Origin: Eledone cirrhosa
Lineage: Eukaryota
NCBI GenBank assembly: GCA_964016885.1
Contig: OZ024740.1
Coordinates: forward strand, 85,312,001-85,376,000
Direction of reading: 5' to 3'
DNA: 64,000 nucleotides
Of the stretch, positions 1 to 64,000 are shown piece after piece. How positions within the stretch are numbered: the first letter of the stretch is position 1; the number at the start of each line of letters is the position of its first letter. The notes below the pieces were generated by a model that worked only from the letters and a program-made list of their open reading frames with translations, searched no databases and had not been told where the DNA came from. The translations under genes and the position numbers were made by a program.

Positions 1-27
1 GTGTGGCGGGATTTGAACTATGATCTG

Positions 28-152
28 AGATCCCGCCGAGGTTAACTTTGCCTTTCATCCTTACGGGGTCGATAAAATAAAGTAAAATAAAATAAAGTAT
101 CAGTAATACGCTGATATAATTGCTGGCCTTGTGCCAAAAGTAGAAACAATTA
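28..152 (+). mobile_element. tRNA-derived SINE family A (Nin/Deu-domain-like core), 5'-truncated
   Basis: Core CCGCCGAGGTTAACTTTGCCTTTCATCCTTACGGGGTCGATAAAATAAAGTA and tail GGCCTTGTGCCAAAAGTAGAAACAATTATT; recurs more than 15 times in the window. Confidence 0.85.
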
Positions 153-310
153 TTTCAAGTCTTTATACATAAGGAGAAACCTGTGTGGTGTGTGTGTGGT
201 TGACGGCTGAGAGAAAAGAGTACTCAATACTGAAGTACCCTGTGATAAACACCCGAGACTCCGGAGTAACAAGACTCATTATTTAGCTTTAATAAAATGA
301 AATATATATA

Positions 311-364
<54 letters not shown>

Positions 365-511
365 CTGGCGATGGAAAGAAGAGGTTAGAAGCGCTTGCGA
401 GAAATCGAACCCCCACCCCACATCTCTCAGATGCCGAGTCACATCTCTACTCTCAAATCACATTCTTAAAATTGGATACACTCGAAAATGCAGTCCTGTG
501 CATACATTGAA

Positions 512-695
512 TTAGCAGTATAGGTAGAGAGTCGGAAGCCATGCTTTGCAGCATAGAGTTACAGCCCTTTACGGTCTGAGTTCAAATCCCGCCGAGGTTA
601 ATTTTGCCTTTCATCCTTACGGGGTCGATAAAATAAAGTACCAGTAATGCACTGGGATAATTGCTGGCCTTGTGCCAAAAGTAGAAGCAATTATT
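512..695 (+). mobile_element. SINE family A, near full length
   Basis: A-box-like start (TAGCAGTATAGGTAGAG), B-box GAGTTCAAATCCC, same core and tail as 28-152. Confidence 0.88.
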
Positions 696-1269
696 CTAAA
701 ATAAAATAAAAACCCCATTAAAACACAATATAAGATGATCACGATTGTTACACCGGTTGAAGGATAAAAATAACTATACCATTGGTCACAATGGTTTAGT
801 CCTGCTTTCAGTACTGGTTGACCAGATGATCAATGATTTTGCAGTCGTAACCATTCTATAGTCTTATTTGATCTGAGGGAAGAAATTTAGTGGCTATTTA
901 TAACAGGTTGTGTGACAATATAGAATCTCCCTAGCTAGCTGATTTTGGCGACAGGAAAATTTAGATATACTAGAATTTTTTTCCATACGCTGATGCGTAT
1001 GTGTATGTGTGTGCGCGTGTGTATATGTGCATATGGATACATTTATATGCATGAGTTTATAAATAGAAACGTGCAAACTCAGACACACTTCCCCTTCTTT
1101 CCTTTTACATACACATACATTCACGCAGGCAGCAGACGTAAAAAGATAGGAGTAGTATGAGGTAGTCAAACTACTCTCTCTTTACGTGTTGTGACAGAAT
1201 CGCAGACATTTATATATAGATTACGTTCTATGATTCCTACAGAATTAAAAAATATATTACAAACACACT

Positions 1270-1585
1270 AAAGGGTAAAGTTCCATTTTGATCATGAAGG
1301 ACCATGGGATTTGCACTTAGAAAGTTCCCCTCCGGGGTACAAGTCTGGACAAGGTTGTTTGTGGTAGATCAGCAGTCGCCCATGCATAGCTGACTCCCCT
1401 CTCCAGGCCACCGATGTTGTCCAATGGCTGTTACAGCTTTGCACCAGTGACGTTGAAACTCTTTTCAGCTTAGTGAAGATACAACTGGAGCAACGATTGA
1501 ACCACTAAACCAGAGAGAGGACATAACGCACTACCCGGTCCAAGAAAAGAACTCACAACCTCTCGATTGCAAGCCCAACGTTACG
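1270..1585 (-). mobile_element. SINE family B (tRNA head, RTE-like tail), diverged
   Basis: Similar to 8320-8570 and 18690-18900 (ACTGGAGCAAC...GGACATAACGC...CACAACC...AGCCCAAC). Confidence 0.6.
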
Positions 1586-1715
1586 AAAATAAAACATACC
1601 TGCTGTGTTGACAGGTTTCTCTACTTGTCGTTTGTGGATAAAAATTTGGTTCAAATCTCTATGACGCCAAATATCTATGACGTCAAATCATTATGACGTC
1701 ACAATAATAGAGAGA

Positions 1716-2316
1716 TAATTCTTTCAGGTAAAAACAAATAACGAAACGAAATTAAATTTCGTTTCGTTTGTAACTCACTTTTGTATGACTGACGCTTAAA
1801 CAATTAAGTTAAAGATGTACATCCATATATGTATACTGAAATACTAGTATGTATATGAATACACACACGTATACATATGTAGATGTACCAAGTTTCGTTA
1901 TTTGTTTTTATCGTCTCCGTTGAACCGGTACTTACTCACACTCTGTGCGGATTAGTCTGCCCACTACTAATTTTCATAGAAAAAGCATATAACGATATGT
2001 GCTTTTACGATTCTCTAGAGAGGCCGGAAGATAGGTAAATATTGCTGATGAGTTGTAACAACAACGAAACTAGTTCAATATTCCTTGTCTGGCTTTCTGG
2101 AGAATAGAGGAAAGGTGTTTCCTCAAAAACCAGTATGACTCTAAAAACCGGTTTGTCTGTGTGTTTACATACAGAATAGCTGGCCACTCACAGTAAAGTG
2201 ACCAGTAAAAAAACTTGGTACATCTACATATGTATACGTGTGTGTATTCATATACATACTAGTATTTCAGTATACATATATGGATGTACATCTTTAACTT
2301 AATTCTTTCAGGTAAA
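1716..2316. mobile_element. Non-coding HHR-bearing fold-back element (retrozyme-like / non-autonomous PLE) with 17-bp TSD
   Basis: TAATTCTTTCAGGTAAA at 1716-1732 and 2300-2316; 1802-1893 is the inverted copy of 2213-2304; 1730-1747 is the inverted copy of 1892-1909; HHR at 2038-2082. Confidence 0.85.
2038..2082 (+). ncRNA. Minimal type-I hammerhead ribozyme
   Basis: Stem I AATATTG/CAATATT; CTGATGA; stem II GTTG-TAACAA-CAAC; GAAA; palindromic stem III CTAG; cleavage triplet GTT. Confidence 0.88.
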
Positions 2317-2602
2317 TTTGTTGCTTTTTTTTATGAACTTAACTAACATAGAGACAAGGTTAGAAACTTTGTAGAAAGGGAAAATCGTTATATCGATCTC
2401 AGTAGTTGATTGCGTACTTTATTTTATTTTCTCCGGAAAGACGAAAGGTAAAATTAATCTGGGCGGGATAGGTACTAAGAACGTAAAAAGCCATAACTTA
2501 ACATCGCAAAGTATTTTGTCCGACGCTCTAACGATTTTGCCAATTTACACTAATAAATTAAGTTCTCTGTAATTAATGCTTTCTCGATGGCTTAATTCTA
2601 GA

Positions 2603-3139
2603 TCAGGGTTTCCCAACCCTTGCGATTTCAACTGTTGGGTGGGTGATGAGCAACTGAACAGAAAATAGTGTTTCTACTTTTGGCACAAGGCCAGCGATTA
2701 TCCTAGCGCATTACTGGTACTTTATTTTATCGACCTCGTAAGGATGAAAGGCAAATTTAACCTCGGCAGATTTGAACTCAGAACGCAAAGGGCCATAACT
2801 ATGCTGCAAAGCATGGTATCTGACGCTCTACCGATACTGCCAAATCACCGCCCTACTGAACAGAAAATAGTGAGCAATTGGAAGTGTTGGTGGGCGATAT
2901 ATGATTTTGAGTATTTAAAAGGTTTTTCAACATATTCTACCAGAAAAAATAACCAAAGGTGATATGCAAAGAAACCCGTATAAAAAGAATAAACAGGAAG
3001 CTAAATAGGAATAACAAACCAGTAACAAACTTTTACCAAACATTTTTAATGTGCTTTTCAATATTTACTATACAGGTGGGCGGTGGAACATTTTCCATGC
3101 GAAAGTGGGCAATGATGCAAAACAGGTTGGGAACCCTTG
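2603..3139. mobile_element. hAT (Charlie/MER5-like) MITE with a nested SINE
   Basis: TIRs CAGGGTTTCCCAACC / GGTTGGGAACCCTTG; imperfect 8-bp flanks TTCTAGAT/TCCGAGAT. Confidence 0.65.
2671..2853 (-). mobile_element. SINE family A with 18-bp TSD
   Basis: Flanked by ACTGAACAGAAAATAGTG on both sides. Confidence 0.88.
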
Positions 3140-3696
3140 TCCGAGATTAAACTAGATTAACAAAAAAATATCGGTTGTAAATCGAATCAGCAAAATTAAA
3201 AACAGTACACACTAAAATATGTTTCAAATAGTCGTTATGTTTTACTGTGCGAATATAGATATATTACGAAATGGCCTGACTGTTAACGTAATGTAAACAT
3301 GTATACATGTTTCGTCCAAACAGCAATAAAATACATGCTAAGTCGTTTTTGTTAATTTTTGTTTTTCTTCGGAAATGGTACGGGAACACATATTTATTAC
3401 ACAGGTTTGGAAGAGAAATATTGTAATTATTTTGTTTGTTTACAATGATTGCGCAATTGTTTAATTCAGAACCGTTAGCCTTATGTAGTTGAATACATTT
3501 TAACTAATGTGTCTGCAATTAAAGTTTCTGGTAACTTTCACAGTCATGACTAAATTATAAATGATTAAGTTATAGTGTTGGACACTATCAAGACAGATCC
3601 GCTTGGCACTGAGCAACACCCATTGGAATTTTACCAAAATCACAGATCAATGTCATTCAAAAGAGTGTTTTTGAAATAGTTTCAATTATTAGACAA

Positions 3697-3839
<143 letters not shown>

Positions 3840-5854
3840 ATATATATTTATTTATGTATGTATTTATTGTAGAAGGTTATAATTATTGCAATTGCTGTTC
3901 ATCTATTATGAAACTTATGTCGTCTCTGTTTGGTTAATGGTATTGAAGTTGGAACTTCAAAACATTTTTGTCAGAAAAATATAACATTTTTACTTAAGAT
4001 AATCTCAACTAACTATCGTTACATAATTTTATTGCCTTCAAAGAAATAAAAAAATAATTCACTCGACAAAGTTCATGTTCTTAAAACTATACTCCATTAA
4101 CCTATACATTTCATTGTTGTACACGGTAGCAGCACAATAAAATCACTATTTTCGTTGTTATTTTTAGTTTACAATGCTTAGTTTAACACTTTTAATACTA
4201 AACCAAGGCGACGAATTAATAGAGTCTTTAGAATGCATTGCGTAAATTGGTAAATTCATCCCCATACGTTTTACCCAGAGAGTAAATACTGAACATAAAT
4301 TCAAGTTTTTATTCGCAGTGTAGGCGGCGAATTTGCAGAGTCATTAACAGTTCGGATGGAATGCTTTGCGGTATTTGTTTCGTCTCTGCGCTCAAATACT
4401 GCCGAGCTCAACTTTACCTTTCATCCTTTCGGCTGTGCTAAGATCTGGAGAGCTATAGGCTTCACCAGGTTTTAAAAAGTGTCCAAAACACCGTATGTCA
4501 TTATGGAAGAGTTATATGTCCATGCGTACAATAATACTAAACCATCTGAAACTGCTCCTGGTTCTATGACACAAAACTGTTTGTTTTAAAATGTTTATAT
4601 TTACCTAAAACTAAAAAAATCATCCATCATAAAGGACCTTTGTTAAGTTATATTTTACATACCAGCTTTATAGCAAGCGAAAGATGTTGCTAGTTTACTA
4701 AATCCTTAATTAATTTGTTTTCAAAATTAATTGAAATACGGCAAAGAAAGGGTTACATATTTCACGTAATTTTAGCTTAGATACCCTATAGTTATCAACT
4801 GTATCCCAACAGCTAATTGCTTAAAGAATAGTTAATCCAATTTAGCATAATATCTTCTTTTACTTTAAAAACAACTGTGGTACACGACTCCCTTTTCTAT
4901 CGTAAATCTATCACCGGATCACATTTTGTCTTGAAAACTTATTAATAACTACCATTTTTATGTCAATTGGTCACTGCTTAAATTTAGTTATTGTAATATA
5001 AATACTTTATATCAATCACTCTTTATTTAGTAAATTTTATTCCGCAAGACAAAATCTTAAAATTCTTGTATTTCTATTGGGGGTGGTGGTTATACCACCA
5101 ATCAAGGCATACGCACCGAGTGAGTTTCACTTGAGTTTTATTAATCAAATACTAATTAGTTGATCACCCAATCAATTAATTAATTAATTATCAAAGTCCT
5201 TCCACCACAGCCTGTGGCCTGATCGATGGCTATTGCTCTTCACCCCCACTTAACCTTTTCTTCCTCTTTCAGGGCGTTAATGAAGTCAGTAATACCAGAC
5301 ATGATATATGAGATGATTTTTAATAGAAAACTTGTAGTGAACAGCCCATTTTTTGTTTCGTTTCCTTTTTTTACCATAGCATATACGTTTCCAGAAAACA
5401 TCAGCCATTAAGTTCTTGAGTGATTATTTTTTCATGTCATATCCAGGTAGACATAAATCTTAGCATATCTAGAGATGGGAGAAATGAAAAGTATGATGAA
5501 TATTTCCTTACCTAAAAAAACATAAATGAAATGAAAACATATCAACGACCAGAAATCGAAACCAAGTTGTAGACTTGACTTCCTAGTAGCTTATATTCTT
5601 CTCTTCAATGTCGTCAACTGTCATATATCAAATATGGATGAATGATACGTTAAAAGCCGGATCCACCGTGATTATTCCCACACAGCTATAAACATGGTAA
5701 AATAATTTAAGTACTGTCGACATGTGAAAATAATATACTTGACAAAGAAATGTTGATGTATTAACAATAGAATGGGTGTTTCTTTTAATCACGCTTTTCT
5801 CTCAAAACTATGTTTTAGCCAGCTGAAGTACAAAAAACTACATTTTATGACTGC

Positions 5855-5929
<75 letters not shown>

Positions 5930-6669
5930 TATCATTTAGTAATTATCTCGGGTAAACTGAGAGATTTTCAACCGCTTTCAGCTATCTAATCACCTCAACA
6001 GCCAACACTACTGATACTAATACTGGTATGCAGTGTCTAAAAGTTTCCCTTTCCATCACGATCTCTTATTCCCTTCCTTCTCACAGACATAATCATGGAA
6101 CCATACATACCTACACTCGAGTAGCACTTTCTTCACTCACGCTGCTTCGTTACTTGAGACGACGAAACCTTCATATTCCAGCAATTTTTCATATTCTGGC
6201 ATTAACAAAAGCTCTACTCTTACAATTAAGTCCTGAATGTGATTTAACATATGTTATTGCCAGGAATGTGGATAAGAAAACCACAAAGCCATTTTTCGGC
6301 GAGGTCACTATGATATCAATAACTTACTTTGTCAACACAATCTAAAGAAATGCTTCATTTTGAGGCAATAAGAAAATATTTTCACCAATTTTTTTATAAG
6401 ATTCCACATTACTGAATTCACTGGAATCCTCATATACTATGTTTCAGACATAGTGTAGAGTTGTGATCAAGATTTTTTTTTATTTGCTTTTTCATTCTTC
6501 TTCGTACAGAACGATATATATACGACGAAATATTTTTGGTTGTTTCAAATACAGGGTGAGTCACAAGTAATCAGGCAGTCAAACATTTATATTCCAAATA
6601 TTTACTAAAATTCTGGTCACACAGTACGAAATTATAAATACATCAAACAGAAGTTAAAAAATATACAAT

Positions 6670-6860
6670 GATTTCTACTATAGACACGAAGCCAGCAATT
6701 TGTGGGGAGGGCAAAGTCGATTAAATCGACCTCAGTGCATTACTGGTCCTTTATTGTAGCGAGCCTGTAAGCATGAAAGGCAAAACTAACCTCGGCAGGA
6801 TTTGAACTCAGAATGTAAAGGGCCATAACTCTATGCTTCGAAGCATGGTATCCGATGCTA
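6670..6860 (-). mobile_element. SINE family A
   Basis: Reverse-complement core GATTTGAACTCAGAATGTAAAGGGCCATAACT. Confidence 0.8.
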
Positions 6861-8319
6861 ATATAATGAAAGTAAGTGTTCGAGAAGCTCTATCAAGAAC
6901 ATAATAATATACCCGTCAAGACAAGTCGACATTGACTATCCGGTTACTTATGACTCACTCTATATATGATTTGGTTGTGGTACACCAGGCCTAAGATCGC
7001 CAAGAATTATTTTTATTGAAGAATTTCTTCACAAAAACTTTACGAAGTTTTCGAAATAAGTCTTTATCTCTTTTATTTATGACATTTGACAGAACAGTTG
7101 GTACATTTTCATAGTTTCTTATTAATTTCAGCTTATTAAACTTTGGCCCACTTAACATTAAAACTAAATAGGGTTGATAATTGGTGTTGTTCATTACACG
7201 ACAAATGCCTATATGTTCAAGTTAGAGTGAGAAAGGAAAGAGAAATGGGAGTTAGGAAAGAAACAGACAGTATGTAAGAGGAAGAGCTTTAAGGATTCGG
7301 GGGGGGGGGGGGGATTATAAAGAGAAAAAGTAAAGGAAAGAATGATATAATAAATAGATACATATGAGAGAAGAAAGTGTGTGTGTGTGTGTTTCAGAAA
7401 CTGTAAAACTAGAAACAAAACTACGTAAACTGATCTCTTTTTTTTTGTAAAACAAATATGGTCGTATGCCCACTTAAATATAGAACAGTGTTTGCAACAC
7501 CTTTTTAGACTACCATCCCCTTATATTTCATAAAGTCGATAAAAAAAATTATACATTGAAAATTAAATGTGAAGATTTTAAAACTAATTACATTTAAGCA
7601 TTTATTGAATAAAGGTGACAATTTTACTAGCAACTACTAATTTGTATTTTCCCCTTTCCTATTCCTCCATTCTATTTTCTAACGACCGTCTACCACTCCC
7701 TTGCTTTCCTGTGCTCCACCCACCTCGAGTCACCCATCACTCCTAGGAACGCGAAAGGGCCTACTTTGGAAATCGCTCATGTAGAACATTCATGCACAAG
7801 GCATTGTTTTGTATGTTATCTGATTCAATAGCCGTAAGCGGAAATTTGAATAACATTAACAAATTTACATCACTTGTTGAGTCACTTGGAAATTGAAAAG
7901 CTTTCTGTAAATGAATATATAGAATCGTTAAATGAAGTTTCATAACGTGGTGTAATCTTTAAATCAATTCATGGGCCCTGAACAGCTGTTTTCTTCGAGA
8001 GAAGAGGAGAGAGAGGGGGGGGGGTAATTGAGTGAGAAAGAGAAATAATTGACTCTAGTACTGAACAGATTGATACGTTATTTATCGATCTCGAAAGGAT
8101 AAAATGCAACGTTGATCTCAACAGAATTTTAACTCAGACCACAGAAAACTGGATTGAATACCGCAAAACATTTTATCTGGCGTTTTAACGACTCTGTCAA
8201 TTTACCGCCTTAACCGTTAAATGTGAGACAATGTATTTATAGGATATTTTACATTTCTTACATGGTTCGTGGCGGTTCCACTTTTATAGAGAATATTTAA
8301 ATATAACGAAGTTTAAAGT

Positions 8320-8570
8320 CTGTCTCGAATCCGGAGCCTCATCAGACTGGTGCTTATCTCAGTTTCCATGATGTGAAGCAACTGAGAGTAAAATAATCCT
8401 CCTTGGATAGAACCAGTCCATCGCAGGGTTAAATCCCCAGTTACTGCTGGCACTCATTTTCAGCAGAGTATACTAGAGCAACGTGAAATTAATCCAGACC
8501 AGGAATCGAACCCACAACATTATGATCGTAAGTCCAACACTCTTGCTATTAGGCCACGCATCTCCACAAA
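8320..8570 (-). mobile_element. SINE family B
   Basis: tRNA-like head on - strand (GGAATCGAACCC on +), CCATCGCAGGGTT...CACTCATTTTCAGC core. Confidence 0.65.
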
Positions 8571-8849
8571 GGGCATTGCATATTTAAATAAAAGCATCTG
8601 TCTTAATGTACAGACCTCCAAAGAAGACTGCCTGTGGTCATTCATGTAACATTCTTACTAGAAATAGTGGCCAATATCTCCATAAAACTACACGGTATCA
8701 TCTTAAAAACAAAGGAAAGATACATTATACAATATTTCTTCGATTTACTGTTTGAAAAAATGGGATAGCCACAACTGGAATGGCTTTAATCATTGGTCCA
8801 TTTAATCAGAGAAAATTGGGATTAAACAACAATTCACTACTCGCTAAAT

Positions 8850-9049
8850 ACGAAGGTTGGCTGAAAAGTACATAGGCTGACCAAGATACTCTCATGGAAT
8901 GACCAAATGAGGTTTATTTTTCAACATAGTCCCTGGGAAGAAACATTGTAGTTATTAATAAGAAGAGTTGAAATTAATGCATGCAAGATTTCACAGCTCT
9001 AGAATCAATCCTTCATAGTCAGCATATGAACTTTTCAGCCAACCCTCGT
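8850..9049. mobile_element. Mariner-derived MITE
   Basis: TIRs TACGAAGGTTGGCTGAAAAGT / ACTTTTCAGCCAACCCTCG; shares its end with the mariner remnant at 17615; copies at 34705-34922 and 43478-43678. Confidence 0.8.
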
Positions 9050-10175
9050 TCTTTGACTATTATATATTTCTGCCTTTAGTATAGCATACTTTAGAGAGAA
9101 AACAAAGTGAACCAATCAGAATTATTTAATATAAGATTTTGAATCATAAAAGAAAAACATTGAATAAAACATATGAAACTGTAGAGCTAAAAGGTCCCAC
9201 CGGATATAAAGCAATTTAATTGTTTAAAATATATTTAAAATAGATTAAATTAAGCAGCTGTTGAAATATCGAGCACTTAGAAAAGTTAATATACACACAT
9301 CCATATATATATTATGCATACACAAACTACTCATACATATCCACACAAAAAGCAACAACATATTTTATTGAATAAACAGCACAGCATTCCTTGAAGATCA
9401 TGATAGTCTGAAAATTTGTTTGATGTGTCGTTGAAATATCTAAACTATAATAAAGTAAGGAACGCGGGACTGCGTACGGTTTATAATTTTTTATCCCATT
9501 AGTCAAATAAGTTGGATTACTTTCAATAAATAATGAATGAATATTACATAATTTATCTACTAAATTTCGTGGCTATTCATTAAATATATTTTATAACTTA
9601 TTTAAAGATTCACTCCTTTAAAATGTTCAAATGTCAACACTTCCGGTTAGCGATCGTTTAAATAAATATTCATATATTTCCGTCACTAATTTCTCCTAAT
9701 GCAGTTTATATATAATATCGTCTTTTTTTAATGTATCATGGATTACGTTACTGATTACATAAGACAGTGTAACGCAGTCTTCGTTCAGTTTCTGTGTATA
9801 TTGTCAATTACGATTTTATTTCATGTATCATATCTACATGCATATATACTTGCGTATAATATCAATATACACACTACACATGTTAGCAGAAAACCACCCG
9901 AATGGTGGTTTTTCTGCTAGTAAAAGTAATGCATGTAGTGTGATAGGTTGTTAATTATCTATTTACGTCATTGATCGTTCGTCTAGCCGAAGGTCGGAGA
10001 AAGAATTCCGTTTATTATTATTTCTTTGGAATGTAATGCAGACATATGTACATTCCAGTGATGGGATAAGAAGTCGAATTAACAATTATGAGTGCCAAGC
10101 CTTTGAGGCTCTACAAAGCTATGTCTCGACCAGAAATCTACTTATATTTGGAACTACATGTCTAAATATGTATAT

Positions 10176-10176
<1 letters not shown>

Positions 10177-10229
<53 letters not shown>

Positions 10230-10252
10230 GTCATCGTAATCATCATTATCAT
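10177..10252. repeat. (CAT)n microsatellite
   Basis: Direct reading. Confidence 0.95.
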
Positions 10253-11259
10253 CGGTTAACGTCCATATTCCACGTTAACATGGGTTGGACGGTTATATAT
10301 ATATATATATATTTAATGAACACACATATAAATGGATATTGAAGGATTTTAACTTGAAAGATAACTCCAATTAATGTTGTTTTTTATGACATGACTCAAT
10401 GGGCTTATATTGTAGGGCATGGAGAGTGAGATGTTTGCACCTTACTCGGAGGTACTAATGGAGGACATGCGAGAAAATGGCTTCAACCAATTACTCTGCT
10501 CTAAATATAGAAAAAATGAAAAGACAATTACTTTAAGAACAATGCCAAACATTGTGTCAGTAAGGGATATAGTCGAATGAATTGATAATGTATCCATTCC
10601 AACGAGAGGAGAGGTAAGTCGACTCCAAAACTATTTTAACTCAGAAACTTCTAGATTAGAAGGATGAAATTAAATACTTTATTTCATTTTGGGTTGTATG
10701 TATATGTTCACTTATAAGGGCGCCATCGTGACACTTTAAACTTAGAACCCACCCCTCTCCAGGTTTGAACAGAATTGATTTCTTCCAGATAAGGAGAGAG
10801 AAGAAGTGAGAAAGAGACATGGAGGAAGAATCGACACCCAGTATTAGAATAGTATTGCTTTTATTGACTCCAAAATGATAAAAGTCAAAGATAACCTCGG
10901 GAGTATTTGAACACAGGTCACAGAAAACATTCTATTTGACGTTCTAACGACGTCATCAATTTGCTGCCTTTTCATTTAATCTAAACATAATGAAAATTAA
11001 TGTATGATTTCTAAGATCGTCACAATTCCAACATTTTGTAAAGGTGGGAAATAGTCTATTAAATTCAGCCCAGTTCTTGATTGGTATTTATAGCCGCACT
11101 AGCAGAATGAATATAGAAGCATAACGAGATCTGGATTCAAAACGTAAAAATAGACTTAATAGTCCAGCATTCTTTCACTTGGCAACCCACCAATATTTTT
11201 TTAAATAAACAAAAAGCATAATTTCTGAGTTGTGTTTGTTTGGCAAGCGACTCGATTTA

Positions 11260-12140
11260 AGATCGTGTGTTGAAACTGAAGCAATTACATCATGGAAAAG
11301 GCATTTTAGCCATTGTCTGGTACCTGAGTGGCTTGCTTGAGTCTGTCGTTGTCGACTTTCAGCAAGTCACCCCAGTCATATCGTTCCTCAGACTTTATAT
11401 CAATTCGTTCAAGTCAGAAGTGATAAATATGAGCTACGGTGAAACTGAATTTCAAGACGCTGTACACATCATCCAACCTGTTCTGGCTTGAATATGGCTT
11501 ACACTAAAAAAGTATACCTACATTCTCGGGTCTCCAATCCTCTCAAAAAACACAGGAGAGGAAACCAAGTATGGAAACCAAGATTGGAAACCAAGTATGC
11601 TGGCATGACGAGAATGACGGAGAGATTGCGCCTCAGTGACGTGCATTCTTCTATCTCAGGAACTATTTTTTCTTCCCCAAACTCGTCTTCACGAGGTTTA
11701 GGGTGCCTTGTAAGCCTCACACGGATTGCCACCATTCGACACTATGCGAACTCATCTGCAATTTTAGTGAAACTCCCTGTGTAATTCTGTTGCCTCGGTC
11801 TCCAAGTTTCTTTTGACCTAACACTACTGGCCTATCTCTTCTTAAGCTCTTACAGCTGTACACACACCAGCAATGTCCTCCGCAATTCGACAGAACCTGA
11901 CATAGACCGGAAACTGGAGTTTGTTCTGGCCGAGTGAATTGATGAAGGCCTCGCTGTCCCATGTATGCAGACGTCCAATGCAATTGGAACGACATCAGCT
12001 TTAGGTCAGCCTTCAGGCAAATCGAGTCTTCCTTGGACCAACACCGTTCCGGCTGCATCTGTTCTGCCTTACAGCCGGCTTCTCGTCACAACAGGAGCCA
12101 TCTGGCCTCTACCGTCGTGACTTTAAGCGCCCAGATAATT
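11260..12140 (+). mobile_element. Degraded non-LTR retrotransposon 5' part (APE endonuclease remnant)
   Basis: GC-richer block with frameshifted APE-like motifs in the expected order: ETK, 'SSRGLGCLVS', 'LTAVHTP', and a GDFNA-like CGTGACTTTAAGCGCCCAGATA at about 12116. Confidence 0.5.
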
Positions 12141-12719
12141 CTCGTTCTACGCCTCGAAAGGATGAAAAGCAAAGTTAAACTGGGCGAAATTTGATATCAG
12201 AATGCAGAGAGCCACAACGTATTATAAACTGACTCTCTAACAACTCTGGCAATCGGCCACTATATGATTAATATAATCAAGTAATGAATTAACATATAAT
12301 AGAAATCTATATGCAAGTCTAATGTATTTAGTTGTAATTTAGAAAGCTTTAAAGATTAAATAAAAACAATGGAATTGATAATTTGATTGATTACACTTGA
12401 AGGAGTGTAAATACTTTCATATTAATACGCAAGGTTTATATTCTATTTTTTTTTTCGCTGGTTGTTTTAATGATCTTAGTTCGTTGATGTAGAAGCTTAA
12501 CTGATTAACATAAACATTCTAATTACAGTTTTTGCAGTTCCGGAATCAAAATCTGCTTAACTACTCACAACCAACGACAAACTCATGTTTCTTTCTTTCT
12601 ACTTTTCATTGCATTATATACGTATGTATGTATGTGACCACCCTCGTATAGAACAATGAGAGTAAGAACACATGAAGGTAAACAAGCACAAGGTTAAATA
12701 AAAATAAATACTACTCCAT

Positions 12720-13136
12720 TATGTAAAAGTAAACACCGGAAATATGAGTTTGCATCTGCGCATGAAAACTATTGTGAGCGTTTTAGCGAAATTGATAGAT
12801 CTAAGAAGAAGTGGTAAAGAAATGGAGGAGTAGTAATTATTGATGTCGAATTGGATAAAACGGTAATGTTCCTTGTTGCATATGCCGTTGAACCAATCAA
12901 TCACCGCGAAAGAATTGTTCCACAGTGCAAGAGGGGCCAAGTTTCTAATTTCAGGTATAATTCTATCCTTTTACTAAGTCTACCTAAATCGTACTTCGTA
13001 GGGTTAATAAGCCAACTAGAGGGGTTGTTCAGAAAATTGGATTTGTGATCCTTCAGGGTAAAGTGGGGAGAAACAGGGTCCAGAGGATCAGTCCGGTCCA
13101 TGATGTTGAGATCAGAGGTGATTTTAAACCCACCAT
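12720..13136 (-). mobile_element. PLE reverse transcriptase fragment (same group as the 58-59.6 kb element)
   Basis: '[32 protein letters not shown]' and 'FIQFDINNYYSSIS' match the RT at 58879-59571; abuts a (TA)n tract. Confidence 0.85.
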
Positions 13137-13237
13137 CATATACATATATACATATATATATATACACACATACACACATATATATATATATATATACATA
13201 TATACATATATATATATATACACACACACATATATAC

Positions 13238-13348
<111 letters not shown>

Positions 13349-13409
13349 CACACACACATTATATAGAGATGTCGACATGAATGGACTTGTTATTTTTATC
13401 TAAAGACAT

Positions 13410-13765
<356 letters not shown>

Positions 13766-13910
13766 GTATAAAGTGAAACAATTTGGCGCAATTTACTAGT
13801 CTGGGAGCGGTCCACAGCCAGAGGCGTAGAATATTGAATTACATTGAATTTCTCTACGTGAAATGAATATTCCCTGTATTCTTTGTTTTTATTAACTATA
13901 TAAGGCCACC

Positions 13911-14004
<94 letters not shown>

Positions 14005-14209
14005 CACACACATATACATACATACATACATACATACATACATACATACATACATACACGCATACTTACATAGAGGCATGTGTAAATTTTGTATGTGTTC
14101 TACTTTTTGGCTTCTATAACCTTAACTCCCAATTTAGTATTTAATAGTTCTAACGTACGACCGTACCTGTATATGTGATATTTCACATGGCTGTATAGCA
14201 GTATAGCAA

Positions 14210-15300
14210 TATCGGATTTACGTATGGGTTAAGTGGGCTAAAGCCTAGGGCCTCACAACCCAAAGGGATCCGTCCCTCTTTAAACATATCCAAATATATA
14301 TTGAAATATAGTTATGAAATTCGGTATTTTTGTCGATATTTAAAATATTGTAATTGTTATTTTAAATACATTTTTTTCTTTGGATATCACAAATTCTAAA
14401 GGCCAACATGACTCAATGCTGGAATCTAACAATCTTTCTATGTGTAGCTCTACACTCATACACTTTTAATTTCCATTAACCTTTTTGTGAGCATGTGCTG
14501 GTACTCCAGATTTCCTCAATACAGCTATGGACAGTAGTGTGTTATATTTCTGAACAAAATCCTAATAGTTTATAACCTAATTCTCATGTGACTGAGCAAT
14601 TATCATGATACTTAGCTCTCCAGAGCTTATTCTGTTAAAATAGGCAGGTTTATTATTGCAAGCAGTGTACACTCTGTAGAGTTAGCAAGAGTTTCCTAGG
14701 TATACTATGCTGGTTATATAGGTTTGCACCTTGACGGAATCTCTTACAAAGCAATCTTGTTTCTATTATATAACAAGCACGCCAAAATAAACAAAAGTGA
14801 AGAGGTCCGAAATGTAAATCGTATATAGGATTTATATTTTCTAAATAAGGAATGACATAGTTCATTTTCTTTTTGCTGAAAATATATTATCTCTGGGATT
14901 TGAATTCGGATAGGGGAGGAGGTAGGAAACAAGGTATTGGCATTTGAACCAATATTACCAAACCTTCTGTAAATAATAACTAAGTTCTTTTAGAATAAAA
15001 GGGCTACAGTTTTATAGTCGTGATCTGTGTGCCTTACTCAACGGTTTAAGTAGTCTATCAAAAGTAATATTGCTGCAACAAACTATTGTAAACTCGATTG
15101 AGTGGATGTTCATTTTTTGATCCATGACACACATTTGTGGATCATAATTGATACAGTGTCACAATTTATATGGAAGGAAGGAAGAGATTCATGACGTTCT
15201 TGTCCTTTCTTAATGCATTGATGAAATGTAACTGTTTCAACCAGAAATAAAAACTGCATCAAAAACTCGGTTTACCAAGAACCTTTTTTTAAAAACATCG
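14210..15300 (-). mobile_element. Highly degraded hAT-type DNA transposon
   Basis: Subterminal GGGCTAAAGCCTAGGGCCTCA motif; remnant resembling the hAT dimerisation motif (ERL..SIES) near 14410-14445 on -. Confidence 0.4.
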
Positions 15301-16200
15301 GATGTTAGAACTTCGGTTAGAATGTTCTGCTGTATTCCTTCTGGTTCTCTGTGCCATGAGTTCAAATCCTACCGATGGCAGCTTTGACTTTCATCCTTTC
15401 GAGGTCGATAAATATAATATCAGGTTAATACTAGGATGATTCTGCCTTTATACCCCTTTCTCACTTTCTCTTGTTCTTTGTATTTCTTTCTTTGGAAGAA
15501 ATTGGCTGTGTTCCCACCTGGAGATGGACAGGTTGCTAGTTCACTAGGTTTAAATGCCCAGAACACGCTATACACCACGGCGGCACCCTTACACAGAAGT
15601 GAAACAAAGTGTCTTGCTCAAGGACATAACGCATCATCTGGTCTGGTAACCGAACTTGCAACTTTACGATTGCGAATCTAATTCTCTAACCACTAATTTA
15701 CGTACCTTCCCTTTTAAGGAGTAATACAATTGATTAAAGCGACCAAGTACTTCACTAGTACATATTTTATCGACCCGGACCGGTTAAAGTTAAAGTATAA
15801 ACCAGCGGGACATGAACGTAAAACGTAAAGAGATACAAATCACTTTGTATGTCGCGCTACCGTTTTCCTCAAACACTAGTCTTTGTGCGGAGGGTAATTG
15901 ATAAGAGTAAATGTCCTTGTATGAGCTTATGAATAAACAAGAAACAAAAGAACGACAACTAAGTTACTAAAATATTAGTGTATTTAATTTCATTGCTTTT
16001 CAAATTATGGCATGCTGATAAGCTCGACTTGAAGAAAATTGGGCGGCAAATTTGCGTTTTTAATTCGCATGCTGTGAAATAGATTAACGTTAGAGATAAA
16101 TGTAAATGTTATTTCAAAAAGATGATATCGCATTCTCTATATTGCTCTTCTACTACGTAGTCACAGCTAATAGTGTAAATATATATATATTTATATATAT

Positions 16201-16388
16201 ATAGGAAAAAAGAATGACCCCCCGACGGCAGAGCTCAAGCCGTTTCGACAGAAATAGCCGTCGAAACGGCTTGAGCTCTGCCGTCGGGGGTCATACTTTT
16301 TCCTATTAGCCACTCTACTAACCTAAGTATTGAGTACTTCTGGTGCGTTATGGTCCATCTGGTTCCTTACCACAATTCCTTCGTTATA
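16201..16388 (+). mobile_element. Short fold-back element in (TA)n (family F)
   Basis: About 50-bp arms 16201-16250 / 16258-16306 plus a tail; homologues at 21103-21297 and 49681-49820. Confidence 0.8.
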
Positions 16389-16393
16389 TACGA

Positions 16394-16446
<53 letters not shown>

Positions 16447-16796
16447 ATGCACACACATTATGCATGTATGTATGTAAAGGGTAAACAGAAATAACAAAAA
16501 TAACAAAACAAACGACACAGTATATGGAAGAAATATATATTATGTGTGTGTGTCCTTGTGTGTGTGTCTGTATGTAGGTGTGTATATATAAGTGTGTGTG
16601 AATATATGTGTATGTATGTATATGTGTGTGCGAGGGTGTGAATGTGTGATAAGAATCTATCGATGTCGTATCTACCGGAAAGAAAGATAAGTCGATTTAT
16701 CCGGGATAACCCGGGATAACTGTATGACACACGAAAATAACTGATTGTTACAGTGTGTCAATTAATTAATTGTTCGATTTTGAAGGAAATGTGAAG

Positions 16797-17363
16797 AGAA
16801 GGCAACGACAACGTATGGACACCATACAGATGACAACGACAACGTATGGACACCATACAGAAGGCAACGACAACGTATGGACACCATACAGAAGACAACG
16901 ACAACGTATGGACACCATACAGAAGACAACGACAACGTATGGACACCATACAGAAGGCAACGACAACGTATGGACACCATACAGAAGACAACGACAACGT
17001 ATGGACACCATACAGAAGGCAACGACAACGTATGGACACCATACAGAAGGCAACGACAACGTATGGACACCATACAGAAGACAACGACAACGTATGGACA
17101 CCATACAGAAGGCAACGACAACGTATGGACACCATACAGAAGACAACGACAACGTATGGACACCATACAGAAGGCAACGACAACGTATGGACACCATACA
17201 GAAGGCAACGACAACGTATGGACACCATACAGAAGACAACGACAACGTATGGACACCATACAGAAGACAACGACAACGTATGGACACCATACAGAAGACA
17301 ACGACAACGTATGGACACCATACAGAAGACAACGACAACGTATGGACACCATACAGAAGACAA
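16797..17363. repeat. 31-bp minisatellite, 18 copies plus a partial
   Basis: Unit AGAAG(G/A)CAACGACAACGTATGGACACCATAC with internal hairpin GTATGG-ACA-CCATAC. Confidence 0.95.
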
Positions 17364-17580
17364 TAATTGTTTCTACTTTAGGCACAAGGCCAGCAATTTG
17401 AGAGGAGGGGGAAAGTCGATTAAATCGACCACAGTACACATTGGTGCTTTTATCGACTACGTAAGGATGAAAAGCAAAGCTAACCTCAGCGGGATATGAA
17501 CTCAGAACGTAAAGGGCCATAACTCCCTGCTGTGAATCATGGTGTCCGATGCTCTACCGATAGTGCCAACCTATCACCCT
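17362..17580 (-). mobile_element. SINE family A abutting the minisatellite
   Basis: Tail AATAATTGTTTCTACTTTAGGCACAAGGCC and core on - strand. Confidence 0.85.
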
Positions 17581-17612
17581 AGATACAGATAAAAAATATC
17601 CAGGAATAATAT

Positions 17613-17960
17613 AGGAAGGTCGGTTGAAAAGTTCATAGGCTGACTAAGATACTCTCATGGAATGTGACCAAATGAGGTTTATTTATCAACATAGTTCCCC
17701 GTGCGGTCCAAACACTTCTTCCATCAATGTAACAGTGCTTGAATCCCATCGGCCAAGCTTTCATCTTGTTGGTAAAAAAAGTCATCGACAGCAGATATGA
17801 CGTCATCATCCCTGCGATACTGATTACCAGCCAACTGATTTTTTTTATGTTGGAGAACAGATGGGGCCAAATCAGAATAAGGTGGCGGGGGGGGGGTCAA
17901 CCAGTTCAAAGCCACAATCACGCACAGCAGCCATTGAAACCAAGGACCTGTGTGCTACCA
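17613..17960 (-). mobile_element. Mariner transposase C-terminal remnant with TIR
   Basis: 'PPYSDLAPS...KKNQLAGNQYRRDDDVISAVDDFFYQQDES...GIQALLH' corresponds to the mariner YSPDLAPSD region. Confidence 0.85.
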
Positions 17961-18059
17961 CTTTTATAGAAATCTCTATGTATGTATTATTAAAAGAGAT
18001 AGTCGCCACTATATTTATTGTATGATTCTAGCTGATAGCCAGTTTAGCTCACCTATATT

Positions 18060-18440
18060 GCAACGCAATCTCATTTACCTTCATAGAATAGATCTGAAGT
18101 CTTTTAGCAATGGTAGAAATTAGAGAATTGGGAGATAAAGTTGGGAGAAATAAGAGAGAAAAGTGGAGCGGTTACGTTTGTGTAGGAAAAACATTATGCG
18201 AGCAACGTTAAGAGATTGATAGAAAAGACAGTTTAAAGACTGTTTGCAATGCTGAATTTGCAAATTGCACTTTTGTCAAATCAATCATATGCGGTAGATG
18301 CATCAGGGGATATAAGAGAATACTGAGGCGGCGCATATCAAGACTTTGTAGAGCTGTTCACAGATAAAATAATTTTGGCTCTAGGAAACGAATCCACGAA
18401 TGCAGTTTTAGCTACATTGAATAAGGTGATTTATTGCAAA
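18060..18440 (-). mobile_element. Degraded CR1/Jockey-like LINE 3' remnant
   Basis: Coding-like composition resembling LINE 3' ends; a similar remnant lies at 38380-38650 (+). Confidence 0.3.
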
Positions 18441-19064
18441 GCAGTTGTCTATACAGGGTGAGTCATAAGTCAATGCGTTTTTATTGCAAGTTTCACAGAT
18501 AACGTTTTGAACATCCTCTTAACTGTGTGTGTTCAGCCATGTTTTGTGCTTTTTTTTATATATTTCAAACTACGTTTGTTTGATGTATTTATAGTTCCGT
18601 ACTGTATGACAGCGAATTTTAGTAAATATTATCATTTGGAATATAAATGTTGGATTTTCCGGTTACTTATGACAAACCCAGTACATGCCAGCCTTCTCTG
18701 CCGATGTAGTTAACGAGAAAGGTGAAGGTCGATGCTGGCTGGCACCAATCTCATCGCAATTCTGTTTCTTTTCCAGTTGAGTGGACCGGAGCATCATGAA
18801 ATAAAGAATCTTACTTAGGGACATAACGCGCCGCCCAGTTCAGGAATCAAACACATCACTAAGGTTGTGAGCCCAACACCTTAGCCACAAAACAACACAC
18901 CTTCATGCATGTTACTAGATTGCTATACTACTGTATGGCATATATTAAATGTTGATATCTATAACAAGCTTGGTCATGTTATTATTTTGCCTTTACACAT
19001 TTTTCTTATTCAGTTGTTCTGATTGGCTTTTGTTGTTTTTATCACTCACACGCACACACACACG

Positions 19065-19175
<111 letters not shown>

Positions 19176-20374
19176 AAAACAAACTAACATTGTGAAACAA
19201 TAACAAGCATTTATTTCATCAATAATGTTATAACACTTTTTTTTTACCCACGGTTAAATATATTTCTAATCAACTTAACACCACAATCGAAATCAACACT
19301 TCTAGTTTATTAGATTCTTAAAATTAACTAAATGACTAACCTTTTTACTTTCAACATGTCAAAATATGAAACTTCAAAATTTAAGTCTACAACACTTACC
19401 ATCATTTTTAGCTTCCATTTTTATTGCTGTGAGAAATACATTAAACTAATTATTAATTTGAAAATTGAAATACGAAACGATGTTGTAGTTCGTGGTTTGC
19501 TTATTTTGTAAAGGCATTAATAAAAGAATTTTCCTCTAAATCGAAATTGGGTCATACCTCAATTAGGTTGGATCTCATACAGCCGACTAATGCACATTAA
19601 CAGCAAATGGTTAAATTAATAAAATGTACGATATAGTTATTTACTCAATTGAATGCAGACATGCTGGGATACAGCCTTGAAGAGATTTAATCGATCTCAA
19701 CGATGACAGAGCATATCTATTTAAAGTCTAGTACATATTTTATCGATATCATTTTATAGCGAATGTGATATTTTTGTCGAGCTGCTAGGTTACGGGGTGT
19801 TAACAAACACAGACACAATCAAATACACACACACATAAACATTTCCGGTTGCTTTCCACCGGTATAGGTTGAAAAAGTTGGTCCTCCAAGCCAATGAAAC
19901 GTACGTTCCTGGTATGGCTCCGTTGCATATAAGCTGTTTTTGCGCTCAGTTTCCGTGTACCAAATCTCTCTCACAAGTCAATTAGAGACTATCGTAGGAG
20001 ACGCACACACCATGGCACTGAACTCGATACCACATAACTGCAAAGCGAATTCCTTAACCACATAGTCACGTTCATATTTGCATATTTTTCTTCTTCATAT
20101 ACATAAATTATCAGAATGTTTACAATGTCGTTATTAAGGTTAAAATTACACTGAAGAAAATATGGATAATTTGCTGACCCCTGACTTAAAATTTCTGCAA
20201 AATACACAATAAACGGGGAATACATTCACTCCTTAAGTGATACAAAGAGGTAGGCAGTAAAGTAGCAGGTTTCGTGCTAATAGAGATTACAGTACCTAGC
20301 TAGGAGACTTAACATATACGTATTGTATTACACACAACCACACACATACATACATATACATACAAACAGAGAGA

Positions 20375-20471
<97 letters not shown>

Positions 20472-20536
20472 GGATAGGTATAGCTGCATAGATTCATATT
20501 CCATACTGGTACGCATATGCGTACTTAAATGTATGC

Positions 20537-20582
<46 letters not shown>

Positions 20583-20599
20583 TTTTATTTCATTCCTTT

Positions 20600-20855
20600 T
20601 ATTTTGATCCTGCTTTATTTTTATTTTTATTTTTATTTTTAATTTCATTCGCACCGTTTCCTTTCGCTATATGTCTCTCCACCACTCCCCAACACACCCT
20701 TTGAACTCTGTTCCCACACACTTCTCACCTGAGGAAGGGCTTATGCCCGAAACGTCGTTCCCCACCACCACCCCACTCCACTCTCCAGAGCGTGAAATTA
20801 ATAAACATTCGTTGTACTGCCTCCCTGTTTTGTTCCTGTTCAAATTTTTCCATTA
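20600..20855 (+). mobile_element. PLE pLTR-like repeat with variant HHR (20726-20758)
   Basis: CTGAGGA-A-GGGC TTAT GCCC-GAAACGTC; direct repeat of 22100-22380; ends in (TA)n. Confidence 0.75.
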
Positions 20856-20934
20856 TATATATATATATATACTCTTTTACTCTTTTACCTGTTTCAGCCA
20901 TCCGGCTGAGGCCATGCTGGGGGACGGCCATTGC

Positions 20935-20979
<45 letters not shown>

Positions 20980-21070
20980 TTCTACAGGACTAGAACTGTT
21001 TCATTCTTTAGAAATCATCAGGAATCTGGCTGTCCAAAATAAATGTTGTGGTATTTATATCTTTTCAGGT

Positions 21071-21102
<32 letters not shown>

Positions 21103-21106
<4 letters not shown>

Positions 21107-21297
21107 AACCAGTAAGACCCTGACGGATGAGCTCAAGCCGTTTCGACGGCTAATTAGCCGTCGAATTAGCCATCGAAACGGCTTGAGCTCAGCCGTCGGG
21201 GTCTTACTGGTTCATATTACCCACTCAACTACCCTAAGTATTGAGTACTTTGGTGCGTTATGGTCCACCTGGTTCCTTACCACATTTCCTTCGTTAT
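21103..21297 (+). mobile_element. Fold-back element family F
   Basis: Arms meet at palindrome TTCGACGGCTAATTAGCCGTCGAA (21142-21165); flanked by (TA)n. Confidence 0.8.
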
Positions 21298-21392
21298 CTC
21301 TATATATATATATAGAACCACACACACCCTTCTCTCCCCGCTCCACCCACACCCCCGCTCCACACTCACTCATCCCACTAACACCCCTACTA

Positions 21393-21429
<37 letters not shown>

Positions 21430-22099
21430 CCTCACTCCAACTCTCACACCTACCCATTCTCGCCTCCCTACCATTCCACCGATTGCTGCTATGCCCTTCC
21501 GACCACCTCTCAGCACCAACTGACCACAGCACTCCCACTGCTGACCACTTCCTGTTGCGCGCGTACCCCACATCTCTCCTCTTCCGACCACCGCTTCTTG
21601 GATTACCCACACGCGAAATTGACTTCTAACCAAATCTCCAAACATCCGTGGAAATTACCAACTTTTCAACCATCCTCTTACGCCATCACCTATATAACCC
21701 CCCCCCCCCCAAAAAAAAATTTTTTTTTTTTCTCCACACGCCACCCACACCCACAACTCACTTAAACCACACACACGTGCTTCCCACCACATATTTACAC
21801 CCTCAGCCTCCTGATTCCTCTCCCCCACCCCCCTATCCACACACGCACAGACACTCCGACCCCCCCCCACAACCTCTTCCTGAACATGCAACCCCGTTCT
21901 TCCCCAACCCTCACTTTCACATACACACATACACACACACGCACACCTAACCACACACACCACCTTCAGCCCTCCCCGCTCGGACACCCCGTCTCCCTCT
22001 CCCCACTCCACCCGCCACCACCCCTACTCACCCCACACCCTTCCACCACCTGTTTACCCCCCTTTTAATTTCAGTTTATTTTGATAATGCCTTTATTTT

Positions 22100-22377
22100 T
22101 AAATTTTCTCATTCCTTGTATTTTGATCATGCTTTATTTTTATTTATTATATTTTTTGTCTTTATTTGTTAATTTTTCATTCGCACCATTTCCTTTCGCT
22201 ATATGTCTCTCCACCACTCCCCTACACACCTTTTGAACTCTGTTCCCACACACTTCTCACCTGAAGAAGGGCTTATGCCCGAAACGTCGTCCCCCACCTA
22301 CCCCCCACTCTCCTAAGCGTGAATTTAATAAACATTTATTGTACTGCCTCTGTTCTGTCCCTGTTCAAATTTTTCAT

Positions 22378-22380
<3 letters not shown>
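22100..22380 (+). mobile_element. PLE pLTR-like repeat with variant HHR (22258-22290)
   Basis: CTGAAGA-A-GGGC TTAT GCCC-GAAACGTC; preceded by C-rich 3'-UTR-like sequence 21310-22070. Confidence 0.75.
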
Positions 22381-22450
<70 letters not shown>

Positions 22451-22463
22451 GTGTATGTGTATG

Positions 22464-22562
<99 letters not shown>

Positions 22563-22650
22563 ATGTATATGTATGTATATATGTATATATATATATATGT
22601 ATAATGTGTATATGTATATATATATGTATATATATATATATGTGTATGTG

Positions 22651-22703
<53 letters not shown>

Positions 22704-22705
<2 letters not shown>

Positions 22706-23650
22706 CGTTTCTGAATTTGTTTAGCAAGATTCTTTATCTGAAATCGTGTGTTGAAACCGATATTGTTATACTTTGGGAGGGTCATGTTGCCAATAAGAAA
22801 CACACGCACCAGTTGCTTTCACTTCAATTTATTATAATAAATTTATAAATTTCTGGTTGGTTGGTTGGTTCCACAACCAGATAGTTGTTTATATATTGTC
22901 ATAGTTCTTTCGTCACACACTCTGTGACCTCTTCAGTGACTGGGGATTCCTTTCTTTGTTTTTGTGCCTCTCCTTTGTTCTGTCCTACGCCATTTTGTTT
23001 CTCTGTGTGTGTTGTGTGCTCAGTCTGCGCATGCGCCACATCCGGGTGTCTGTGTGTGTTTATGTTCATTTATTTATTTGTTTATTTACATGTTACTGGT
23101 TGGTTGTTTGTTCTATGTGTGTGTGTGTTTTAATTTTGTCCTTAATTGTAAGTTGTGATGTTGCTGTTCCACTCATATTTTCTATTTAATTTTGGTTGTA
23201 ATTTTTTTATGTTTATTGCCTCTGTGATTTGTCTAAACATTGCGTCTTTTCTGTGTGTAGATTCTCTTTTTATTTCTATGTTCTCTAATTTACCCTTGTG
23301 TTCTATTTTAGCATGTTGGTAGAGTACAGATGATTCTTTACTATCTGGAAGGTCTCGCCAGTGTTCATTTATCCGTTCCCCTACACTACGAGCTGTCTCA
23401 CCTATGTACACTATATAGAGGTGAATTAGCTTACAAATTTAGAAGGGCCCTAGATAAACATAAACTCAATATTAAGATAGTAGAAAGAACAGGTACCTCC
23501 GTAAAAACACTTATTAGCAAGACATACCCTTTTCAAAGACCCTCATGTATAGATAAGAAATGTATAACCTGTAAAATAAGCCCCCATATTAACTGTAAAA
23601 CTAGAAATGTAGTGTATAGCATAAGATGTACTGAAGGACAATGTAGAGAC

Positions 23651-23659
<9 letters not shown>
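22704..23659. mobile_element. PLE 3' end (GIY-YIG endonuclease + 3' UTR + HHR) with inverted 5' segment
   Basis: - strand 23411-23142 '[17 protein letters not shown]...QITEAINIKKLQPKLNRKYEW'; + strand 23412-23659 'CIDKKCITC...[21 protein letters not shown]'; both ends in (TA)n. Confidence 0.9.
22898..22940 (-). ncRNA. Minimal type-I hammerhead ribozyme
   Basis: On - strand: GTCA-CTGAAGA-G-GTCAC AGAGTGT GTGAC-GAAA-GAAC-TA-TGAC. Confidence 0.8.
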
Positions 23660-25120
<1,461 letters not shown>

Positions 25121-25182
25121 TTGGTAAAAGGAAAAGAAAATGCTGACAAATTGTTCCCAGTGAAAAATAGTTTAATTAGGAA

Positions 25183-26192
25183 CTAGCAGTAAAGCCCGGC
25201 GTTGCTCGGGGTCGCTCAGTAGCTGTGTTAAAGTTACAATGTTAAGTTTCTTTCTTGGCTTAAAAACTGTAGTGTCTACTGTGCAGACTTGCATGTGGTG
25301 TTTTTGATTAATATTCCCTCAACCAACAATATGCCTTATGAAGTTAAGAAAACATAACGATAACCCGAATGTTATAACAAAAGAGGATGCTGGGGATAGA
25401 AACTGCACTGGTTATTTATTAACAAAGATCGAAAATGTAAACACTGCAACGCAGAGAAAAACATTAGCATAACCAAATTATCAGTTATGTCTGTCTGCAC
25501 GCCTATATCACCTCTCTGCACGACTGTCTGTCTGCACGCCTATATCACCTCTCTGCACGACTGTCTGTCTGCACGCCTATATCACCTCTCTGCACGACTG
25601 TCTGTCTGCACGCCTATATCACCTCTCTGCACGACTGTCTGTCTGCACGCCTATATCACCTCTCTGCACGACTGTCTGTCTGCACGCGTATATCACCTCT
25701 CTGCACGACTGTCTGTCTGCACGCCTAACGACGAAATATTTGCTTGTTTTACGTAGTCTTTAAATAGACTTGTTTTCAAGTAAAAATATTGTTTTAAAAT
25801 GCTTTTAAATGGAAATGAAGCAAAACGGAAGCTTAGTGTTCGAACTGATGAATTTTGCAGGTCAATATTTTGCTGGCTCGACAACTGTCTGTTCGTGTAT
25901 TGTGTTAATGTCATTTTAAACGCTGAGAAAGCCAGCGTAATTTTTTACGTAAGACGCTCAATGTAAACAGAACAAAGGGAAATAACTGATAACTTACGCT
26001 CAAAAATCGATACATTATATTCGATTTCGTCACATAGGGTGGGTCAATTTGAAATATTTTTTTTCCGATGTCTTCGCTAGGGCTCAATGTACAAGTCTAG
26101 CAATTTCGGTGCAATTCCGTGAGAGATTCTAAGAGGAGATGTGTGCCAAAAATCGATAGACAGACAGACAACCACAGTTTTATATATATAGA
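25183..26192 (-). mobile_element. Non-autonomous Helitron (Lep1-like architecture)
   Basis: On - strand: 5' TCTATATATATAAAA, (CTGT)n near the 5' end, 3' hairpin CCCGAGCAACGCCGGG, CTAG end; inserted between A and T with no TSD. Confidence 0.85.
25488..25726. repeat. 37-bp minisatellite inside the Helitron (about 6.4 copies)
   Basis: Unit TGTCTGTCTGCACGCCTATATCACCTCTCTGCACGAC. Confidence 0.93.
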
Positions 26193-26314
26193 TAAGTAAA
26201 AATTAGTAATAAGTATTGGTTAGTATTCAGTTTCAGTTTTAAGTTTTTACCGGTTGCGCATTTCTAATGCTTTTCAAAAATAATTTTGAGATAGAGCGCC
26301 CGTGATGTTTGCTC

Positions 26315-26538
<224 letters not shown>

Positions 26539-26735
26539 TTGTATGCATATATATATATATATACATATATGTGTGTATGTATATATATATATATGCATAT
26601 ATAATATGTATATATTATGGAATACTGTTGGCTTTTCGCTACAATGTTTTCTATACCTTTCATTTATATATATATGCATGTATGTATGTGTGTGTGTATG
26701 TGGACCGCACAACTTACCGTGGATATCTCTGTGTG

Positions 26736-27072
<337 letters not shown>

Positions 27073-27103
27073 TAATAACTTGTGTGTTACACCTCTATTC
27101 TTT

Positions 27104-27162
<59 letters not shown>

Positions 27163-27231
27163 GCATGTATATGTATATATATGTATATACATGTATGTAT
27201 GTGTGTGTGTATATATATGTATGCATACATG

Positions 27232-27263
<32 letters not shown>

Positions 27264-27275
27264 TGTATGTGTATG

Positions 27276-27369
<94 letters not shown>

Positions 27370-27689
27370 GTATATATTTGTGTATGTGTATTTATGTATT
27401 TTGTATATGTGTATATCTGTAGATGTGTTTGTATGTGTTTGTATATGTGTACATATATATATATATGTGTGTGTGTGTGTGTATGTGAAGTTGTCTGTTG
27501 ACACCTGAAATATAGCTTAAGAGAAACATGACAATAATGATAGGCACCCAATATTTGAACTGGTTTATAGAATTCTCTTGGCCTTTGTCACTCTATAGTT
27601 GTCACTCTAAGTAGAGCTTTAAAGAATTAGCTTTTAATGAATTCCCTTTTCTTTCAACCAATGACCTCCACCCATCCCACTCCCCCCTC

Positions 27690-27873
27690 TCCTACCACCT
27701 GAAAAGATATAAATACCACAACATTTATTTTGGAGAGCCAGATTGCTGATGATTTCTAAAGAATTAAACAGTTCTAGTCCTGTAGAATCGCATCTATATT
27801 AAAACTTTTATACTCTGCTATGTATTGAGTACCTTATTTACTGTGGTTATCTCCGATTTAACCCGGAATAACT

Positions 27874-27878
<5 letters not shown>
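27690..27878 (+). mobile_element. PLE-type tail with degenerate HHR (27741-27780); partial inverted homologue at 20976-21075
   Basis: GATTG-CTGATGA-TTTC TAAA GAAT-(G/T)AAACAGTTC-TAGTC; ends in (TA)n. Confidence 0.55.
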
Positions 27879-27922
<44 letters not shown>

Positions 27923-28006
27923 AACACACTCACACAGATACATACATACACTCACGTAAGCAGACACACGCACAAACACACATACACACTTACACACACA
28001 CACACA

Positions 28007-28038
<32 letters not shown>

Positions 28039-28583
28039 TGTATATATATAATACACAGGATAAGCCCCTTTGATTTATCACCCTCTGTCTTATATACAGT
28101 ATATATATATATTTACATATATATATATATATATAGTAATAATAATAAATTTGAAGACTAAAATCCAAAGAGGGCTCGATAAGGATAAATATATATCAAA
28201 TATATAAGAACCGTAGAGCAGAGGGTGATAACTCAAAGGTGCTAATCCCGTGTATTTGGATAATTAAGCCACAGGGTGGTGCACTGAATTCCATTCATGA
28301 TAAACTCCTATTTAAAAAAAAACAACATCCGTCAAATTAGAAAACGAAAAACAAAACATCTGGAGATAACTGTTAGAGATTCTTAAGGGGAAGTGGACAT
28401 AATTGTAAGAAATCAAGAATAAATTCTCGAATACTTTAACATACAAGAGAAAGGACAGTTTGATTTTTCTTGCAAATAAAAGACACCTATGTACATATGT
28501 TCCAGTCTGCTACATTTAGATTGGGAATTACATTTTTACACACAGAAACGTATTGGCAGGGGTGGGGTATGCATGTATGTATG

Positions 28584-29021
28584 TTATCTCTTTCTCTTAA
28601 TTTCGAGTATATTTTTTTGACCGGCCACCTTCCTGGTGGCAAGGTTGTAAAAGAAAAGAAATTGTCATCCCTTGAATCGCAAGAATGTTTTGCAAATTTT
28701 GAAGGTGCCAGCTATCGCAGCCATTTGTAGACTCTGAATTAGGGAGCTGCGCTCTTTGTCCACAAATCCAAGTTCAGTCATACTTTGGTCCAAGCGGGTT
28801 GGTATATAACCCATAGCTCCAATAATGATGCGTATGAAGCTAAAGCTGTATCTTGGATACTGGATTTGTAAACTCCTCATCAATGGTGCGTAGATGTCCT
28901 CCTTCTCCTGTATTTTTCTGACAACGTTTAAATCAAGTGGGCAGCTGATCTCCACAACACAACACGTTTTCAATGTGTGGTCCCAAACAACAATATCAGG
29001 CCGGTTGTGCTTTAATTTGGT
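28584..29021 (-). mobile_element. R4/Dong-like non-LTR retrotransposon 3' end (restriction-like endonuclease)
   Basis: 'KHNRPDIVVWD...VVEISCPLDLNV..K..EK..Y' PD-(D/E)xK motif; bounded by (CATA)n on both sides. Confidence 0.85.
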
Positions 29022-29476
29022 GTATGTATGTATGTATGTATGTATGTATGTATGTATGTATGTATGTATGTATGTATGTATGTATGTATGTATGTATGTA
29101 TGTATGTATGTATATGTATTATGTCTGTCTGTATGTATGTATGTGTTGATATAATGATATATATAGAGAAAGATAGTTGGGATGAAAATGAAAGCGCATG
29201 GTTCCAGATTCAAACCTAAAACGTATGTAACCATAGTTATCTTCTTTCACGCAGTGTGAGGGAATATGTACAGCAGAAACTGTGTCGTATGTGATGCTCA
29301 GTTTACCTGAAGATTGCGTTAATAGTAGAAATGTCTATGAAATATTCCCTTACATAGTACATTGAGTAGATACTTCAGATGAAAGGTGAGATTTATTGAT
29401 ACATAGAAGACAAAACAGTGTCTCTGACTAAGTTTTAGAGTACGACATATATATAAATATATATATATATATGTTT

Positions 29477-29556
<80 letters not shown>

Positions 29557-29935
29557 TTTTGAATTAAAAGATTCCACCCATCTTCTTCCGTTCTGTCGGC
29601 TTATACGCCCGTTATTTTAAAACTATTTTATTTAGTCAAAGTTACGCTGAAACTTCCTCCTCCTCCTCCTTCTCCTTCTTCTTCTTCTTCTTCTTCACCC
29701 ATATATTCCTGAGAGGGTCATGGGGCAGAGTCCTCAAACACTCCTTCCAGCTGGTCCTGTCAGAAGCAACCTTTTCCAACTAATCGGTTGGACCTCCAAG
29801 CGAGACAAACTAAGCTCATGGATGTTATCCAACTATCTTGCTCGAGGTCTACCCCTGGGTCTCCTGCCGGTTAGTTTTGCCCGTAAAATCTGTCCAGTGA
29901 TTCTTTCCTGAGACATTCCAACCACATGCCTATAA

Positions 29936-30278
29936 TATTGGGTTGTTAATTCACTGAGGAACTGGAGTCATATCCAGTTCCTCAGTGAATTAACAACCCA
30001 ACAAGGAACTGGGCATATCAGAGTATTGACAATATTATACACCTAAACAACATATGTACTTGTCTATACCATACTAATTCAAACTGCCTGAAGAGGTCAC
30101 AGCCAAAGATGGCTGTCACTGAAATATATATAGCAGTAATAAACGAAGCTAAATTTTAATCATTTGACTTTTATTTAACTTTATTTTACACTACTCCGGA
30201 GTAACCAAACCAACCTGCGCACTTCGTCGAGTGCTCCAGCCTGCATACTGAGGTGTTGGTATACAACCAACATAAACT

Positions 30279-30282
<4 letters not shown>
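29936..30282 (+). mobile_element. HHR-bearing PLE-derived element, copy A (short fold-back head)
   Basis: Hairpin 29938-30002, HHR 30083-30137, tail runs into (TA)n; homologous to 30380-30925. Confidence 0.85.
30083..30137 (+). ncRNA. Minimal type-I hammerhead ribozyme
   Basis: ACTGC-CTGAAGA-GGTCACAGCCA..TGGCTGTCACT-GAAA-TATATA-TA-GCAGT. Confidence 0.85.
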
Positions 30283-30358
<76 letters not shown>

Positions 30359-30379
30359 GTATATATATATATATATATA

Positions 30380-30925
30380 TTGAGTATATGCTGGTTGTCT
30401 ACCGACACCTCAGTATGTAGAATGGAGCACTCGACGAAGTACACAGGTTGATTTGTTTACTCCGGAGTAATGTAATATAATTAAGTGAAATATGTAAAAT
30501 TTGGCTTCGTTTCCTATAAATTATAGATATACTGCTATATATATTTCGGTGACAGCCATCATTGGCTGTGACCTCTTCAGGCAGTCCGAATTGGTGTGGG
30601 AAGGACAGGTACACATGTTGTTGAAGTGTGTTTTACTCCGTCAATACATCGATATGTCCAGCTCCTGGTTGTGCTATTATTTCTCCGAGGAACTGGAATC
30701 ATATCTTCCAGTTCCTCAGAGAAATAACAACGCAACCAGGAGCTGGACATATCGATGTATTGACGGAGTAAAACACACTTCAACAACATGTGTACCTGTC
30801 TTTCCCACACCAATTCGGACTGCCTGAAGAGGTCACAGCCAATGATGGCTGTCACCGAAATATATATAGCAGTATATCTATAATTTATAGTAAACGAAGC
30901 CAAATTTTACATATTTCACTTAATT
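30380..30925. mobile_element. HHR-bearing PLE-derived element, copy B, with about 220-bp fold-back arms
   Basis: Near-perfect palindrome 30479-30925 centred at about 30702; HHRs at 30531-30585 (-) and 30819-30873 (+). Confidence 0.9.
30819..30873 (+). ncRNA. Minimal type-I hammerhead ribozyme (mirror copy 30531-30585 on -)
   Basis: Stem I ACTGC/GCAGT, CTGAAGA, long stem II, GAAA, palindromic TATATA stem III. Confidence 0.85.
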
Positions 30926-31377
30926 ATTTTATATATATATATATACACACACACATATGTATATGTATATTTATGTATATATTTGTGTCTGTGTGTGTAT
31001 AAGAACAATGTTGTCAGAACTGACATCTATGCAATGCAATCTTCAATTGTCTGCTATGAGAACCACCCAGTTACGTTGCCTTCTTATGGGCTCCATCTCC
31101 CTTTCATCTCTTGGATCAGATATTTTCCTGTCAGATATTTCCATTGCTGCGTGCACTGATGAGGTCCTTCCCACCACACACACACGCGCGCAGCCACCCT
31201 TCACACATATACTCAGAGCCTAGTGTGCGCTTTACTGTTCTTTAATACAGACCACCCTCTATAACACTTAGGATTTTCCTGATGACGTCACCATCACAAA
31301 ATAATAACATAATAAATGTGAATACAGCAGTATATATTTAATAGTTATAATGACTTTACCACAAGGTACTACCGCCC

Positions 31378-31379
<2 letters not shown>

Positions 31380-31416
<37 letters not shown>

Positions 31417-31429
31417 TATGTACATATAT

Positions 31430-31464
<35 letters not shown>

Positions 31465-31628
31465 TATATACATATATATATACATATATATATACATATA
31501 TATATACATATATATATACATATATATATACATATATATATACATATATATATACATATATATATACATATATATATATACATATATATACATATATATA
31601 TACATATATATATATACATATATATACA

Positions 31629-31670
<42 letters not shown>

Positions 31671-31748
31671 CATATATATACATATACATATATATATATA
31701 TACATATATATATACATATACATATATATATATATACATATATATACA

Positions 31749-31786
<38 letters not shown>

Positions 31787-31791
31787 CATAT

Positions 31792-31846
<55 letters not shown>

Positions 31847-31969
31847 ATATATATATACATAATATATATATATATACATATACATACATATATATATATA
31901 CATATACATACATATATATATATACATATACATACATATATACATATACATATACATACATATATACAT

Positions 31970-32008
<39 letters not shown>

Positions 32009-32393
32009 CATACATATATATATATATACATATATATATATACATATACATACATATATATATATATATATACATATACATACATATACATATATATATA
32101 TACATATACATACATATACATATATATATATACATATACATACATATACATATATATATATACATATACATACATATACATACATATATATATATATATA
32201 TACATATACATACATATACATACATATATATATATATATATACATATACATACATATATATATATATACATACATATATATATATATACATACATATATA
32301 TATATATATATACATACATATATATATATATACATACACATACATGTATATATATATATATATATACATACATATATATATACATATACATAC

Positions 32394-32427
<34 letters not shown>

Positions 32428-32602
32428 ATATATATACATATATATACATATACATATATATATATATATATATACATATACATACATATATATATATATA
32501 TATATACATATACATACATATATATATATATATACATACATACATATATATATATATTCATATACATACATATATATATATATATATACATATACATACA
32601 TA

Positions 32603-32638
<36 letters not shown>

Positions 32639-32747
32639 CATATACATACATATACATACATATATATATATACATATACATACATATACATACATATATA
32701 TATATATATATACATATACATACATATATATATATACATATATATAC

Positions 32748-32800
<53 letters not shown>

Positions 32801-32935
32801 CATATACATATATATATATTTATATATATATATATATATACACACATATATATATATATACATATACATATACATATACATATATTTATATATACACATT
32901 TATATATATATATACACACACATATATACATATAG
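31380..32935. repeat. About 1.55-kb (TA)n/(TACA)n compound microsatellite
   Basis: Direct reading; local 10-bp and 30-bp higher-order units. Confidence 0.95.
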
Positions 32936-33449
32936 GTGTGTGTTTGTGCGTGTGTTATTCATAAATAATGTTACTTTTCTATGACTAAGTTGTATTTTAA
33001 ATACACCATTTTTCAGATGTTTGTGATTCGGGTAAAAGTGTTGCTCTCCAAAGACGGTATTTAGTGTTCTCTGGCAACGTGTTGCACATACATATGGAAT
33101 TTTCTCTCGAAACAGTAACAGCTCAGCCGTTGGGTCCTAACAGTCTACTATATTTACACTCTACTATCCCAAGTATCGAGTTCTCTACTGAACAATGGTC
33201 TTACTAGTTTAAACTGGTAAAATCCTGATCTATCTACCCATTAGTTTTCAACCTATTTGTATTTTTCATTGTTATGGTATAAGTATGGGCACTACCTTCG
33301 GTCGTTTTTCTTGATGTCACACTTTACTATCTTTTGTGTTTACTCTGGACGATAATGTATTAACTTCTCGCTTCATTGAGTGCTTTGTGACTGCCCCTCA
33401 AACAACTCGATTAGTAACTGCTATATGGCAGCTACAACTTTGATTCATG

Positions 33450-33515
<66 letters not shown>

Positions 33516-34120
33516 CACAATGCTTTTGATTTGGTTGAATATGTTTCGTGTGACGTGTAACCCTGTGATAACAAAAGTATCAATATATGACGACTAAAAT
33601 GTTGAATATCTGATGCCTGTAACAAACTAAACAGATTTTTGTTTGTGTGAAACGTGTAATATTATATTCGAAGATATTTTTAAAATATTTGAACAAACCT
33701 TTCGATTCATGACACTAAAAATTCATTAGCTCTGCAAGTTCTAATATCTTTCAATTGATTTAAGGACTCAGATGAATTTTGTAAATTTGTGTCCAAGTCC
33801 CTTCAGGGGTTTTTAAAGTATTTGTACGTTTTTTATATATTAACTTAAAAGGATTTTCATCCAACATGATATAATCCCTAAATATTGAGCCATTAGCCAT
33901 TTGAAATAAAATAGACCTTTTATAAAAATTCAAGATCAAGGCGAAAACAACTAATCTTCTCTTGCAAAATATAACTAAGTTAATGAGATAATTATATGTT
34001 AGTGTCTAAAATATTTTAGCTAAATAGTTTACCTAAACTAATTTTATAGAGAAAAGAGCTGTGATTAAATAGCATGTTGTTCACTGGTTGTTTAACCATA
34101 GCAATTATATAGTCAACATA

Positions 34121-34500
34121 TAATTGTTTCTACTATTGGCACAAGGCCAGAAAATTACCCAGTACATTACTGGTACTTTATTTTATCGACCCCGTAAGGA
34201 TGAAAGGCAAAGTTAACCTCGGCGGGATTTGAACTCAGACTGGCAAGGGCCGTAACTCTATGCGTCAAAGCATGGCGTCCGAACCTCTACCGATACTGCC
34301 AATCCAACATATAATACAATTTATAAACATTATTTTTGAAGGTCAGACGCCATGCTTTGCAGCATAGAGTTATGGCCCCTTATGACCTGAGTACAAATCC
34401 CTCTGAGGTTAACTTTGCCTTTCATCCTTACGGGGTCGATAAAATAAAGTATGACACAGGGAGAATTGCTGGCCTTGTGCCAAAAGTAGAAACAATTATT
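34121..34500. mobile_element. Two SINE A copies in head-to-head orientation (34121-34308 -, 34337-34500 +)
   Basis: Core and tail motifs present on opposite strands. Confidence 0.85.
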
Positions 34501-34704
34501 TTTACTTCTTTCTATCCTTTTACATCCGGGTTCTAATCTTGCTGAAGTCGAATAAGTGTCTAACTACTTCGAACTACATAGAATATTAGTGATCAATATA
34601 ATTTACTTTTGACGCTCCGTAATAGTAAGGTTTACTTCTGTGTCCCGTTCTGTAATTTTAAATTCAGAACTATTTTTTAGTACATTCTAGGTCGGTGGAG
34701 ATAG

Positions 34705-34922
34705 CTGAGACTGTAAAAAAGTTCATAGGCTGACGATGAAGGATTGATGTTAGAACTGTGAAATCTTGCATGCATTAAATTCAACTCTTCTGATTAATAA
34801 CTGCCTTGTTTTTTTTTTGGGGGGGGGGGGGGGGGCAGGTCCTATGTGGAAAAATAAACCTCATTTGGTCATTTCATGAGAGTATCTTGATCAGCTTATG
34901 AACTTTTCAGCCGACGCTCGTA
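34705..34922. mobile_element. Mariner-derived MITE
   Basis: Inverted homologue of 8850-9049. Confidence 0.75.
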
Positions 34923-35662
34923 TATGATAGTACTAAATTGGTTCCGAATTCAAATATCATTCAAACCATTACTGGTTCTATATACTTGTGTAAATTGTGT
35001 CTACAACAACACTTCCTGAACAAATAAATATGTCTTATTTCCAAGAACACATGGTGCGTTTAATAAAACTGGCTGACGACGTGAAAATCACGTGGTTTAA
35101 GTAGAAACAAATACAAAGTATTGAAGATCAATATGACATTTTAAATGTTTTATATTCACACAATTTATATATACAGTTCTCAATTACACATATAAAACAC
35201 AAAATAAATCAAATGAATTTAATAAATGCTTGAAATTACCAAAATGAAATATTTAGCTCATTTATTATTTGAAAGTAAACAATGTTTTTCGTAAAAGTAA
35301 TCAGTGACTCACTCTCTCTCTCTCACTGTGTTACAATCCCTTTTCCATACTTGTTAAAGTGTGGGATTTCGGCGTTGCTGTCACTACCACAACCACCGCT
35401 CTATTTCTTTCTTTCACACACACACACGAGATACACTCGTATTACCAGTCCTTTCCCAATGTGACAGACAACCAGAATCATCGACTTTAATATGATAAAT
35501 GATTTTTAAGGACAATAATGAATACATTGAGTAAGTACATTCCATGACCAGCAAGACCCCCTACATAGTCAGTGGAGCTGTTACAAATATCATCAAATTG
35601 TACCCTACCATATTAAAACTACAGGAGCACATTGGATAACATAGTCGTAGAAATAATATCAC

Positions 35663-35953
35663 CAGAGGAGTAACTAGGGAATATAGCGCCTATGGCAAAC
35701 AGTGAAATTGCCCCACTGCCCAAATTACCTATGAGCCTAATAATTTATATAAATGGTTTAATGATCCAGCTACAATAGTGCTTCTCACCTATGATAATCA
35801 AAGACAGATCATAAGTTTCTCTTTTCACTCTCTGCTGATAAATTATCTGACTATAATAGAAAGTGATTCTAGTTGAAGTGAGCGCCCCCCCCCCCCCTTT
35901 CAAGTGGTGTCCATGGCACATGCCATGCTTGCCACTCCCTAGTCACACATCTG
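35663..35953. mobile_element. hAT-like MITE
   Basis: Imperfect TIRs CAGAGGAGTAACTAGGGA / TCCCTAGTCACACATCTG. Confidence 0.55.
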
Positions 35954-36321
35954 TGTGTCACGGAGGTGGGGGCTAAGAAATGACGGCAAGATCTCGGCTG
36001 GAACACTTTTGATCATATATTTTCTCATCTGGAATGACCTGCGGCTAAACAATAACTAAACATTTCTTTGTAAAAATTTCGTGCTAAAAATAAAAAGTAA
36101 AAAGAGTGAATAAGGCTTATTTTAAATAATCTTGCAGCTTATTGTTCGAATTGTATGGGACGAAAGGTAATTATTTTCCAACAAAAAGATTTCAAGATTT
36201 AAAAAAAACTTTGAATACGATATTCCTATACAAAAGATCGTTATTGATATAGATTCTATAAATACCGTTTTGTATTTGGGAAAATAAAGTTATGACTGTA
36301 GCTGACATATATTCTATATAG

Positions 36322-36665
36322 GCTCAGCATGGCTGTGTGGTTAAGGAGTTTGCTTCGCAATCACGGACTTTCGGATTCAATTTCACTGTGTGGCACCTTC
36401 TACTATGGTCTCCGGTTCACCAATGCTTTGTGAGTAAAATTTCGTAGAGGGAAACTGTGAAGTATCCCGTCATATAGATAGATGTGTGTGTGTCTGTGTG
36501 TCTACGTTTATGTTCCATAACTAAGTGGTTCGAAAAATCGACTTCGATAAAATAAGTATTAAATTTGAGAAAAGATAAGTAGCGGGACCAATTAAGTCCT
36601 TTCAGGCAGTGTCCCAACATGACCGTAGTCCAATGACATGAACTGGTAAAAGAACCAAAGGATAA
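36322..36665 (+). mobile_element. tRNA-derived SINE family C
   Basis: GGCTGTGTGGTTAAG A-box and GGATTCAATT B-box; relatives at 41563-41715 (+), 19940-20070 (-), 43810-44160 (+). Confidence 0.7.
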
Positions 36666-36973
36666 AATAATATACTTTTAGATAAAACCTGGTTAGTTCA
36701 AACAATTCCAAATCTTCTGTCACTGTTTAAAGTATCACAACTTCATATTTCTCATGCTATCAAAGCTTCACTTTAGACACCAGCAAAAAATAAATAAAAA
36801 CTGGAACGTATTACAAAGGCGAAATTATATATTTGATTCGTGTCAGATTAAATAGATTATTTATAAAGTTATCTATTTAATAAAATGTCCTGGTTTATCA
36901 TGTTTCATTGGTGCAGTAACCCAATCAAAACCTCGGCCAGCAGGCTGTTAATGGTGGAATTGAAGTACATTTG

Positions 36974-37210
36974 TTTAACCCTTTTCTGGCCGTATTTCTA
37001 TTGAAATACACACTCTTTTAATTAATGAAGAATTTTGAGGGATTTACTAAAGTTATTTATTTTTTCATTAATGAGAAAGTAACTTAATATATGGTCCTTA
37101 TATAAAATTATGTTGGAAGGTTTTAATTTAAATACGAAGCCTTTAAAATGGGTAGTTTTGTTTCATAGAACCAGAATCGGTTTTGGCGGGTTTGGTGTCA
37201 AAAGAGTTAA
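36974..37210. mobile_element. Possible piggyBac-type MITE
   Basis: TTAA-CCCTTTT ... AAAAGAG-TTAA ends. Confidence 0.45.
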
Positions 37211-37233
37211 ATTCTGACAAAACGTGTTTTAAT

Positions 37234-37264
<31 letters not shown>

Positions 37265-37674
37265 CATCATTCACCGTAAACAAAAGACAGAGCACCTCGC
37301 AATGAGATCTAGGGGGCGAACTTTCATTTAACAATAGCGAAACACAGGCACTAAACATTCCAAAGAAAACAAAAGCATATAACATTATCTTCACTATCTA
37401 TGAATAATATTTGTGTATAAAATTATACACTTTCCGTATACAGACATGTAAACATGTCAAATTTGCGTATTTCCATGTAGATTGAAACATATATGAACAT
37501 TTTTGCCATCTCATCAGAGGATGTGTACATCATTTATTAACTACAGAGATATACGCAATTAATGGTTTGTATAAAATCTACAAAAGGTAATAGCAGCAGT
37601 GAAAGGTCGGTGCTAATTTGTATATTATTAGTATTTTTCCTAGTAACTAATTTCAGTATATATATAAAATAAAT

Positions 37675-37838
<164 letters not shown>

Positions 37839-39189
37839 AGAGAGAGAGAGACAGTAGCCTCTTCAGTGCCATAGACGAGATAACTCGTCCTAACTTGTTT
37901 GAACTCCTTTCCAACAGTTCATAACTCGAAAGCTAGATGGAGTTACTAGTTTATTGATGTGAAGTTTGTCAATCAAAATAATCATTTTACTGGTAAAAAA
38001 ATAAAGAAAACCGACACAGCAACTGTAGTTGTGTAAAATTCGTGCGGCAGTCAACAGGGTAGAAGATTAACCGAGACTGCGTAAATTTGTATATAAATAT
38101 ATACGTTGTGTATATAGACATGTACAAATGTCAAATCCATTCATTTCCTACAAAAATGCTAGCGTCTGCAATCTCTTTTCATTGCAACCACACATATTTT
38201 ACATTCCTTAGACTGCATCATGGAAACTGATTCGTATTTTCAAGATCAGAAAATGCTTCCGTCCTGAACAGTTTTTAAACTTATGCATAGTACAAATATG
38301 TTTAACACTAAAAGATAGCAAACGCCTCAGATAAATATTTAACACTATATTTAGAATGTTACCGAGAGGTATACTTTTCCATCAATAATAATCTATAATT
38401 TTGATTTACCGCTGATTTGAGTTCACCTCCAAGCACTTTCTACTGAATAGTTTATGTTCTTCAGACGTGTTGATTAAATATCACCGTAACTAAAACCACC
38501 TACTCAATGATACAGCTCTTCTTTCGTCTCTCAAAGCACCAAAATAAACATTTCATCCAATCTTTCTGAATTACATCCAGCTGGAATTCTTTCTCTGCCC
38601 ACTAATATTCCTGAATTCAAATTCAATATTAACTGCATTAAGTTCATCTAATTATTATTTTATCATGTGTAGGAAAATTTGCCTATTCTTATCAGTCGAA
38701 TAAACCTCAAAACTTAATCAATTTAACAATAGGGAGCTAAGATAGTATCTTCCTAAACACATAGTATAGTAATTGACTTTTACTGATATTTTCTTTATCG
38801 ATAATGGTTTCTAATATATACACAAGGCCACAAGTTTCGTGGGAGGATATAGTCAATGAAATGAACACTATTACTGGCATTTATTTTCAAACTCGTAATG
38901 AAGAAAGGCAAATTTACCCCAGGCATTTAAACTCAAATAATAAAATACTGCAAGGCATTTTGAGCGTCATTCTATCGATTCTTTCACTCATCACCCTTCC
39001 TCTGTAAACAATACATATTAAGGCATATACACTAAACTTAATGCAAATTGAGAAATATATTTATGACATCAAATATATGAAAAGATTGAGAAAGGTAATT
39101 ATTTAGATACAAATTTTGTAGTAAAATATTCTAGCCAAAATAAGCAGTGATATTCTGAAAAAACATGAAATAGTAACCAGAGCTATTTA

Positions 39190-39575
39190 TTACTTGTACT
39201 TATGCTGGCACTCCTCCGGGATATGTTGAGCTGGCTCCAACCAGTGAATTCACAGCATCACGAAAAAAAGCCGACAAGATTTGTCGATTATAGATGTCCA
39301 ACATGCAGTTAATTTATTACTCACAATTCTCTCAACGAAGACCACGAGGATCTGATATGGATTCAACATCCGATTTGAATGTACTAATTCATTATTACAG
39401 CTGTCCATCACGAAGTTTAAGACAGCCGAAATAAAGGCTCCAGCACGACTGCGCTGCAGTTAAGTTCGTTTTGTAAACGACGGAATTATACAACCAAATC
39501 AACGGAGGCGCAATTTGACAATGATAAACGTTTGAGTTTGACAATGGATTTACTCACATCTAGGGTTACTGCACA
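39190..39575 (-). mobile_element. Degraded LINE RT remnant
   Basis: 'AVTLDVSKS' (LDxSKAFD-like) followed by 'AVVLEPLF' (GSVLGP-like), with stops. Confidence 0.35.
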
Positions 39576-40254
39576 TTGTATTGTTAATTCATAAAGTTAT
39601 TTCATTTAGAATTGATTGACCTTCCTTACAGTAAACCTATTCTCATGTGTTATAATAGATAGGTCCCTATGACATATAGAATAAAATAGCATATATAAAA
39701 ATACATCACAAACATTGAAGATAGAAGATTAATTGAACATAGCTACAATTAGAATGGCAGTGTCTGAAATTGATTTAGTGTTAGAAATTCTCCACTAGGA
39801 TGTTTTATTAAAACTCGTATATGTGTCTCGATAGTTTATAAAAAATACCAAAATTTATAGAACTAGTCAACCTGTGATAATATTCAGCAAAAATGATCAC
39901 AAGCAACACAAATGAATCTGTTCCTCTATCTAATCAGTGGTTTAAAATAAAACTACAGAAACATTTGGCAATGAACAGACAAACATAATTTATATTGACA
40001 TTTTGTTGGCCAGTCAGACTAATATACCATAGAGAACGCTGCAAGTCAACTTCATATTTGAAAATAAATAATTCAATTTGTTTTGCAAAAATGAAATCCA
40101 ATTCTCCAAACAAAAAGTTTTTACATTTACAAAATTAGAAATGTCTCCTGGAAAAAATGCAGATCAAGAGAAATTTGAGGGATAATGGGAGAGAGCGAAA
40201 GGAATAGAAAAATGTGAGAAAACAGTAATAAAATTGAAGATTGCGCAGTTGATA

Positions 40255-41372
40255 ATAATAATATGTTACTAATTTAGGCACAAGGCCATCAACTTGAAAG
40301 GCAAGGGTCGATTAAATCGTCCCCAGTACTTGACTGGTACTTTATTTTATCGATCCCAGAAAGGCGAACGGCGAAGTTGACCTCGTCTCAAAAGAGGACA
40401 ATATATCTCTCGAAGAGATGGCGAAATTATCCAAATACGAAGATCCGAAAATCGAGATAACCCAAATGTGGGTGATATGATTAAAAAAATGATAAACAGG
40501 GAAATACATAACCGAAACCCCAGGACATACAAATATACACAACATACAGAAAATAGCAGCACTAGATACTAAACATATATTACCGAGAGTAGTTAGAAAC
40601 AACAATAGAAATAAGGCCAACAAAAGACTGCATACACCTTGGTATACAGTGACGGCATGCAATAATAATTGTTTCTACTATTGGTACAAGGTCAATATTT
40701 TGAAGGGAAGGGGAAAGTAGACCAAATAAACCCTAGTACGTTACTGGTACTTTATTTAATTGACTCAGTAAGTATGAAAGGGAAAACTAGCCTCAACAGG
40801 ATTTGAATTCAGAACATAAAGGGATGTAGCTATACCGTAAAGCATGTTGTCCGATGCTCCACCGTTACTACCAGTCCAGCATCCCGAGACTAATAATAAT
40901 AGTTTGTTTCTGCTTTAGGAACAAGGCCAGCAATTTGAAGGAGGGGGGGGGGAGTCGATTAAATCGACCCCAGTGCGTTACTGGTACTTTATTTTATAGA
41001 CCCCGTGAGCATGAAAGGCAAAGTTAACCTCAACGGGATTTGAACTAAGATCGTAAAGGGCCGTAACTCTATGCTGCAAAGCAGAGTGCCTGACGTTGCC
41101 AATCCGCCACCCGGAGATTAATGATAATAATGATTTCTAATATAGGCACAAATTTGGGGGGAAATTTGGGGGAAAGTCGATTAAATCGACCCCAGTGCGT
41201 GACTGGTACTTTATTTTATCAACCCCGTAAGGATAAAAGGCAAAGTTAACCTCGGAGAGATTTGAACTCTGAATGTAAAGGGCCGTAACTCTATGCTGCA
41301 AACAAAGCAGAGTGTCCGACGCCCTACTGATGCTGCCTATCTCCCACCCTGAGATTAACGATAATAATAATA
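40255..41372 (-). mobile_element. Stack of four co-oriented SINE A copies
   Basis: Copies at about 40260-40390, 40663-40890, 40900-41117, 41130-41355, each beginning (on +) at a TAATAAT run. Confidence 0.85.
40395..40662 (+). mobile_element. R4/Dong-like LINE 3' remnant
   Basis: 'DNISLEEMAKLSKYED..IEITQMW...IHNIQKIAAL..HIL'; followed by (TAA)n. Confidence 0.7.
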
Positions 41373-41767
41373 ACTGTAATTAAATGAGACATGACTCATG
41401 TATAAATGTGTGACTACATAAACATTTCCGTCTCTGTGAAATGAAAGGATAAAAGAAATTAAATTTAATTATGTAAAGACAAGACACAGCGAAACTGATA
41501 TTTCGTTTCTGAGTGAGTTAGTAGCTTTTGTTGCTTCTGGATTAAAATAACAAATAACAAGGCAAGGCTGTGTGGTTAAGAAGTTCACTTTGTTCGCAAC
41601 TATGCGATTCTGAGTTCAGTCCCACGATGCGACTCTAAGAGCAAGTGTCTTCTGACTGGAGTTGACCAATGCCTTGTGAGTGGAATTTGGTAGACAGAGA
41701 CTGCAGAAGCTCGTCACACACACACGCACACACATATGTATAGGTGCATGTGTGTGTGTATGTATAC

Positions 41768-41813
<46 letters not shown>

Positions 41814-42025
41814 GCATATAACTATGTGTGTGTGTGTGTGCATGTCTATATTTACGTTTGTGTCTGTGTTTGTGTTTTACATGAAGTGGTAGAGACGTTA
41901 GAACGTCGGATAGTATTCATTCTGGCTCTCTGAACGTTGAGTTCGAATCTTGCCGGAGTTAACTTTGCCATTCATCCTTTCAGAGTCGATAAATAAAGTA
42001 CGACACCAATACTAGAGTTGATTAT

Positions 42026-42058
<33 letters not shown>

Positions 42059-43477
42059 TCTCTTTCCTTCTCACTCCCCCCCCCCCCCTCACTCACACAC
42101 ACTCTCTTTCTTTCCTTCTCACTCTCTCTCTCTGAAAGAAATCAGCTGTGTACAGACCAAATGGGCTCTGCCAAGTTTAAATGCCTCAAACATGTTGTAT
42201 GTCATGACGGTGCCCCTATGACTCCAGTGGGAGTCTAGGGCTCCGTGTATCATGTTATATACTCATAATCGCTCATCCATGCAGAGACAATTCTAGGGGT
42301 AATAAGTTTCATTTTAATTAAGCTGAACACAAATGAGATAATTTTTTTTTTTTCCAGTCATTAGACTGCGGTCATGCTAAGGCACCGACTTGAAGAGTGA
42401 AAAGGAGAGTTTGGTGACTTGGTCCAGGTGGAAAGGCAGCATAACACCAAACACTAACTCATTGGAGGCCGGCCAAATCTATACAGGTGACCAGCAAAAA
42501 CAACAACCTCTGGGTCTGTAAATCATTTACTAGAACACATTCAATATTGATTATATCTATCTTATTTACATATTTAGGTTTTATGCTAATCAATATAAAA
42601 ATAACAAAATAGTATTTGAATATTGATTACAAGTAACAGTCAAACATGATCAATTTAATTCCTTACATTAGAAAGAAATTTTCAAGAAATTCGAAAACCT
42701 TGTATTAAGAAGAATGCCTCGAATTAAAAATAAACATCTCTTATAAATATTTTATCATGTAAAACGTTGATAGGAAAAAGGTTCTGACGTCAATTAAGAA
42801 TTTTTACATACCTAATTAATTCTTTACTGAGATATCTTAAGGCTTATTGGCAACGTATTTCTTATTGTAGAACCATATTAAGTAACTTTTTCTGTGTTCA
42901 TTTCTAAATAGTAAAATATTTATGATGGTTTCTAATATTGGCACAAGGCCAGGAGAATGGGGGAAGAGAACAGTTCGTTAAATCTACCTTGGAACTTGAC
43001 TAGAATTTATTTTACTAACATAACTAAAATACAAAGTTGACCTAGGTGGGATTTGGACTCATGAAACATTTATAGTGAATATTTAATGGCATATTACATT
43101 GTGCTATTGAACTCCTTTTAAATAATGTTTTCAAATATCTGCCTTAAATTAAAAAAGTCCCCAACATGGCGAATTATATTTAACGTAGTCAATCATTCTT
43201 TGTAAGCGAAAATTAAACACAAGAAAATAAATTTCAGCGCTACGATGATTAATCCAAAGAAAAATTAAGAAATTAGCAAAAGTTAAAATGTCACCTTTGT
43301 CATTCTATAATTTTGAAACGACACTACAGTATGTGATTGAATGCAACAGATGAATGAATGACTCAACATTTTGTTATCATCAACAATTTCTGACTCGATT
43401 TTCAACAATATTTTAACATCACTGTCATTATCATCTATTGGCAAACACATTAGCACTGACAAGAAGAATTTAATCTA

Positions 43478-43678
43478 TACGAGGATTGGCTGAAAATGCA
43501 TAGGCTGACTATGAAGGAGTGATGCTAGAGCTGTGAAATATTGGATGCATTAATTTTAACTCTTCTTATTAATAACGGCACTGTTTGTTTTCAGGGACTA
43601 TCTTCAAAGATAAACCTCATTTGGTTATCCCATGAAAGTATCTTGGTCAGCCTATGAACCTTTTAGCTGACCCGCGTA
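43478..43678. mobile_element. Mariner-derived MITE
   Basis: TA-CGAGGATTGGCTGAAAA ... TTTTAGCTGACCCGCG-TA. Confidence 0.8.
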
Positions 43679-45098
43679 AATAATTGAATAAGATTTATTT
43701 CAAACGAAAGGTTTCGTGTACTGATTTAAATATTTCTTATCTTGACGAACGAAACTTTTATAATAGTGAGAATTTATGGTTTAGACTAAGACTGCAAACG
43801 CTAACGTAGTGGGCGTTGCATGACTAAATAGTTAGAAATGTTGCTTCACAATCATAAGGTCGCGGGCTCGATCCCACTCCATGTCATCTTAGGCAAATAT
43901 AATTTATCATAATCTCGAGTTGACCCAAAATTTTTGAGCGGAAATGGGAAAGTAGACACTTTTTGTATGGAAACCATTGGATGGACTGTACTTGTAATTT
44001 AAAGGGTCAGCCTTTTCACACAGAGTCACGCTGAATCTCCCTGAGAACTATGTTAAGTGTACTCGTGTCTACGGAATGCTCAGTCGCATGCACATTAATT
44101 TCATAAACAGGCTATTTGGTTTATTGAACACCTGGAGCACTCATCGTCGAAACCAATGGGTGGTGGGGTGGGGGGGTCTATTCCAAATGTTAACTTATTT
44201 AACGACTATGAGAGGGGATTTTAAGGCAGATACGCAGATACAGAAATTCATGGAATGTAGAATCTCAGTTCTCTAGTTTCTGAGCTAATCATATTTCTAT
44301 CTTTGTGTAAGAGTTTTAAGATAAAACAGATACCAAATACTTATGCACATGAAAAATATTTTTTGATAGACATAACTACTTGATACTTTAAGGACAGGAA
44401 AGAATGGGAAGTTGTGAGGAGGTTCATATCTTACCCCAAATCGTTAACGAAATAAGTTGACTCAAATGAGTATAAACGGGGATAGAGACTGGGTTGTGAA
44501 TCCAGTTTACCTTGAGTTAATCTCTGCTCTTCAGTCCTGAACGATAATCACGGAACAATAGCCTATTAATCAATATCAATTAACATGATATCTTAGACAG
44601 TAAAAAGATTAAGTGGTTAATTGTTGTGTTACGGTGAATAGTACAACTGGACTAATTAAAAATAATTTAAGAAATTAACTGCAACTATTGTTAAAATGAC
44701 AAGATTAAATTAGGAATGTAATAAGTCTATAACTGGCATCATAACGTAAATTATAGGATTAACACTTGTTAAACCTTATTTGGTAGAGTCTTAGAACATC
44801 AAATAGTGTTTTGCTGTATTTGTTCTGACTGTCTGCTCTCTGAGTTCAAATCCCGCCGAGGTCGATAAAGAAAGTACCAGTCTAGTACCAGGGTCGATTC
44901 TTCCTCTATATATTTCTCTCACTTTCTATCTTTCTCTGGAAGAAATCTGCTGTGTTAAAACCTGGAGAGATGGGCTCCGCCAGGTTTAAAATACTCAAGA
45001 AATGCCGTATGCCACTATGGTGCCCCTACGACTCCATCAAGAGTCACGGGTTCATTCATTCATACATACAGCACACATAGAAGCCTATTCCTAAATAA

Positions 45099-45303
45099 TG
45101 GCTTCTGATTTAGGCATAAGACCAACAATGTTTTGAGGGAAGAGTCGAGTAAATGGACCCCAGTACGTTACTAATACTTTATTTTATCGACTCCGTAAGG
45201 ATGAAAAGCAAAGCTAATCTGGGCGGGATTTGAACTCAGGACGTAAAGGGCCGTAACAATATACAGCAAAGCATGTTGCCCAACGCTCAACCGATACTGC
45301 CAA
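45099..45303 (-). mobile_element. SINE family A with TSD
   Basis: TCCTAAATAAT on both flanks. Confidence 0.85.
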
Positions 45304-46402
45304 TCCTAAATAATAGCCAATGTGTTAATTAGTTTCAAAGTAGTAAATACTCTAAAGTTATAATAAAAAATTTAGAAAGATGGAAAATGTCATGCTTGGG
45401 TTCTAAGATTAGTAATGATTTCTTATCACAACTTAATATATTTGTTATAATGATAGAAATTAATATCTTGACTAAAGTATCTATATGTTGGAAATATTTC
45501 GACCATGAAAGGAATATTATGGCGGAAACGCCGATGAAAATATACATAACATAAAGAATATCAACTTTATACTTTCTAAACTAATCACATTAATTTCTTT
45601 GGTGTTAGTTTACTGAGCTGGAGGTAAGCGATCAGTATTACTGTAACAAAATATAATTGCCAAATGTTTAATACAGTTTTACAAATGAGTATTATAATTT
45701 CCTACAACGCAATATTAACTTATACTGTAAGGATGGAGAAAGCTGTGGGGTTCATATCTTTCCCTAAAGTGTTGGTAACATAAGTTAAATAAAGTAGGTG
45801 CTACTGGGAACTAAAACCTAGTTGGGAACTTAATTTGTCTGGAGTTAATATATTCTCTCCAGCGCTGAACAGCAGTCACTCACATGAGCAATAATCAATC
45901 AATACTAATTAATTTAGGATCTGGCGTTGTCAATATATAAGTAATTAATTAATCGATGAAAACTATCAAGTTGTTTATGACATAGATAGTTAAAATGTAT
46001 AATCCAAATGGACCAATTAGACAATAATTTGAGACGATGGCTGTAGCCAAAGCTGAAATATTAAGAATCAAATGGTTACAGTAAGATGTGAAAATTAATC
46101 AATTCTGTTTTCTTCCTATGCATCGATAAATCACAAATGAGTATGCATTTTAAGCGAGTTTTAACTATAATAGCCAATCTATAGCCAATCTAATACTAAA
46201 TTTTGAAAAATCTAAGAAAGACATAGACATAACCTTCTCTCCTTTAACTAAAACATTGAAATCAAATTTTGATACAAATACTCATTCATATATAGATAAA
46301 TGATTGATTTGCTCTTTCTGTTGTGCGTAGAAAGTATTGTATTCATTCTAAAATATTATTGGTACTTGGTGCTGAAAAGGTAAAATTTTAAATTGACCAT
46401 AG

Positions 46403-46648
46403 CGAAATTTAAACTTAGACTCTACAGTGATGCCACATGGGAAAATAGACGAGTGGATAAAATATTGCACTACTAGATCATGCTTTGAAAGTTCAAATCT
46501 ACAGCAGGCATTTAGTTCTGTATTGGTGTTGGATGAATTTGCTCCACTTACTCCAGTGTATATAACCATAAGAAACAATATAATAGAACACACTCAGTTT
46601 GGTTGGGTTTTCACTTCAGTATATTTTTATATTTCAATAAATAAATAA
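46403..46648 (+). CDS. Possible terminal coding exon (weak resemblance to a TNF/C1q-like C-terminus)
   Basis: Open frame after a candidate AG acceptor, non-repetitive sequence, stop within AATAAA repeats; no upstream exons identified. Confidence 0.2.
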   Translation, partial: RNLNLDSTVMPHGKIDEWIKYCTTRSCFESSNLQQAFSSVLVLDEFAPLTPVYITIRNNIIEHTQFGWVFTSVYFYISINK

Positions 46649-46981
46649 AGAAATAAAATAAAATAAAACATTATAGGAACACAACGAGAGGAAACATGGA
46701 AACGTGAAATTATTGGTGATGTCACAGATATGTGTGACGAAAGAACTTTGAGAAACTATATCTATATTTCATTTATTCACTGTTGGTCAATCAATGATAA
46801 ACATTGATTGCCAGCTAAATTATTCATTAAACAATATAAGAAATTCTGAGAAAGCTACACACGTAAAAGTCGTATCCTACTAAGGAGGGAAATGGCTCCC
46901 TTTTCTCATCAATGTTCAAGAAACCGGTGCTAAATACACATGCATCAATGTTAAAGAAACCGCTTATAACATTTACATAAT

Positions 46982-47201
46982 ACGTTTCTACTTTTCGCAC
47001 AAGGCCAACAATTTGAAGGGAAGGGGAAAGTCGATTAAATCGACCCTAGTACCTTACTGATACTTTATTTTATCGATCTCGCAGGGACGAAAGGCAAAGC
47101 TGACATCGGCGGGATTTGAACTCAGAATGTAAAGGACCGTAACTCTTTGCCGTAAAACATGTTGTCCAACGCTCTACCGATTACTGCCAATCCATCACCC
47201 T
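46982..47201 (-). mobile_element. SINE family A, full length with 18-bp TSD
   Basis: TTATAACATTTACATAAT on both flanks. Confidence 0.9.
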
Positions 47202-47335
47202 TTATAACATTTACATAATGAGTGATTAAACAGATTAATTAATAACTCAGCATTTTTGTTTTGTCATCAGCAATTTCTGACTCGATTTTCAACAATATTG
47301 TAACATCATTGTTATTAATATCTGTTGTCAAACAC

Positions 47336-47530
47336 CAGACCTGCCAACATCTAAAAACCCGGACGGGGAGTACCATGAAAAAAGGGATCCCAAAACGGGG
47401 AGAAATTAGGCAAAATGGGGAGATTTTACATAATGAAAGCTATATCCATTTTCACAAGAGAAGATATCTCTCACCCACCCCAAAATGGGTGGGAGATCTC
47501 CGTGTCCGACAGAAAGAGTTGACAGGTCTG
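47336..47530. mobile_element. hAT-like MITE with TSD
   Basis: TIRs CAGACCTGCCAAC / GTTGACAGGTCTG; CAAACAC duplicated; uninterrupted paralogous site at about 43430-43470. Confidence 0.8.
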
Positions 47531-47773
47531 CAAACACGTTAGCAACTACAAGGATAATTTCATCAAATAATTGCACAAGATATTAAACGATATTTAAAGG
47601 CTCTATAAGAGTTCATAAAAAATAAAAAAATTAATTTGATCTGTAAAACATTTATAATTGATAACAAAAGAATGTAAATACTCTCATGAAAATGTCTTTG
47701 AACGTACTGGACTTCCTAAGTAACAACCAATATGATAACTTGCTTCCAGCTGGTCGAACATTCTAGATTCATA

Positions 47774-47810
<37 letters not shown>

Positions 47811-47816
<6 letters not shown>

Positions 47817-48481
47817 GAAATAGGATTTCGCTTCAAGCATAGCCTTATACAATTTGTATAAATATTTCGTATTTCCAAAGAAATACGGTTTTAGGAAGCC
47901 GTAGCTATGCAAACCCCGGGGGCGGGGGGGCTAACGCCCCTTGGTGATGTCCAGCAGAAGCAAGGGGGACAACTGTCTATGCATTTCAGGCTTAACTGGC
48001 CATCGTCAGGACGGTTCCTCCCACTGCTTGCGACTGCTGGACTAGAAGACAGTCGAGAATATATAGTTTTCTCGTCTGTGTAAATGAGGTGATTAATCTC
48101 ATTTGCATATGAAGCTGCATAAGTTGGCTCAACTTATAATAAAAAAGAAATAGGATTTCGCTTCAAGCATAGCTTTATACAATTCTTTTTTATTATAAGT
48201 TGAGCCAACTTATGCAGCTTCATATGCAAATGAGATTAACCACCTCATTTACACAGAAAAGTATATATTCTCGCCTGTCTTCTAGTCCAGCAGTCGCAAT
48301 CGGTGGGAGGGACCGTCCTGACGATGGCCAGTTAAGCCTGAAATGCATAGACGGTTGTCCCCCTTGCTTCTTTCTGCTGGACATCACCAGAGGGCGTTAG
48401 CCCCCCCCCCCCCCCCGCCCCCGGTATTTGCATAGCTACGGCTTCCTAAAACCATATTTCTTTGGAGATACGAAATATTTA
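47811..48481. mobile_element. Retrozyme-like fold-back element, 330-nt monomer, in (TA)n
   Basis: 47856-48145 is the inverted copy of 48186-48481; direct repeat TAGGATTTCGCTTCAAGCATAGC at 47821 and 48151; HHRs 47971-48016 (-) and 48311-48356 (+). Confidence 0.88.
48311..48356 (+). ncRNA. Minimal type-I hammerhead ribozyme
   Basis: GACCGTC-CTGACGA-T-GGC CAGTTAA GCC-T-GAAA-TGCA-TA-GACGGTT. Confidence 0.85.
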
Positions 48482-48562
48482 TATATATATATATTTATTT
48501 ATTTAGGTCTGTTGGGTCACCACTGGATAGAACTGGTCATTCCGTATGGTCAACCTCGATGT

Positions 48563-48627
48563 AATATTACCTGATGATATCACCGGATTCACACTGAACC
48601 CGGTCATTGAAATGATCATAGTATAAT
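48563..48627 (+). ncRNA. Type-I hammerhead ribozyme in a separate short element (48500-48670)
   Basis: CTGATGA, stem II ACCGG/CCGGT, GAAA, palindromic TGATCA, TA, weak stem I TAC/GTA. Confidence 0.65.
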
Positions 48628-48682
48628 AAACCTTTTAATGAATTACACCAGTCCAGCCTCCTGTTATTTTATAATATATATA

Positions 48683-48834
48683 TATATTTGAAAAAAAAAG
48701 GAAAAGAATGACTTCACTTGTAGTGTTAAAAGATTTTTTAATTTAATTTTATAATATTATAATATTATAAAATTAAATCAAAGATTTTTTTAACACTACA
48801 AGTGAAGTGATTCTTTTCCTTTTTTTCAAATATA
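48683..48834. repeat. AT-rich imperfect palindrome (about 75-bp arms)
   Basis: GAAAAAAAAAGGAAAAGAATGACTTCACTTGTAGTGTTAAAA versus TTTTAACACTACAAGTGAAGTGATTCTTTTCCTTTTTTTC. Confidence 0.85.
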
Positions 48835-49057
48835 CCTAACTGTACTAAGGATCTTACACATTTTCCAATATATACTAATAACAAAAAGGACGAAGTGTTA
48901 GGTCTTCATTACGTTTATTGAGGTGTGACGCGCGTTTCGCGACTGATCAGCTCAAAGTACAATCTGTATCGATCTGGTCCGACTCTGGAATTAAAAGGTC
49001 GTCGGACTTCTGTTATGGTAATGACAGAATACAATCGCTAAATATATATATATATAT

Positions 49058-49235
49058 AAGTGTTGAAGTTTCCGTGGAAAAAGTAAAAGCAATGAATAGT
49101 GCTCTATATAAGTTACAGAGCTAAATATTTAATGTATAATAAACAATACAGTATAATTACCTCATTACTCGAGGTTTCCCGAACAGGACGAACATAAGAG
49201 ACGTCCGCATTCGTTCGTCAGATGAAGCAATCTAA
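49058..49235 (-). mobile_element. HHR-bearing PLE-type tail, family H (copies 50385-50568 +, 51481-51666 -, degenerate 60722-60890 -)
   Basis: Shared tail TTTAGCTCTGTAACTTA.ATAGAGCACT...CGGAAACTTCAA ending in (TA)n. Confidence 0.8.
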
Positions 49236-49635
49236 CATAGTGAGATATTTGAAAAAAGCTCATCAAGAAAGGCTAAAATGTTTAACGGGCAAAAAATATA
49301 AATAAAAGTAATAAGACAAAAAAATATATAAAAATATATAAAAATAAAAATAAAGAAATATACTGAGATGATGTGTGTATATGTACATACATATGCACAC
49401 GTGTGTATATGTACATACATATGTACACATGTACATGTGTGTGTATGTACAACTGCATGTGTATAGTGAAAAACATGTATACGTAAGTACATACATGAGG
49501 ACAAATATATAGGTGTATGTGTGACCATATATATATTTTAAAAATAGAAATTGTAAGATAATGAAGTTTGCGTACATGCAGACGCAAAGACTAAGGGCTG
49601 GTGTACATACACATACAAACATAGTTTATTCACGT

Positions 49636-49684
<49 letters not shown>

Positions 49685-49896
49685 CGAAGGTAATGTGGTA
49701 AGGAACCAGGTGGACCATAACGCACCAAAGTACTCAATACTTGAGGTAGTAGAGTGGGTAATAGGAATTAGCTGTCGAAACGGCTTGAGCTCAGCTGTCG
49801 GGGTCTTACTGGTTCCTATATATATATATATATATATATGTACGTATGTATGTATGTATGTATGTATGTATGTATGTATGTATGTATGTATGTATG

Positions 49897-50172
49897 TCAT
49901 CTTGGTTAAGAGAGTGTGACTGGCTTTGTGCAGTGCCTTTGCTCACTATAAAAGCTTCACGGCACAGGCATTGCTTTATATCTGGAGATCTCTCTGCACT
50001 TGTCGTCACATGGTACCATGGGCCCAGCACTATGTGTCAATAATTGTCACAAGTGTAGTGTTTTCAAGTCGCTGGCTGGACTAAAAATCACAATCGTTCA
50101 GCGCATCGGTAGGGGTTCTCCTATATGGATATAAAGTAGTGGCCGTACTCGAAAACGAGTTGGCATCCACCA
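49897..50172 (+). mobile_element. 5'-truncated copy of the RTE-derived element, between (TATG)n tracts
   Basis: Matches the 3' half of 53944-54550. Confidence 0.88.
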
Positions 50173-50390
50173 TGTATGTATGTATGTATAGGGTGTCGCA
50201 AAAAATGTATACACACTTTGATTACCTGTACAGGCCATATTTATTAGAATGCTGCTGAAGTGTATATATATATTTTTGGGGGGAGACCCTGTACACACAC
50301 ACATATATATATATATATGTATATATATGTATTTATACATATATATATATATATATATATTTATACATACCCATATAAACTATGTTTTAA

Positions 50391-50466
50391 ATTGCCTTGT
50401 CTGACGAACGAATGGGGACGTTTCTTGTATTCGTCTTATTCGGGAAACCTCTGGTAATGAGGTAAT
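50391..50466 (+). ncRNA. Type-I hammerhead ribozyme with long stem II
   Basis: ATTGCCTTGT-CTGACGA-A-CGAATGGGGACG..CGTCTTATTCG-G-GAAA-CC TCT GG-TA-ATGAGGTAAT. Confidence 0.75.
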
Positions 50467-50564
50467 TACATTGTATTGTTTATTATACATTAAATTTAGC
50501 TCTGTAACTTACATAGAGCACTCTTCACTCCTATGACTTTTTCAATTTTCAACGGAAACTTCAA

Positions 50565-50628
<64 letters not shown>

Positions 50629-50670
50629 GGGTATGTATAAATATATGTATATGTATATATATATATCTGT

Positions 50671-50747
<77 letters not shown>

Positions 50748-51295
50748 GTTTTTTATGTATGTATGTATGTATGTTATCACTGTAGAAAAAATATAAGAGA
50801 ATAGTGCAAAAGCCGGGACAGATTAAGAAAAAGTAGCAAAACATACCTGAAAACCACAGCTAGAGTAGATTCAAGGGTTAGGAACAGGCTGATGTAAGTT
50901 TGGTTCTATATAAGCTTACTGCCAAGAAATATATGATAAACATTTAACGAATGCTACATTAGGTAAGATAATGTTTCCAGAATCTTCTCATCAGAAAGAA
51001 CTAGCTAGACATGATTTAGCCAACCAGATGAGTAAGAAGTAAGTAGTTTCAGAGCAATGTTATTTTCTACAGTCGCACCACCACCATCATCACCAACACC
51101 ACCACCACCACCCGTAACACTATCTACCCATTCCACCACAGAAAGAAGAATGAAATCCAGGTTAACCAACGAAATACCAATAATATAGTTATTTATTTTT
51201 CAATCCCAACTTCACAAATGTCTAGAAACTTCTATGCATCGCTGTCCCTACTACGAAAGTGTTATACGCTACGGTCCAGAGACGTGTATGAGTAT

Positions 51296-51341
<46 letters not shown>

Positions 51342-51399
51342 GTGTGTGTGTGTAGTATATATATATATTCACTACACCCCCCACACACATATATATATA

Positions 51400-51483
<84 letters not shown>

Positions 51484-51663
51484 TATTGAAATTTCCGTTG
51501 GAAACAGAAAATGTCATAGAAGTGAAGAGTGCTCTATGTAAGTATCAGAGCAAAATTTAATGTATAAAAAAAAAATCAATACAATATAATTACCTCATTA
51601 CCAGAGGTTTCCCGAATGAGGCGAATACGAAATAAACGACTTCATTCGTTCGTCAGACGAGGC

Positions 51664-51768
<105 letters not shown>

Positions 51769-51775
51769 ACATATT

Positions 51776-51828
<53 letters not shown>

Positions 51829-51860
51829 TAATATATATATATATACATATTCTCTCTCTC

Positions 51861-51912
<52 letters not shown>

Positions 51913-51960
51913 GGTGTGTGTGTGTGTATCGTATATATATATATACACTACACACACACC

Positions 51961-52043
<83 letters not shown>

Positions 52044-52191
52044 TAATATATATATATATACATATTCTCTCTCTCTCTATATATATATACATGTATATAT
52101 ATATATATATGTGTGTGTGTGTATCGTATATATATATACACTACACACACACATATATTCCCTCGGTCCGATTTGACGAAAGTCGATCGTT

Positions 52192-52230
<39 letters not shown>

Positions 52231-52304
52231 TACACACAGACACACACACACATATATATATACATATATATATATATTATATATATATATATATATATAC
52301 ATAT

Positions 52305-52336
<32 letters not shown>

Positions 52337-52340
52337 CATG

Positions 52341-52375
<35 letters not shown>

Positions 52376-52460
52376 AGTATATATATATATATATATATAT
52401 ATACACTATACACACACCCACACACACCCACACACACACACACATATATATATATATACT

Positions 52461-52530
<70 letters not shown>

Positions 52531-52531
52531 T

Positions 52532-52580
<49 letters not shown>

Positions 52581-53226
52581 CTACACACACACACACATAT
52601 ATATATATATACACAACTCACCCATCTACTTACAGGTACTTACACATACAAACGTACATATATATTTGAAATGTGGTCGACCAGATGTTCATATGTACAT
52701 GCAGTATATGTGTGTTGAAAAGAAGACACACACATACATATGCATATTTGTGTATGTGTGTCTGTGTATGTGTATATATATATATATATATGTCTGTGTG
52801 TGTGTGTATGTGTGTCTGTGTATATATATATATATATGTCTGTGTGTGTGTGTATGTGTGTGTGTGGTAAATATATCAGTTATTCAAATTCATATGGTAT
52901 ATACTTTACTGTATAATATTCTGATCCCAAATCCTATAATATAATTATAATTTTGTTTGACATTTTCCTTCTGTAATTGTTGTGAGAGAGTCTCCCATAG
53001 CTGAGTTGATATGCTTGAAGATCTAGCAACAGAAACATCGTGTTCCTTGGCGTCTGTAAAATGATTGATTATGGGAAACTTCTGAATTCATATAGTATAC
53101 ACAGTCTCTATTTGTCACGTACGCACGCCTATGAATAGGCACATACAACGTTATTAGCTATGAGGTAAAGAAGGCGCCAGTATTTTTAATGTAATGCGTC
53201 AAGACATTTATAATTGCTTAATTAAT

Positions 53227-53393
53227 TGTTTCTACCTTTGGCACAAGGCCAGCAGCAATTACCCAGTACATTTTATCGACCCCGTAAGGATGAAAGGCAA
53301 AGTTAACCTCGACGGGATTTGAACTCAGACCGTAATAGGACGTAACTATGCTAGAAAGCATGACGTCCAACCTTCTACCGATACTGCCAAATC
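53227..53393 (-). mobile_element. SINE family A with TSD
   Basis: GCTTAATTAAT on both flanks. Confidence 0.85.
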
Positions 53394-53943
53394 GCTTAAT
53401 TAATATTACACCAGTAGCGATGAGGAGAAAACATCATTATTTGGCCAATTCTAGTCAAGAAACGTAGCGGATACAACCCTAGAATGTAGGTAATAGTTTA
53501 TGTGTGTTTGTGGATGAACTAAGCCTAATAAGATGGACAAAGATTTTTGAAGGGAAAAAAACAATATCATCTCGAAATCACTGGTGTATTAAGTACATCC
53601 TCCCTACTTCATCATGCAATTATTTTCATATCCTTCCACAGTGAGCAAACGTAGGTCAACTTACATATTTCGGGCTGAATATTTTATTATTTAGTGAGTT
53701 GTACCTGTAATTCAAATGGGCAATCTTATTACTCACTGAATAACGTAGAATTCCCATGAGAAGTACGTTAAAGGTGCGTGTGTCTCTTAATTTTCCGAGC
53801 TGGCTGTTCTATTGATCGTATCAATTTGAACACTCGTCGTCGTAACCGACGGAGAGCCGCTACTACATGTATGTATGTATGTATGTATGTATGTATGTAT
53901 GTATGTATGTATGTATGTATATATGTATGTATGTATGTATGTG

Positions 53944-54550
53944 TCAGGTCACCAGTTGGTGCTACTGGTAACATGTATCCCAGTACAACCTGTCTCATGG
54001 TCGGGTCGTTGGCGACTAAACTGGCAACCCCACCAAGGTTTCTTGGTGAGGAGGGTGACTTTGGACATCCTGCAGGACTAAAAACAAAACCTGTCAAAGG
54101 GCAAAGGAGCTCTTAAGAGTCAATGGCCTTCCAAAATCACCGGGAGAGATGACCCCTTAGCCTTTGTCAAGGCAGAATTCTAGGAGAAGAAAACTCTGAT
54201 ATAACACCTGCAACCCTGATGGTATCCAATGATGTTGACTTGTTCTTCTTTTTGGTAAATATCATCTTGGTTAAGAGAGTGGGACTGGCTTTGTGCAATG
54301 CCTTTGCTCACTATAAAAGCGTCACGGCACAGGCATTGCTTTATGTCTGGAGATCTCTCTGCACTTGTCATTACATGGTACCATGGGCCCAGCACTGTGT
54401 GTCAATAATTGTCACAGGTGTAGTGTTTGTACCAGAGTTTTCAAGTCGCTGGCTGGACTAAAAAGTCACACTCGTTCAGCGCATCGGTAGGGGTTCTCCT
54501 ACATGGATATAAAGTAGTGGCCGTACTCGAAAACGAGTTGGCAGCCACCA
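53944..54550 (+). mobile_element. Non-autonomous RTE-derived (bipartite) retroelement, copy 1
   Basis: RTE-5'UTR-like CTAGGAGAAGAAAACTCTGA; terminal C2H2 finger CSVCTRVFKSLAGLKSHTRSAH* (54410-54490); 3' hairpin CTCG-AAAA-CGAG; (TGTA)n tail. Confidence 0.8.
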
Positions 54551-54648
54551 TGTATGTATGTATGTATGTATGTATGTATGTATGTATGTATGTATGTATG
54601 TATGTATGTATGTATGTATGTATGTATGTATGTATGTATGTACGTATG

Positions 54649-55255
54649 TCAGGTCACCAGTTGGTGTTACTGGTAACATGTATCCCAGTACAACCTGTCT
54701 CATGGTCGGGTCGTTGGCGACTAAACTGGCAACCCCACCAAGGTTTCTCGGTGAGGAGGGTGACTTTGGACATCCTGCAGGACTAAAAACAAAACCTGTC
54801 AAAGGGCAAAGGAGCTCTTAAGAGTCAATGGCCATCCAAAATCACCGGGAGAGATGACCCCTTAGCCTTTGTCAAGGCAGAATTCTAGGAGAAGAAAACT
54901 CTGATATAACACCTGCAACCCTGATGGTATCCAATGATGTTGGCTTGTTCTTCTTTTTGGTAAATATCATCTTGGTTAAGAGAGTGGGACTGGCTTTGTG
55001 CAGTGCCTTTGCTCACTATAAAAGCTTCACGGCACAGGCATTGCTTTATATCTGGAGATCTCTCTGCACTTGTCGTCACATGGTACCATGGGCCCAGCAC
55101 TATGTGTCAATAATTGTCACAAGTGTAGTGTTTGTACCAGAGTTTTCAAGTCGCTGGCTGGACTAAAAAGTCACACTTGTTCAGCGCATCGGTAGGAGTT
55201 CTCCTACATGGATATAAAGTAGTGGCCGTACTCGAAAACGAGTTGGCAGCCACCA
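54649..55255 (+). mobile_element. Same RTE-derived element, copy 2 (tandem)
   Basis: Near-identical to 53944-54550, separated by (TATG)n. Confidence 0.85.
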
Positions 55256-55337
55256 TGTATGTATGTATGTATGTATGTATGTATGTATGTATGTATGTAT
55301 GTATGTATGTATGTATGTATGTATGTATGTATGTATG

Positions 55338-55638
55338 TCAAGTCGTTCTTCAACGCTACTGGTAACATGTATCCCAGTACAACCTATGCATGGTCTTGTT
55401 TTGGGGGAAATGCATTCGATGTTCAGAGAGTAGGATTGGCTCTGTGCAAAAACCTCTCCCCATTTAAAAAAGCTTCAAGCACACAAGCACAGGTATCGCT
55501 TGATAAGTTACATTTTTTTGCGGTGCATGTCATTGCTGGCCACAGACAAGTCCCTGGCCGGACTAAAAAGCCACGTCTGTGATGCTCATGCTTAAGTACG
55601 AAGCGATGGCATTACTCAAAATCGAGTTGCAGCTATCA
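55338..55638 (+). mobile_element. Shorter diverged relative of the RTE-derived element
   Basis: Shares CTACTGGTAACATGTATCCCAGTACAACC head, GGACTAAAAAGCCAC and the CTCAAAATCGAGTTGCAGC tail. Confidence 0.75.
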
Positions 55639-55817
55639 TGTATGTATGAGTGTATATATATGTACCATAGGACTTTCGAACAACTAGAACACTCGTCAAC
55701 AGATTAGACGTAGATACAACAATAGAACGTTATTCCCACCTCAACTTCCTATTAACCCTTCCACCTTTCACAAAGAACAAACATTGACCAATTTATATAA
55801 TTTGCTCTGAATATTTC

Positions 55818-55996
55818 ATTAGTATCGGTAGAGGGTCGGACGCTATGCTTTGCAGCATAGTTACGTCCCTTTACGGATTGAGTTCAAATCCCGCCGAGGT
55901 TAACTTTGCCTTTCATCCTTACGGGGTCGATAAAATAAAGTAAAAGTAATGCACTGGGTAATTGCTGGCCTTGTGCCAAAAGTAGAAACAATTATT
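55818..55996 (+). mobile_element. SINE family A
   Basis: B-box, core and tail intact. Confidence 0.88.
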
Positions 55997-56840
55997 TAGT
56001 TAAAACGAAAAGAAAAAAAGATTATGATAAAAGCATTTTCATCCAAATCTTTCAAAATGTATGCAGGTGGTGATATTTGTCTACATTCCGTAGGTCAGAA
56101 GTTAAACTTGTGAAGATCTGTTCATTTGTTAATAACACAAGTGAGGATTGGCATCCGATCGTAGAGTTCCGTCTCGAAATGTCTCGTCCTCCCATTTCTG
56201 TATGAAAAACGAACTTAAAACTAGTGCTTCTGCTAGTGATGATCCCCCTCTCCCTCCATATATATATATACATATATATATATAATAATCTCCCATTAGG
56301 TTGAGATGCAATTTGGGCAATATTGGGCTGCGCTTTCTAGCAACCAGCCCACTCGCCGTAAGCAACCAATCACATTCTTTCTGACTTGACCACTGCCACA
56401 TCACAATTCTTAGCCATTTTGAATTCGTTTCTGGCGGGGATCACTTTAGAAAATTATTTGTCCAAACGAGTTTGTTTCCTGATGAGTTCGAAGCTCGAGA
56501 TTTTATCCTTAATAGGATATTTCCAAATGCGAACGAAACTCAGGGTAGAAACATAATCCTGGTAGGTGTATATGCATTCCTTCAAACTTTAATTTTATAT
56601 CTAATTGTGTATGGTTGACGGTATATTTAATCGATTTCCGTATGCTGTTGAAATGTTGGGTAAATATTCTATGGCGGTTGGCCGCGAAGAGATTGTTGTT
56701 TATTTATCTACTATTTTTTCATAGGTGCCTTTTTAATCTTATAGCCTGGTCTAATTGAGTTTTTGTGTGGTTAATTATGCTAATTGGGAGAGGAAATGGT
56801 GTATATATATTATCAAATGATTCTATGGACATACTTTATA

Positions 56841-56891
<51 letters not shown>

Positions 56892-57409
56892 CATAAAGGA
56901 GCAAGAACGAAGTATCAATATAACATCATCATGTTTATTCAGTTTATTCATACGCGACGCACGTTTCGCAACCGATCAGCTCAAGGTATGATCGGTAGAG
57001 ATCGAACTCGAAATTGGAATCGATACCTGTCAACAGCAGGGCTAATAGATTCTGATGAAGACGATGAGATGCATCTATAGTGTCGAAACTAATAATAGGA
57101 AGTTACATAACTACAATCTATTAGTCACTATATCGATTTATCGTGATCAATCAGCCTTCTGAAAGGATCGTAAAACAACGAAATAATTAAGTACTTAATT
57201 GCACCTTTTGGTTTCATTGTTCGATATGAAATCACTGGATATCGATCTAAACCCTTATTAGACACACACATATATATATAAATACTGTATATACATATAT
57301 ATGCATATATAGACAGACAGACAGACATATATAGACAGACAGACAGACACACACACACACATGTATAAAGAGACTGTTAGGTTTGTATACGTTCATTTTA
57401 TACATACAT

Positions 57410-59706
<2,297 letters not shown>

Positions 59707-59756
59707 GTTATACCTCTCTCTCTATATATATATACACACACAAACACACAAACACA

Positions 59757-59848
<92 letters not shown>

Positions 59849-59920
59849 CATATATATGTACACATATATATGTACACATATATATATATACATATATACA
59901 TACATTCTTACAACACACAC

Positions 59921-60006
<86 letters not shown>

Positions 60007-60599
60007 GTGTGTGTTATAAGAATGTATGTATAAAATGAACGAACTGTATACAAACCTAACCGTCTCTTTATACATGTGTGCACTTGCACTGTTTGGTACT
60101 GATATGCAGACAGTGGCTGACAGGTTAAACACGCACACATGCGTTTCTATTAAAAAACAAACACTTCCTGTAAAACCTTATAAAAGAAGTACATACACCC
60201 ACAGTTATTACATCTTCTGTCGTTTAAACTGTTTTTATGTAATTTTTCTTTCTCATACAGAAGTAGTAAACTATATTTCAGAGTTATTATCATGCTATCA
60301 ACATCATTTACTCATACACCAGACAGTCATACTAAGCCTTGAACACTTCACTCTACTTTGTTCTTCTTAATAACTTAAAGACAGATCTAAAGGCAATAGT
60401 AAAAGAGTAGGGCCACCTGTTACTTTCAGGAATTGCCTGCCCAACTTTTCCCATCGACACGTAATTGCTCTCACTTTTGACACACCAGAACATGATTACT
60501 ACAGATAAATATTATATCCTTATTGGCTAGCCTGTTGTAAGCATTCGCATACTTACCACACATTTACGTACGTGTTATCTTTGAGTGCGTATGTGTATC

Positions 60600-60678
<79 letters not shown>

Positions 60679-60945
60679 GTATAGATATATGTATATATGT
60701 ATATATATATGTATATATATAAATGAAGTATTTCCGTCGGGAAGGTACAGGAAAAAAGAGTGCTCTACGTAGGCTACAGAGCTTATTAGTTATGTAATAA
60801 ACAACATAAGATAATTATTTCATTTACCAGTGGTTTCTTGAAGGCAGATGTTATGTCTGTCTTCAATCGTCAGAATGAATAAATAACATGGTGTTTTTAT
60901 TATATATGGATTTGAAAACAATATATATATATCTATATATCTATA

Positions 60946-61006
<61 letters not shown>

Positions 61007-61748
61007 TATATATATACATATTTTATATTTTGTATTTTGTGTTTTGTATATATATATATATATAAATACTGTATATACACATATATGCATACATATATAG
61101 ACAAACACACGGACATACGAACATGCACGTACATGCTGAAAATGTGTCCATAACTTCGACTTCATTCGATTTTTCAACAATATTGAGGGAAGCGTGAACT
61201 TCACATTTTTCTCTTCTCCTCTCTTTTTCTCTCTTTCTCTCTTTCTCTCTTTCTCTCTCTCTCTCACACACACACACATACACACACACACACACACATT
61301 TCTGTGTGAAGCGCGAACTTCACAACTTCCCATTAACTGTTAGGCTTCATGTTTCCGTTACTAAACTGAAAAAAACACGTAGTGAGACCAGAGCAGATCC
61401 TGATTAATCGGCTAGCAATGCTATAGCGGTGAATTGGCTTAGAGCTTCGCATGAAGTTTCTTACAGTATCTGTTCCAGCTTCCTGAAATCTGGGTTTAAA
61501 TCTCGCCGAGGACAACGCTACCTTTCAGGGTTGACTTCAGGGTCGACAAATAAAGTACTAATCCAAGGTGGTGAATTGGTGGAATCATTTGAACATCGGA
61601 TTGGATGCTTTGCAGTACCTGTTCTGGCTCTGTGGGCTAGAAATGGCTGGCTAAACCTTTTCTATGAGCATGAGAGAGAGATTTTCAACATACTTGTATT
61701 GCAACATTGTAATTGTGATTAAAAAGGTTCTGCTGTGTGTGGTGGTGC

Positions 61749-61779
<31 letters not shown>

Positions 61780-61924
61780 AGAGAGGGAGAGAAAGAGAGA
61801 GATAGAGTGAGAGAGAGAGAGAGAGTGATGGGGGGGGGGGGGGGGAGACAGAGTCAGGTCACAACACGTGTAAATATTGTTATTAAAGCATGGCGGTTGT
61901 AAAGTGAGAAAAATCAACCATATA

Positions 61925-62141
61925 CAGTCTGTTCGCTTTTTACACAAACTTGAAGTACGCGAATTCGCTTTAACGCCTCTTGAAAAAATATTATTAAATT
62001 TCACTTTGTGCGAATAACGCGCTATAACGCGTGTGGTTTTTAATTTGTTTTTATTTATCAGAGAATTAGACTTGAATTACGTGAATTTGTTTTACGCGCC
62101 GCGTTCACGAATGTATCTTCGCGTAAAAATCGAACAGACTG
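61925..62141. mobile_element. Tc1/pogo-type MITE
   Basis: TA-CAGTCTGTTCG ... CGAACAGACTG-TA. Confidence 0.8.
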
Positions 62142-62144
62142 TAT

Positions 62145-62310
62145 ATGCAAAAGGCAAATAGAAATAAGAAAGCAAAAGACACAGTACAATGAAGAAATAT
62201 ATTAGTTTTACGCTTGATGCAGTAGGAAAAGAGACTCGACGTTTCGGGCGCTAACCCTTCATCAGAAAATAGGAGAAATTAATGAAGAAATAGAAAAAAT
62301 AGAAAGAGTT
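62145..62310 (-). mobile_element. PLE pLTR-like fragment with variant HHR (62235-62268)
   Basis: On - strand: CTGATGA-A-GGGT TAGC GCCC-GAAACGTC; same type as 13464 and 20726. Confidence 0.65.
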
Positions 62311-62386
62311 ATGAGTGGCAGAAACAAACAAAAAAAATTATTTTGTGAAAACAGGTCTATTCAGGTCAGCACCTCTTGGAAAACTC

Positions 62387-62595
<209 letters not shown>

Positions 62596-62596
62596 T

Positions 62597-63838
62597 TATA
62601 ATTTTGAAAAAATGAAACGAAATTTCATTTCTCACTCTTAGTACGGCTGTTACTTAAATATAAGTATGTATACGTACATACATATATGTATACAGACGTA
62701 CAGTAGTATGTATATATATATACATACATGCACACATATATATATGTACGTATGGATTCATCGAACATTTATTATAATGCTCGGTGTGTTTGTAAACAAA
62801 CATCCCGAATTAAGCCGTACAGTGTCTAGCAACCATCGTTGCCCTTTTGTTCAACACTGACAAAGGAACGATGTACTAGTTTCAAGCTTATTAGCTATCG
62901 TCAGCAACGTATACCTTCCTGCCAGATGATTGAACGTCTGAAAGTATATACTTTCCTTATGCATATTAACGGCTGGGCAGCCTAATTTGCATATCGAGTG
63001 AGTTAATCGGCCAGGGTACCGAAAACGATAAACGGAAAAAATGAAACGAAATTTCATTTCTCACTCTTAGTACGGCTGTTACTTAAATATAAGTATGTAT
63101 ACGTACATACATATATGTATAAAGACGTACAGTAGTATGTATATATATATACAGACGATAGCTAATAAGCTTGAAACTAGTACAGCGTTCCTTTGTCAGG
63201 GTTGAACAAATGAGCAACGATGGTTGCTAGACACTGTACGGCTTAATTCGGGATGTTTGTTTACAAACACACCGAGCATTATAATAAATGTTCGATGAAT
63301 CCATACGTACATATATATATATGTGTGCATGTATGTATATATATATACATACTACTGTACGTCTGTATATATATATGTATGTACGTATACATACTTATAT
63401 TTAAGTAACAGCCGTACTAAGAGTGAGAAATGAAATTTCGTTTCATTTTTTCGGTTTATCGTTTTCGGTACCCCGGCCGATTAACTCACTCGATATGCAA
63501 ATTAGCCTGCTCAGCCGTTAATATGCATAAGGAAAGTATATACTTTCAGACGTTCATTCATCTGGCAGGAAGGTATACGTTGCTGACGATAGCTAATAAG
63601 CTTGAAACTAGTACAGCGTTCCTTTGTCAGGGTTGAACAAATGAGCAACGATGGTTGCTAGACACTGTACGGCTTAATTCGTGATGTTTGTTTACAAACA
63701 CACCGAGCATTATAATAAATGTTCGGTGAATCCATACGTACATATATATATGTGTGCATGTATGTATATATATATACATACTACTGTATGTCTGTATACA
63801 TATATGTATGTACGTATACATACTTATATATATAATTT
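62597..63838. mobile_element. Retrozyme-like tandem + inverted element, about 430-nt monomer
   Basis: About 1.25 units on - (62605-63152) then about 1.55 units on + (63154-63829); HHRs at 62868-62910 (-), 63154-63188 (partial, +), 63577-63619 (+); TATAATTT on both flanks. Confidence 0.9.
63577..63619 (+). ncRNA. Minimal type-I hammerhead ribozyme
   Basis: ACGTTG-CTGACGA-T-AGCT AATA AGCT-T-GAAA-CTAG-TA-CAGCGT. Confidence 0.88.
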
Positions 63839-63841
63839 GTA

Positions 63842-64000
63842 CTAGCAGAAGTACCCGGCGTTGCCCGGGTGTAAGTCGACCTTTGGTCTGTTAGAATGTG
63901 TGAAAGTTACTTCCCAGCGCATCACAGGTTCAAAACTTCGAACTTCAATGAAAAAAAATAGGTTAGTAGACGCAGGTGTGTAATTTATTAATTGTAGTTA
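63842..64000 (-). mobile_element. Helitron 3' end (continues beyond the window)
   Basis: A|CTAG followed by hairpin ACCCGGCGTTGCCCGGGT, same as the 25183 terminus. Confidence 0.75.

Follow-up and report, generated by a model that had tools for sequence, protein, structure and literature searches.

A hammerhead retrozyme insertion with two opposed arms in the genome of Eledone cirrhosa, and a possible origin by dual priming on one RNA

Results and discussion

Anatomy of the insertion

The window, by which we mean the whole stretch of 64,000 nucleotides analysed here (Eledone cirrhosa, contig OZ024740.1, positions 85,312,001 to 85,376,000), contains, at 1716-2316, a single insertion of a non-coding hammerhead retrozyme with a unit of 468 nt; judged from its sequence it is young, and a 17-bp target duplication flanks it (Table 1). 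The two copies of the duplicated target, TAATTCTTTCAGGTAAA, agree at all 17 positions, and, for any pair of places, an exact 17-bp direct repeat would bracket an element this precisely by chance with a probability of about 4^-17. Between them stand an antisense arm and a sense arm, head to head. The terminal 92 nt of the sense arm are repeated within the antisense arm (the reverse complement of 1802-1893 equals 2213-2304), which then continues through the closing segment and runs into the start of the sense arm (the reverse complement of 1729-1747 equals 1892-1910, 19 nt, 100%). The original prediction had described this anatomy, with a repeat of about 92 nt, a continuation of about 54 nt and a run into the start of the forward arm, and it proved correct base for base.

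Table 1. Features of the retrozyme insertion and of a related copy in the window
Feature	Position	Strand	Remarks
Left target-site duplication copy, TAATTCTTTCAGGTAAA	1716..1732		last 4 nt, TAAA, equally assignable to element (microhomology)
Antisense arm	1729..1895	-	circle 19 to 1, then 468 to 321; 100% to natural unit
Perfect 14-bp-stem palindrome, AACGAAACGAAATT A AATTTCGTTTCGTT	1740..1768		matches both strands; between sites B and A on unit
54-nt closing segment, unit end to unit start	1748..1801	-	circle 414-467/468; identical to inter-unit stretch of array L031
Sense arm	1892..2304	+	circle 1-413; outer end = site B, circle ~413
Arm-arm joint, 4-nt microhomology GTTT common to both arms	1892..1895		BLAST against natural unit
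Type I hammerhead	2027..2098	+	Rfam HH9 37.7 bits, E 8e-8; covariation; 141 copies
Long imperfect TA-rich hairpin, just upstream of site B	2218..2289	+	circle 327-398; inverted-repeat call, fold
Right target-site duplication copy	2300..2316		first 5 nt, TAATT, equally assignable to element (microhomology)
Related retrozyme family, unit ~430 nt	62606..63836		beside (TA)n/(TG)n tract

In a BLAST comparison with a natural array unit, 1729-1895 matches in antisense at 100% and 1892-2311 in sense at 99.3%, the mismatches of the latter all lying beyond 2304, that is, in the flank. The copy sits in unique DNA, which allows its duplication and its three joints to be read to the base: each joint shows microhomology, TAAA at 1729-1732, TAATT at 2300-2304 and GTTT at 1892-1895. 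The 17-bp duplication and the first two of these microhomologies had been anticipated and are present as described. The outer end of the antisense arm falls at circle position ~19-20, which we call site A, and the TA-rich hairpin that precedes site B in the sense arm recurs in the antisense arm at 1817-1888. Apart from the unit itself, the element showed no terminal repeats. A snap-back origin of the arms from a self-primed hairpin was rejected because the two arms differ in length and in the sites at which they stop.

The unit length of about 467 nt given in the original prediction is matched by natural tandem arrays elsewhere in the genome, the unit of which measures exactly 467/468 nt. The 54-nt closing segment is letter for letter the unit junction of array L031, where it is contiguous with the unit start, and the unit is therefore real; the identity also supports the predicted template with its end joined to its start, either a circular or a tandem RNA. 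With a GC content of 35.7% the unit has a folding energy of -151.9 kcal/mol (z = -9.7). Its longest open stretch amounts to 65 aa and it has neither a reverse transcriptase (RT) nor a GIY-YIG domain, which makes the retrozyme non-autonomous.

Elsewhere in the 64 kb there are no tRNA genes, and none of 16 open frames carries an RT or GIY-YIG domain of a Penelope-like element (PLE). The unit gives weak BLAST hits at 31975-32791 that stem from a (TA/CATATA)n microsatellite rather than from further copies, and matches to mir-297 and similar Rfam families, all far below the cut-off, are TA-rich hairpins or microsatellite and not miRNAs.

An insert-free allele

Two sequencing runs with the same species label, X1 and X2, each contain a 398-nt contig that joins 1553-1715 to 2300-2534 with 0 mismatches, skips 584 nt and retains one copy of the 17-mer (if these are RNA reads, the 584-nt skip can also be drawn with GT..AG ends). 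The right flank of the insertion is unique in the assembly at 100%, other matches reaching at most 81%, and the contig consequently represents an allele rather than a paralogue. An empty site with a single copy of the duplication, on which the original prediction had staked its reading, thus exists, and together with the 17-bp duplication and the microhomology at the joints it supports target-primed insertion. The insert-free allele further suggests that the retrozyme family is active now.

It is barely conceivable that the two arms are an artefact of assembly, produced when a tandem repeat was folded back within a chimeric, palindromic long read. Palindromic chimeras are known in long reads, and the filled junctions were read here from the assembly alone. 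Against an artefact stand the exact 17-bp duplication of unique flank that brackets the arms, the presence of the insert-free form in reads, the inequality of the arms with their ends at the two canonical sites of the family, and the recurrence of the same architecture at 24 other places of this family and 17 of a second one, on many contigs.

The hammerhead ribozyme

A type I hammerhead combines a core of CUGANGA and GAAA with a cleavable UH site. In the sense arm the core is complete, with CTGATGA at 2045-2051, helix II at 2052-2065 and GAAA at 2066-2069, while helix I is formed by 2038-2044 and 2076-2082 plus a distal part. Helix III (2069-2074, the palindrome AACTAGTT) is minimal, with two invariant base pairs around a 2-nt 'loop'. 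The original prediction spoke of a perfect hammerhead in this arm: the complete core bears it out, but 'perfect' is too strong a word for a motif whose helix III has only 2 bp around 2 nt. Cleavage is predicted between T2075 and 2076 (circle 184/185), T2074-T2075 preceding helix I.

At gathering score, Rfam gives no match in the whole window; in E-value mode the best match is Hammerhead_HH9, with 37.7 bits against a cut-off of 52 (E 8e-8). The motif is kept in 141 full-length copies that comprise 14 distinct versions. In an alignment of 10 of the 14 distinct versions and two copies of the second family, 96.6% of the cells are paired, compared with 35-53% when the partners are slid, eight pairs show compensatory changes, and none of 500 shuffles reaches the observed covariation score or percentage of paired cells. 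The only indel among the 141 hammerhead regions removes 3 nt from helix II, and no irregularity was seen at circle 184/185 in five arrays tabulated unit by unit.

Self-cleavage may be hinted at, indirectly, by locus L043, the sense arm of which stops at, or at most 4 nt from, the predicted cut. Given its short helix III the hammerhead is predicted to act as a dimer, a requirement that has been reported for amphibian retrozyme hammerheads (PMC7229834).

Two fixed outer sites and a constant arm order

A genome search with the unit yielded 140 matches; grouped, they make up 34 places, with a period of 468 nt. Mapping the breakpoints of these copies on the circle, as had been proposed at the outset, revealed a pair of fixed outer sites, with inner joints that vary. 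If arms of at least 85 nt are required, all 25 two-armed loci of this family (family 1) have the antisense arm first and the sense arm second (P = 6e-8 over the 24 loci with readable outer ends). At 22 of these 24 loci one outer end lies at circle ~20 (site A, 2 nt after a run of TTTTT) and the other at ~406-419 (site B; P = 2e-7), and the same site at both ends was found at none of the 24. On the unit the two sites are ~55-75 nt apart. Exceptions are L043 and L059, with one atypical end each; L034 possibly has site A at both ends, its second arm of ~10 nt having been read by eye, and four loci are single-armed.

Tracts of (TA)5 or longer lie within 30 nt of 27 of 32 retrozyme loci, against a background cover of 3-8%. 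Pairing with TA nonetheless does not set the outer sites: they are unchanged in targets of unique sequence (the window copy, L043, L057 and L059) and must be determined by the element. Target duplications, 17 bp at the window copy, measure ~8-11 bp by eye at L034, L043 and L064.

The inner joints are scattered over the unit, as a rule with an overlap of 0-4 nt. Their positions show a weak trend of linkage; in 3 of 25 loci the two arms stop at one and the same position of the unit (P = 5e-4), which may reflect a shared break of the template.

A second family, with a unit of ~430 nt, is represented at the far end of the window by a copy with an antisense arm from 62606 to ~63156 and a sense arm from ~63154 to 63836, whose outer ends lie at the family's own site A on the left and its own site B on the right. 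Its two-armed loci likewise begin with the antisense arm (17/17), and among 13 loci with both ends read, 11 have one A and one B, L095 and L099 having one atypical end each. A first look across the genome gives 899 candidates for this family, which has circle 328-468 and 1-100 in common with family 1.

The two arms of a locus share all their fixed variants (23/23 at L054, 14/14 at L056 and 10/10 at L051), and changes specific to single units are few, in loci carrying as many as 23 fixed differences from the reference. The longest arm reaches 8,216 nt, or 17.6 units, every one of which is identical. The sequence of the copies argues that retrozyme arrays would be born at insertion rather than grown later by unequal crossover.

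At L052, 44 A>G changes on the sense strand fall within 322 nt of one arm, a cluster that looks like ADAR editing. Its strand-specific concentration also bears on the question whether an RNA stage was involved at all, since extrachromosomal circular or fold-back satellite DNA might have been captured during the repair of a break. Breaks occur readily in (TA)n tracts, and fold-back repair can give rise to inverted duplications. Such a DNA-level event is nevertheless very improbable in our estimation: besides the A>G cluster it has against it the 17-bp duplication with its 3'-overhang geometry, the use of two fixed outer sites once each (22/24 and 11/13 loci), the one-way arm order (25/25 and 17/17), the conservation and covariation of the ribozyme, and hallmarks that are the same as those of PLE retrotransposition.

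A model of integration

We consider it rather probable that the insertion was made by dual ('twin') target-primed reverse transcription of one sense RNA, which was probably circular, and probably by the enzyme of a PLE. Transcripts of an array would undergo self-cleavage at their hammerheads, and the monomers would be circularized by a host ligase, as the retrozyme literature leads one to expect. The endonuclease would make a staggered cut that leaves 3' overhangs, of 17 nt at the window site. The 3' end of the top strand would pair at site A (..UUUGUUUUUAU, just after the 14-bp hairpin), by 4 nt at the window site, and that of the bottom strand at site B (..AACUUAAUU, just after the long hairpin), by 5 nt. 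The antisense arm is accordingly predicted to be the cDNA on the top strand, primed from the left target 3' end, and the sense arm that on the bottom strand, primed from the right one. Both enzymes would use the same RNA as template and move towards its 5' side, possibly for more than one turn, giving cDNAs of 163-167 nt and 409-413 nt at the window site and of up to 17.6 units elsewhere. The 3' ends of the cDNAs would then anneal by a few bases (GTTT in the window copy) and each would be completed on the other, so that the arms come to lie head to head. More tentatively, as a serious possibility that we would stop short of calling probable, we propose that two reverse transcriptases start together on one circular RNA at two fixed hairpin-adjacent sites ~55-75 nt apart and move in the same direction until the cDNAs pair.

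Alternatively, dual target-primed reverse transcription may have used linear multi-unit transcripts of the arrays, uncleaved or partly cleaved and with an end that may coincide with the T-run of site A, instead of a closed circle. Several observations speak for a linear or changing template. The sense arm of L043 seemingly starts at the 3' end of a cleaved RNA, ends at or near the hammerhead cut as described above, and yet is 1.35 units long. The edited stretch of L052 repeats circle positions that were copied unedited one turn earlier in the same arm, so that this arm passes from an unedited to a hyper-edited template at the same unit positions, and at L031 the variant changes along one arm, its innermost 1.3 units differing from the other ~9.5. 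Furthermore, the TTTTT that precedes site A could mark the 3' end of a terminated linear transcript, the window copy needs a template of just 1.2 units, and arrays are known to be transcribed as oligomers (PMC7229834). On the other hand, arms of 8,216 nt with identical units demand very long transcripts that remain uncleaved despite an active-looking ribozyme in every unit. Loci with up to 23 fixed changes from the reference but almost no differences between units at birth are better explained by one monomer copied repeatedly than by the transcript of an aged array, and selection on the hammerhead makes sense only if a cleaved monomeric RNA propagates. The single indel in 141 hammerhead regions and the regularity of the cut site in five arrays also tell against end-to-end jumps; template jumps between linear monomers are accordingly unlikely, the cut site being free of irregularity in the copies examined. 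Weighing these points, we regard a linear template as unlikely and prefer copying of a probably circular RNA.

A possible source of the enzyme is abundant in the genome. A first look at GIY-YIG domains gave 10,594 candidates, and all 150 that were scored exceed the cut-off. PLE open frames of 844-1096 aa are present; one of 938 aa, on L077, consists of RVT_1 followed by a C-terminal GIY-YIG domain, and this PLE copy is itself a partial tandem with a terminus at a (TA)n tract. Between retrozyme and PLEs, TA-rich matches were the only sequence in common in a comparison of 16 stretches, five of them with long PLE frames, out of a genome that holds thousands more PLEs. Near the 3' region of the L077 PLE no hammerhead was found at E 0.05 or below.

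Relation to known elements

As a non-LTR retrozyme the element belongs to a known kind, and both its class and the circle model have been published; the combination of this class with a Penelope-type insertion pattern is known as well, and the original prediction had given no class name. It resembles the animal non-LTR retrozymes (Cervera & de la Pena 2020, PMC7229834; Li, Clavereau & Pollet 2026, 10.64898/2026.07.22.740005) in its low-GC non-coding tandem units with a type I hammerhead each, in target duplications of more than 4 bp and in the presence of PLEs in the same genome. Its unit of 468 nt is larger than the RNAs of ~170-400 nt in the former study (PMC7229834) but lies within the 51-972 bp of the latter (10.64898/2026.07.22.740005). 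For animal retrozymes it has been proposed that a primed circRNA is copied into tandem cDNA by a PLE enzyme (PMC7229834); that paper has 0 occurrences of 'inverted', 'microsatellite' and 'rolling'. The other study attributes arrays to local amplification and unequal crossover (10.64898/2026.07.22.740005), whereas here they look as if they arose as two opposed arms from one template. Two fixed priming sites and (TA)n targets set our loci apart from the animal retrozymes in these papers, and in the literature searched no coupled two-site priming footprint was found.

The likeness to insertions of PLEs is close. These take the form of partial tandems, to which a 5'-truncated copy is often joined head to head in inverted orientation, carry a 'tail' at one end only and are biased towards (TA)n (Craig, Yushenova, Rodriguez & Arkhipova 2021, PMC8557442), and all of this (partial tandem, inverted head-to-head copy, one-end tail and (TA)n bias) is found again in the retrozyme. 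The retrozyme 'tail', the stretch from B to A, is ~55-75 nt long compared with 30-40 bp in PLEs, and unlike a PLE the retrozyme encodes no protein and both its arms can be many units long (PMC8557442). The mechanism of PLE integration has been termed 'still undefined' (PMC8557442).

Plant LTR retrozymes (Cervera, Urbina & de la Pena 2016, PMC4918200) are similar in being non-autonomous, hammerhead-processed and proposed to pass through a circRNA intermediate. They differ in having type III hammerheads in LTRs, a primer-binding site, a polypurine tract, 4-bp duplications and Gypsy machinery, none of which was apparent in the retrozyme described here.

The dual priming that we propose has a counterpart outside these groups. 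In twin priming of L1, reportedly described by Ostertag and Kazazian in 2001, both 3' ends of the target are said to prime, and the product is an inverted 5' part plus a direct 3' part within one target duplication, with microhomology at the inversion joint; it is said to be a minority outcome for L1. For the retrozyme, by contrast, the two-armed form is the norm: with single-armed copies set aside, 25 of the 29 complete copies are fully two-armed. The retrozyme lacks a poly(A) end and a T-rich nick site, the target being TAATTCTTTCAGGTAAA or (TA)n, and its second primer uses a fixed position rather than any point of the template. Moreover, the arms overlap and exceed one template length, which is impossible from a plain linear mRNA. 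Insertion of the retrozyme thus works like twin priming but is not L1-mediated.

Conclusions

The spread of animal retrozymes as circRNA by means of PLE enzymes stands as a hypothesis in the literature (PMC7229834). Roughly 50 sibling loci now yield a rule: both cut ends prime, at different fixed sites, on the same template variant. This rule gives a concrete, testable model of integration and names the RNA sites to mutate, and activity of the family at the present time would let new events be caught in population data. If the joint start of two reverse transcriptases on one circular RNA holds true, it would be the first account at the sequence level of how the tandem, inverted and 'tail' insertions of PLEs, which have long lacked an explanation, arise, and internal, structure-guided starts on an endless template would echo telomerase, the closest relative of the PLE reverse transcriptase.

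Structure of the insertion and its insert-free allele

The insertion at 1716-2316 is a further case of the animal non-LTR retrozymes, an element class already in print. As the original prediction held, two arms of opposite orientation, a 17-bp target duplication and microhomology at both outer joints (TAAA left, TAATT right) are all present; the central joint carries GTTT. Read as sense, the left arm repeats the right arm's final 92 nt (reverse complement of 1802-1893 = 2213-2304), continues for another 54 nt, the closing segment (reverse complement of 1748-1801), and ends with the 19 nt that open the right arm (reverse complement of 1729-1747 = 1892-1910). In BLAST comparisons with a natural unit the left arm is 100% identical, and the right arm 99.3% over 1892-2311, with mismatches only beyond 2304, in the flank. 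The target duplication is measurable because this copy is one of five family-1 copies in non-TA DNA.

A search of the species' own genome (3.0 Gb) with 1892-2304 returned 140 matches grouped into 34 places, the majority of which are tandem arrays with a period of 468 nt. In one natural array (locus L031) the stretch between units is identical to the 54-nt closing segment, which bears out the claim that the template had its end joined to its start, as in a circular or tandem RNA.

The predicted empty site was likewise recovered. One 398-nt contig in each of two public sequencing runs that carry this species label (X1 and X2) joins 1553-1715 to 2300-2534 with 0 mismatches, skipping 584 nt and holding a single copy of the 17 nt, which fit either side. 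At 100% identity the right flank matches a single place in the assembly (other matches reach at most 81%) and the contig is mismatch-free; it therefore represents the same locus without the insert. Both runs are taken as genomic in view of their size (~17 million contigs and 1.4 Gb of contig sequence in each) and of a depth of 5-9 on the flanks, although GT..AG ends can likewise be placed on the 584-nt skip. Summed contig depth in these runs over the retrozyme (bins 1736-2281) is 1e5-6e5 versus 5-9 on the unique flanks, a figure that is not a copy number and hints at many more retrozyme copies in the reads than in the assembly.

Upstream of the insertion lie three tandem copies of the 16-mer CAAATCTCTATGACGC and variants (1652-1699, 17 nt away) and, further off, a very high-copy stretch (~1526-1609; depth ~86,000 in X1 and X2). 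Other runs (X4-X20), with at least 15 other organism labels and one wastewater metagenome, contain retrozyme words without flank words; in X4 and X5 there are contigs that match the unit, closing joint included, at 0-5 mismatches. These occurrences could stem from close relatives, from contamination or from interspecies spread.

Features of the two retrozyme families (circle position 1 = window 1892)
Feature	Position	Strand	Remarks
Target duplication, family 1	1716-1732 and 2300-2316		17-mer TAATTCTTTCAGGTAAA; two copies bracketing both arms
Left arm, family 1	1729-1895	-	reverse complement of repeat unit
Right arm, family 1	1892-2304	+	sense strand of repeat unit
Hammerhead, family 1	2027-2098	+	core motifs; Rfam HH9 model below cut-off
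Site A, family 1	circle ~20		outer ends of loci; ends ..TTTGTTTTTAT
Site B, family 1	circle ~406-419		outer ends of loci; ends ..AACTTAATT or ..TTAATTGTTTA
Family-2 element	62606-63836	antisense then sense	one A end, one B end
Site A, family 2			outer end; ends ..CATTTTTTCCGTTTAT
Site B, family 2			outer end; ends ..CATACTTATATA

Arms, ends and targets across the genome

All 33 other places were fetched and mapped on the unit; HSPs shorter than 40 nt, which come from the 29-nt palindrome with its hits on either strand, were dropped. The antisense arm precedes the sense arm in 25/25 places with two arms of at least 85 nt. In four places (L031, L034, L049, L064) the second arm measures just ~10-35 nt, recognized visually or through a 34-nt match; a further four (L041, L045, L063, L065) are single-armed, and L055 runs off the contig start.

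Outer ends are readable in 24 of the 25 two-armed loci, L035 adjoining an assembly gap. The mapping of breakpoints on the circle, put forward with the original prediction, yielded more than anticipated: 22 of the 24 have one outer end at site A and the other at site B, with site A on the left in 11 and site B on the left in 11, and the same site occurs at both ends in none of the 24. Both the single arm order across these 24 loci (P = 6e-8) and the discordant ends in all 22 (P = 2e-7) are far from random. The remaining two combine site A with an end at circle 184 (L043; 180-184, given 4-nt microhomology), which is the predicted hammerhead cut, or with an end at 315 (L059). L034 may have site A at both ends, via its tiny second arm.

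Inner joints are scattered round the unit, with recurrent end positions at 1-4, 28, 49-59, 251-263 and 300. Their overlap is usually 0-4 nt; others show 9-20 nt of overlap at local palindromes or 6-10 nt of filler, and L052 (contig 3, 245517400-245521200) carries 600 nt of foreign sequence at the arm-arm joint (locus 2276-2875) with one ~65-nt stretch at both its start and its end. In three of the 25 two-armed loci (L040, L053, L057) the two arms terminate at a common position of the unit (438/437, 404/404 and 53/53), always at a local palindrome and far above chance (P = 5e-4), which may reflect a shared break in one template.

The shortest arm measures 85 nt and the longest, on contig 18, 8,216 nt or 17.6 units. 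Differences from the reference are common to both arms of a locus (23/23 in L054, 14/14 in L056, 10/10 in L051, 12/12-14 in L048), and unit-specific changes within loci are few. (TA)5 or longer lies within 30 nt in 27/32 flank-readable loci, on both sides in 23, against a background cover of 7.7% in the window and of 3.1% in 48.5 kb from other loci. The window also contains a ~1.7 kb microsatellite block, (TA)n/(CATATA)n, at 31232-32964.

A second family, with a unit of ~430 nt, is represented in the window beside a microsatellite (62387-62600) and by 899 first-look candidates in the genome. The 67-80% identity between families 1 and 2 is confined to circle 328-468 plus 1-100, where both sites lie. 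Among 20 fetched places and the window copy (HSPs below 88% identity or 30 nt dropped), 17 are two-armed including the window copy, antisense then sense in 17/17, and four single-armed. The fetched DNA takes in both ends of 13 loci, and 11 of them have one A and one B end; L095 and L099 combine site B with an end inside a hairpin.

Hammerhead and unit properties

The family-1 hammerhead comprises CTGATGA (2045-2051), a 5-bp helix II and GAAA (2066-2069), with a predicted cut after T2075. It has no Rfam match at the gathering score; the HH9 model gives 37.7 bits (cut-off 52, E 8e-8). Helix III is a 2-bp palindrome and would be expected to need a dimer, as reported for amphibian retrozymes (PMC7229834). 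The 141 full hammerhead regions, partial BLAST matches excluded, fall into just 14 distinct versions, and a compensatory helix II change from U-A to A-U occurs 13 times in at least six loci.

The family-2 variant, read by eye, has a CTGACGA core, U.U at the helix II base and a cut predicted after GAAACTAGTA; Rfam at E 0.01 did not find it. We aligned ten of the 14 family-1 versions, leaving out one hyper-edited copy, one core change, one 3-nt deletion and one distal change, with two family-2 copies: 96.6% of cells are paired, versus 35-53% with slid partners, eight pairs show both-sided changes, and the covariation score was reached by 0/500 shuffles. The unit, with a GC content of 35.7% and no open stretch above 65 aa, is non-coding and folds at -151.9 kcal/mol (z = -9.7), far better than shuffles.

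A model of insertion and its template

The order of left target with duplication, antisense arm, sense arm, duplication with right target implies a staggered cut with 3' overhangs, both strands serving as primers, a geometry that upholds the earlier proposal of target-primed insertion. Synthesis of the left arm would be primed by the top strand and that of the right arm by the bottom strand, with sense RNA as template in both cases. Copying would start at two fixed RNA sites, both of them directly behind a hairpin and where a U/A-rich tail ends; the starts would be coupled, always one of each site, and copying would go beyond one unit length. The coupled starts, the shared variants and the three loci with same-position stops suggest that both enzymes act on one RNA molecule.

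This molecule was probably a closed monomer circle. Such a template accounts for arms in which as many as 17.6 units are identical, for the near lack of unit-to-unit differences in diverged lineages, and for the selective retention of a ribozyme by which a template of several units would be destroyed. A linear multi-unit template instead of the circle is less likely, yet three loci speak against a single circle. The L052 antisense arm has 44 A>G changes (sense-strand count) in its inner 322 nt (locus 1950-2275) and 0 in its outer 700 nt, so that a single arm contains the same positions in both edited and unedited form; from its sequence, the cluster looks like an ADAR-like footprint on structured RNA. 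In L031 (contig 744, 11000-19500) the variant changes along one arm: the innermost 1.3 units (locus 1765-2400) of a 10.8-unit arm are ~5% diverged from the rest and carry the compensatory helix II pair, which reads as a putative template switch late in copying. The sense arm of L043 seems to start at a cleaved 3' end, yet it spans 1.35 units. With a circular template, these loci call for template switching, or else linear oligomers served at least sometimes.

Penelope-like element (PLE) enzymes are the likely machinery of insertion. The GIY-YIG domain has 10,594 first-look matches in the genome, and 150/150 scored are above cut-off; three of the copies contain open frames of 844-1096 aa in which YLDD is followed ~270 residues on by YIG. 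The 938-aa frame at L077 combines RVT_1 with a C-terminal GIY-YIG domain, and its atlas look-alikes are animal HTH_animal/DUF8422/GIY-YIG/RVT_1 clusters. The PLE copy at L077 (contig 1, 145867500-145877499) is a partial tandem with direct repeats 4,979 nt apart, and its 3' end passes directly into a (TA)n tract. Retrozyme-shared sequence was not found in the few PLE copies compared. A further inverted-arm element (locus 2340-3280; arms 231 nt, 99% complementary, 200 nt between) adjoins the PLE 3' end at L077, between two (TA)n tracts.

In L1 twin priming both strands of the cut prime. Retrozyme insertion would follow the same logic; in contrast to L1, its start sites would be fixed on the RNA, after hairpins at U/A-rich tail ends, and coupled, always one of each, and its copies exceed one unit.

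For animal non-LTR retrozymes, primed copying of circRNA into tandem cDNA has been proposed, with PLEs as candidate machinery (PMC7229834), and a 2026 preprint argues for an origin of retrozymes in the terminal regions of PLEs and attributes arrays to subsequent local amplification (10.64898/2026.07.22.740005). The text of the former does not use 'inverted', 'microsatellite' or 'rolling', although its supplement, e.g. figure S9, may hold a related drawing; in the preprint text 'inverted' occurs in the reference list only. Among the titles found, twin priming with Penelope yielded only papers on telomerase, human transposable elements and L1 priming, and rolling-circle reverse transcription with circular RNA and tandem only method and circRNA papers. 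PLE insertions are described as having a tandem plus an inverted copy, a one-end tail and a (TA)n bias, by a mechanism called undefined (PMC8557442). The very clean footprints found here turn this undefined integration cycle, and the published hypothesis, into a specific, testable model.

Follow-up and report, generated by a model that had tools for sequence, protein, structure and literature searches.

A recurrent turning point in fold-back insertions of a (TA)n-targeting PLE in Eledone cirrhosa, consistent with head-to-head joining of two cDNAs

L1 twin priming involves a further cDNA, for which the second target strand is the primer and the element RNA the template; the product has an inverted 5′ part and a junction at microhomology, and its inverted and direct segments derive from consecutive stretches of a single RNA. 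For PLE, the protein of PAc (Poseidon, Anolis) was found to cleave and extend both target strands in vitro (Frangieh et al. 2024, PMC11167929). Two neighbouring internal sites of the RNA, without homology to the target, serve as starts of reverse transcription by PAc, and the genomic tail corresponds to the interval between them; no strand difference in start-site choice was observed in vitro (PMC11167929). PLE of the Hydra clade are characterized, in the accessible part of their description, by RWK, a change of DKG to DKT, a CxCX5C linker and the lack of the internal CCHH motif of other EN+ PLE, and "almost all" of them insert into (TA)n (Craig et al. 2021, PMC8557442). Animal non-LTR retrozymes, as presented in the accessible parts of two further reports, are short non-coding hammerhead sequences derived from the PLE pLTR, mobilised by PLE and organized in tandem arrays (PMC7229834; bioRxiv 10.64898/2026.07.22.740005). 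The end of PLE integration, including the origin of tandem and inverted structures, is stated to be unknown (PMC8557442, accessible part; PMC11167929).

The window, a stretch of 64 kb of Eledone cirrhosa DNA, contains two fold-back copies of such an element, arranged tail-to-tail within a single (TA)n tract. Direct reading and a repeat scan of positions 29500-31400 placed copy A on the plus strand at 29938-30283 and copy B on the minus strand at 30380-30924, and no further piece of the PLE family was found in the 64-kb window. The two copies are 77-88% alike, which agrees, together with the coordinates, with the initial annotation of a diverged pair in one (TA)n tract. Element positions are numbered here from the centre of the sequence TCATATGA, referred to as the axis; on this scale the 3′ end has position 316, and inverted arms mostly have their outer end at position 221.

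Copy A consists of a short inverted arm (29938-29973, minus strand, 36 nt) and a direct part (29973-30283, plus strand). The arm is the reverse complement of the first ~34 nt past the turning point, its outer end abuts TATAATA, and 28 nt of it are perfectly paired with 29974-30001. The same class of short arm was also found at L005, L021 and L034. The direct part represents the last 311 nt of the PLE 3′-UTR/pLTR (axis positions 6-316), with the 95-nt tail inside it (30189-30283, plus strand), and shows 98.5% identity to positions 3874-4209 of the element at locus L139 and 97-100% identity to 40 scored genomic copies. The 3′ ends of both copies are joined by an unstranded (TA)n tract (30284-30379), the target microsatellite.

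Copy B belongs to an older subfamily. Its direct part (30380-30705, minus strand) has its 3′ end at 30380 and the turning point at ~30699-30705; it is 78% identical to positions 3867-4200 of the L139 element, and the nearest sampled copy is 85% identical. A full-length inverted arm without tail follows (30706-30924, plus strand, axis positions ~6-221), and the rest of the (TA)n target lies on the far side (30925-30945, unstranded, with (TA)7 after the arm). The repeat scan recorded copy B as an inverted repeat with arms of 229 nt, a complementarity of 97% and a spacing of 7 nt. Arm lengths of ~30 bp for A and ~220 bp for B had been proposed.

Both copies turn at the same element position, as had been claimed, with different junction details: GGAGTCATAT/CCAG in copy A and GGAATCATAT-C-TTCCAG in copy B (the slash marks the turn). 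That each arm fits its own partner best was also borne out, since over ~200 nt the arm of copy B carries 5 mismatches against its own body and 14 against the nearest other sampled body. By its identity of 99-100% to many genomic copies, copy A is young and, judged by its divergence, copy B is old. Copy A most likely landed later, in (TA)n left beside the tail of copy B, because A is nearly identical to many copies and B is diverged. A TA repeat is identical on both strands, and insertion is therefore possible in either orientation; a second tail-to-tail pair was found at locus L029.

In longer copies, the 316 nt form the end of a 3′-UTR of 1.4 kb. The element at L139 contains an ORF of 892 aa, which comprises RT and a GIY-YIG-like part, and its unit measures ~4.15 kb from the start of the 5′-UTR to position 316. 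The initial annotation of the element as a PLE is supported by this ORF, the pLTR, the tail and the insertion into (TA)n. Its reading of the loop at the turn as a remnant of the GIY-YIG C-terminus fails, because the ORF, and with it the GIY-YIG-like frame, ends ~1.1 kb upstream of the axis (at 7374 in L128, where the axis is at 8476/8477; the ORF end in L139 is at 5797). The EELESY frame, on which that reading was based, has stops on both sides.

A protein query with the RT part returned 37697 first-look candidates, and among the 150 scored, open frames of up to 896 aa were present. In an alignment of 28 sequences, RWK, DKT, YRDD, CxCX5C, a YIG...FK.R block, CxxC-E and CxH were conserved. The YRDD core was identified in 28 of 28 sequences, and the instances MRWKAF, ADKTNN and CNCRNPESC of the ORF are all kept across the alignment. 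At E ≤ 1e-5, 43 relatives were found, on contigs of 2.0-4 kb; the only named ones are cephalopod proteins. RVT_1 scored above the Pfam cut-off in a relative of 36% identity (P0025; 31.4 bits vs 29.6), and the Pfam GIY-YIG model scored 19.8 bits on an ORF fragment, under its cut-off of 22.6 bits. Pfam on the whole ORF of 892 aa gave nothing useful, and no solved structure was matched in a profile search at E ≤ 1. From conserved motifs, the GIY-YIG-like part of the ORF is called a putative endonuclease, and the same kind of evidence, motifs and not a tree with reference RTs, suggests a placement of the element in the Hydra clade.

The 3′ part of the element also occurs upstream of the coding region. 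In L139, positions 257-316 lead straight into the 5′-UTR and the ORF, and 52 junctions of this kind were found genome-wide. The tail is directly joined to the 5′-UTR and ORF, and the last ~95 nt (222-316) are therefore the overlap of the PLE tail and the pLTR. A pseudo-LTR from partial tandem copies is present, and in 20 full-type copies the upstream pLTR varies in length, its start ranging from −596 to 282 or lying beyond the locus. An inverted 5′-truncated copy next to the 5′ end was found in 56 of 98 sampled copies, in both window copies and in head-to-head pairs of long copies. The tail extends on one side only: 49 of the 56 arms stop at 217-223 (position 221 or 217) without the 95-nt tail, a proportion that is conditional on a sample anchored on the tail, and the outer arm end of copy B is the same point. 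A foldback or MITE-type DNA transposon is out, given the unpaired 95-nt tail at one end, the one-sided truncation and the origin in the 3′-UTR of an RT element. Copies A and B are 5′-truncated insertions of the last ~320 nt of a (TA)n-targeting PLE.

The family amounts to thousands of dispersed copies. A query of 348 nt from copy A returned 899 first-look candidates in its own genome of 3.0 Gb, and the best 40 of these, which were scored, were 92-100% identical to copy A. Of 29 other loci fetched for their likeness, 27 carry an arm of 212-216 nt with the common outer end and 2 carry short arms. This first sample was selected by likeness to a query that contains the junction and is biased toward the turn. 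A second sample, blind to the 5′ structure, was anchored on a pattern of 31 nt near the 3′ end, for which 2876 exact matches were found genome-wide (0 for the reversed control). The first 100 matches in genome order, minus the two of the window, gave 97 loci with 98 copies. Flanks of (TA)n were found for the window copies, for all 29 likeness-chosen loci and in the unbiased sample.

In the genome-ordered sample, an inverted arm was identified in 56 of 98 copies. The inner ends of 28 of the 56 arms lie within −8 to +10 of the axis, a span of 19 nt, and so do the starts of 28 of all 98 direct parts. Compared with a uniform spread over −230 to 316, this corresponds to P ~4e-26 for the inner ends and ~3e-18 for the starts; the other breakpoints are scattered. 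The turning point is non-random, as had been claimed, and the turn shared by A and B is far beyond chance because the structure recurs genome-wide. In 12 of the inverted copies both sides turn at the axis (axis palindromes, 12 of 98 copies). A further 15 are roughly symmetric elsewhere, at ~−120, −64, −47/−57, −16, 15, 26/37, 57, 71/83, 83, 117/107, 129 (twice), 166, 173/161 and 249/244. The remaining 29 of 56 junctions are asymmetric: 16 have an arm complete to the axis and a body cut at −20 to 259, 3 show the reverse (body at the axis, arm not), and in 10 neither end is at the axis, so that one side is exactly complete in 19. No arm was scored in 42 copies: 13 of them begin at the axis, 13 continue for more than 500 nt and 16 begin elsewhere; these 42 include L036 and L061, which do have arms of 36-39 nt, their (TA)n match having outscored the arm.

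Genome-wide, 2070 sites were found at which position 221 is followed directly by (TA)n, vs 2021 that continue into the tail. Microhomology to (TA)n as the source of the arm end or the hot spot was rejected: the best TA run of the element, 9 nt at 157-165, coincides with 0 of 56 arm ends and with 0 of 42 arm-less starts. The arm is read as a cDNA primed by the second strand because there are two end points (221 and 316), used in about equal numbers and without use of (TA) complementarity.

Long palindromes and TA repeats are difficult to assemble, and the centres of palindromes are prone to deletion. Such difficulties could in general point to misassembly at palindromes and (TA)n, or to rearrangement of an already inserted copy, as the source of these structures. 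We regard this as very improbable: hundreds of differently flanked loci show this architecture, the 19 asymmetric copies mentioned above each keep one side exactly complete, and the identical sequence is present in short contigs from three other public runs. In the contigs from four sequencing runs, no strand-changing joints and no molecule starts were found. The X1 contigs show a ~9-fold rise in summed word depth at the axis, but contig depth cannot rank parts of a stretch, and the rise is not taken as evidence.

The non-inverted form of the turning point, TTTGAATTCAT/ATGACTCCAGTTCC (25-mer TTTGAATTCATATGACTCCAGTTCC), was found at 824 exact loci, the perfect palindromic 28-mer at 201 loci and the form of copy A at 13 loci. 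The second sample contains 29 copies that have a complete 3′ end and continue upstream of the turn uninverted (...CTGAAATTCGTTTGTTTGAATTCAT/ATGACTCCAGTTCCTC). A built-in hairpin of 10 bp, GAGGAACTGG-loop-CCAGTTCCTC, had been proposed at this point; it is absent from the non-inverted copies at the 824 loci checked. These copies lack the left half, and GAGGAACTGG therefore arises only through inversion. The self-complementary sequence that the element does carry at the turn is the 8-bp palindrome TCATATGA. The element also contains a repeat of 8 bp, CCAGTTCC (7-14) with GGAACTGG (38-45), whose centre lies at 26 and which is no hot spot of breakpoints.

A palindromic non-autonomous master, or several, transcribed as a whole hairpin and then copied, would explain the 92-100% identity of the best 40 matches and the full arms at 27 of the 29 other fetched loci. 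Copy A would be a 5′-truncated copy of such an RNA, its asymmetric junction is shared by 13 loci, and the two-sided (TA)n flanks would mask read-through. The supporting set was, however, picked with the junction-containing query, and axis palindromes were far from general in the genome-ordered sample. In a tree of 59 copies whose 3′ part is complete, at least 10 state changes are required to account for the 14 axis palindromes (the starred branches force 4); shuffling gave a mean of 12.6 changes, and 15 of 500 shuffles were as low as the observed 10. The axis palindromes span the tree from the oldest rungs (B, L086 and L073) to the youngest. They are spread over the tree, which argues for a repeated origin and not for one master.

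The junctions themselves point the same way. One set of identical sequences comprises three palindromic copies and one long non-inverted copy. The centres vary even between near-identical copies, the variants being an 8-nt overlap, a 2-nt overlap (CATATATG), a blunt junction, a blunt junction with 1-2 filler bases, and a loss of 4 nt on either side. The junction form of copy A occurs on three allele backgrounds, with its mirror image in L027, and fold-backs upstream of the axis (~−16, −47/−57, −64, −120) were found too. A single palindromic master is ruled out by the scatter over the tree, the varied centres and the identical bodies with and without inversion. The alternative annotated at the outset, one ancestral palindromic master, was looked for by the tree and was not borne out. 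Editing of a hairpin RNA might leave an excess of A>G, which was absent (8 A>G vs 4 T>C), and editing of a hairpin transcript was rejected. Copying of palindromic masters is, in our estimate, improbable as the general source of the arms; some palindromes may have been copied as wholes. The fold-backs of A and B had been taken as independent, and this is supported by their different junctions, by their subfamilies of different age and by the at least 10 changes on the tree.

By eye, a hammerhead-like core could be traced in copy A at 30083-30137 on the plus strand, consisting of ACTGC, CTGAAGA, a helix II of 9-10 bp, GAAA, TATATATA and GCAGT, with a predicted cut before 30133. The motif is mirrored in both parts of copy B. 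The core boxes, the G10.1-C11.1 pair (in B) and a palindromic helix III/loop were likewise recognized by eye, and the core matches the PLE-HHR traits given in the accessible part of their description (PMC4209133). In Rfam at E ≤ 10, neither a hammerhead nor another ribozyme was found in the window region, in a 91-nt slice with the motif or in 681 nt of a long copy; sub-threshold microRNA models, on the long hairpins, were the only returns. The predicted cut corresponds to position 166, where 1-2 of 98 breakpoints lie. A second hammerhead that cuts at the axis was considered (GAAA and helix III upstream, cut before C(−2)) and dropped, as there is no CUGANGA box and C3 is lost in young copies.

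The initial annotation attributed the inverted ends to snap-back of the nascent cDNA, which would prime its own second strand. In this form, a single nascent cDNA folds on local self-complementarity (TCATATGA, ACATATGT or the helix II hairpin) and copies itself up to 221, where a protein-bound tail would block it. In the unbiased sample, the 8-nt overlap at the axis in 7 of 12 axis palindromes fits such self-copying, and so do symmetric junctions that lie exactly on built-in self-complementary sequence. Of the 15 off-axis symmetric junctions, 3 are of this exact kind, the others being near or unclear: L115 turns on ACATATGT (8 nt), and L059 and L064 turn on the hairpin of the hammerhead-like helix II with its 9-bp stem (24 nt, GTGACAGCC-loop-GGCTGTCAC). 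A loop of 4 nt was found in L124. For L059 and L064 (internal hairpin) and L115 (8-bp palindrome), snap-back is an equally good explanation. The 29 asymmetric junctions cannot, however, be produced by a strand that copies itself, and the 13 arm-less copies stop at the same point as the arms. A loop-less palindrome of 4-8 nt is unable to fold on itself, and priming from two strands has been demonstrated in vitro for a PLE (PMC11167929). Snap-back alone also gives no reason for the fixed, tail-less outer end of the arm. We consider it unlikely as the origin of the arms, and the hot spot is likely a meeting place of cDNAs from both sides of the target and not a built-in hairpin.

We favour, with a probability of roughly 0.6, that A and B are two independent 5′-truncated, 3′-terminal PLE insertions of ~320 nt whose arms were made at insertion by priming of cDNA from two strands and head-to-head joining. 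Both nicked strands of the (TA)n target would prime cDNA on the element RNA, each inverted arm would be a second cDNA for which the other target strand was the primer, and the two cDNAs would be joined head to head, often at a common end of the template. By analogy with PAc, positions 316 and 221 would be the two internal RT start sites (PMC11167929).

For the common end, a discrete 5′ end of the template RNA at the axis is suggested, because the arms stop there despite unrelated positions of the bodies, with an overlap of 0-3 nt, because arm-less copies start there as well, and because ATAT allows two run-off cDNAs with a terminal ...CATAT to pair, giving a perfect centre. A short template RNA whose 5′ end lies at A(−1)/C(−2), owing to a pLTR-internal start or a strong stop, would account for the hot spot. 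The axis was rejected as the 5′ end of the full-length RNA: 0 of 20 upstream pLTRs start at −8 to +10, the nearest starts being −11 and −29. A short pLTR transcript or a strong stop would therefore be the source of the end. Run-off cDNAs would anneal through the self-complementary ATAT into the perfect palindrome GGAGTCAT/ATGACTCC or near variants, and other registers of ATAT pairing may give the observed junction variants.

A more specific version is that the template itself dictates the palindromes: a short pLTR RNA has its start within TCATATGA, a dimer of the enzyme primes from both (TA)n strands at two fixed starts, and the run-off cDNAs zip via ATAT. This version is put forward tentatively, as a possibility on the doubtful side. 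Between arm and body, 10 of 74 mismatches have both states as common alleles of the family, with ~2 expected; this weakly hints that arm and body were copied from two template molecules. The junction of copy A that is common to 13 loci, and the 92-100% likeness of the best 40 of 899 matches, count against a fresh joining each time.

The structure in the window is that of an ordinary PLE insertion, and the junction hot spot is a modest, usable clue to the joining step. In the accessible part of its description, the Hydra clade has a single ORF with RT followed by a GIY-YIG-like part, RWK, DKT, CxCX5C and CxxC/CxH, insertion into (TA)n, a pLTR, a tail at one end, an inverted 5′-truncated copy and aquatic invertebrate hosts, all of which are similar to the element described here (PMC8557442); the hammerhead-like core traced by eye in the pLTR would be a further similarity. 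In contrast, the element is ~4.1 kb long with a 3′-UTR of 1.4 kb, whereas the same part of that text gives "generally short (<3 kb)", and its tail is 95 nt compared to 30-40 nt there (PMC8557442).

In comparison with the animal non-LTR retrozymes as presented in the accessible parts of both reports, the window copies are likewise short, non-coding, derived from the pLTR and provided with a candidate hammerhead-like motif (PMC7229834; bioRxiv 10.64898/2026.07.22.740005). Unlike retrozymes, they are dispersed single (TA)n insertions, often palindromic, and no Rfam hammerhead scored. Tandem arrays of the retrozyme type were rejected, as only one partial direct tandem was found (L052). For annotation, hairpins of ~540 bp in TA repeats should be regarded as PLE stubs, not as microRNA precursors or foldback DNA transposons. 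If joining is programmed by the template, this would explain the paired hammerhead motifs on opposite strands that are scattered in animal genomes.

Unlike in L1 twin priming, the arm (1-221) and the body (1-316) represent one common stretch of the element, which results in true palindromes, and the second start is fixed. A product of the L1 type was rejected for the window copies, since arm and body overlap on the template instead of adjoining. PAc has the two end points bounding the tail and the AT-rich target in common with this family (PMC11167929). The PAc study is biochemical, concerns another clade and does not address the joining of the cDNAs (PMC11167929), whereas here a junction hot spot was found at an 8-bp palindrome. 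Beyond the PAc data (PMC11167929), genomic ends with and without the tail were found in about equal numbers here (2021 vs 2070). The thousands of young insertions of a single family can serve as a natural record of junctions from the joining step of PLE, which holds the fixed tail-less arm end, the nearly equal use of both ends, the sharp hot spot at the terminal palindrome and the spectrum of overlaps and fillers. If true, palindromes programmed by the template would supply the step that is missing from the picture of PLE integration, the joining of the cDNAs.

The 3′ UTR of the Penelope-like element (PLE) was found to contain a degenerate internal duplication, seen in the longer copy L128 (8250-8480 against 8470-8700) and at locus L044. 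Numbered from the axis, the centre of the 8-bp palindrome at the turning point, one of the two similar units begins with GAATTCTATAGACTTC at about −225 and the other with GAATTCATATGACTCC at the axis. A 34-nt block is repeated with 85% identity. At locus L060, a breakpoint also lies at position −225, which is the start of the upstream unit.

A minor second breakpoint hot spot around the predicted cut of the hammerhead-like core (position 166) is possible. Three full-type copies have upstream pseudo-LTRs starting at 164, 173 and 177, and the turn of one fold-back is at 166 (loci L148, L149, L155 and L077); each of these points is near this cut. 

Across L128 8100-8795 in sequencing run X1, short contigs give a summed word depth of about 37,000 immediately upstream of the axis and about 325,000 immediately downstream, with a maximum of about 825,000 over the hammerhead-like region; contig depth of this kind does not measure copy number.

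Among 150 scored of 37,697 first-look candidates from a search of the E. cirrhosa genome with the reverse transcriptase part of the protein, long ORF-bearing copies often stand head to head, 1.4 to 3.7 kb apart. Such −/+ pairs are found at C28:119679563/119681602, C1:172917401/172921081 and C4:287391392/287394166, and represent the inverted arrangement of the stubs on a large scale. At locus L138, units of 476 bp (99.4 to 99.8% identical) are repeated in tandem at 901-3139, directly upstream of a 5′-truncated copy, which itself sits within a TA repeat.

In the window, the stubs are located amid dense microsatellites (29020-29110, 29480-29555, 29650-29695 and 31380-31990) of the types (TATG)n, (TG)n and (CTT/CTC)n, together with a self-folding 400-bp TA-rich tract of 12-nt periodicity (inverted repeat I2: 203-nt arms, 85%). 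Stop-free frames of 250 to 433 aa occur at 23885-25186, 16758-17553, 51914-52669 and 58879-59628, and those at 31268-32984 are on low-complexity TA-rich sequence.

The stubs might be taken for genes of hairpin RNAs: their hairpins (30603-30801 and 30216-30446) were matched by Rfam microRNA-precursor models, with every score, including MIR2646 (118 bits) and MIR841 (69 bits), far under the gathering score. The only named relatives of the PLE ORF in the protein search are the cephalopod entries P0019 and P0044. Their annotations read "GATA zinc finger domain-containing protein 14-like" and "PH domain-containing protein"; both entries probably represent PLE ORFs, or fusions, mis-annotated as host genes.

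Follow-up and report, generated by a model that had tools for sequence, protein, structure and literature searches.

A two-armed, hammerhead-bearing retrozyme insertion in a TA microsatellite of Eledone cirrhosa, likely made by a PLE reverse transcriptase

The DNA analysed here, referred to throughout as the window, is a 64,000-nt stretch of the Eledone cirrhosa genome, and the locus of interest occupies positions 47811–48483 within it. Unit numbering follows the minus strand, with unit position 1 at window 48140 and position 330 at window 47811. On that strand, 47811–48184 holds 1.13 turns of a 330-nt non-coding unit (unit 287–330, then 1–330), as delimited by repeat and alignment; this 374-nt segment, the A arm, has its 3′ end at site A (..TTTCTCTTTT, position 330 = 47811). 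The surplus over one turn appears as a minus-strand direct repeat of 46 nt, 47809–47854 against 48139–48184, with a spacing of exactly 330 and 96% identity. Its first copy is the 'tail' segment (unit ~287–330); the second, 95.5% identical to unit 287–330, is the end of the preceding turn, and it is at the inner end of this second copy that the A arm is 5′-truncated. In the alignment the A arm spans 376 nt at 99% identity, a value set by construction, since the arm is there matched to itself.

A second arm of ~300 nt follows on the plus strand at 48183–48483. Alignment identified this B arm as an inverted, permuted copy of about 0.9 turn (unit ~322–330, then 1–284), which crosses the unit boundary, lacks the last 44–46 nt of the unit, that is, the tail, and has its 3′ end at site B. 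The inverted-repeat arms, 47852–48149 and 48183–48488, pair in three pieces that are 92–99% complementary piecewise, and the inverted arm matches the 330-nt unit at 89% identity over 298 nt, with 90% in the unit 1–284 part. A sequence-only reading of this DNA had described a terminally redundant minus-strand unit with a period of exactly 330, followed by an inverted copy, and the repeat and arm coordinates bear out both parts of that description. The two arms are ~90% alike and their inner ends are unequal, at unit 287 in the A arm and ~322 in the B arm. They meet in a head-to-head joint at 48181–48191, where sequence reading shows a shared AATT/ATT of 2–4 nt. The outer ends of both arms adjoin (TA)n: a microsatellite at 47775–47811 forms the target flank next to the A end, and a (TA)n or TA-rich flank at 48484–48505 adjoins the B end, both delimited by sequence reading.

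The absence of an ORF, also part of the earlier description, was confirmed in that no ATG ORF longer than 62 aa overlaps 47811–48481, and a Pfam search of 22 window ORFs returned one weak MFS match and nothing useful. The G+C content of the unit is 44.2%, and the words ACTC and GAGT do not occur in it. Elsewhere in the window, two or more other hammerhead-like families lie at 30039–30934 and 62606–63832; these are likewise head-to-head and sit in TA/TG microsatellites.

Each arm carries one hammerhead motif. The pattern CTGACGA-15 nt-GAAATGCATA matched exactly twice in the 64-kb window, at 48009–47978 on the minus strand and 48318–48349 on the plus strand, and 0 times in 100 shuffles; our own generic type I descriptor found 9 motifs in the window, both arms included, against 0.04 per shuffled window. 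In the A arm, motif and fold place the core at 47978–48009 (−), comprising CUGACGA, helix II, GAAA, a UGCA tetraloop and UA, with the cut predicted after 47978 (unit 163). The corresponding core of the B arm, located by motif and alignment, occupies 48318–48349 (+). In the circular MFE fold, the A-arm hammerhead is held within a long hairpin at 47951–48042 (−; unit 99–190) that extends helix I.

Both motifs had been called intact, and all 13 core positions are indeed present in both window arms; the surrounding stems qualify that description. Both arms carry U at position 10.1, producing a U.U mismatch (10.1/11.1) at the base of helix II, and the minus-strand arm has a C.A mismatch in helix I. 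Across 120 aligned family copies, the counts at position 10.1 are 90 A, 27 T, 2 C and 1 G, giving an A-U pair in 90/120. Helix II of the family majority sequence consists of 4 bp (A-U, G-C, G-C, C-G) closed by a 7-nt loop, and its helix I is long and interrupted, running on into the hairpin at unit 99–190. Helix III is a single A15.1-U16.1 pair plus the palindromic tetraloop UGCA, and is thus not a stable helix III. Because the window arms are only ~90% alike and carry these ribozyme stem mismatches, the window copy, which is old and decayed, most likely represents a dead daughter insertion, as opposed to a source copy.

Conservation across the same 120 copies was then quantified. The core is fully intact in 89 of them, and conservation per cell is 97% in the core columns, compared with 96% elsewhere in the alignment. 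The hammerhead–hairpin pairs are kept in 93.3% of cells against 27–45% when the pairing is slid, a figure to be read with the structure having been derived from the same sequence. Covariation in the stems was equal to that in shuffles, as is expected for decaying copies of one master, and RNAalifold on the 120 copies predicted only 3 pairs. At Rfam gathering scores no hammerhead family was matched in the window, and at E ≤ 10 none was matched in window 47600–48700 or in positions 1540–1740 of a majority-type copy (L065). The E ≤ 10 matches at the locus are all sub-threshold and belong to plant miRNA-hairpin and other models; the miRNA-hairpin matches arise because such models simply score a long palindromic hairpin. 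On the strength of motif and fold, we classify the motif as a hammerhead of the weak-helix-III type, a putative ribozyme.

The unit belongs to a dispersed family. The 3.0-Gb genome was searched twice, yielding 2463 and 2593 first-look candidates, and 40/40 of those scored matched in each; the copies are scattered over many contigs, and Logan contigs, which are short and of unspecified library kind, agree with a high-copy family and with the majority variants. The sequencing runs listed as containing the unit included none of RNA. Three samples were drawn by query (the whole unit, its last 70 nt, and a 563-nt arm), and after removal of 5 duplicate loci they comprised 85 loci, in which 143 arms reach 60 nt or more. 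Decay amounts to ~4–5% per family copy.

The 3′ ends of the arms fall mostly at two places: site A (..CCTATTTCTTTT, position 330) accounts for 76 of the 143, site B (..CGAAATATTTATA(CA), ~284–287) for 47, and 20 end elsewhere, an A:B ratio that is biased because the samples were picked by similarity to the queries. Sites A and B are 44–46 nt apart. The 5′ ends occur all along the unit; arm lengths, subject to the same sampling bias, range from 67 to 1337 nt, with 5/143 arms above 660 nt and 138/143 below. A G+C-rich hairpin with a C-run (unit 201–227; 47914–47940, −), recognised from fold and ends, is a hot spot for family 5′ ends, a cluster that is partly prone to alignment error. Two copies are array-like, with ~10 units (L111) and 2.65 units (L063), and the ~10-turn arm ends at B. 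A permutation analysis had been suggested earlier, with fixed linear ends in all copies, together with an absence of circular RNA, named as what would refute the sequence-only reading. In the event the 3′ ends are fixed, 123/143 at A or B, and the 5′ ends vary; fixed 3′ ends are no valid refutation, since PLE reverse transcription starts at fixed internal RNA sites (PMC11167929).

A head-to-head joint is present in 50/85 loci, and single arms make up 33/85 (26 ending at A, 5 at B and 2 elsewhere). Of the 60 adjacent arm pairs, 55 meet head to head and 1 tail to tail; in the other 4 both arms lie on one strand. Both ends could be classed in 39 pairs, and 37 of these combine one A end with one B end, against 1 A/A and 1 B/B (binomial p = 1.4e-9 vs 0.5). 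At the 50 joints, the arms overlap by 1–9 nt in 25 cases, are flush in 3, and have 1–36 nt between them in 22. A (TA)≥4 tract adjoins 64/76 A ends, 32/47 B ends and 4/20 other ends, against 115/1530 control windows (7.5%).

The circular MFE fold of the unit (−103.2 kcal/mol, z = −6.4 vs mononucleotide shuffles) places a hairpin at each of the two sites. On a continuous template, an 8-bp hairpin (hairpin A, AUAAGUUG-AGC-CAACUUAU; unit 4–22; 48119–48137, −) stands 3 nt past end A; it is paired in 98% of copies. End B falls inside a 7-bp hairpin (hairpin B, UUAUACA-AAU-UGUAUAA; unit 280–296; 47845–47861, −), at the top of its 5′ strand, and this hairpin is paired in 96% of copies; B-type arms end at ~284–287 within that strand. 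Across this 96–98% pairing the two hairpins show no covariation. A CGAAAT word occurs 9–14 nt ahead of both ends, and the hairpins and the word might guide the enzyme. Two other causes of the ends were considered. Microhomology to the target was ruled out as the setter of ends, because the only (TA)3 stretch in the unit (76–82) is not an end site. Pol III termination at the T4 run (327–330) was set aside as the cause of end A, as 96/143 arms read through it.

We then asked what the arms reveal of their template. The predicted cut site 163/164 is crossed by 126/143 arms (164 crossings), 5′ ends fall at 161–167 in only 2, and the 120-copy alignment has no gap column at the cut-site junction. The template therefore ran unbroken through the predicted cut site, whether by religation or because it had stayed uncut, and use of a linear unit-length RNA by run-off is unlikely. 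The sequence-only reading had invoked reverse transcription more than once round a circle. Copying past one unit is supported by the 96/143 arms that cross the unit boundary 330/1; as template, we give the circle itself about the same odds as an uncleaved multimer. Successive turns of one arm are 91.2% identical and share 56/974 rare variants, making them as diverged as unrelated copies.

To characterise possible enzyme sources, the genome was searched for PLEs. A GIY-YIG search returned 10595 first-look candidates, and 150/150 of those scored passed the Pfam cut-off. [quoted passage not shown] When the unit was compared with 20 PLE loci drawn from the more than 10,000 candidates, no similarity was found except one 31-nt match at E = 0.03, and hammerhead-like motifs near three long PLE ORFs showed no link to the unit. 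Among the 24 of 165 flank ORFs scanned by Pfam, none beside the units carries GIY-YIG; 2 carry RVT_1 and 2 carry zf-RVT, all ~1 kb off. Within these 20 PLE loci and 24 flank ORFs, then, no autonomous partner element of the 330-nt family was found.

The closest known elements are the metazoan non-LTR retrozymes (Cervera and de la Pena 2020, PMC7229834). These have units of 170–400 nt, G+C below 50% and a type I motif per unit, their copies exceed one unit, and PLEs co-exist with them in the genome. The 330-nt family shares all of these features, and its unit length lies within that size range, as the sequence-only reading had stated. The kind of element is therefore already known, and the 330-nt unit is a new family within it. 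Several features set it apart. The described elements form tandem arrays, from dimers to 62-mers, whereas copies here mostly hold fewer than 2 units and 50/85 loci are mirror images; the described elements are shown as circular RNA, whereas the 330-nt family is known here from DNA alone (PMC7229834). In the portion of that paper's text covered here, the words 'inverted' and 'microsatellite' occur 0 times, and inverted arms, fixed ends and a TA target go undescribed. Papers on hammerhead or retrozyme elements of octopus or cephalopods were absent from the matches listed.

A hammerhead of similar build is described in amphibians. HHR_Amex1 of the axolotl has a one-pair helix III and a palindromic tetraloop and cleaves well only as a dimer; this dimer-dependent type has been ascribed to amphibians, and efficient single motifs to invertebrates (PMC7229834). 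The newt and axolotl satellite-2-type repeats that carry HHR_Amex1 also share the ~330 bp unit, a comparison made by description only, and the U.U mismatch that both window arms show where helix II begins is described for HHR_Amex2 (PMC7229834). Plant LTR retrozymes are likewise non-autonomous and hammerhead-bearing, with spread via circular RNA proposed (PMC4918200). They differ in having type III hammerheads in ~350-bp LTRs, a PBS, a PPT, 4-bp TSDs and Gypsy-type mobilisation (PMC7229834), none of which was seen here.

The insertions, as distinct from the unit, resemble those of PLEs. PLE insertions are highly 5′-truncated partial tandems, often with an inverted 5′-truncated copy at the 5′ end, and carry a 30–40-bp tail, often at one end only; (TA)n targeting is found in Naiad and Hydra PLEs, and Hydra, like other PLEs, universally carries canonical hammerheads (Craig et al. 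2021, PMC8557442). Biochemically, a purified PLE protein nicks and extends both DNA strands, prefers AT-rich DNA, and initiates reverse transcription at a pair of neighbouring sites inside its RNA, which bound the tail and have no homology to the target; hammerhead cleavage is dispensable for it in vitro (Frangieh et al. 2024, PMC11167929). PLEs have also been put forward as likely to mobilise the retrozymes of animals (PMC7229834; Li, Clavereau and Pollet 2026, bioRxiv 10.64898/2026.07.22.740005).

The window locus reproduces this pattern point by point, with a tail of 44–46 nt. In the family, arm 5′ starts over the whole unit, together with partial tandems, constitute the 5′ truncation of a PLE-type insertion, and the inverted 5′-truncated copy, the tail at one end, the two start sites and the (TA)n target are each present as well. 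5′ truncation, partial tandem structure, a 5′-side inverted copy, a one-end extension, (TA)n and two fixed starts are all shared with EN-bearing PLE insertions (PMC8557442, PMC11167929). Differences remain in that the 330-nt unit is the whole element, without an RT/EN ORF, and in that its extension of 44–46 nt is slightly above the 30–40 bp of PLEs (PMC8557442). The pairing of one A with one B in 37/39 cases was not found stated in the covered parts of the PLE literature (PMC8557442, PMC11167929); in PMC11167929 no difference in start site between the strands is reported, so the one-of-each rule is not predicted by it. As to the enzyme, nearly all families of the Hydra clade of PLEs, which have a C-terminal EN, insert in (TA)n, hammerheads are universal in the clade, and it occurs in aquatic invertebrates including molluscs (PMC8557442). 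By analogy, and for these three reasons, a Hydra-clade PLE would be a plausible enzyme source for the 330-nt family.

Taken together, we consider it likely that the locus is a two-armed non-coding retrozyme insertion in (TA)n, produced by a PLE reverse transcriptase primed from both DNA ends. Under the mechanism we propose, the unit RNA would be transcribed from multi-unit copies, and its hammerheads would cut in pairs, since helix III is only one base pair plus a palindromic tetraloop; the product would perhaps then be ligated to a circle. A PLE ribonucleoprotein would nick both strands of a TA repeat, and the two 3′-OH ends would prime at separate sites, one at A and one at B, 44–46 bases apart, on a template continuous across the cut site. 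Each cDNA would halt at a variable point, here after 374 and ~300 nt, and the arms would then be joined head to head, often via microhomology of 1–9 nt.

That each locus records a single event rests mainly on orientation and the A/B rule. Sequence comparison adds at best a slight signal, arms within a locus hardly exceeding arms of different loci in similarity: median arm identity is 92.5% within a locus against 91.1% between loci, the proportion of rare variants shared is 4.5% for arms of one locus and 1.1% for unrelated arms, and 11/39 pairs lie above the between-locus 95th percentile for shared rare variants. The two arms of the window copy share 1/20 rare variants. Comparisons between arms or between turns cannot tell one template from two, because the family is too old.

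The most serious competitor keeps the PLE-type insertion and changes the RNA: the template would be a linear multimer, transcribed from a genomic array and left uncleaved, such as has been proposed for PLE mRNAs, and not a circle. We give this reading nearly an even chance. Genomic arrays of the kind required exist in the ~10-unit and 2.65-unit copies, a hammerhead that requires a partner through its one-pair helix III would often remain uncut, and the 138/143 arms below 660 nt mean that most run for under 2 turns. Against it, most genomic copies are too short to yield multi-unit transcripts, and related animal retrozymes accumulate mainly as circles (PMC7229834); the turn-to-turn values given above (91.2%, 56/974) do not separate the two templates.

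A second alternative is the fold-back that the sequence-only reading itself had favoured, in which reverse transcriptase runs 1.13 times round a circular RNA and the cDNA then snaps back and copies itself. It has some attractions, in that the order of sequence in the arms follows that of a template either circular or tandem (96/143 cross the unit boundary and 126/143 the cut site), half of the joints show the 1–9 nt overlap that a template switch would leave, and circRNA templates have been proposed for retrozymes (PMC7229834). A snapped-back copy would, however, be a mirror image of the first arm, starting at the turn and running outward. Instead, the inner ends in the window lie at 287 and ~322, 37/39 pairs have one outer end at A and one at B, and the B arm stops 44–46 nt short of the expected end of a copy of the A arm; 22/50 joints also contain filler of 1–36 nt. 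The fold-back of a single cDNA is thus contradicted by both sets of ends, and we regard it as improbable.

Two separate family insertions, side by side in one TA microsatellite, are very improbable. Targeting of (TA)n makes repeated strikes on one microsatellite expected, and the window arms, only ~90% alike with 1/20 rare variants shared, would suit independent origins, but all four orientations would then be expected instead of the 55 head-to-head, 1 tail-to-tail and 4 same-strand pairs observed (p = 1e-27 vs 0.25), A and B ends would combine at random and not in 37/39 mixed pairs, and 28/50 joints have no spacer. A DNA-level origin, as a foldback or MITE transposon with long inverted repeats or as a satellite rearranged by replication or recombination, deserves equally little credence: the locus is a long imperfect palindrome, and its only sub-threshold Rfam matches are plant miRNA-hairpin models scoring the long hairpin, but the arms are unequal in length with variable inner ends, the outer ends are asymmetric (A vs B) and hence form no terminal inverted repeats, single arms are frequent (33/85 loci), the arms are 5′-truncated circular permutations of one unit, and the copies are spread across many contigs.

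Insertion by a PLE reverse transcriptase primed from both DNA ends therefore remains the likely reading, and it can be taken one step further, tentatively and at somewhat less probability than the linear-multimer template. A dimeric Penelope-type enzyme may hold a single, probably circular, retrozyme RNA at its two start sites and lay down one cDNA per strand of the TA repeat, with one event per insertion. If so, every insertion would receive exactly one tailed and one tail-less end, explaining the long-puzzling one-sided tail of PLEs, and a dimer-dependent, amphibian-type hammerhead would be using the same machinery in a very different animal.

The copying of animal retrozymes into DNA by PLEs has so far been proposed, and the 330-nt family contributes evidence for it that can be counted: start sites are fixed, a two-armed insertion uses each of them once (37/39), the target is TA, and the cut site is read through (126/143). 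The one-A-one-B count is the part that a specialist might use, and the family supplies a defined 330-nt RNA for bench work on start choice by PLE reverse transcriptase. For annotation of the Eledone cirrhosa genome, hairpin-shaped repeats beside TA microsatellites would accordingly be read as retro-insertions, and not as DNA transposons or miRNA-like hairpins.

The 5′ ends of the arms of the 330-nt family, an arm being one continuous run of the unit, clustered at unit positions 216–224 and 188–192. The first cluster lies on the 3′ side of the G+C-rich hairpin and its C-run, and is partly an effect of alignment, the C-run being variable; the second sits at the foot of the hammerhead hairpin, on its 3′ side. 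Three arms had 5′ ends at 218–220 in one alignment and at 189–191 in another. Clusters at such folded sites would fit reverse transcriptase stalling on folded RNA.

A single plus-strand arm at the genomic locus L111 (positions 2131–5435; G000:C2:83920630–83923934) repeated the 330-nt unit for approximately 10 turns before ending at site B, one of the two usual 3′ ends of the family. Its units were 86–92% identical to the unit in the window, and the same internal deletion, of unit positions 193–254 with the G+C-rich hairpin, was found at two places in the arm.

Two further repeat families with hammerhead-like motifs were present in the window. A non-coding element with a period of approximately 430 nt occupies 62606–63832, with (TA)n/(TG)n tracts on both sides; its direct repeats are spaced 429–431 nt apart, and its 502-nt inverted arms show 97% complementarity. 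Our generic type I hammerhead descriptor placed its motifs at 62874–62904 on the minus strand and 63583–63613 on the plus strand. This element shares the head-to-head shape of the 330-nt window copy and is far younger. The third hammerhead-like family, characterized by CTGAAGAGGTCAC..GAAA, was located at 30039–30934, with motifs at 30088 (+), 30536 (−), and 30824 (+), inverted arms of 229 nt that are 97% complementary across a 7-nt gap, and an adjoining long (TA)n tract. Two isolated matches to the generic descriptor were also recorded, at 2045–2075 (+) and 60825–60873 (−); a strict version of the descriptor gave no match in 100 shuffles.

Immediately to the right of the TA flank of the 330-nt insertion, window positions 48488–48672 are occupied by a very high-copy repeat, which may be a SINE-like element. 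Its summed contig depth in sequencing run X1 reached approximately 5.6 × 10^5, several times the depth seen for the 330-nt unit, and a break at 48568/48569, inside the repeat, was common to many contigs. A palindrome follows at 48672–48847, bordered by TA-rich sequence; its two 88-nt arms are 83% complementary and directly adjoin each other.

Among the loci with reverse transcriptase frames, L103 (2775–6062; G000:C1:83812774–83816061) contained a 1096-aa open frame in which an RVT_1 domain was recognized, surrounded by long TA/TG microsatellites and positioned approximately 1.5 Mb ahead of the window. Pfam analysis of the translated frame did not recover GIY-YIG, although the genome search for that endonuclease domain had picked the locus. 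L104 and L105, on separate contigs, carried RT(+EN) ORFs with near-identical 3′ flanks downstream of the stops, which contain CA-rich tandem repeats of approximately 200 nt built around a short (TA)n core; the two loci are a single Penelope-like element family.

At the 330-nt family locus L088, the arms at 1398–1497 (−) and 1787–1886 (+) had in common a double change in hammerhead helix II, from C–G to U–A, that kept the pairing. Because both arms share this pair-keeping change, their sequences hint that the arms of one locus can share a template lineage.

What the first reader, a model, noticed from the sequence alone, without database searches (positions are those of the whole stretch)
62597..63838. 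Tandem plus inverted ~430-nt HHR array able to release a unit-length RNA
Predicted + strand cleavage sites after 63182 and 63613 are 431 nt apart, and the - strand period is 429. The + arm begins inside the catalytic core (GACGA), so the first site could only be cut in a dimeric or trans arrangement through the palindromic CTAG stem. The copies are nearly identical (recent) and are flanked by TATAATTT. This is the clearest rolling-circle-like footprint in the window.
Basis: partly seen in the sequence, partly recalled or inferred. Interest (0 to 1): 0.8.

Follow-up and report, generated by a model that had tools for sequence, protein, structure and literature searches.

The report
Ribozyme retrozyme inserted Penelope-style
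This is one ordinary, probably dead-end copy of a repeat family with more than 10,000 copies that carries a predicted self-cutting RNA motif; the family's insertions have the same paired long and short ends as a Penelope-type jumping gene in this genome, which likely copies them, possibly from small RNA circles.

Summary
The repeat structure is real: a + arm of 1.6 units (period 431) and a head-to-head − arm of 1.3 units (period 429), inside an 8-nt duplication. It is one copy of a non-coding type I hammerhead (HHR) family, a metazoan non-LTR retrozyme: 10,046 exact cores, and 37,919 with sister families. The HHR fold covaries across families. This copy is unlikely to release a monomer unaided: its first HHR has U4A and no stem I 5' strand, and the inverted arms are predicted to bury the second. 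The family tells more. 3' ends fall 221 or 277 nt after the cut, mostly into (TA)n; 24 of 26 inverted insertions pair one short with one long end. An autonomous Penelope-like element (PLE) here does the same in 10 of 10 pairs, with matching spacing but no sequence similarity. None of 30 sampled units starts at the cut site, and a sister-family insertion holds 20 identical units over both arms. Likely mechanism: a PLE reverse transcriptase primes both target ends on ligated circles or uncut multimers. No RNA data. Known kind, unusually clear footprint.

The parts
62597..62604 (.). Left copy of a probable target-site duplication TATAATTT, after a (TA)n/(GT)n tract
   Evidence: (4 of 94 insertions have a duplication of 8 nt or more; null mean 0.64)
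62606..63156 (-). Inverted arm, unit positions 149-431 then 1-270 (unit position 1 = 63183); ends at the long (tail-bearing) 3' site
62606..62654 (-). Tail (unit ~222-270 of the 222-277 tail) with the conserved GAAATGAAATTTCGTTTC hairpin, present at this end only
62868..62910 (-). Complete type I hammerhead motif, single on this strand; U.U mismatch in stem I (T3/T398); predicted cut after 62874
63154..63832 (+). Direct arm, unit positions 403-431, 1-431 and 1-~221; ends at the short 3' site
63152..63188 (+). Defective first hammerhead: core reads CAGACGA (U4A), no stem I 5' strand; its cut site (after 63182) could be cut only by a partner core
63183..63613 (+). One full 431-nt unit from cut to cut; non-coding, highly structured (z −9.0, partly from its (TA)-rich palindrome)
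63495..63502 (+). Octamer ATGCAAAT, candidate internal promoter element (function untested)
   Evidence: intact in 117 of 141 aligned copies; also in families B and C
63577..63619 (+). Complete type I hammerhead: stem I ACGTTG/CAGCGT with distal extension, stem II U.U + AGC/GCT, palindromic ACTAGT stem III; predicted cut after 63613
63831..63838 (.). Right copy of TATAATTT

Best explanation
This locus is one insertion of a non-coding hammerhead repeat family (a metazoan non-LTR retrozyme) that was likely written into a (TA)-rich site by the reverse transcriptase-endonuclease of a Penelope-like element, and it is probably a dead-end product rather than a source of unit-length RNA. Shown: a 431-nt unit with thousands of dispersed copies; a covarying type I HHR; two fixed 3' ends 56 nt apart, coupled one long plus one short in inverted insertions; (TA)n targets; arms that run through the cut site; and the same end rule and spacing in an autonomous PLE. 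Inferred: source loci with two intact HHRs are transcribed, self-cleave as dimers, and the monomers are ligated into circles. The PLE protein cuts both strands at (TA)n and primes cDNA from both ends, one at the short and one at the long RNA site. It copies round the unit 0.1 to 31 times, and the two 5'-truncated cDNAs join head to head, here through a ~3-nt microhomology. The two arms here were likely copied from two different RNA molecules.
For: Copy number: 10,046 exact cores; 26,289 post-cut 28-mers; 37,919 relaxed cores over three related families. Structure: 93.9% of cells paired, 10 of 22 pairs with double-sided changes, 0 of 500 shuffles as high, slid controls 29-47% (17 sequences, 15 distinct). 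3' ends: 56 of 151 arms at 212-229, 58 at 261-278, 37 elsewhere; 89 of 114 classed ends run into (TA)n. Coupling: of 42 two-armed insertions, 26 have both ends classed, giving 24 long+short, 2 short+short and 0 long+long (p 1e-5). Four of four fetched two-armed family C arrays follow it. An autonomous PLE (1,217-aa frame, YVDD, CX4CxxC linker, C-terminal GIY-YIG) has 10 of 10 inverted pairs long+short, into (TA)n, with short end ~216-224 nt after its HHR cut and a 43-58 nt tail. Template passes the cut site: 0 of 30 post-cut hits start there, 29 carry the HHR upstream. One template per insertion: rare alleles are shared 74 of 419 within arms, 40 of 249 between arms and 586 of 77,545 between insertions. 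C1:30.83 Mb holds 7+13 units with 0 differences in 8,958 cells and 3-17 differences to other insertions. Literature: PAc cuts and extends both strands and starts internally at two sites that bound the tail (PMC11167929); circular monomers are shown for coral, mussel and axolotl retrozymes (PMC7229834).
Against: No RNA was seen, so cleavage, circles and expression are untested here. No autonomous partner shares sequence with the unit: three PLE families were checked, so the link rests on geometry and target only. Arms are not fully homogeneous: common minor alleles agree in 330 of 444 same-arm comparisons (74%), and some arrays show AB-AB or trimer patterns (L172, L178). These fit DNA-level duplication or multimeric templates. 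HHR cleavage was dispensable for PAc insertion in vitro, and 8 of 9 Xenopus retrozyme dimers did not cleave in vitro (bioRxiv 10.64898/2026.07.22.740005). The loci were selected by queries spanning the cut site; only one search's sample (30 hits, about 21 insertions) is unbiased for 5' ends.
Confidence: 0.7

Rival explanations
1. Same PLE-driven insertion, but from linear uncleaved read-through multimers of existing tandem arrays; the HHR is retained yet no circle is the template.
For: Long homogeneous arrays exist as possible sources. HHR mutants did not impair PAc insertion. AB-AB and mixed-haplotype arms occur (L172, L039, L018). 0 of 30 starts at the cut site fits uncut multimers as well as circles.
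Against: A linear copy cannot be longer than its source, so 13- and 31-unit arms need another growth step. Twenty identical units over two arms, with alleles distinct from seven other insertions, is simplest from one small template. Covariation shows the HHR stayed under selection across families.
Confidence: 0.25
2. One reading: this locus is itself an active source that releases and circularises a 431-nt RNA.
For: One full unit lies between two GTA sites, and the second HHR folds in a + arm-only transcript. Partner HHRs in trans could be plentiful.
Against: The first core is defective and cannot cut site 2 in an intramolecular dimer. The whole-locus transcript folds into a ~500-bp hairpin at −891 kcal/mol. 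The only octamer in the + arm lies inside the unit, downstream of site 1. Better sources abound: 13 intact core-to-core intervals among the first 100 listed cores (counted by hand).
Confidence: 0.15
3. A DNA-level satellite: tandem and inverted copies arose by slippage, unequal exchange or fold-back without an RNA step, or by assembly error.
For: (TA)-rich unit and flanks; higher-order repeats in L178; the bioRxiv paper favours local expansion by unequal crossover.
Against: Fixed 3' ends with variable 5' ends, the long+short coupling, dispersed copies on many contigs, arms carrying different family alleles, and 2-3% differences between copies do not fit slippage or a chimeric assembly. Contigs of public runs hold the unit independently, but none spans the locus.
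Confidence: 0.05

Closest known systems
Metazoan non-LTR retrozymes (Cervera and de la Pena 2020, PMC7229834; parts 1-4 of 6 read), especially axolotl HHR_Amex1/2 and newt satellite 2
   Same: Short non-coding low-GC tandem units with a type I HHR, thousands of copies, a 1-bp palindromic stem III as in Amex1, a U.U pair at the base of stem II as in Amex2, and co-existing PLEs.
   Different: The unit (431-484 nt) is slightly above their 170-400 nt. Circles are not shown here. Inverted arms, two fixed internal 3' ends and the tail are not described in the parts I read.
Penelope-like elements: PAc (PMC11167929; parts 1-2 of 4 read); structure per Craig et al. 2021 (PMC8557442; passages and section 11 read)
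   Same: Partial tandems, an inverted 5'-truncated copy, a tail at one end only, two internal RT start sites, AT-rich or (TA)n targets, an HHR upstream of the 3' end.
   Different: No ORF; the tail is 56 nt rather than 30-40; the HHR has an extended canonical stem I rather than the minimal PLE form; arms reach 31 units.
Retrozymes as non-autonomous PLE derivatives (bioRxiv 10.64898/2026.07.22.740005; parts 1-3 of 5 read; supplements closed)
   Same: Proposes PLE origin and mobilisation of animal retrozymes.
   Different: Its evidence is co-occurrence and pLTR similarity in Xenopus. Here there is no sequence similarity to the PLEs tested, but shared insertion geometry.
Non-autonomous Chlamys PLEs such as MRC1 (passage in PMC8557442)
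   Same: Non-autonomous PLEs with multicopy head-to-tail insertions.
   Different: They share 3'-end sequence with autonomous families, and their clade lacks canonical HHRs.

Membership tests
Type I hammerhead ribozyme | CUGANGA...GAAA...UH core with three helices, open helix I | tested here: met
   core kept across families A, B and C except N7; 10 pairs with double-sided changes; Rfam gathering gave 0 hits
Type I hammerhead ribozyme | Self-cleavage | not testable with these tools
   no assay; dimer energetics only
Metazoan non-LTR retrozyme | Short non-coding, low-GC tandem repeat with a type I HHR in each unit | tested here: met
   met for the family; this copy has only one complete HHR per strand
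Metazoan non-LTR retrozyme | [quoted passage not shown] | tested here: not met
   not met by this copy; met by other copies, 13 intervals among the first 100 cores listed
Metazoan non-LTR retrozyme | Expressed as linear and circular monomer RNA | not testable with these tools
   no RNA holder listed
Metazoan non-LTR retrozyme | No LTR/PBS/PPT; TSD longer than 4 bp when present | tested here: met
   8-14 nt duplications in 4 of 94 insertions; no LTR layout; PBS and PPT not searched separately
PLE-type insertion | Partial tandem plus inverted 5'-truncated copy | tested here: met
   42 of 94 complete insertions are head-to-head
PLE-type insertion | Tail between two fixed 3' ends, at one end only | tested here: met
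   24 of 26 long+short
Autonomous PLE | ORF with RT and GIY-YIG | tested here: not met
   no coding ORF in the unit
Derivative of a specific PLE pLTR | Sequence similarity to the pLTR of an autonomous family | tested here: inconclusive
   none with three families examined; other PLE families in G000 were not examined

The most novel reading that the evidence does not exclude
The genome records the retrozyme life cycle directly. A dimeric Neptune-type PLE enzyme primes both broken DNA ends at two different fixed sites, always one short and one long, on small circular hammerhead RNAs that share only geometry with its own RNA. It rolls round them up to 31 times in a single insertion event, sometimes using two different circles for the two arms.
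Probability: 0.4. Interest if true: 0.78.

Novelty: new member of a known kind. Interest (0 to 1): 0.5.

Why it matters
Which enzyme mobilises animal retrozymes, and whether circles are the templates, is proposed but unshown in the papers read. How PLEs make their tandem/inverted ends is called undefined in PMC8557442. This family gives countable footprints: a near-strict long+short end rule shared with an autonomous PLE, and brand-new two-armed insertions of up to 20 identical units. It also names a candidate enzyme and RNA for an in vitro test. The window copy itself is an ordinary example.

Tried and rejected
Rfam at gathering thresholds: 0 hits. RNA evidence: no RNA holder listed; contigs of four runs of unstated kind hold pieces of the unit, none spans the locus. 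Partner search: a young 713-aa PLE with Hydra-like motifs has no matching HHR or tail, though retrozyme short ends abut it at (TA)n; the L055-type family gave no similarity in the 20 loci compared, whose flanks may not reach its pLTR. Pfam found no informative family for the PLE proteins, so clade names rest on motifs, not a tree. One search used a mis-registered structure string and is void; one search is the corrected count. The first TSD test excluded TA-rich matches, including this locus's own, and gave 3 of 94 against a null of 1.4; it was redone. Apparent core conservation (0.9% against 2.3%) is not used, because loci were selected on the core. Pile-up of 5' ends at the cut site was rejected: 6 of 151 arms start at positions 1-4 by BLAST, but only 2-3 do on inspection, about chance. 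A hypervariable 5' segment, seen in one 31-unit array, is not general in the pooled arrays, mostly family A (1.7% against 1.2-1.6%). Earlier findings of the scan: nothing. Coats et al. 1994 (newt snRNA-type promoter) is not held; I saw only a citing passage, and the octamer link is recalled. Six literature searches showed no paper describing long+short coupling in retrozymes; subscription journals and the bioRxiv supplements were not visible.

Full report
Observation. A + arm (63154-63832) repeats with spacing 431 and a − arm (62606-63156) with spacing 429. The arms are 96.8-97.7% complementary. With 63183 as unit position 1, the − arm is 149-431 plus 1-270, and the + arm is 403-431, 1-431 and 1-~221. 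The arms meet at their 5' ends with about 3 nt of overlap, and their 3' ends point outwards. TATAATTT flanks both ends. Complete hammerhead cores lie at +63583 and −62904. Rfam gave no hit at gathering thresholds.

The ribozyme. The motif is type I: stem I ACGUUG/CAGCGU with a distal extension, stem II with a U.U base pair and AGC/GCU, and a stem III of one C-G pair closing UA within the palindrome ACUAGU. On 17 aligned copies from this family (A) and two sister families (B, C), 93.9% of cells pair and 10 of 22 pairs show double-sided changes. No shuffle of 500 reaches this, and slid controls give 29-47%. The structure was drawn from the window copy and the sequences are related, so the double-sided changes carry the weight. 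Such a stem III is reported to need a dimeric fold (PMC4209133, part 1 of 4 read; PMC7229834).

Can this copy release a monomer? Probably not unaided. The first core reads CAGACGA (U4A) and has no stem I 5' strand. In a double hammerhead each core cuts the partner's site, so the intact second core could cut after 63182, but nothing in cis is placed to cut after 63613 except the strained monomer fold (inference). A transcript over the whole locus is predicted to form a ~500-bp hairpin that includes the second HHR. The − strand has only one HHR. Among the first 100 listed exact cores, 13 intervals are intact core-unit-core stretches (hand count), so better sources are common.

The family. G000 is a 3.0-Gb genome with 10,046 exact cores, 26,289 post-cut 28-mers and 37,919 relaxed cores covering units of about 431, 470-500 and 466-468 nt. 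The unit has no coding frame. After removing overlapping loci, 90 loci gave 157 arms, of which 151 were away from locus edges. Their 3' ends fall at 212-229 (56) or 261-278 (58), with 37 elsewhere. Their 5' ends are scattered, and 89 of 114 classed 3' ends run into (TA)n. Both end sites are homologous in families A, B and C and end in a T/A-rich motif that could anneal to a (TA)n primer; a hairpin lies between them. Of 94 complete insertions, 42 are head-to-head. Of the 26 with both ends classed, 24 pair one long with one short end, 2 are short+short and none long+long (p 1e-5); 16 had at least one unclassed end and were left out. The window follows the rule. Duplications of 8 nt or more occur in 4 of 94, this locus included, against a null mean of 0.64.

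The likely enzyme. Partial tandems, an inverted 5'-truncated copy and a tail at one end are the described PLE signature (PMC8557442 passages). PAc cuts and extends both strands and starts reverse transcription at two internal sites bounding the tail (PMC11167929). [quoted passage not shown] It has one short and one long end in 10 of 10 inverted pairs examined, all into (TA)n. Its short end lies about 216-224 nt after its own predicted HHR cut and its tail is 43-58 nt, against 221 and 56 in the retrozyme. Its tail is the start of its ORF, as in PAc. It shares no sequence with the unit beyond (TA)-rich matches and short words, nor does a 713-aa Hydra-like family. The partner is therefore a candidate, not identified.

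The template. Cleaved linear monomers would stop cDNA at the cut site. None of 30 hits chosen by the post-cut 28-mer (about 21 insertions) starts there, and 29 carry the HHR upstream. The template was thus ligated or uncut. Units of one insertion share rare alleles: 74 of 419 within an arm, 40 of 249 across arms, 586 of 77,545 across insertions. A family C insertion at C1:30.83 Mb has 7+13 units with 0 differences in 8,958 cells, a short end on one arm and a long end on the other, and 3-17 differences to seven other insertions. Another has 31+1 units. This is what one small circle copied from both ends would leave. Against a pure circle model, common minor alleles agree in only 330 of 444 same-arm comparisons, and AB-AB or trimer patterns occur. 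Multimeric templates, template switches or later DNA duplication therefore contribute. Across arms agreement is 142 of 274. The window's arms differ at five family-shared alleles (T3, T18, A29, G31, T292), which suggests two template molecules, though conversion or recurrent change is possible.

Promoter. An octamer ATGCAAAT at 63495-63502 is intact in 117 of 141 aligned copies and present in B and some C units. Newt satellite 2 is cited as having an snRNA-type promoter (passage in PMC2220036); that this involves an octamer is recalled, and function here is untested.

Comparison and verdict. It works like a non-autonomous PLE and belongs, by the features testable here, to the metazoan non-LTR retrozymes; expression and circles could not be tested. 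PLE mobilisation is already proposed. What this genome adds is a counted end rule shared with an autonomous PLE and very young two-armed multimers. I found no such description in six searches, with subscription papers and bioRxiv supplements unseen. New member of a known kind; interest 0.5.

Noticed in passing
G000 C1:5,738,0xx-5,752,7xx (L145, L146): A family C insertion with 31 + 1 units, 0.5% apart with no decay with distance. Six of eight shared-variant columns lie in the first 56 nt after the cut (G27 to A or T, G39A, T44G and others), rare in other copies. It could be per-round RT misreading of one template, or local exchange; unexplained.
   Followed up: partly
G000 C1:30,831,5xx-30,840,9xx (L189, L190): 7 + 13 units of 468 nt, all identical, short and long ends into (TA)n: best candidate for a brand-new rolling-circle insertion.
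   Followed up: yes
window 1730-2260: Copy of sister family C (about 70% like the unit in the tail region) with its own hammerhead at 2045 and compensatory stems.
   Followed up: yes
window 63842-63869 (−): CTAG preceded on the − strand by a GC-rich hairpin, 3 nt from the right duplication; resembles a Helitron 3' end (recalled hallmark, not tested).
   Followed up: no
window 57562-59651: Broken PLE (RT and endonuclease pieces on the − strand) between inverted 122-nt repeats that each carry a hammerhead-like core at 57629 (−) and 59584 (+).
   Followed up: partly
window 47857-48483; 29938-30934; 49039-51754: Other inverted or tandem repeats with hammerhead-like cores (48009/48318; 30088/30580/30824; 49221/50401/51656), apparently further PLE terminal-repeat insertions.
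   Followed up: no
window 20729, 22261, 62265 (−), 22936 (−): Single hammerhead-like cores of other families; 22936 resembles the HHR of the 1,217-aa PLE clade and lies near a GIY-YIG fragment at 23312.
   Followed up: no
L153, L157, L158, L162, L164: Young 713-aa PLE family with Hydra-like motifs; no canonical HHR found, but a half core follows a possible 3' splice site upstream of the ORF. Retrozyme short ends abut 5'-truncated copies in L151, L162 and L108.
   Followed up: partly
L172 (G000 C1:19.315 Mb) and L178: Arrays with AB-AB and trimer higher-order patterns; in L172 the B unit has a change in stem I, so a dimeric circle or a later duplication could explain it.
   Followed up: no
window 16758-17400: Tandem repeat with long open frames in several phases.
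   Followed up: no
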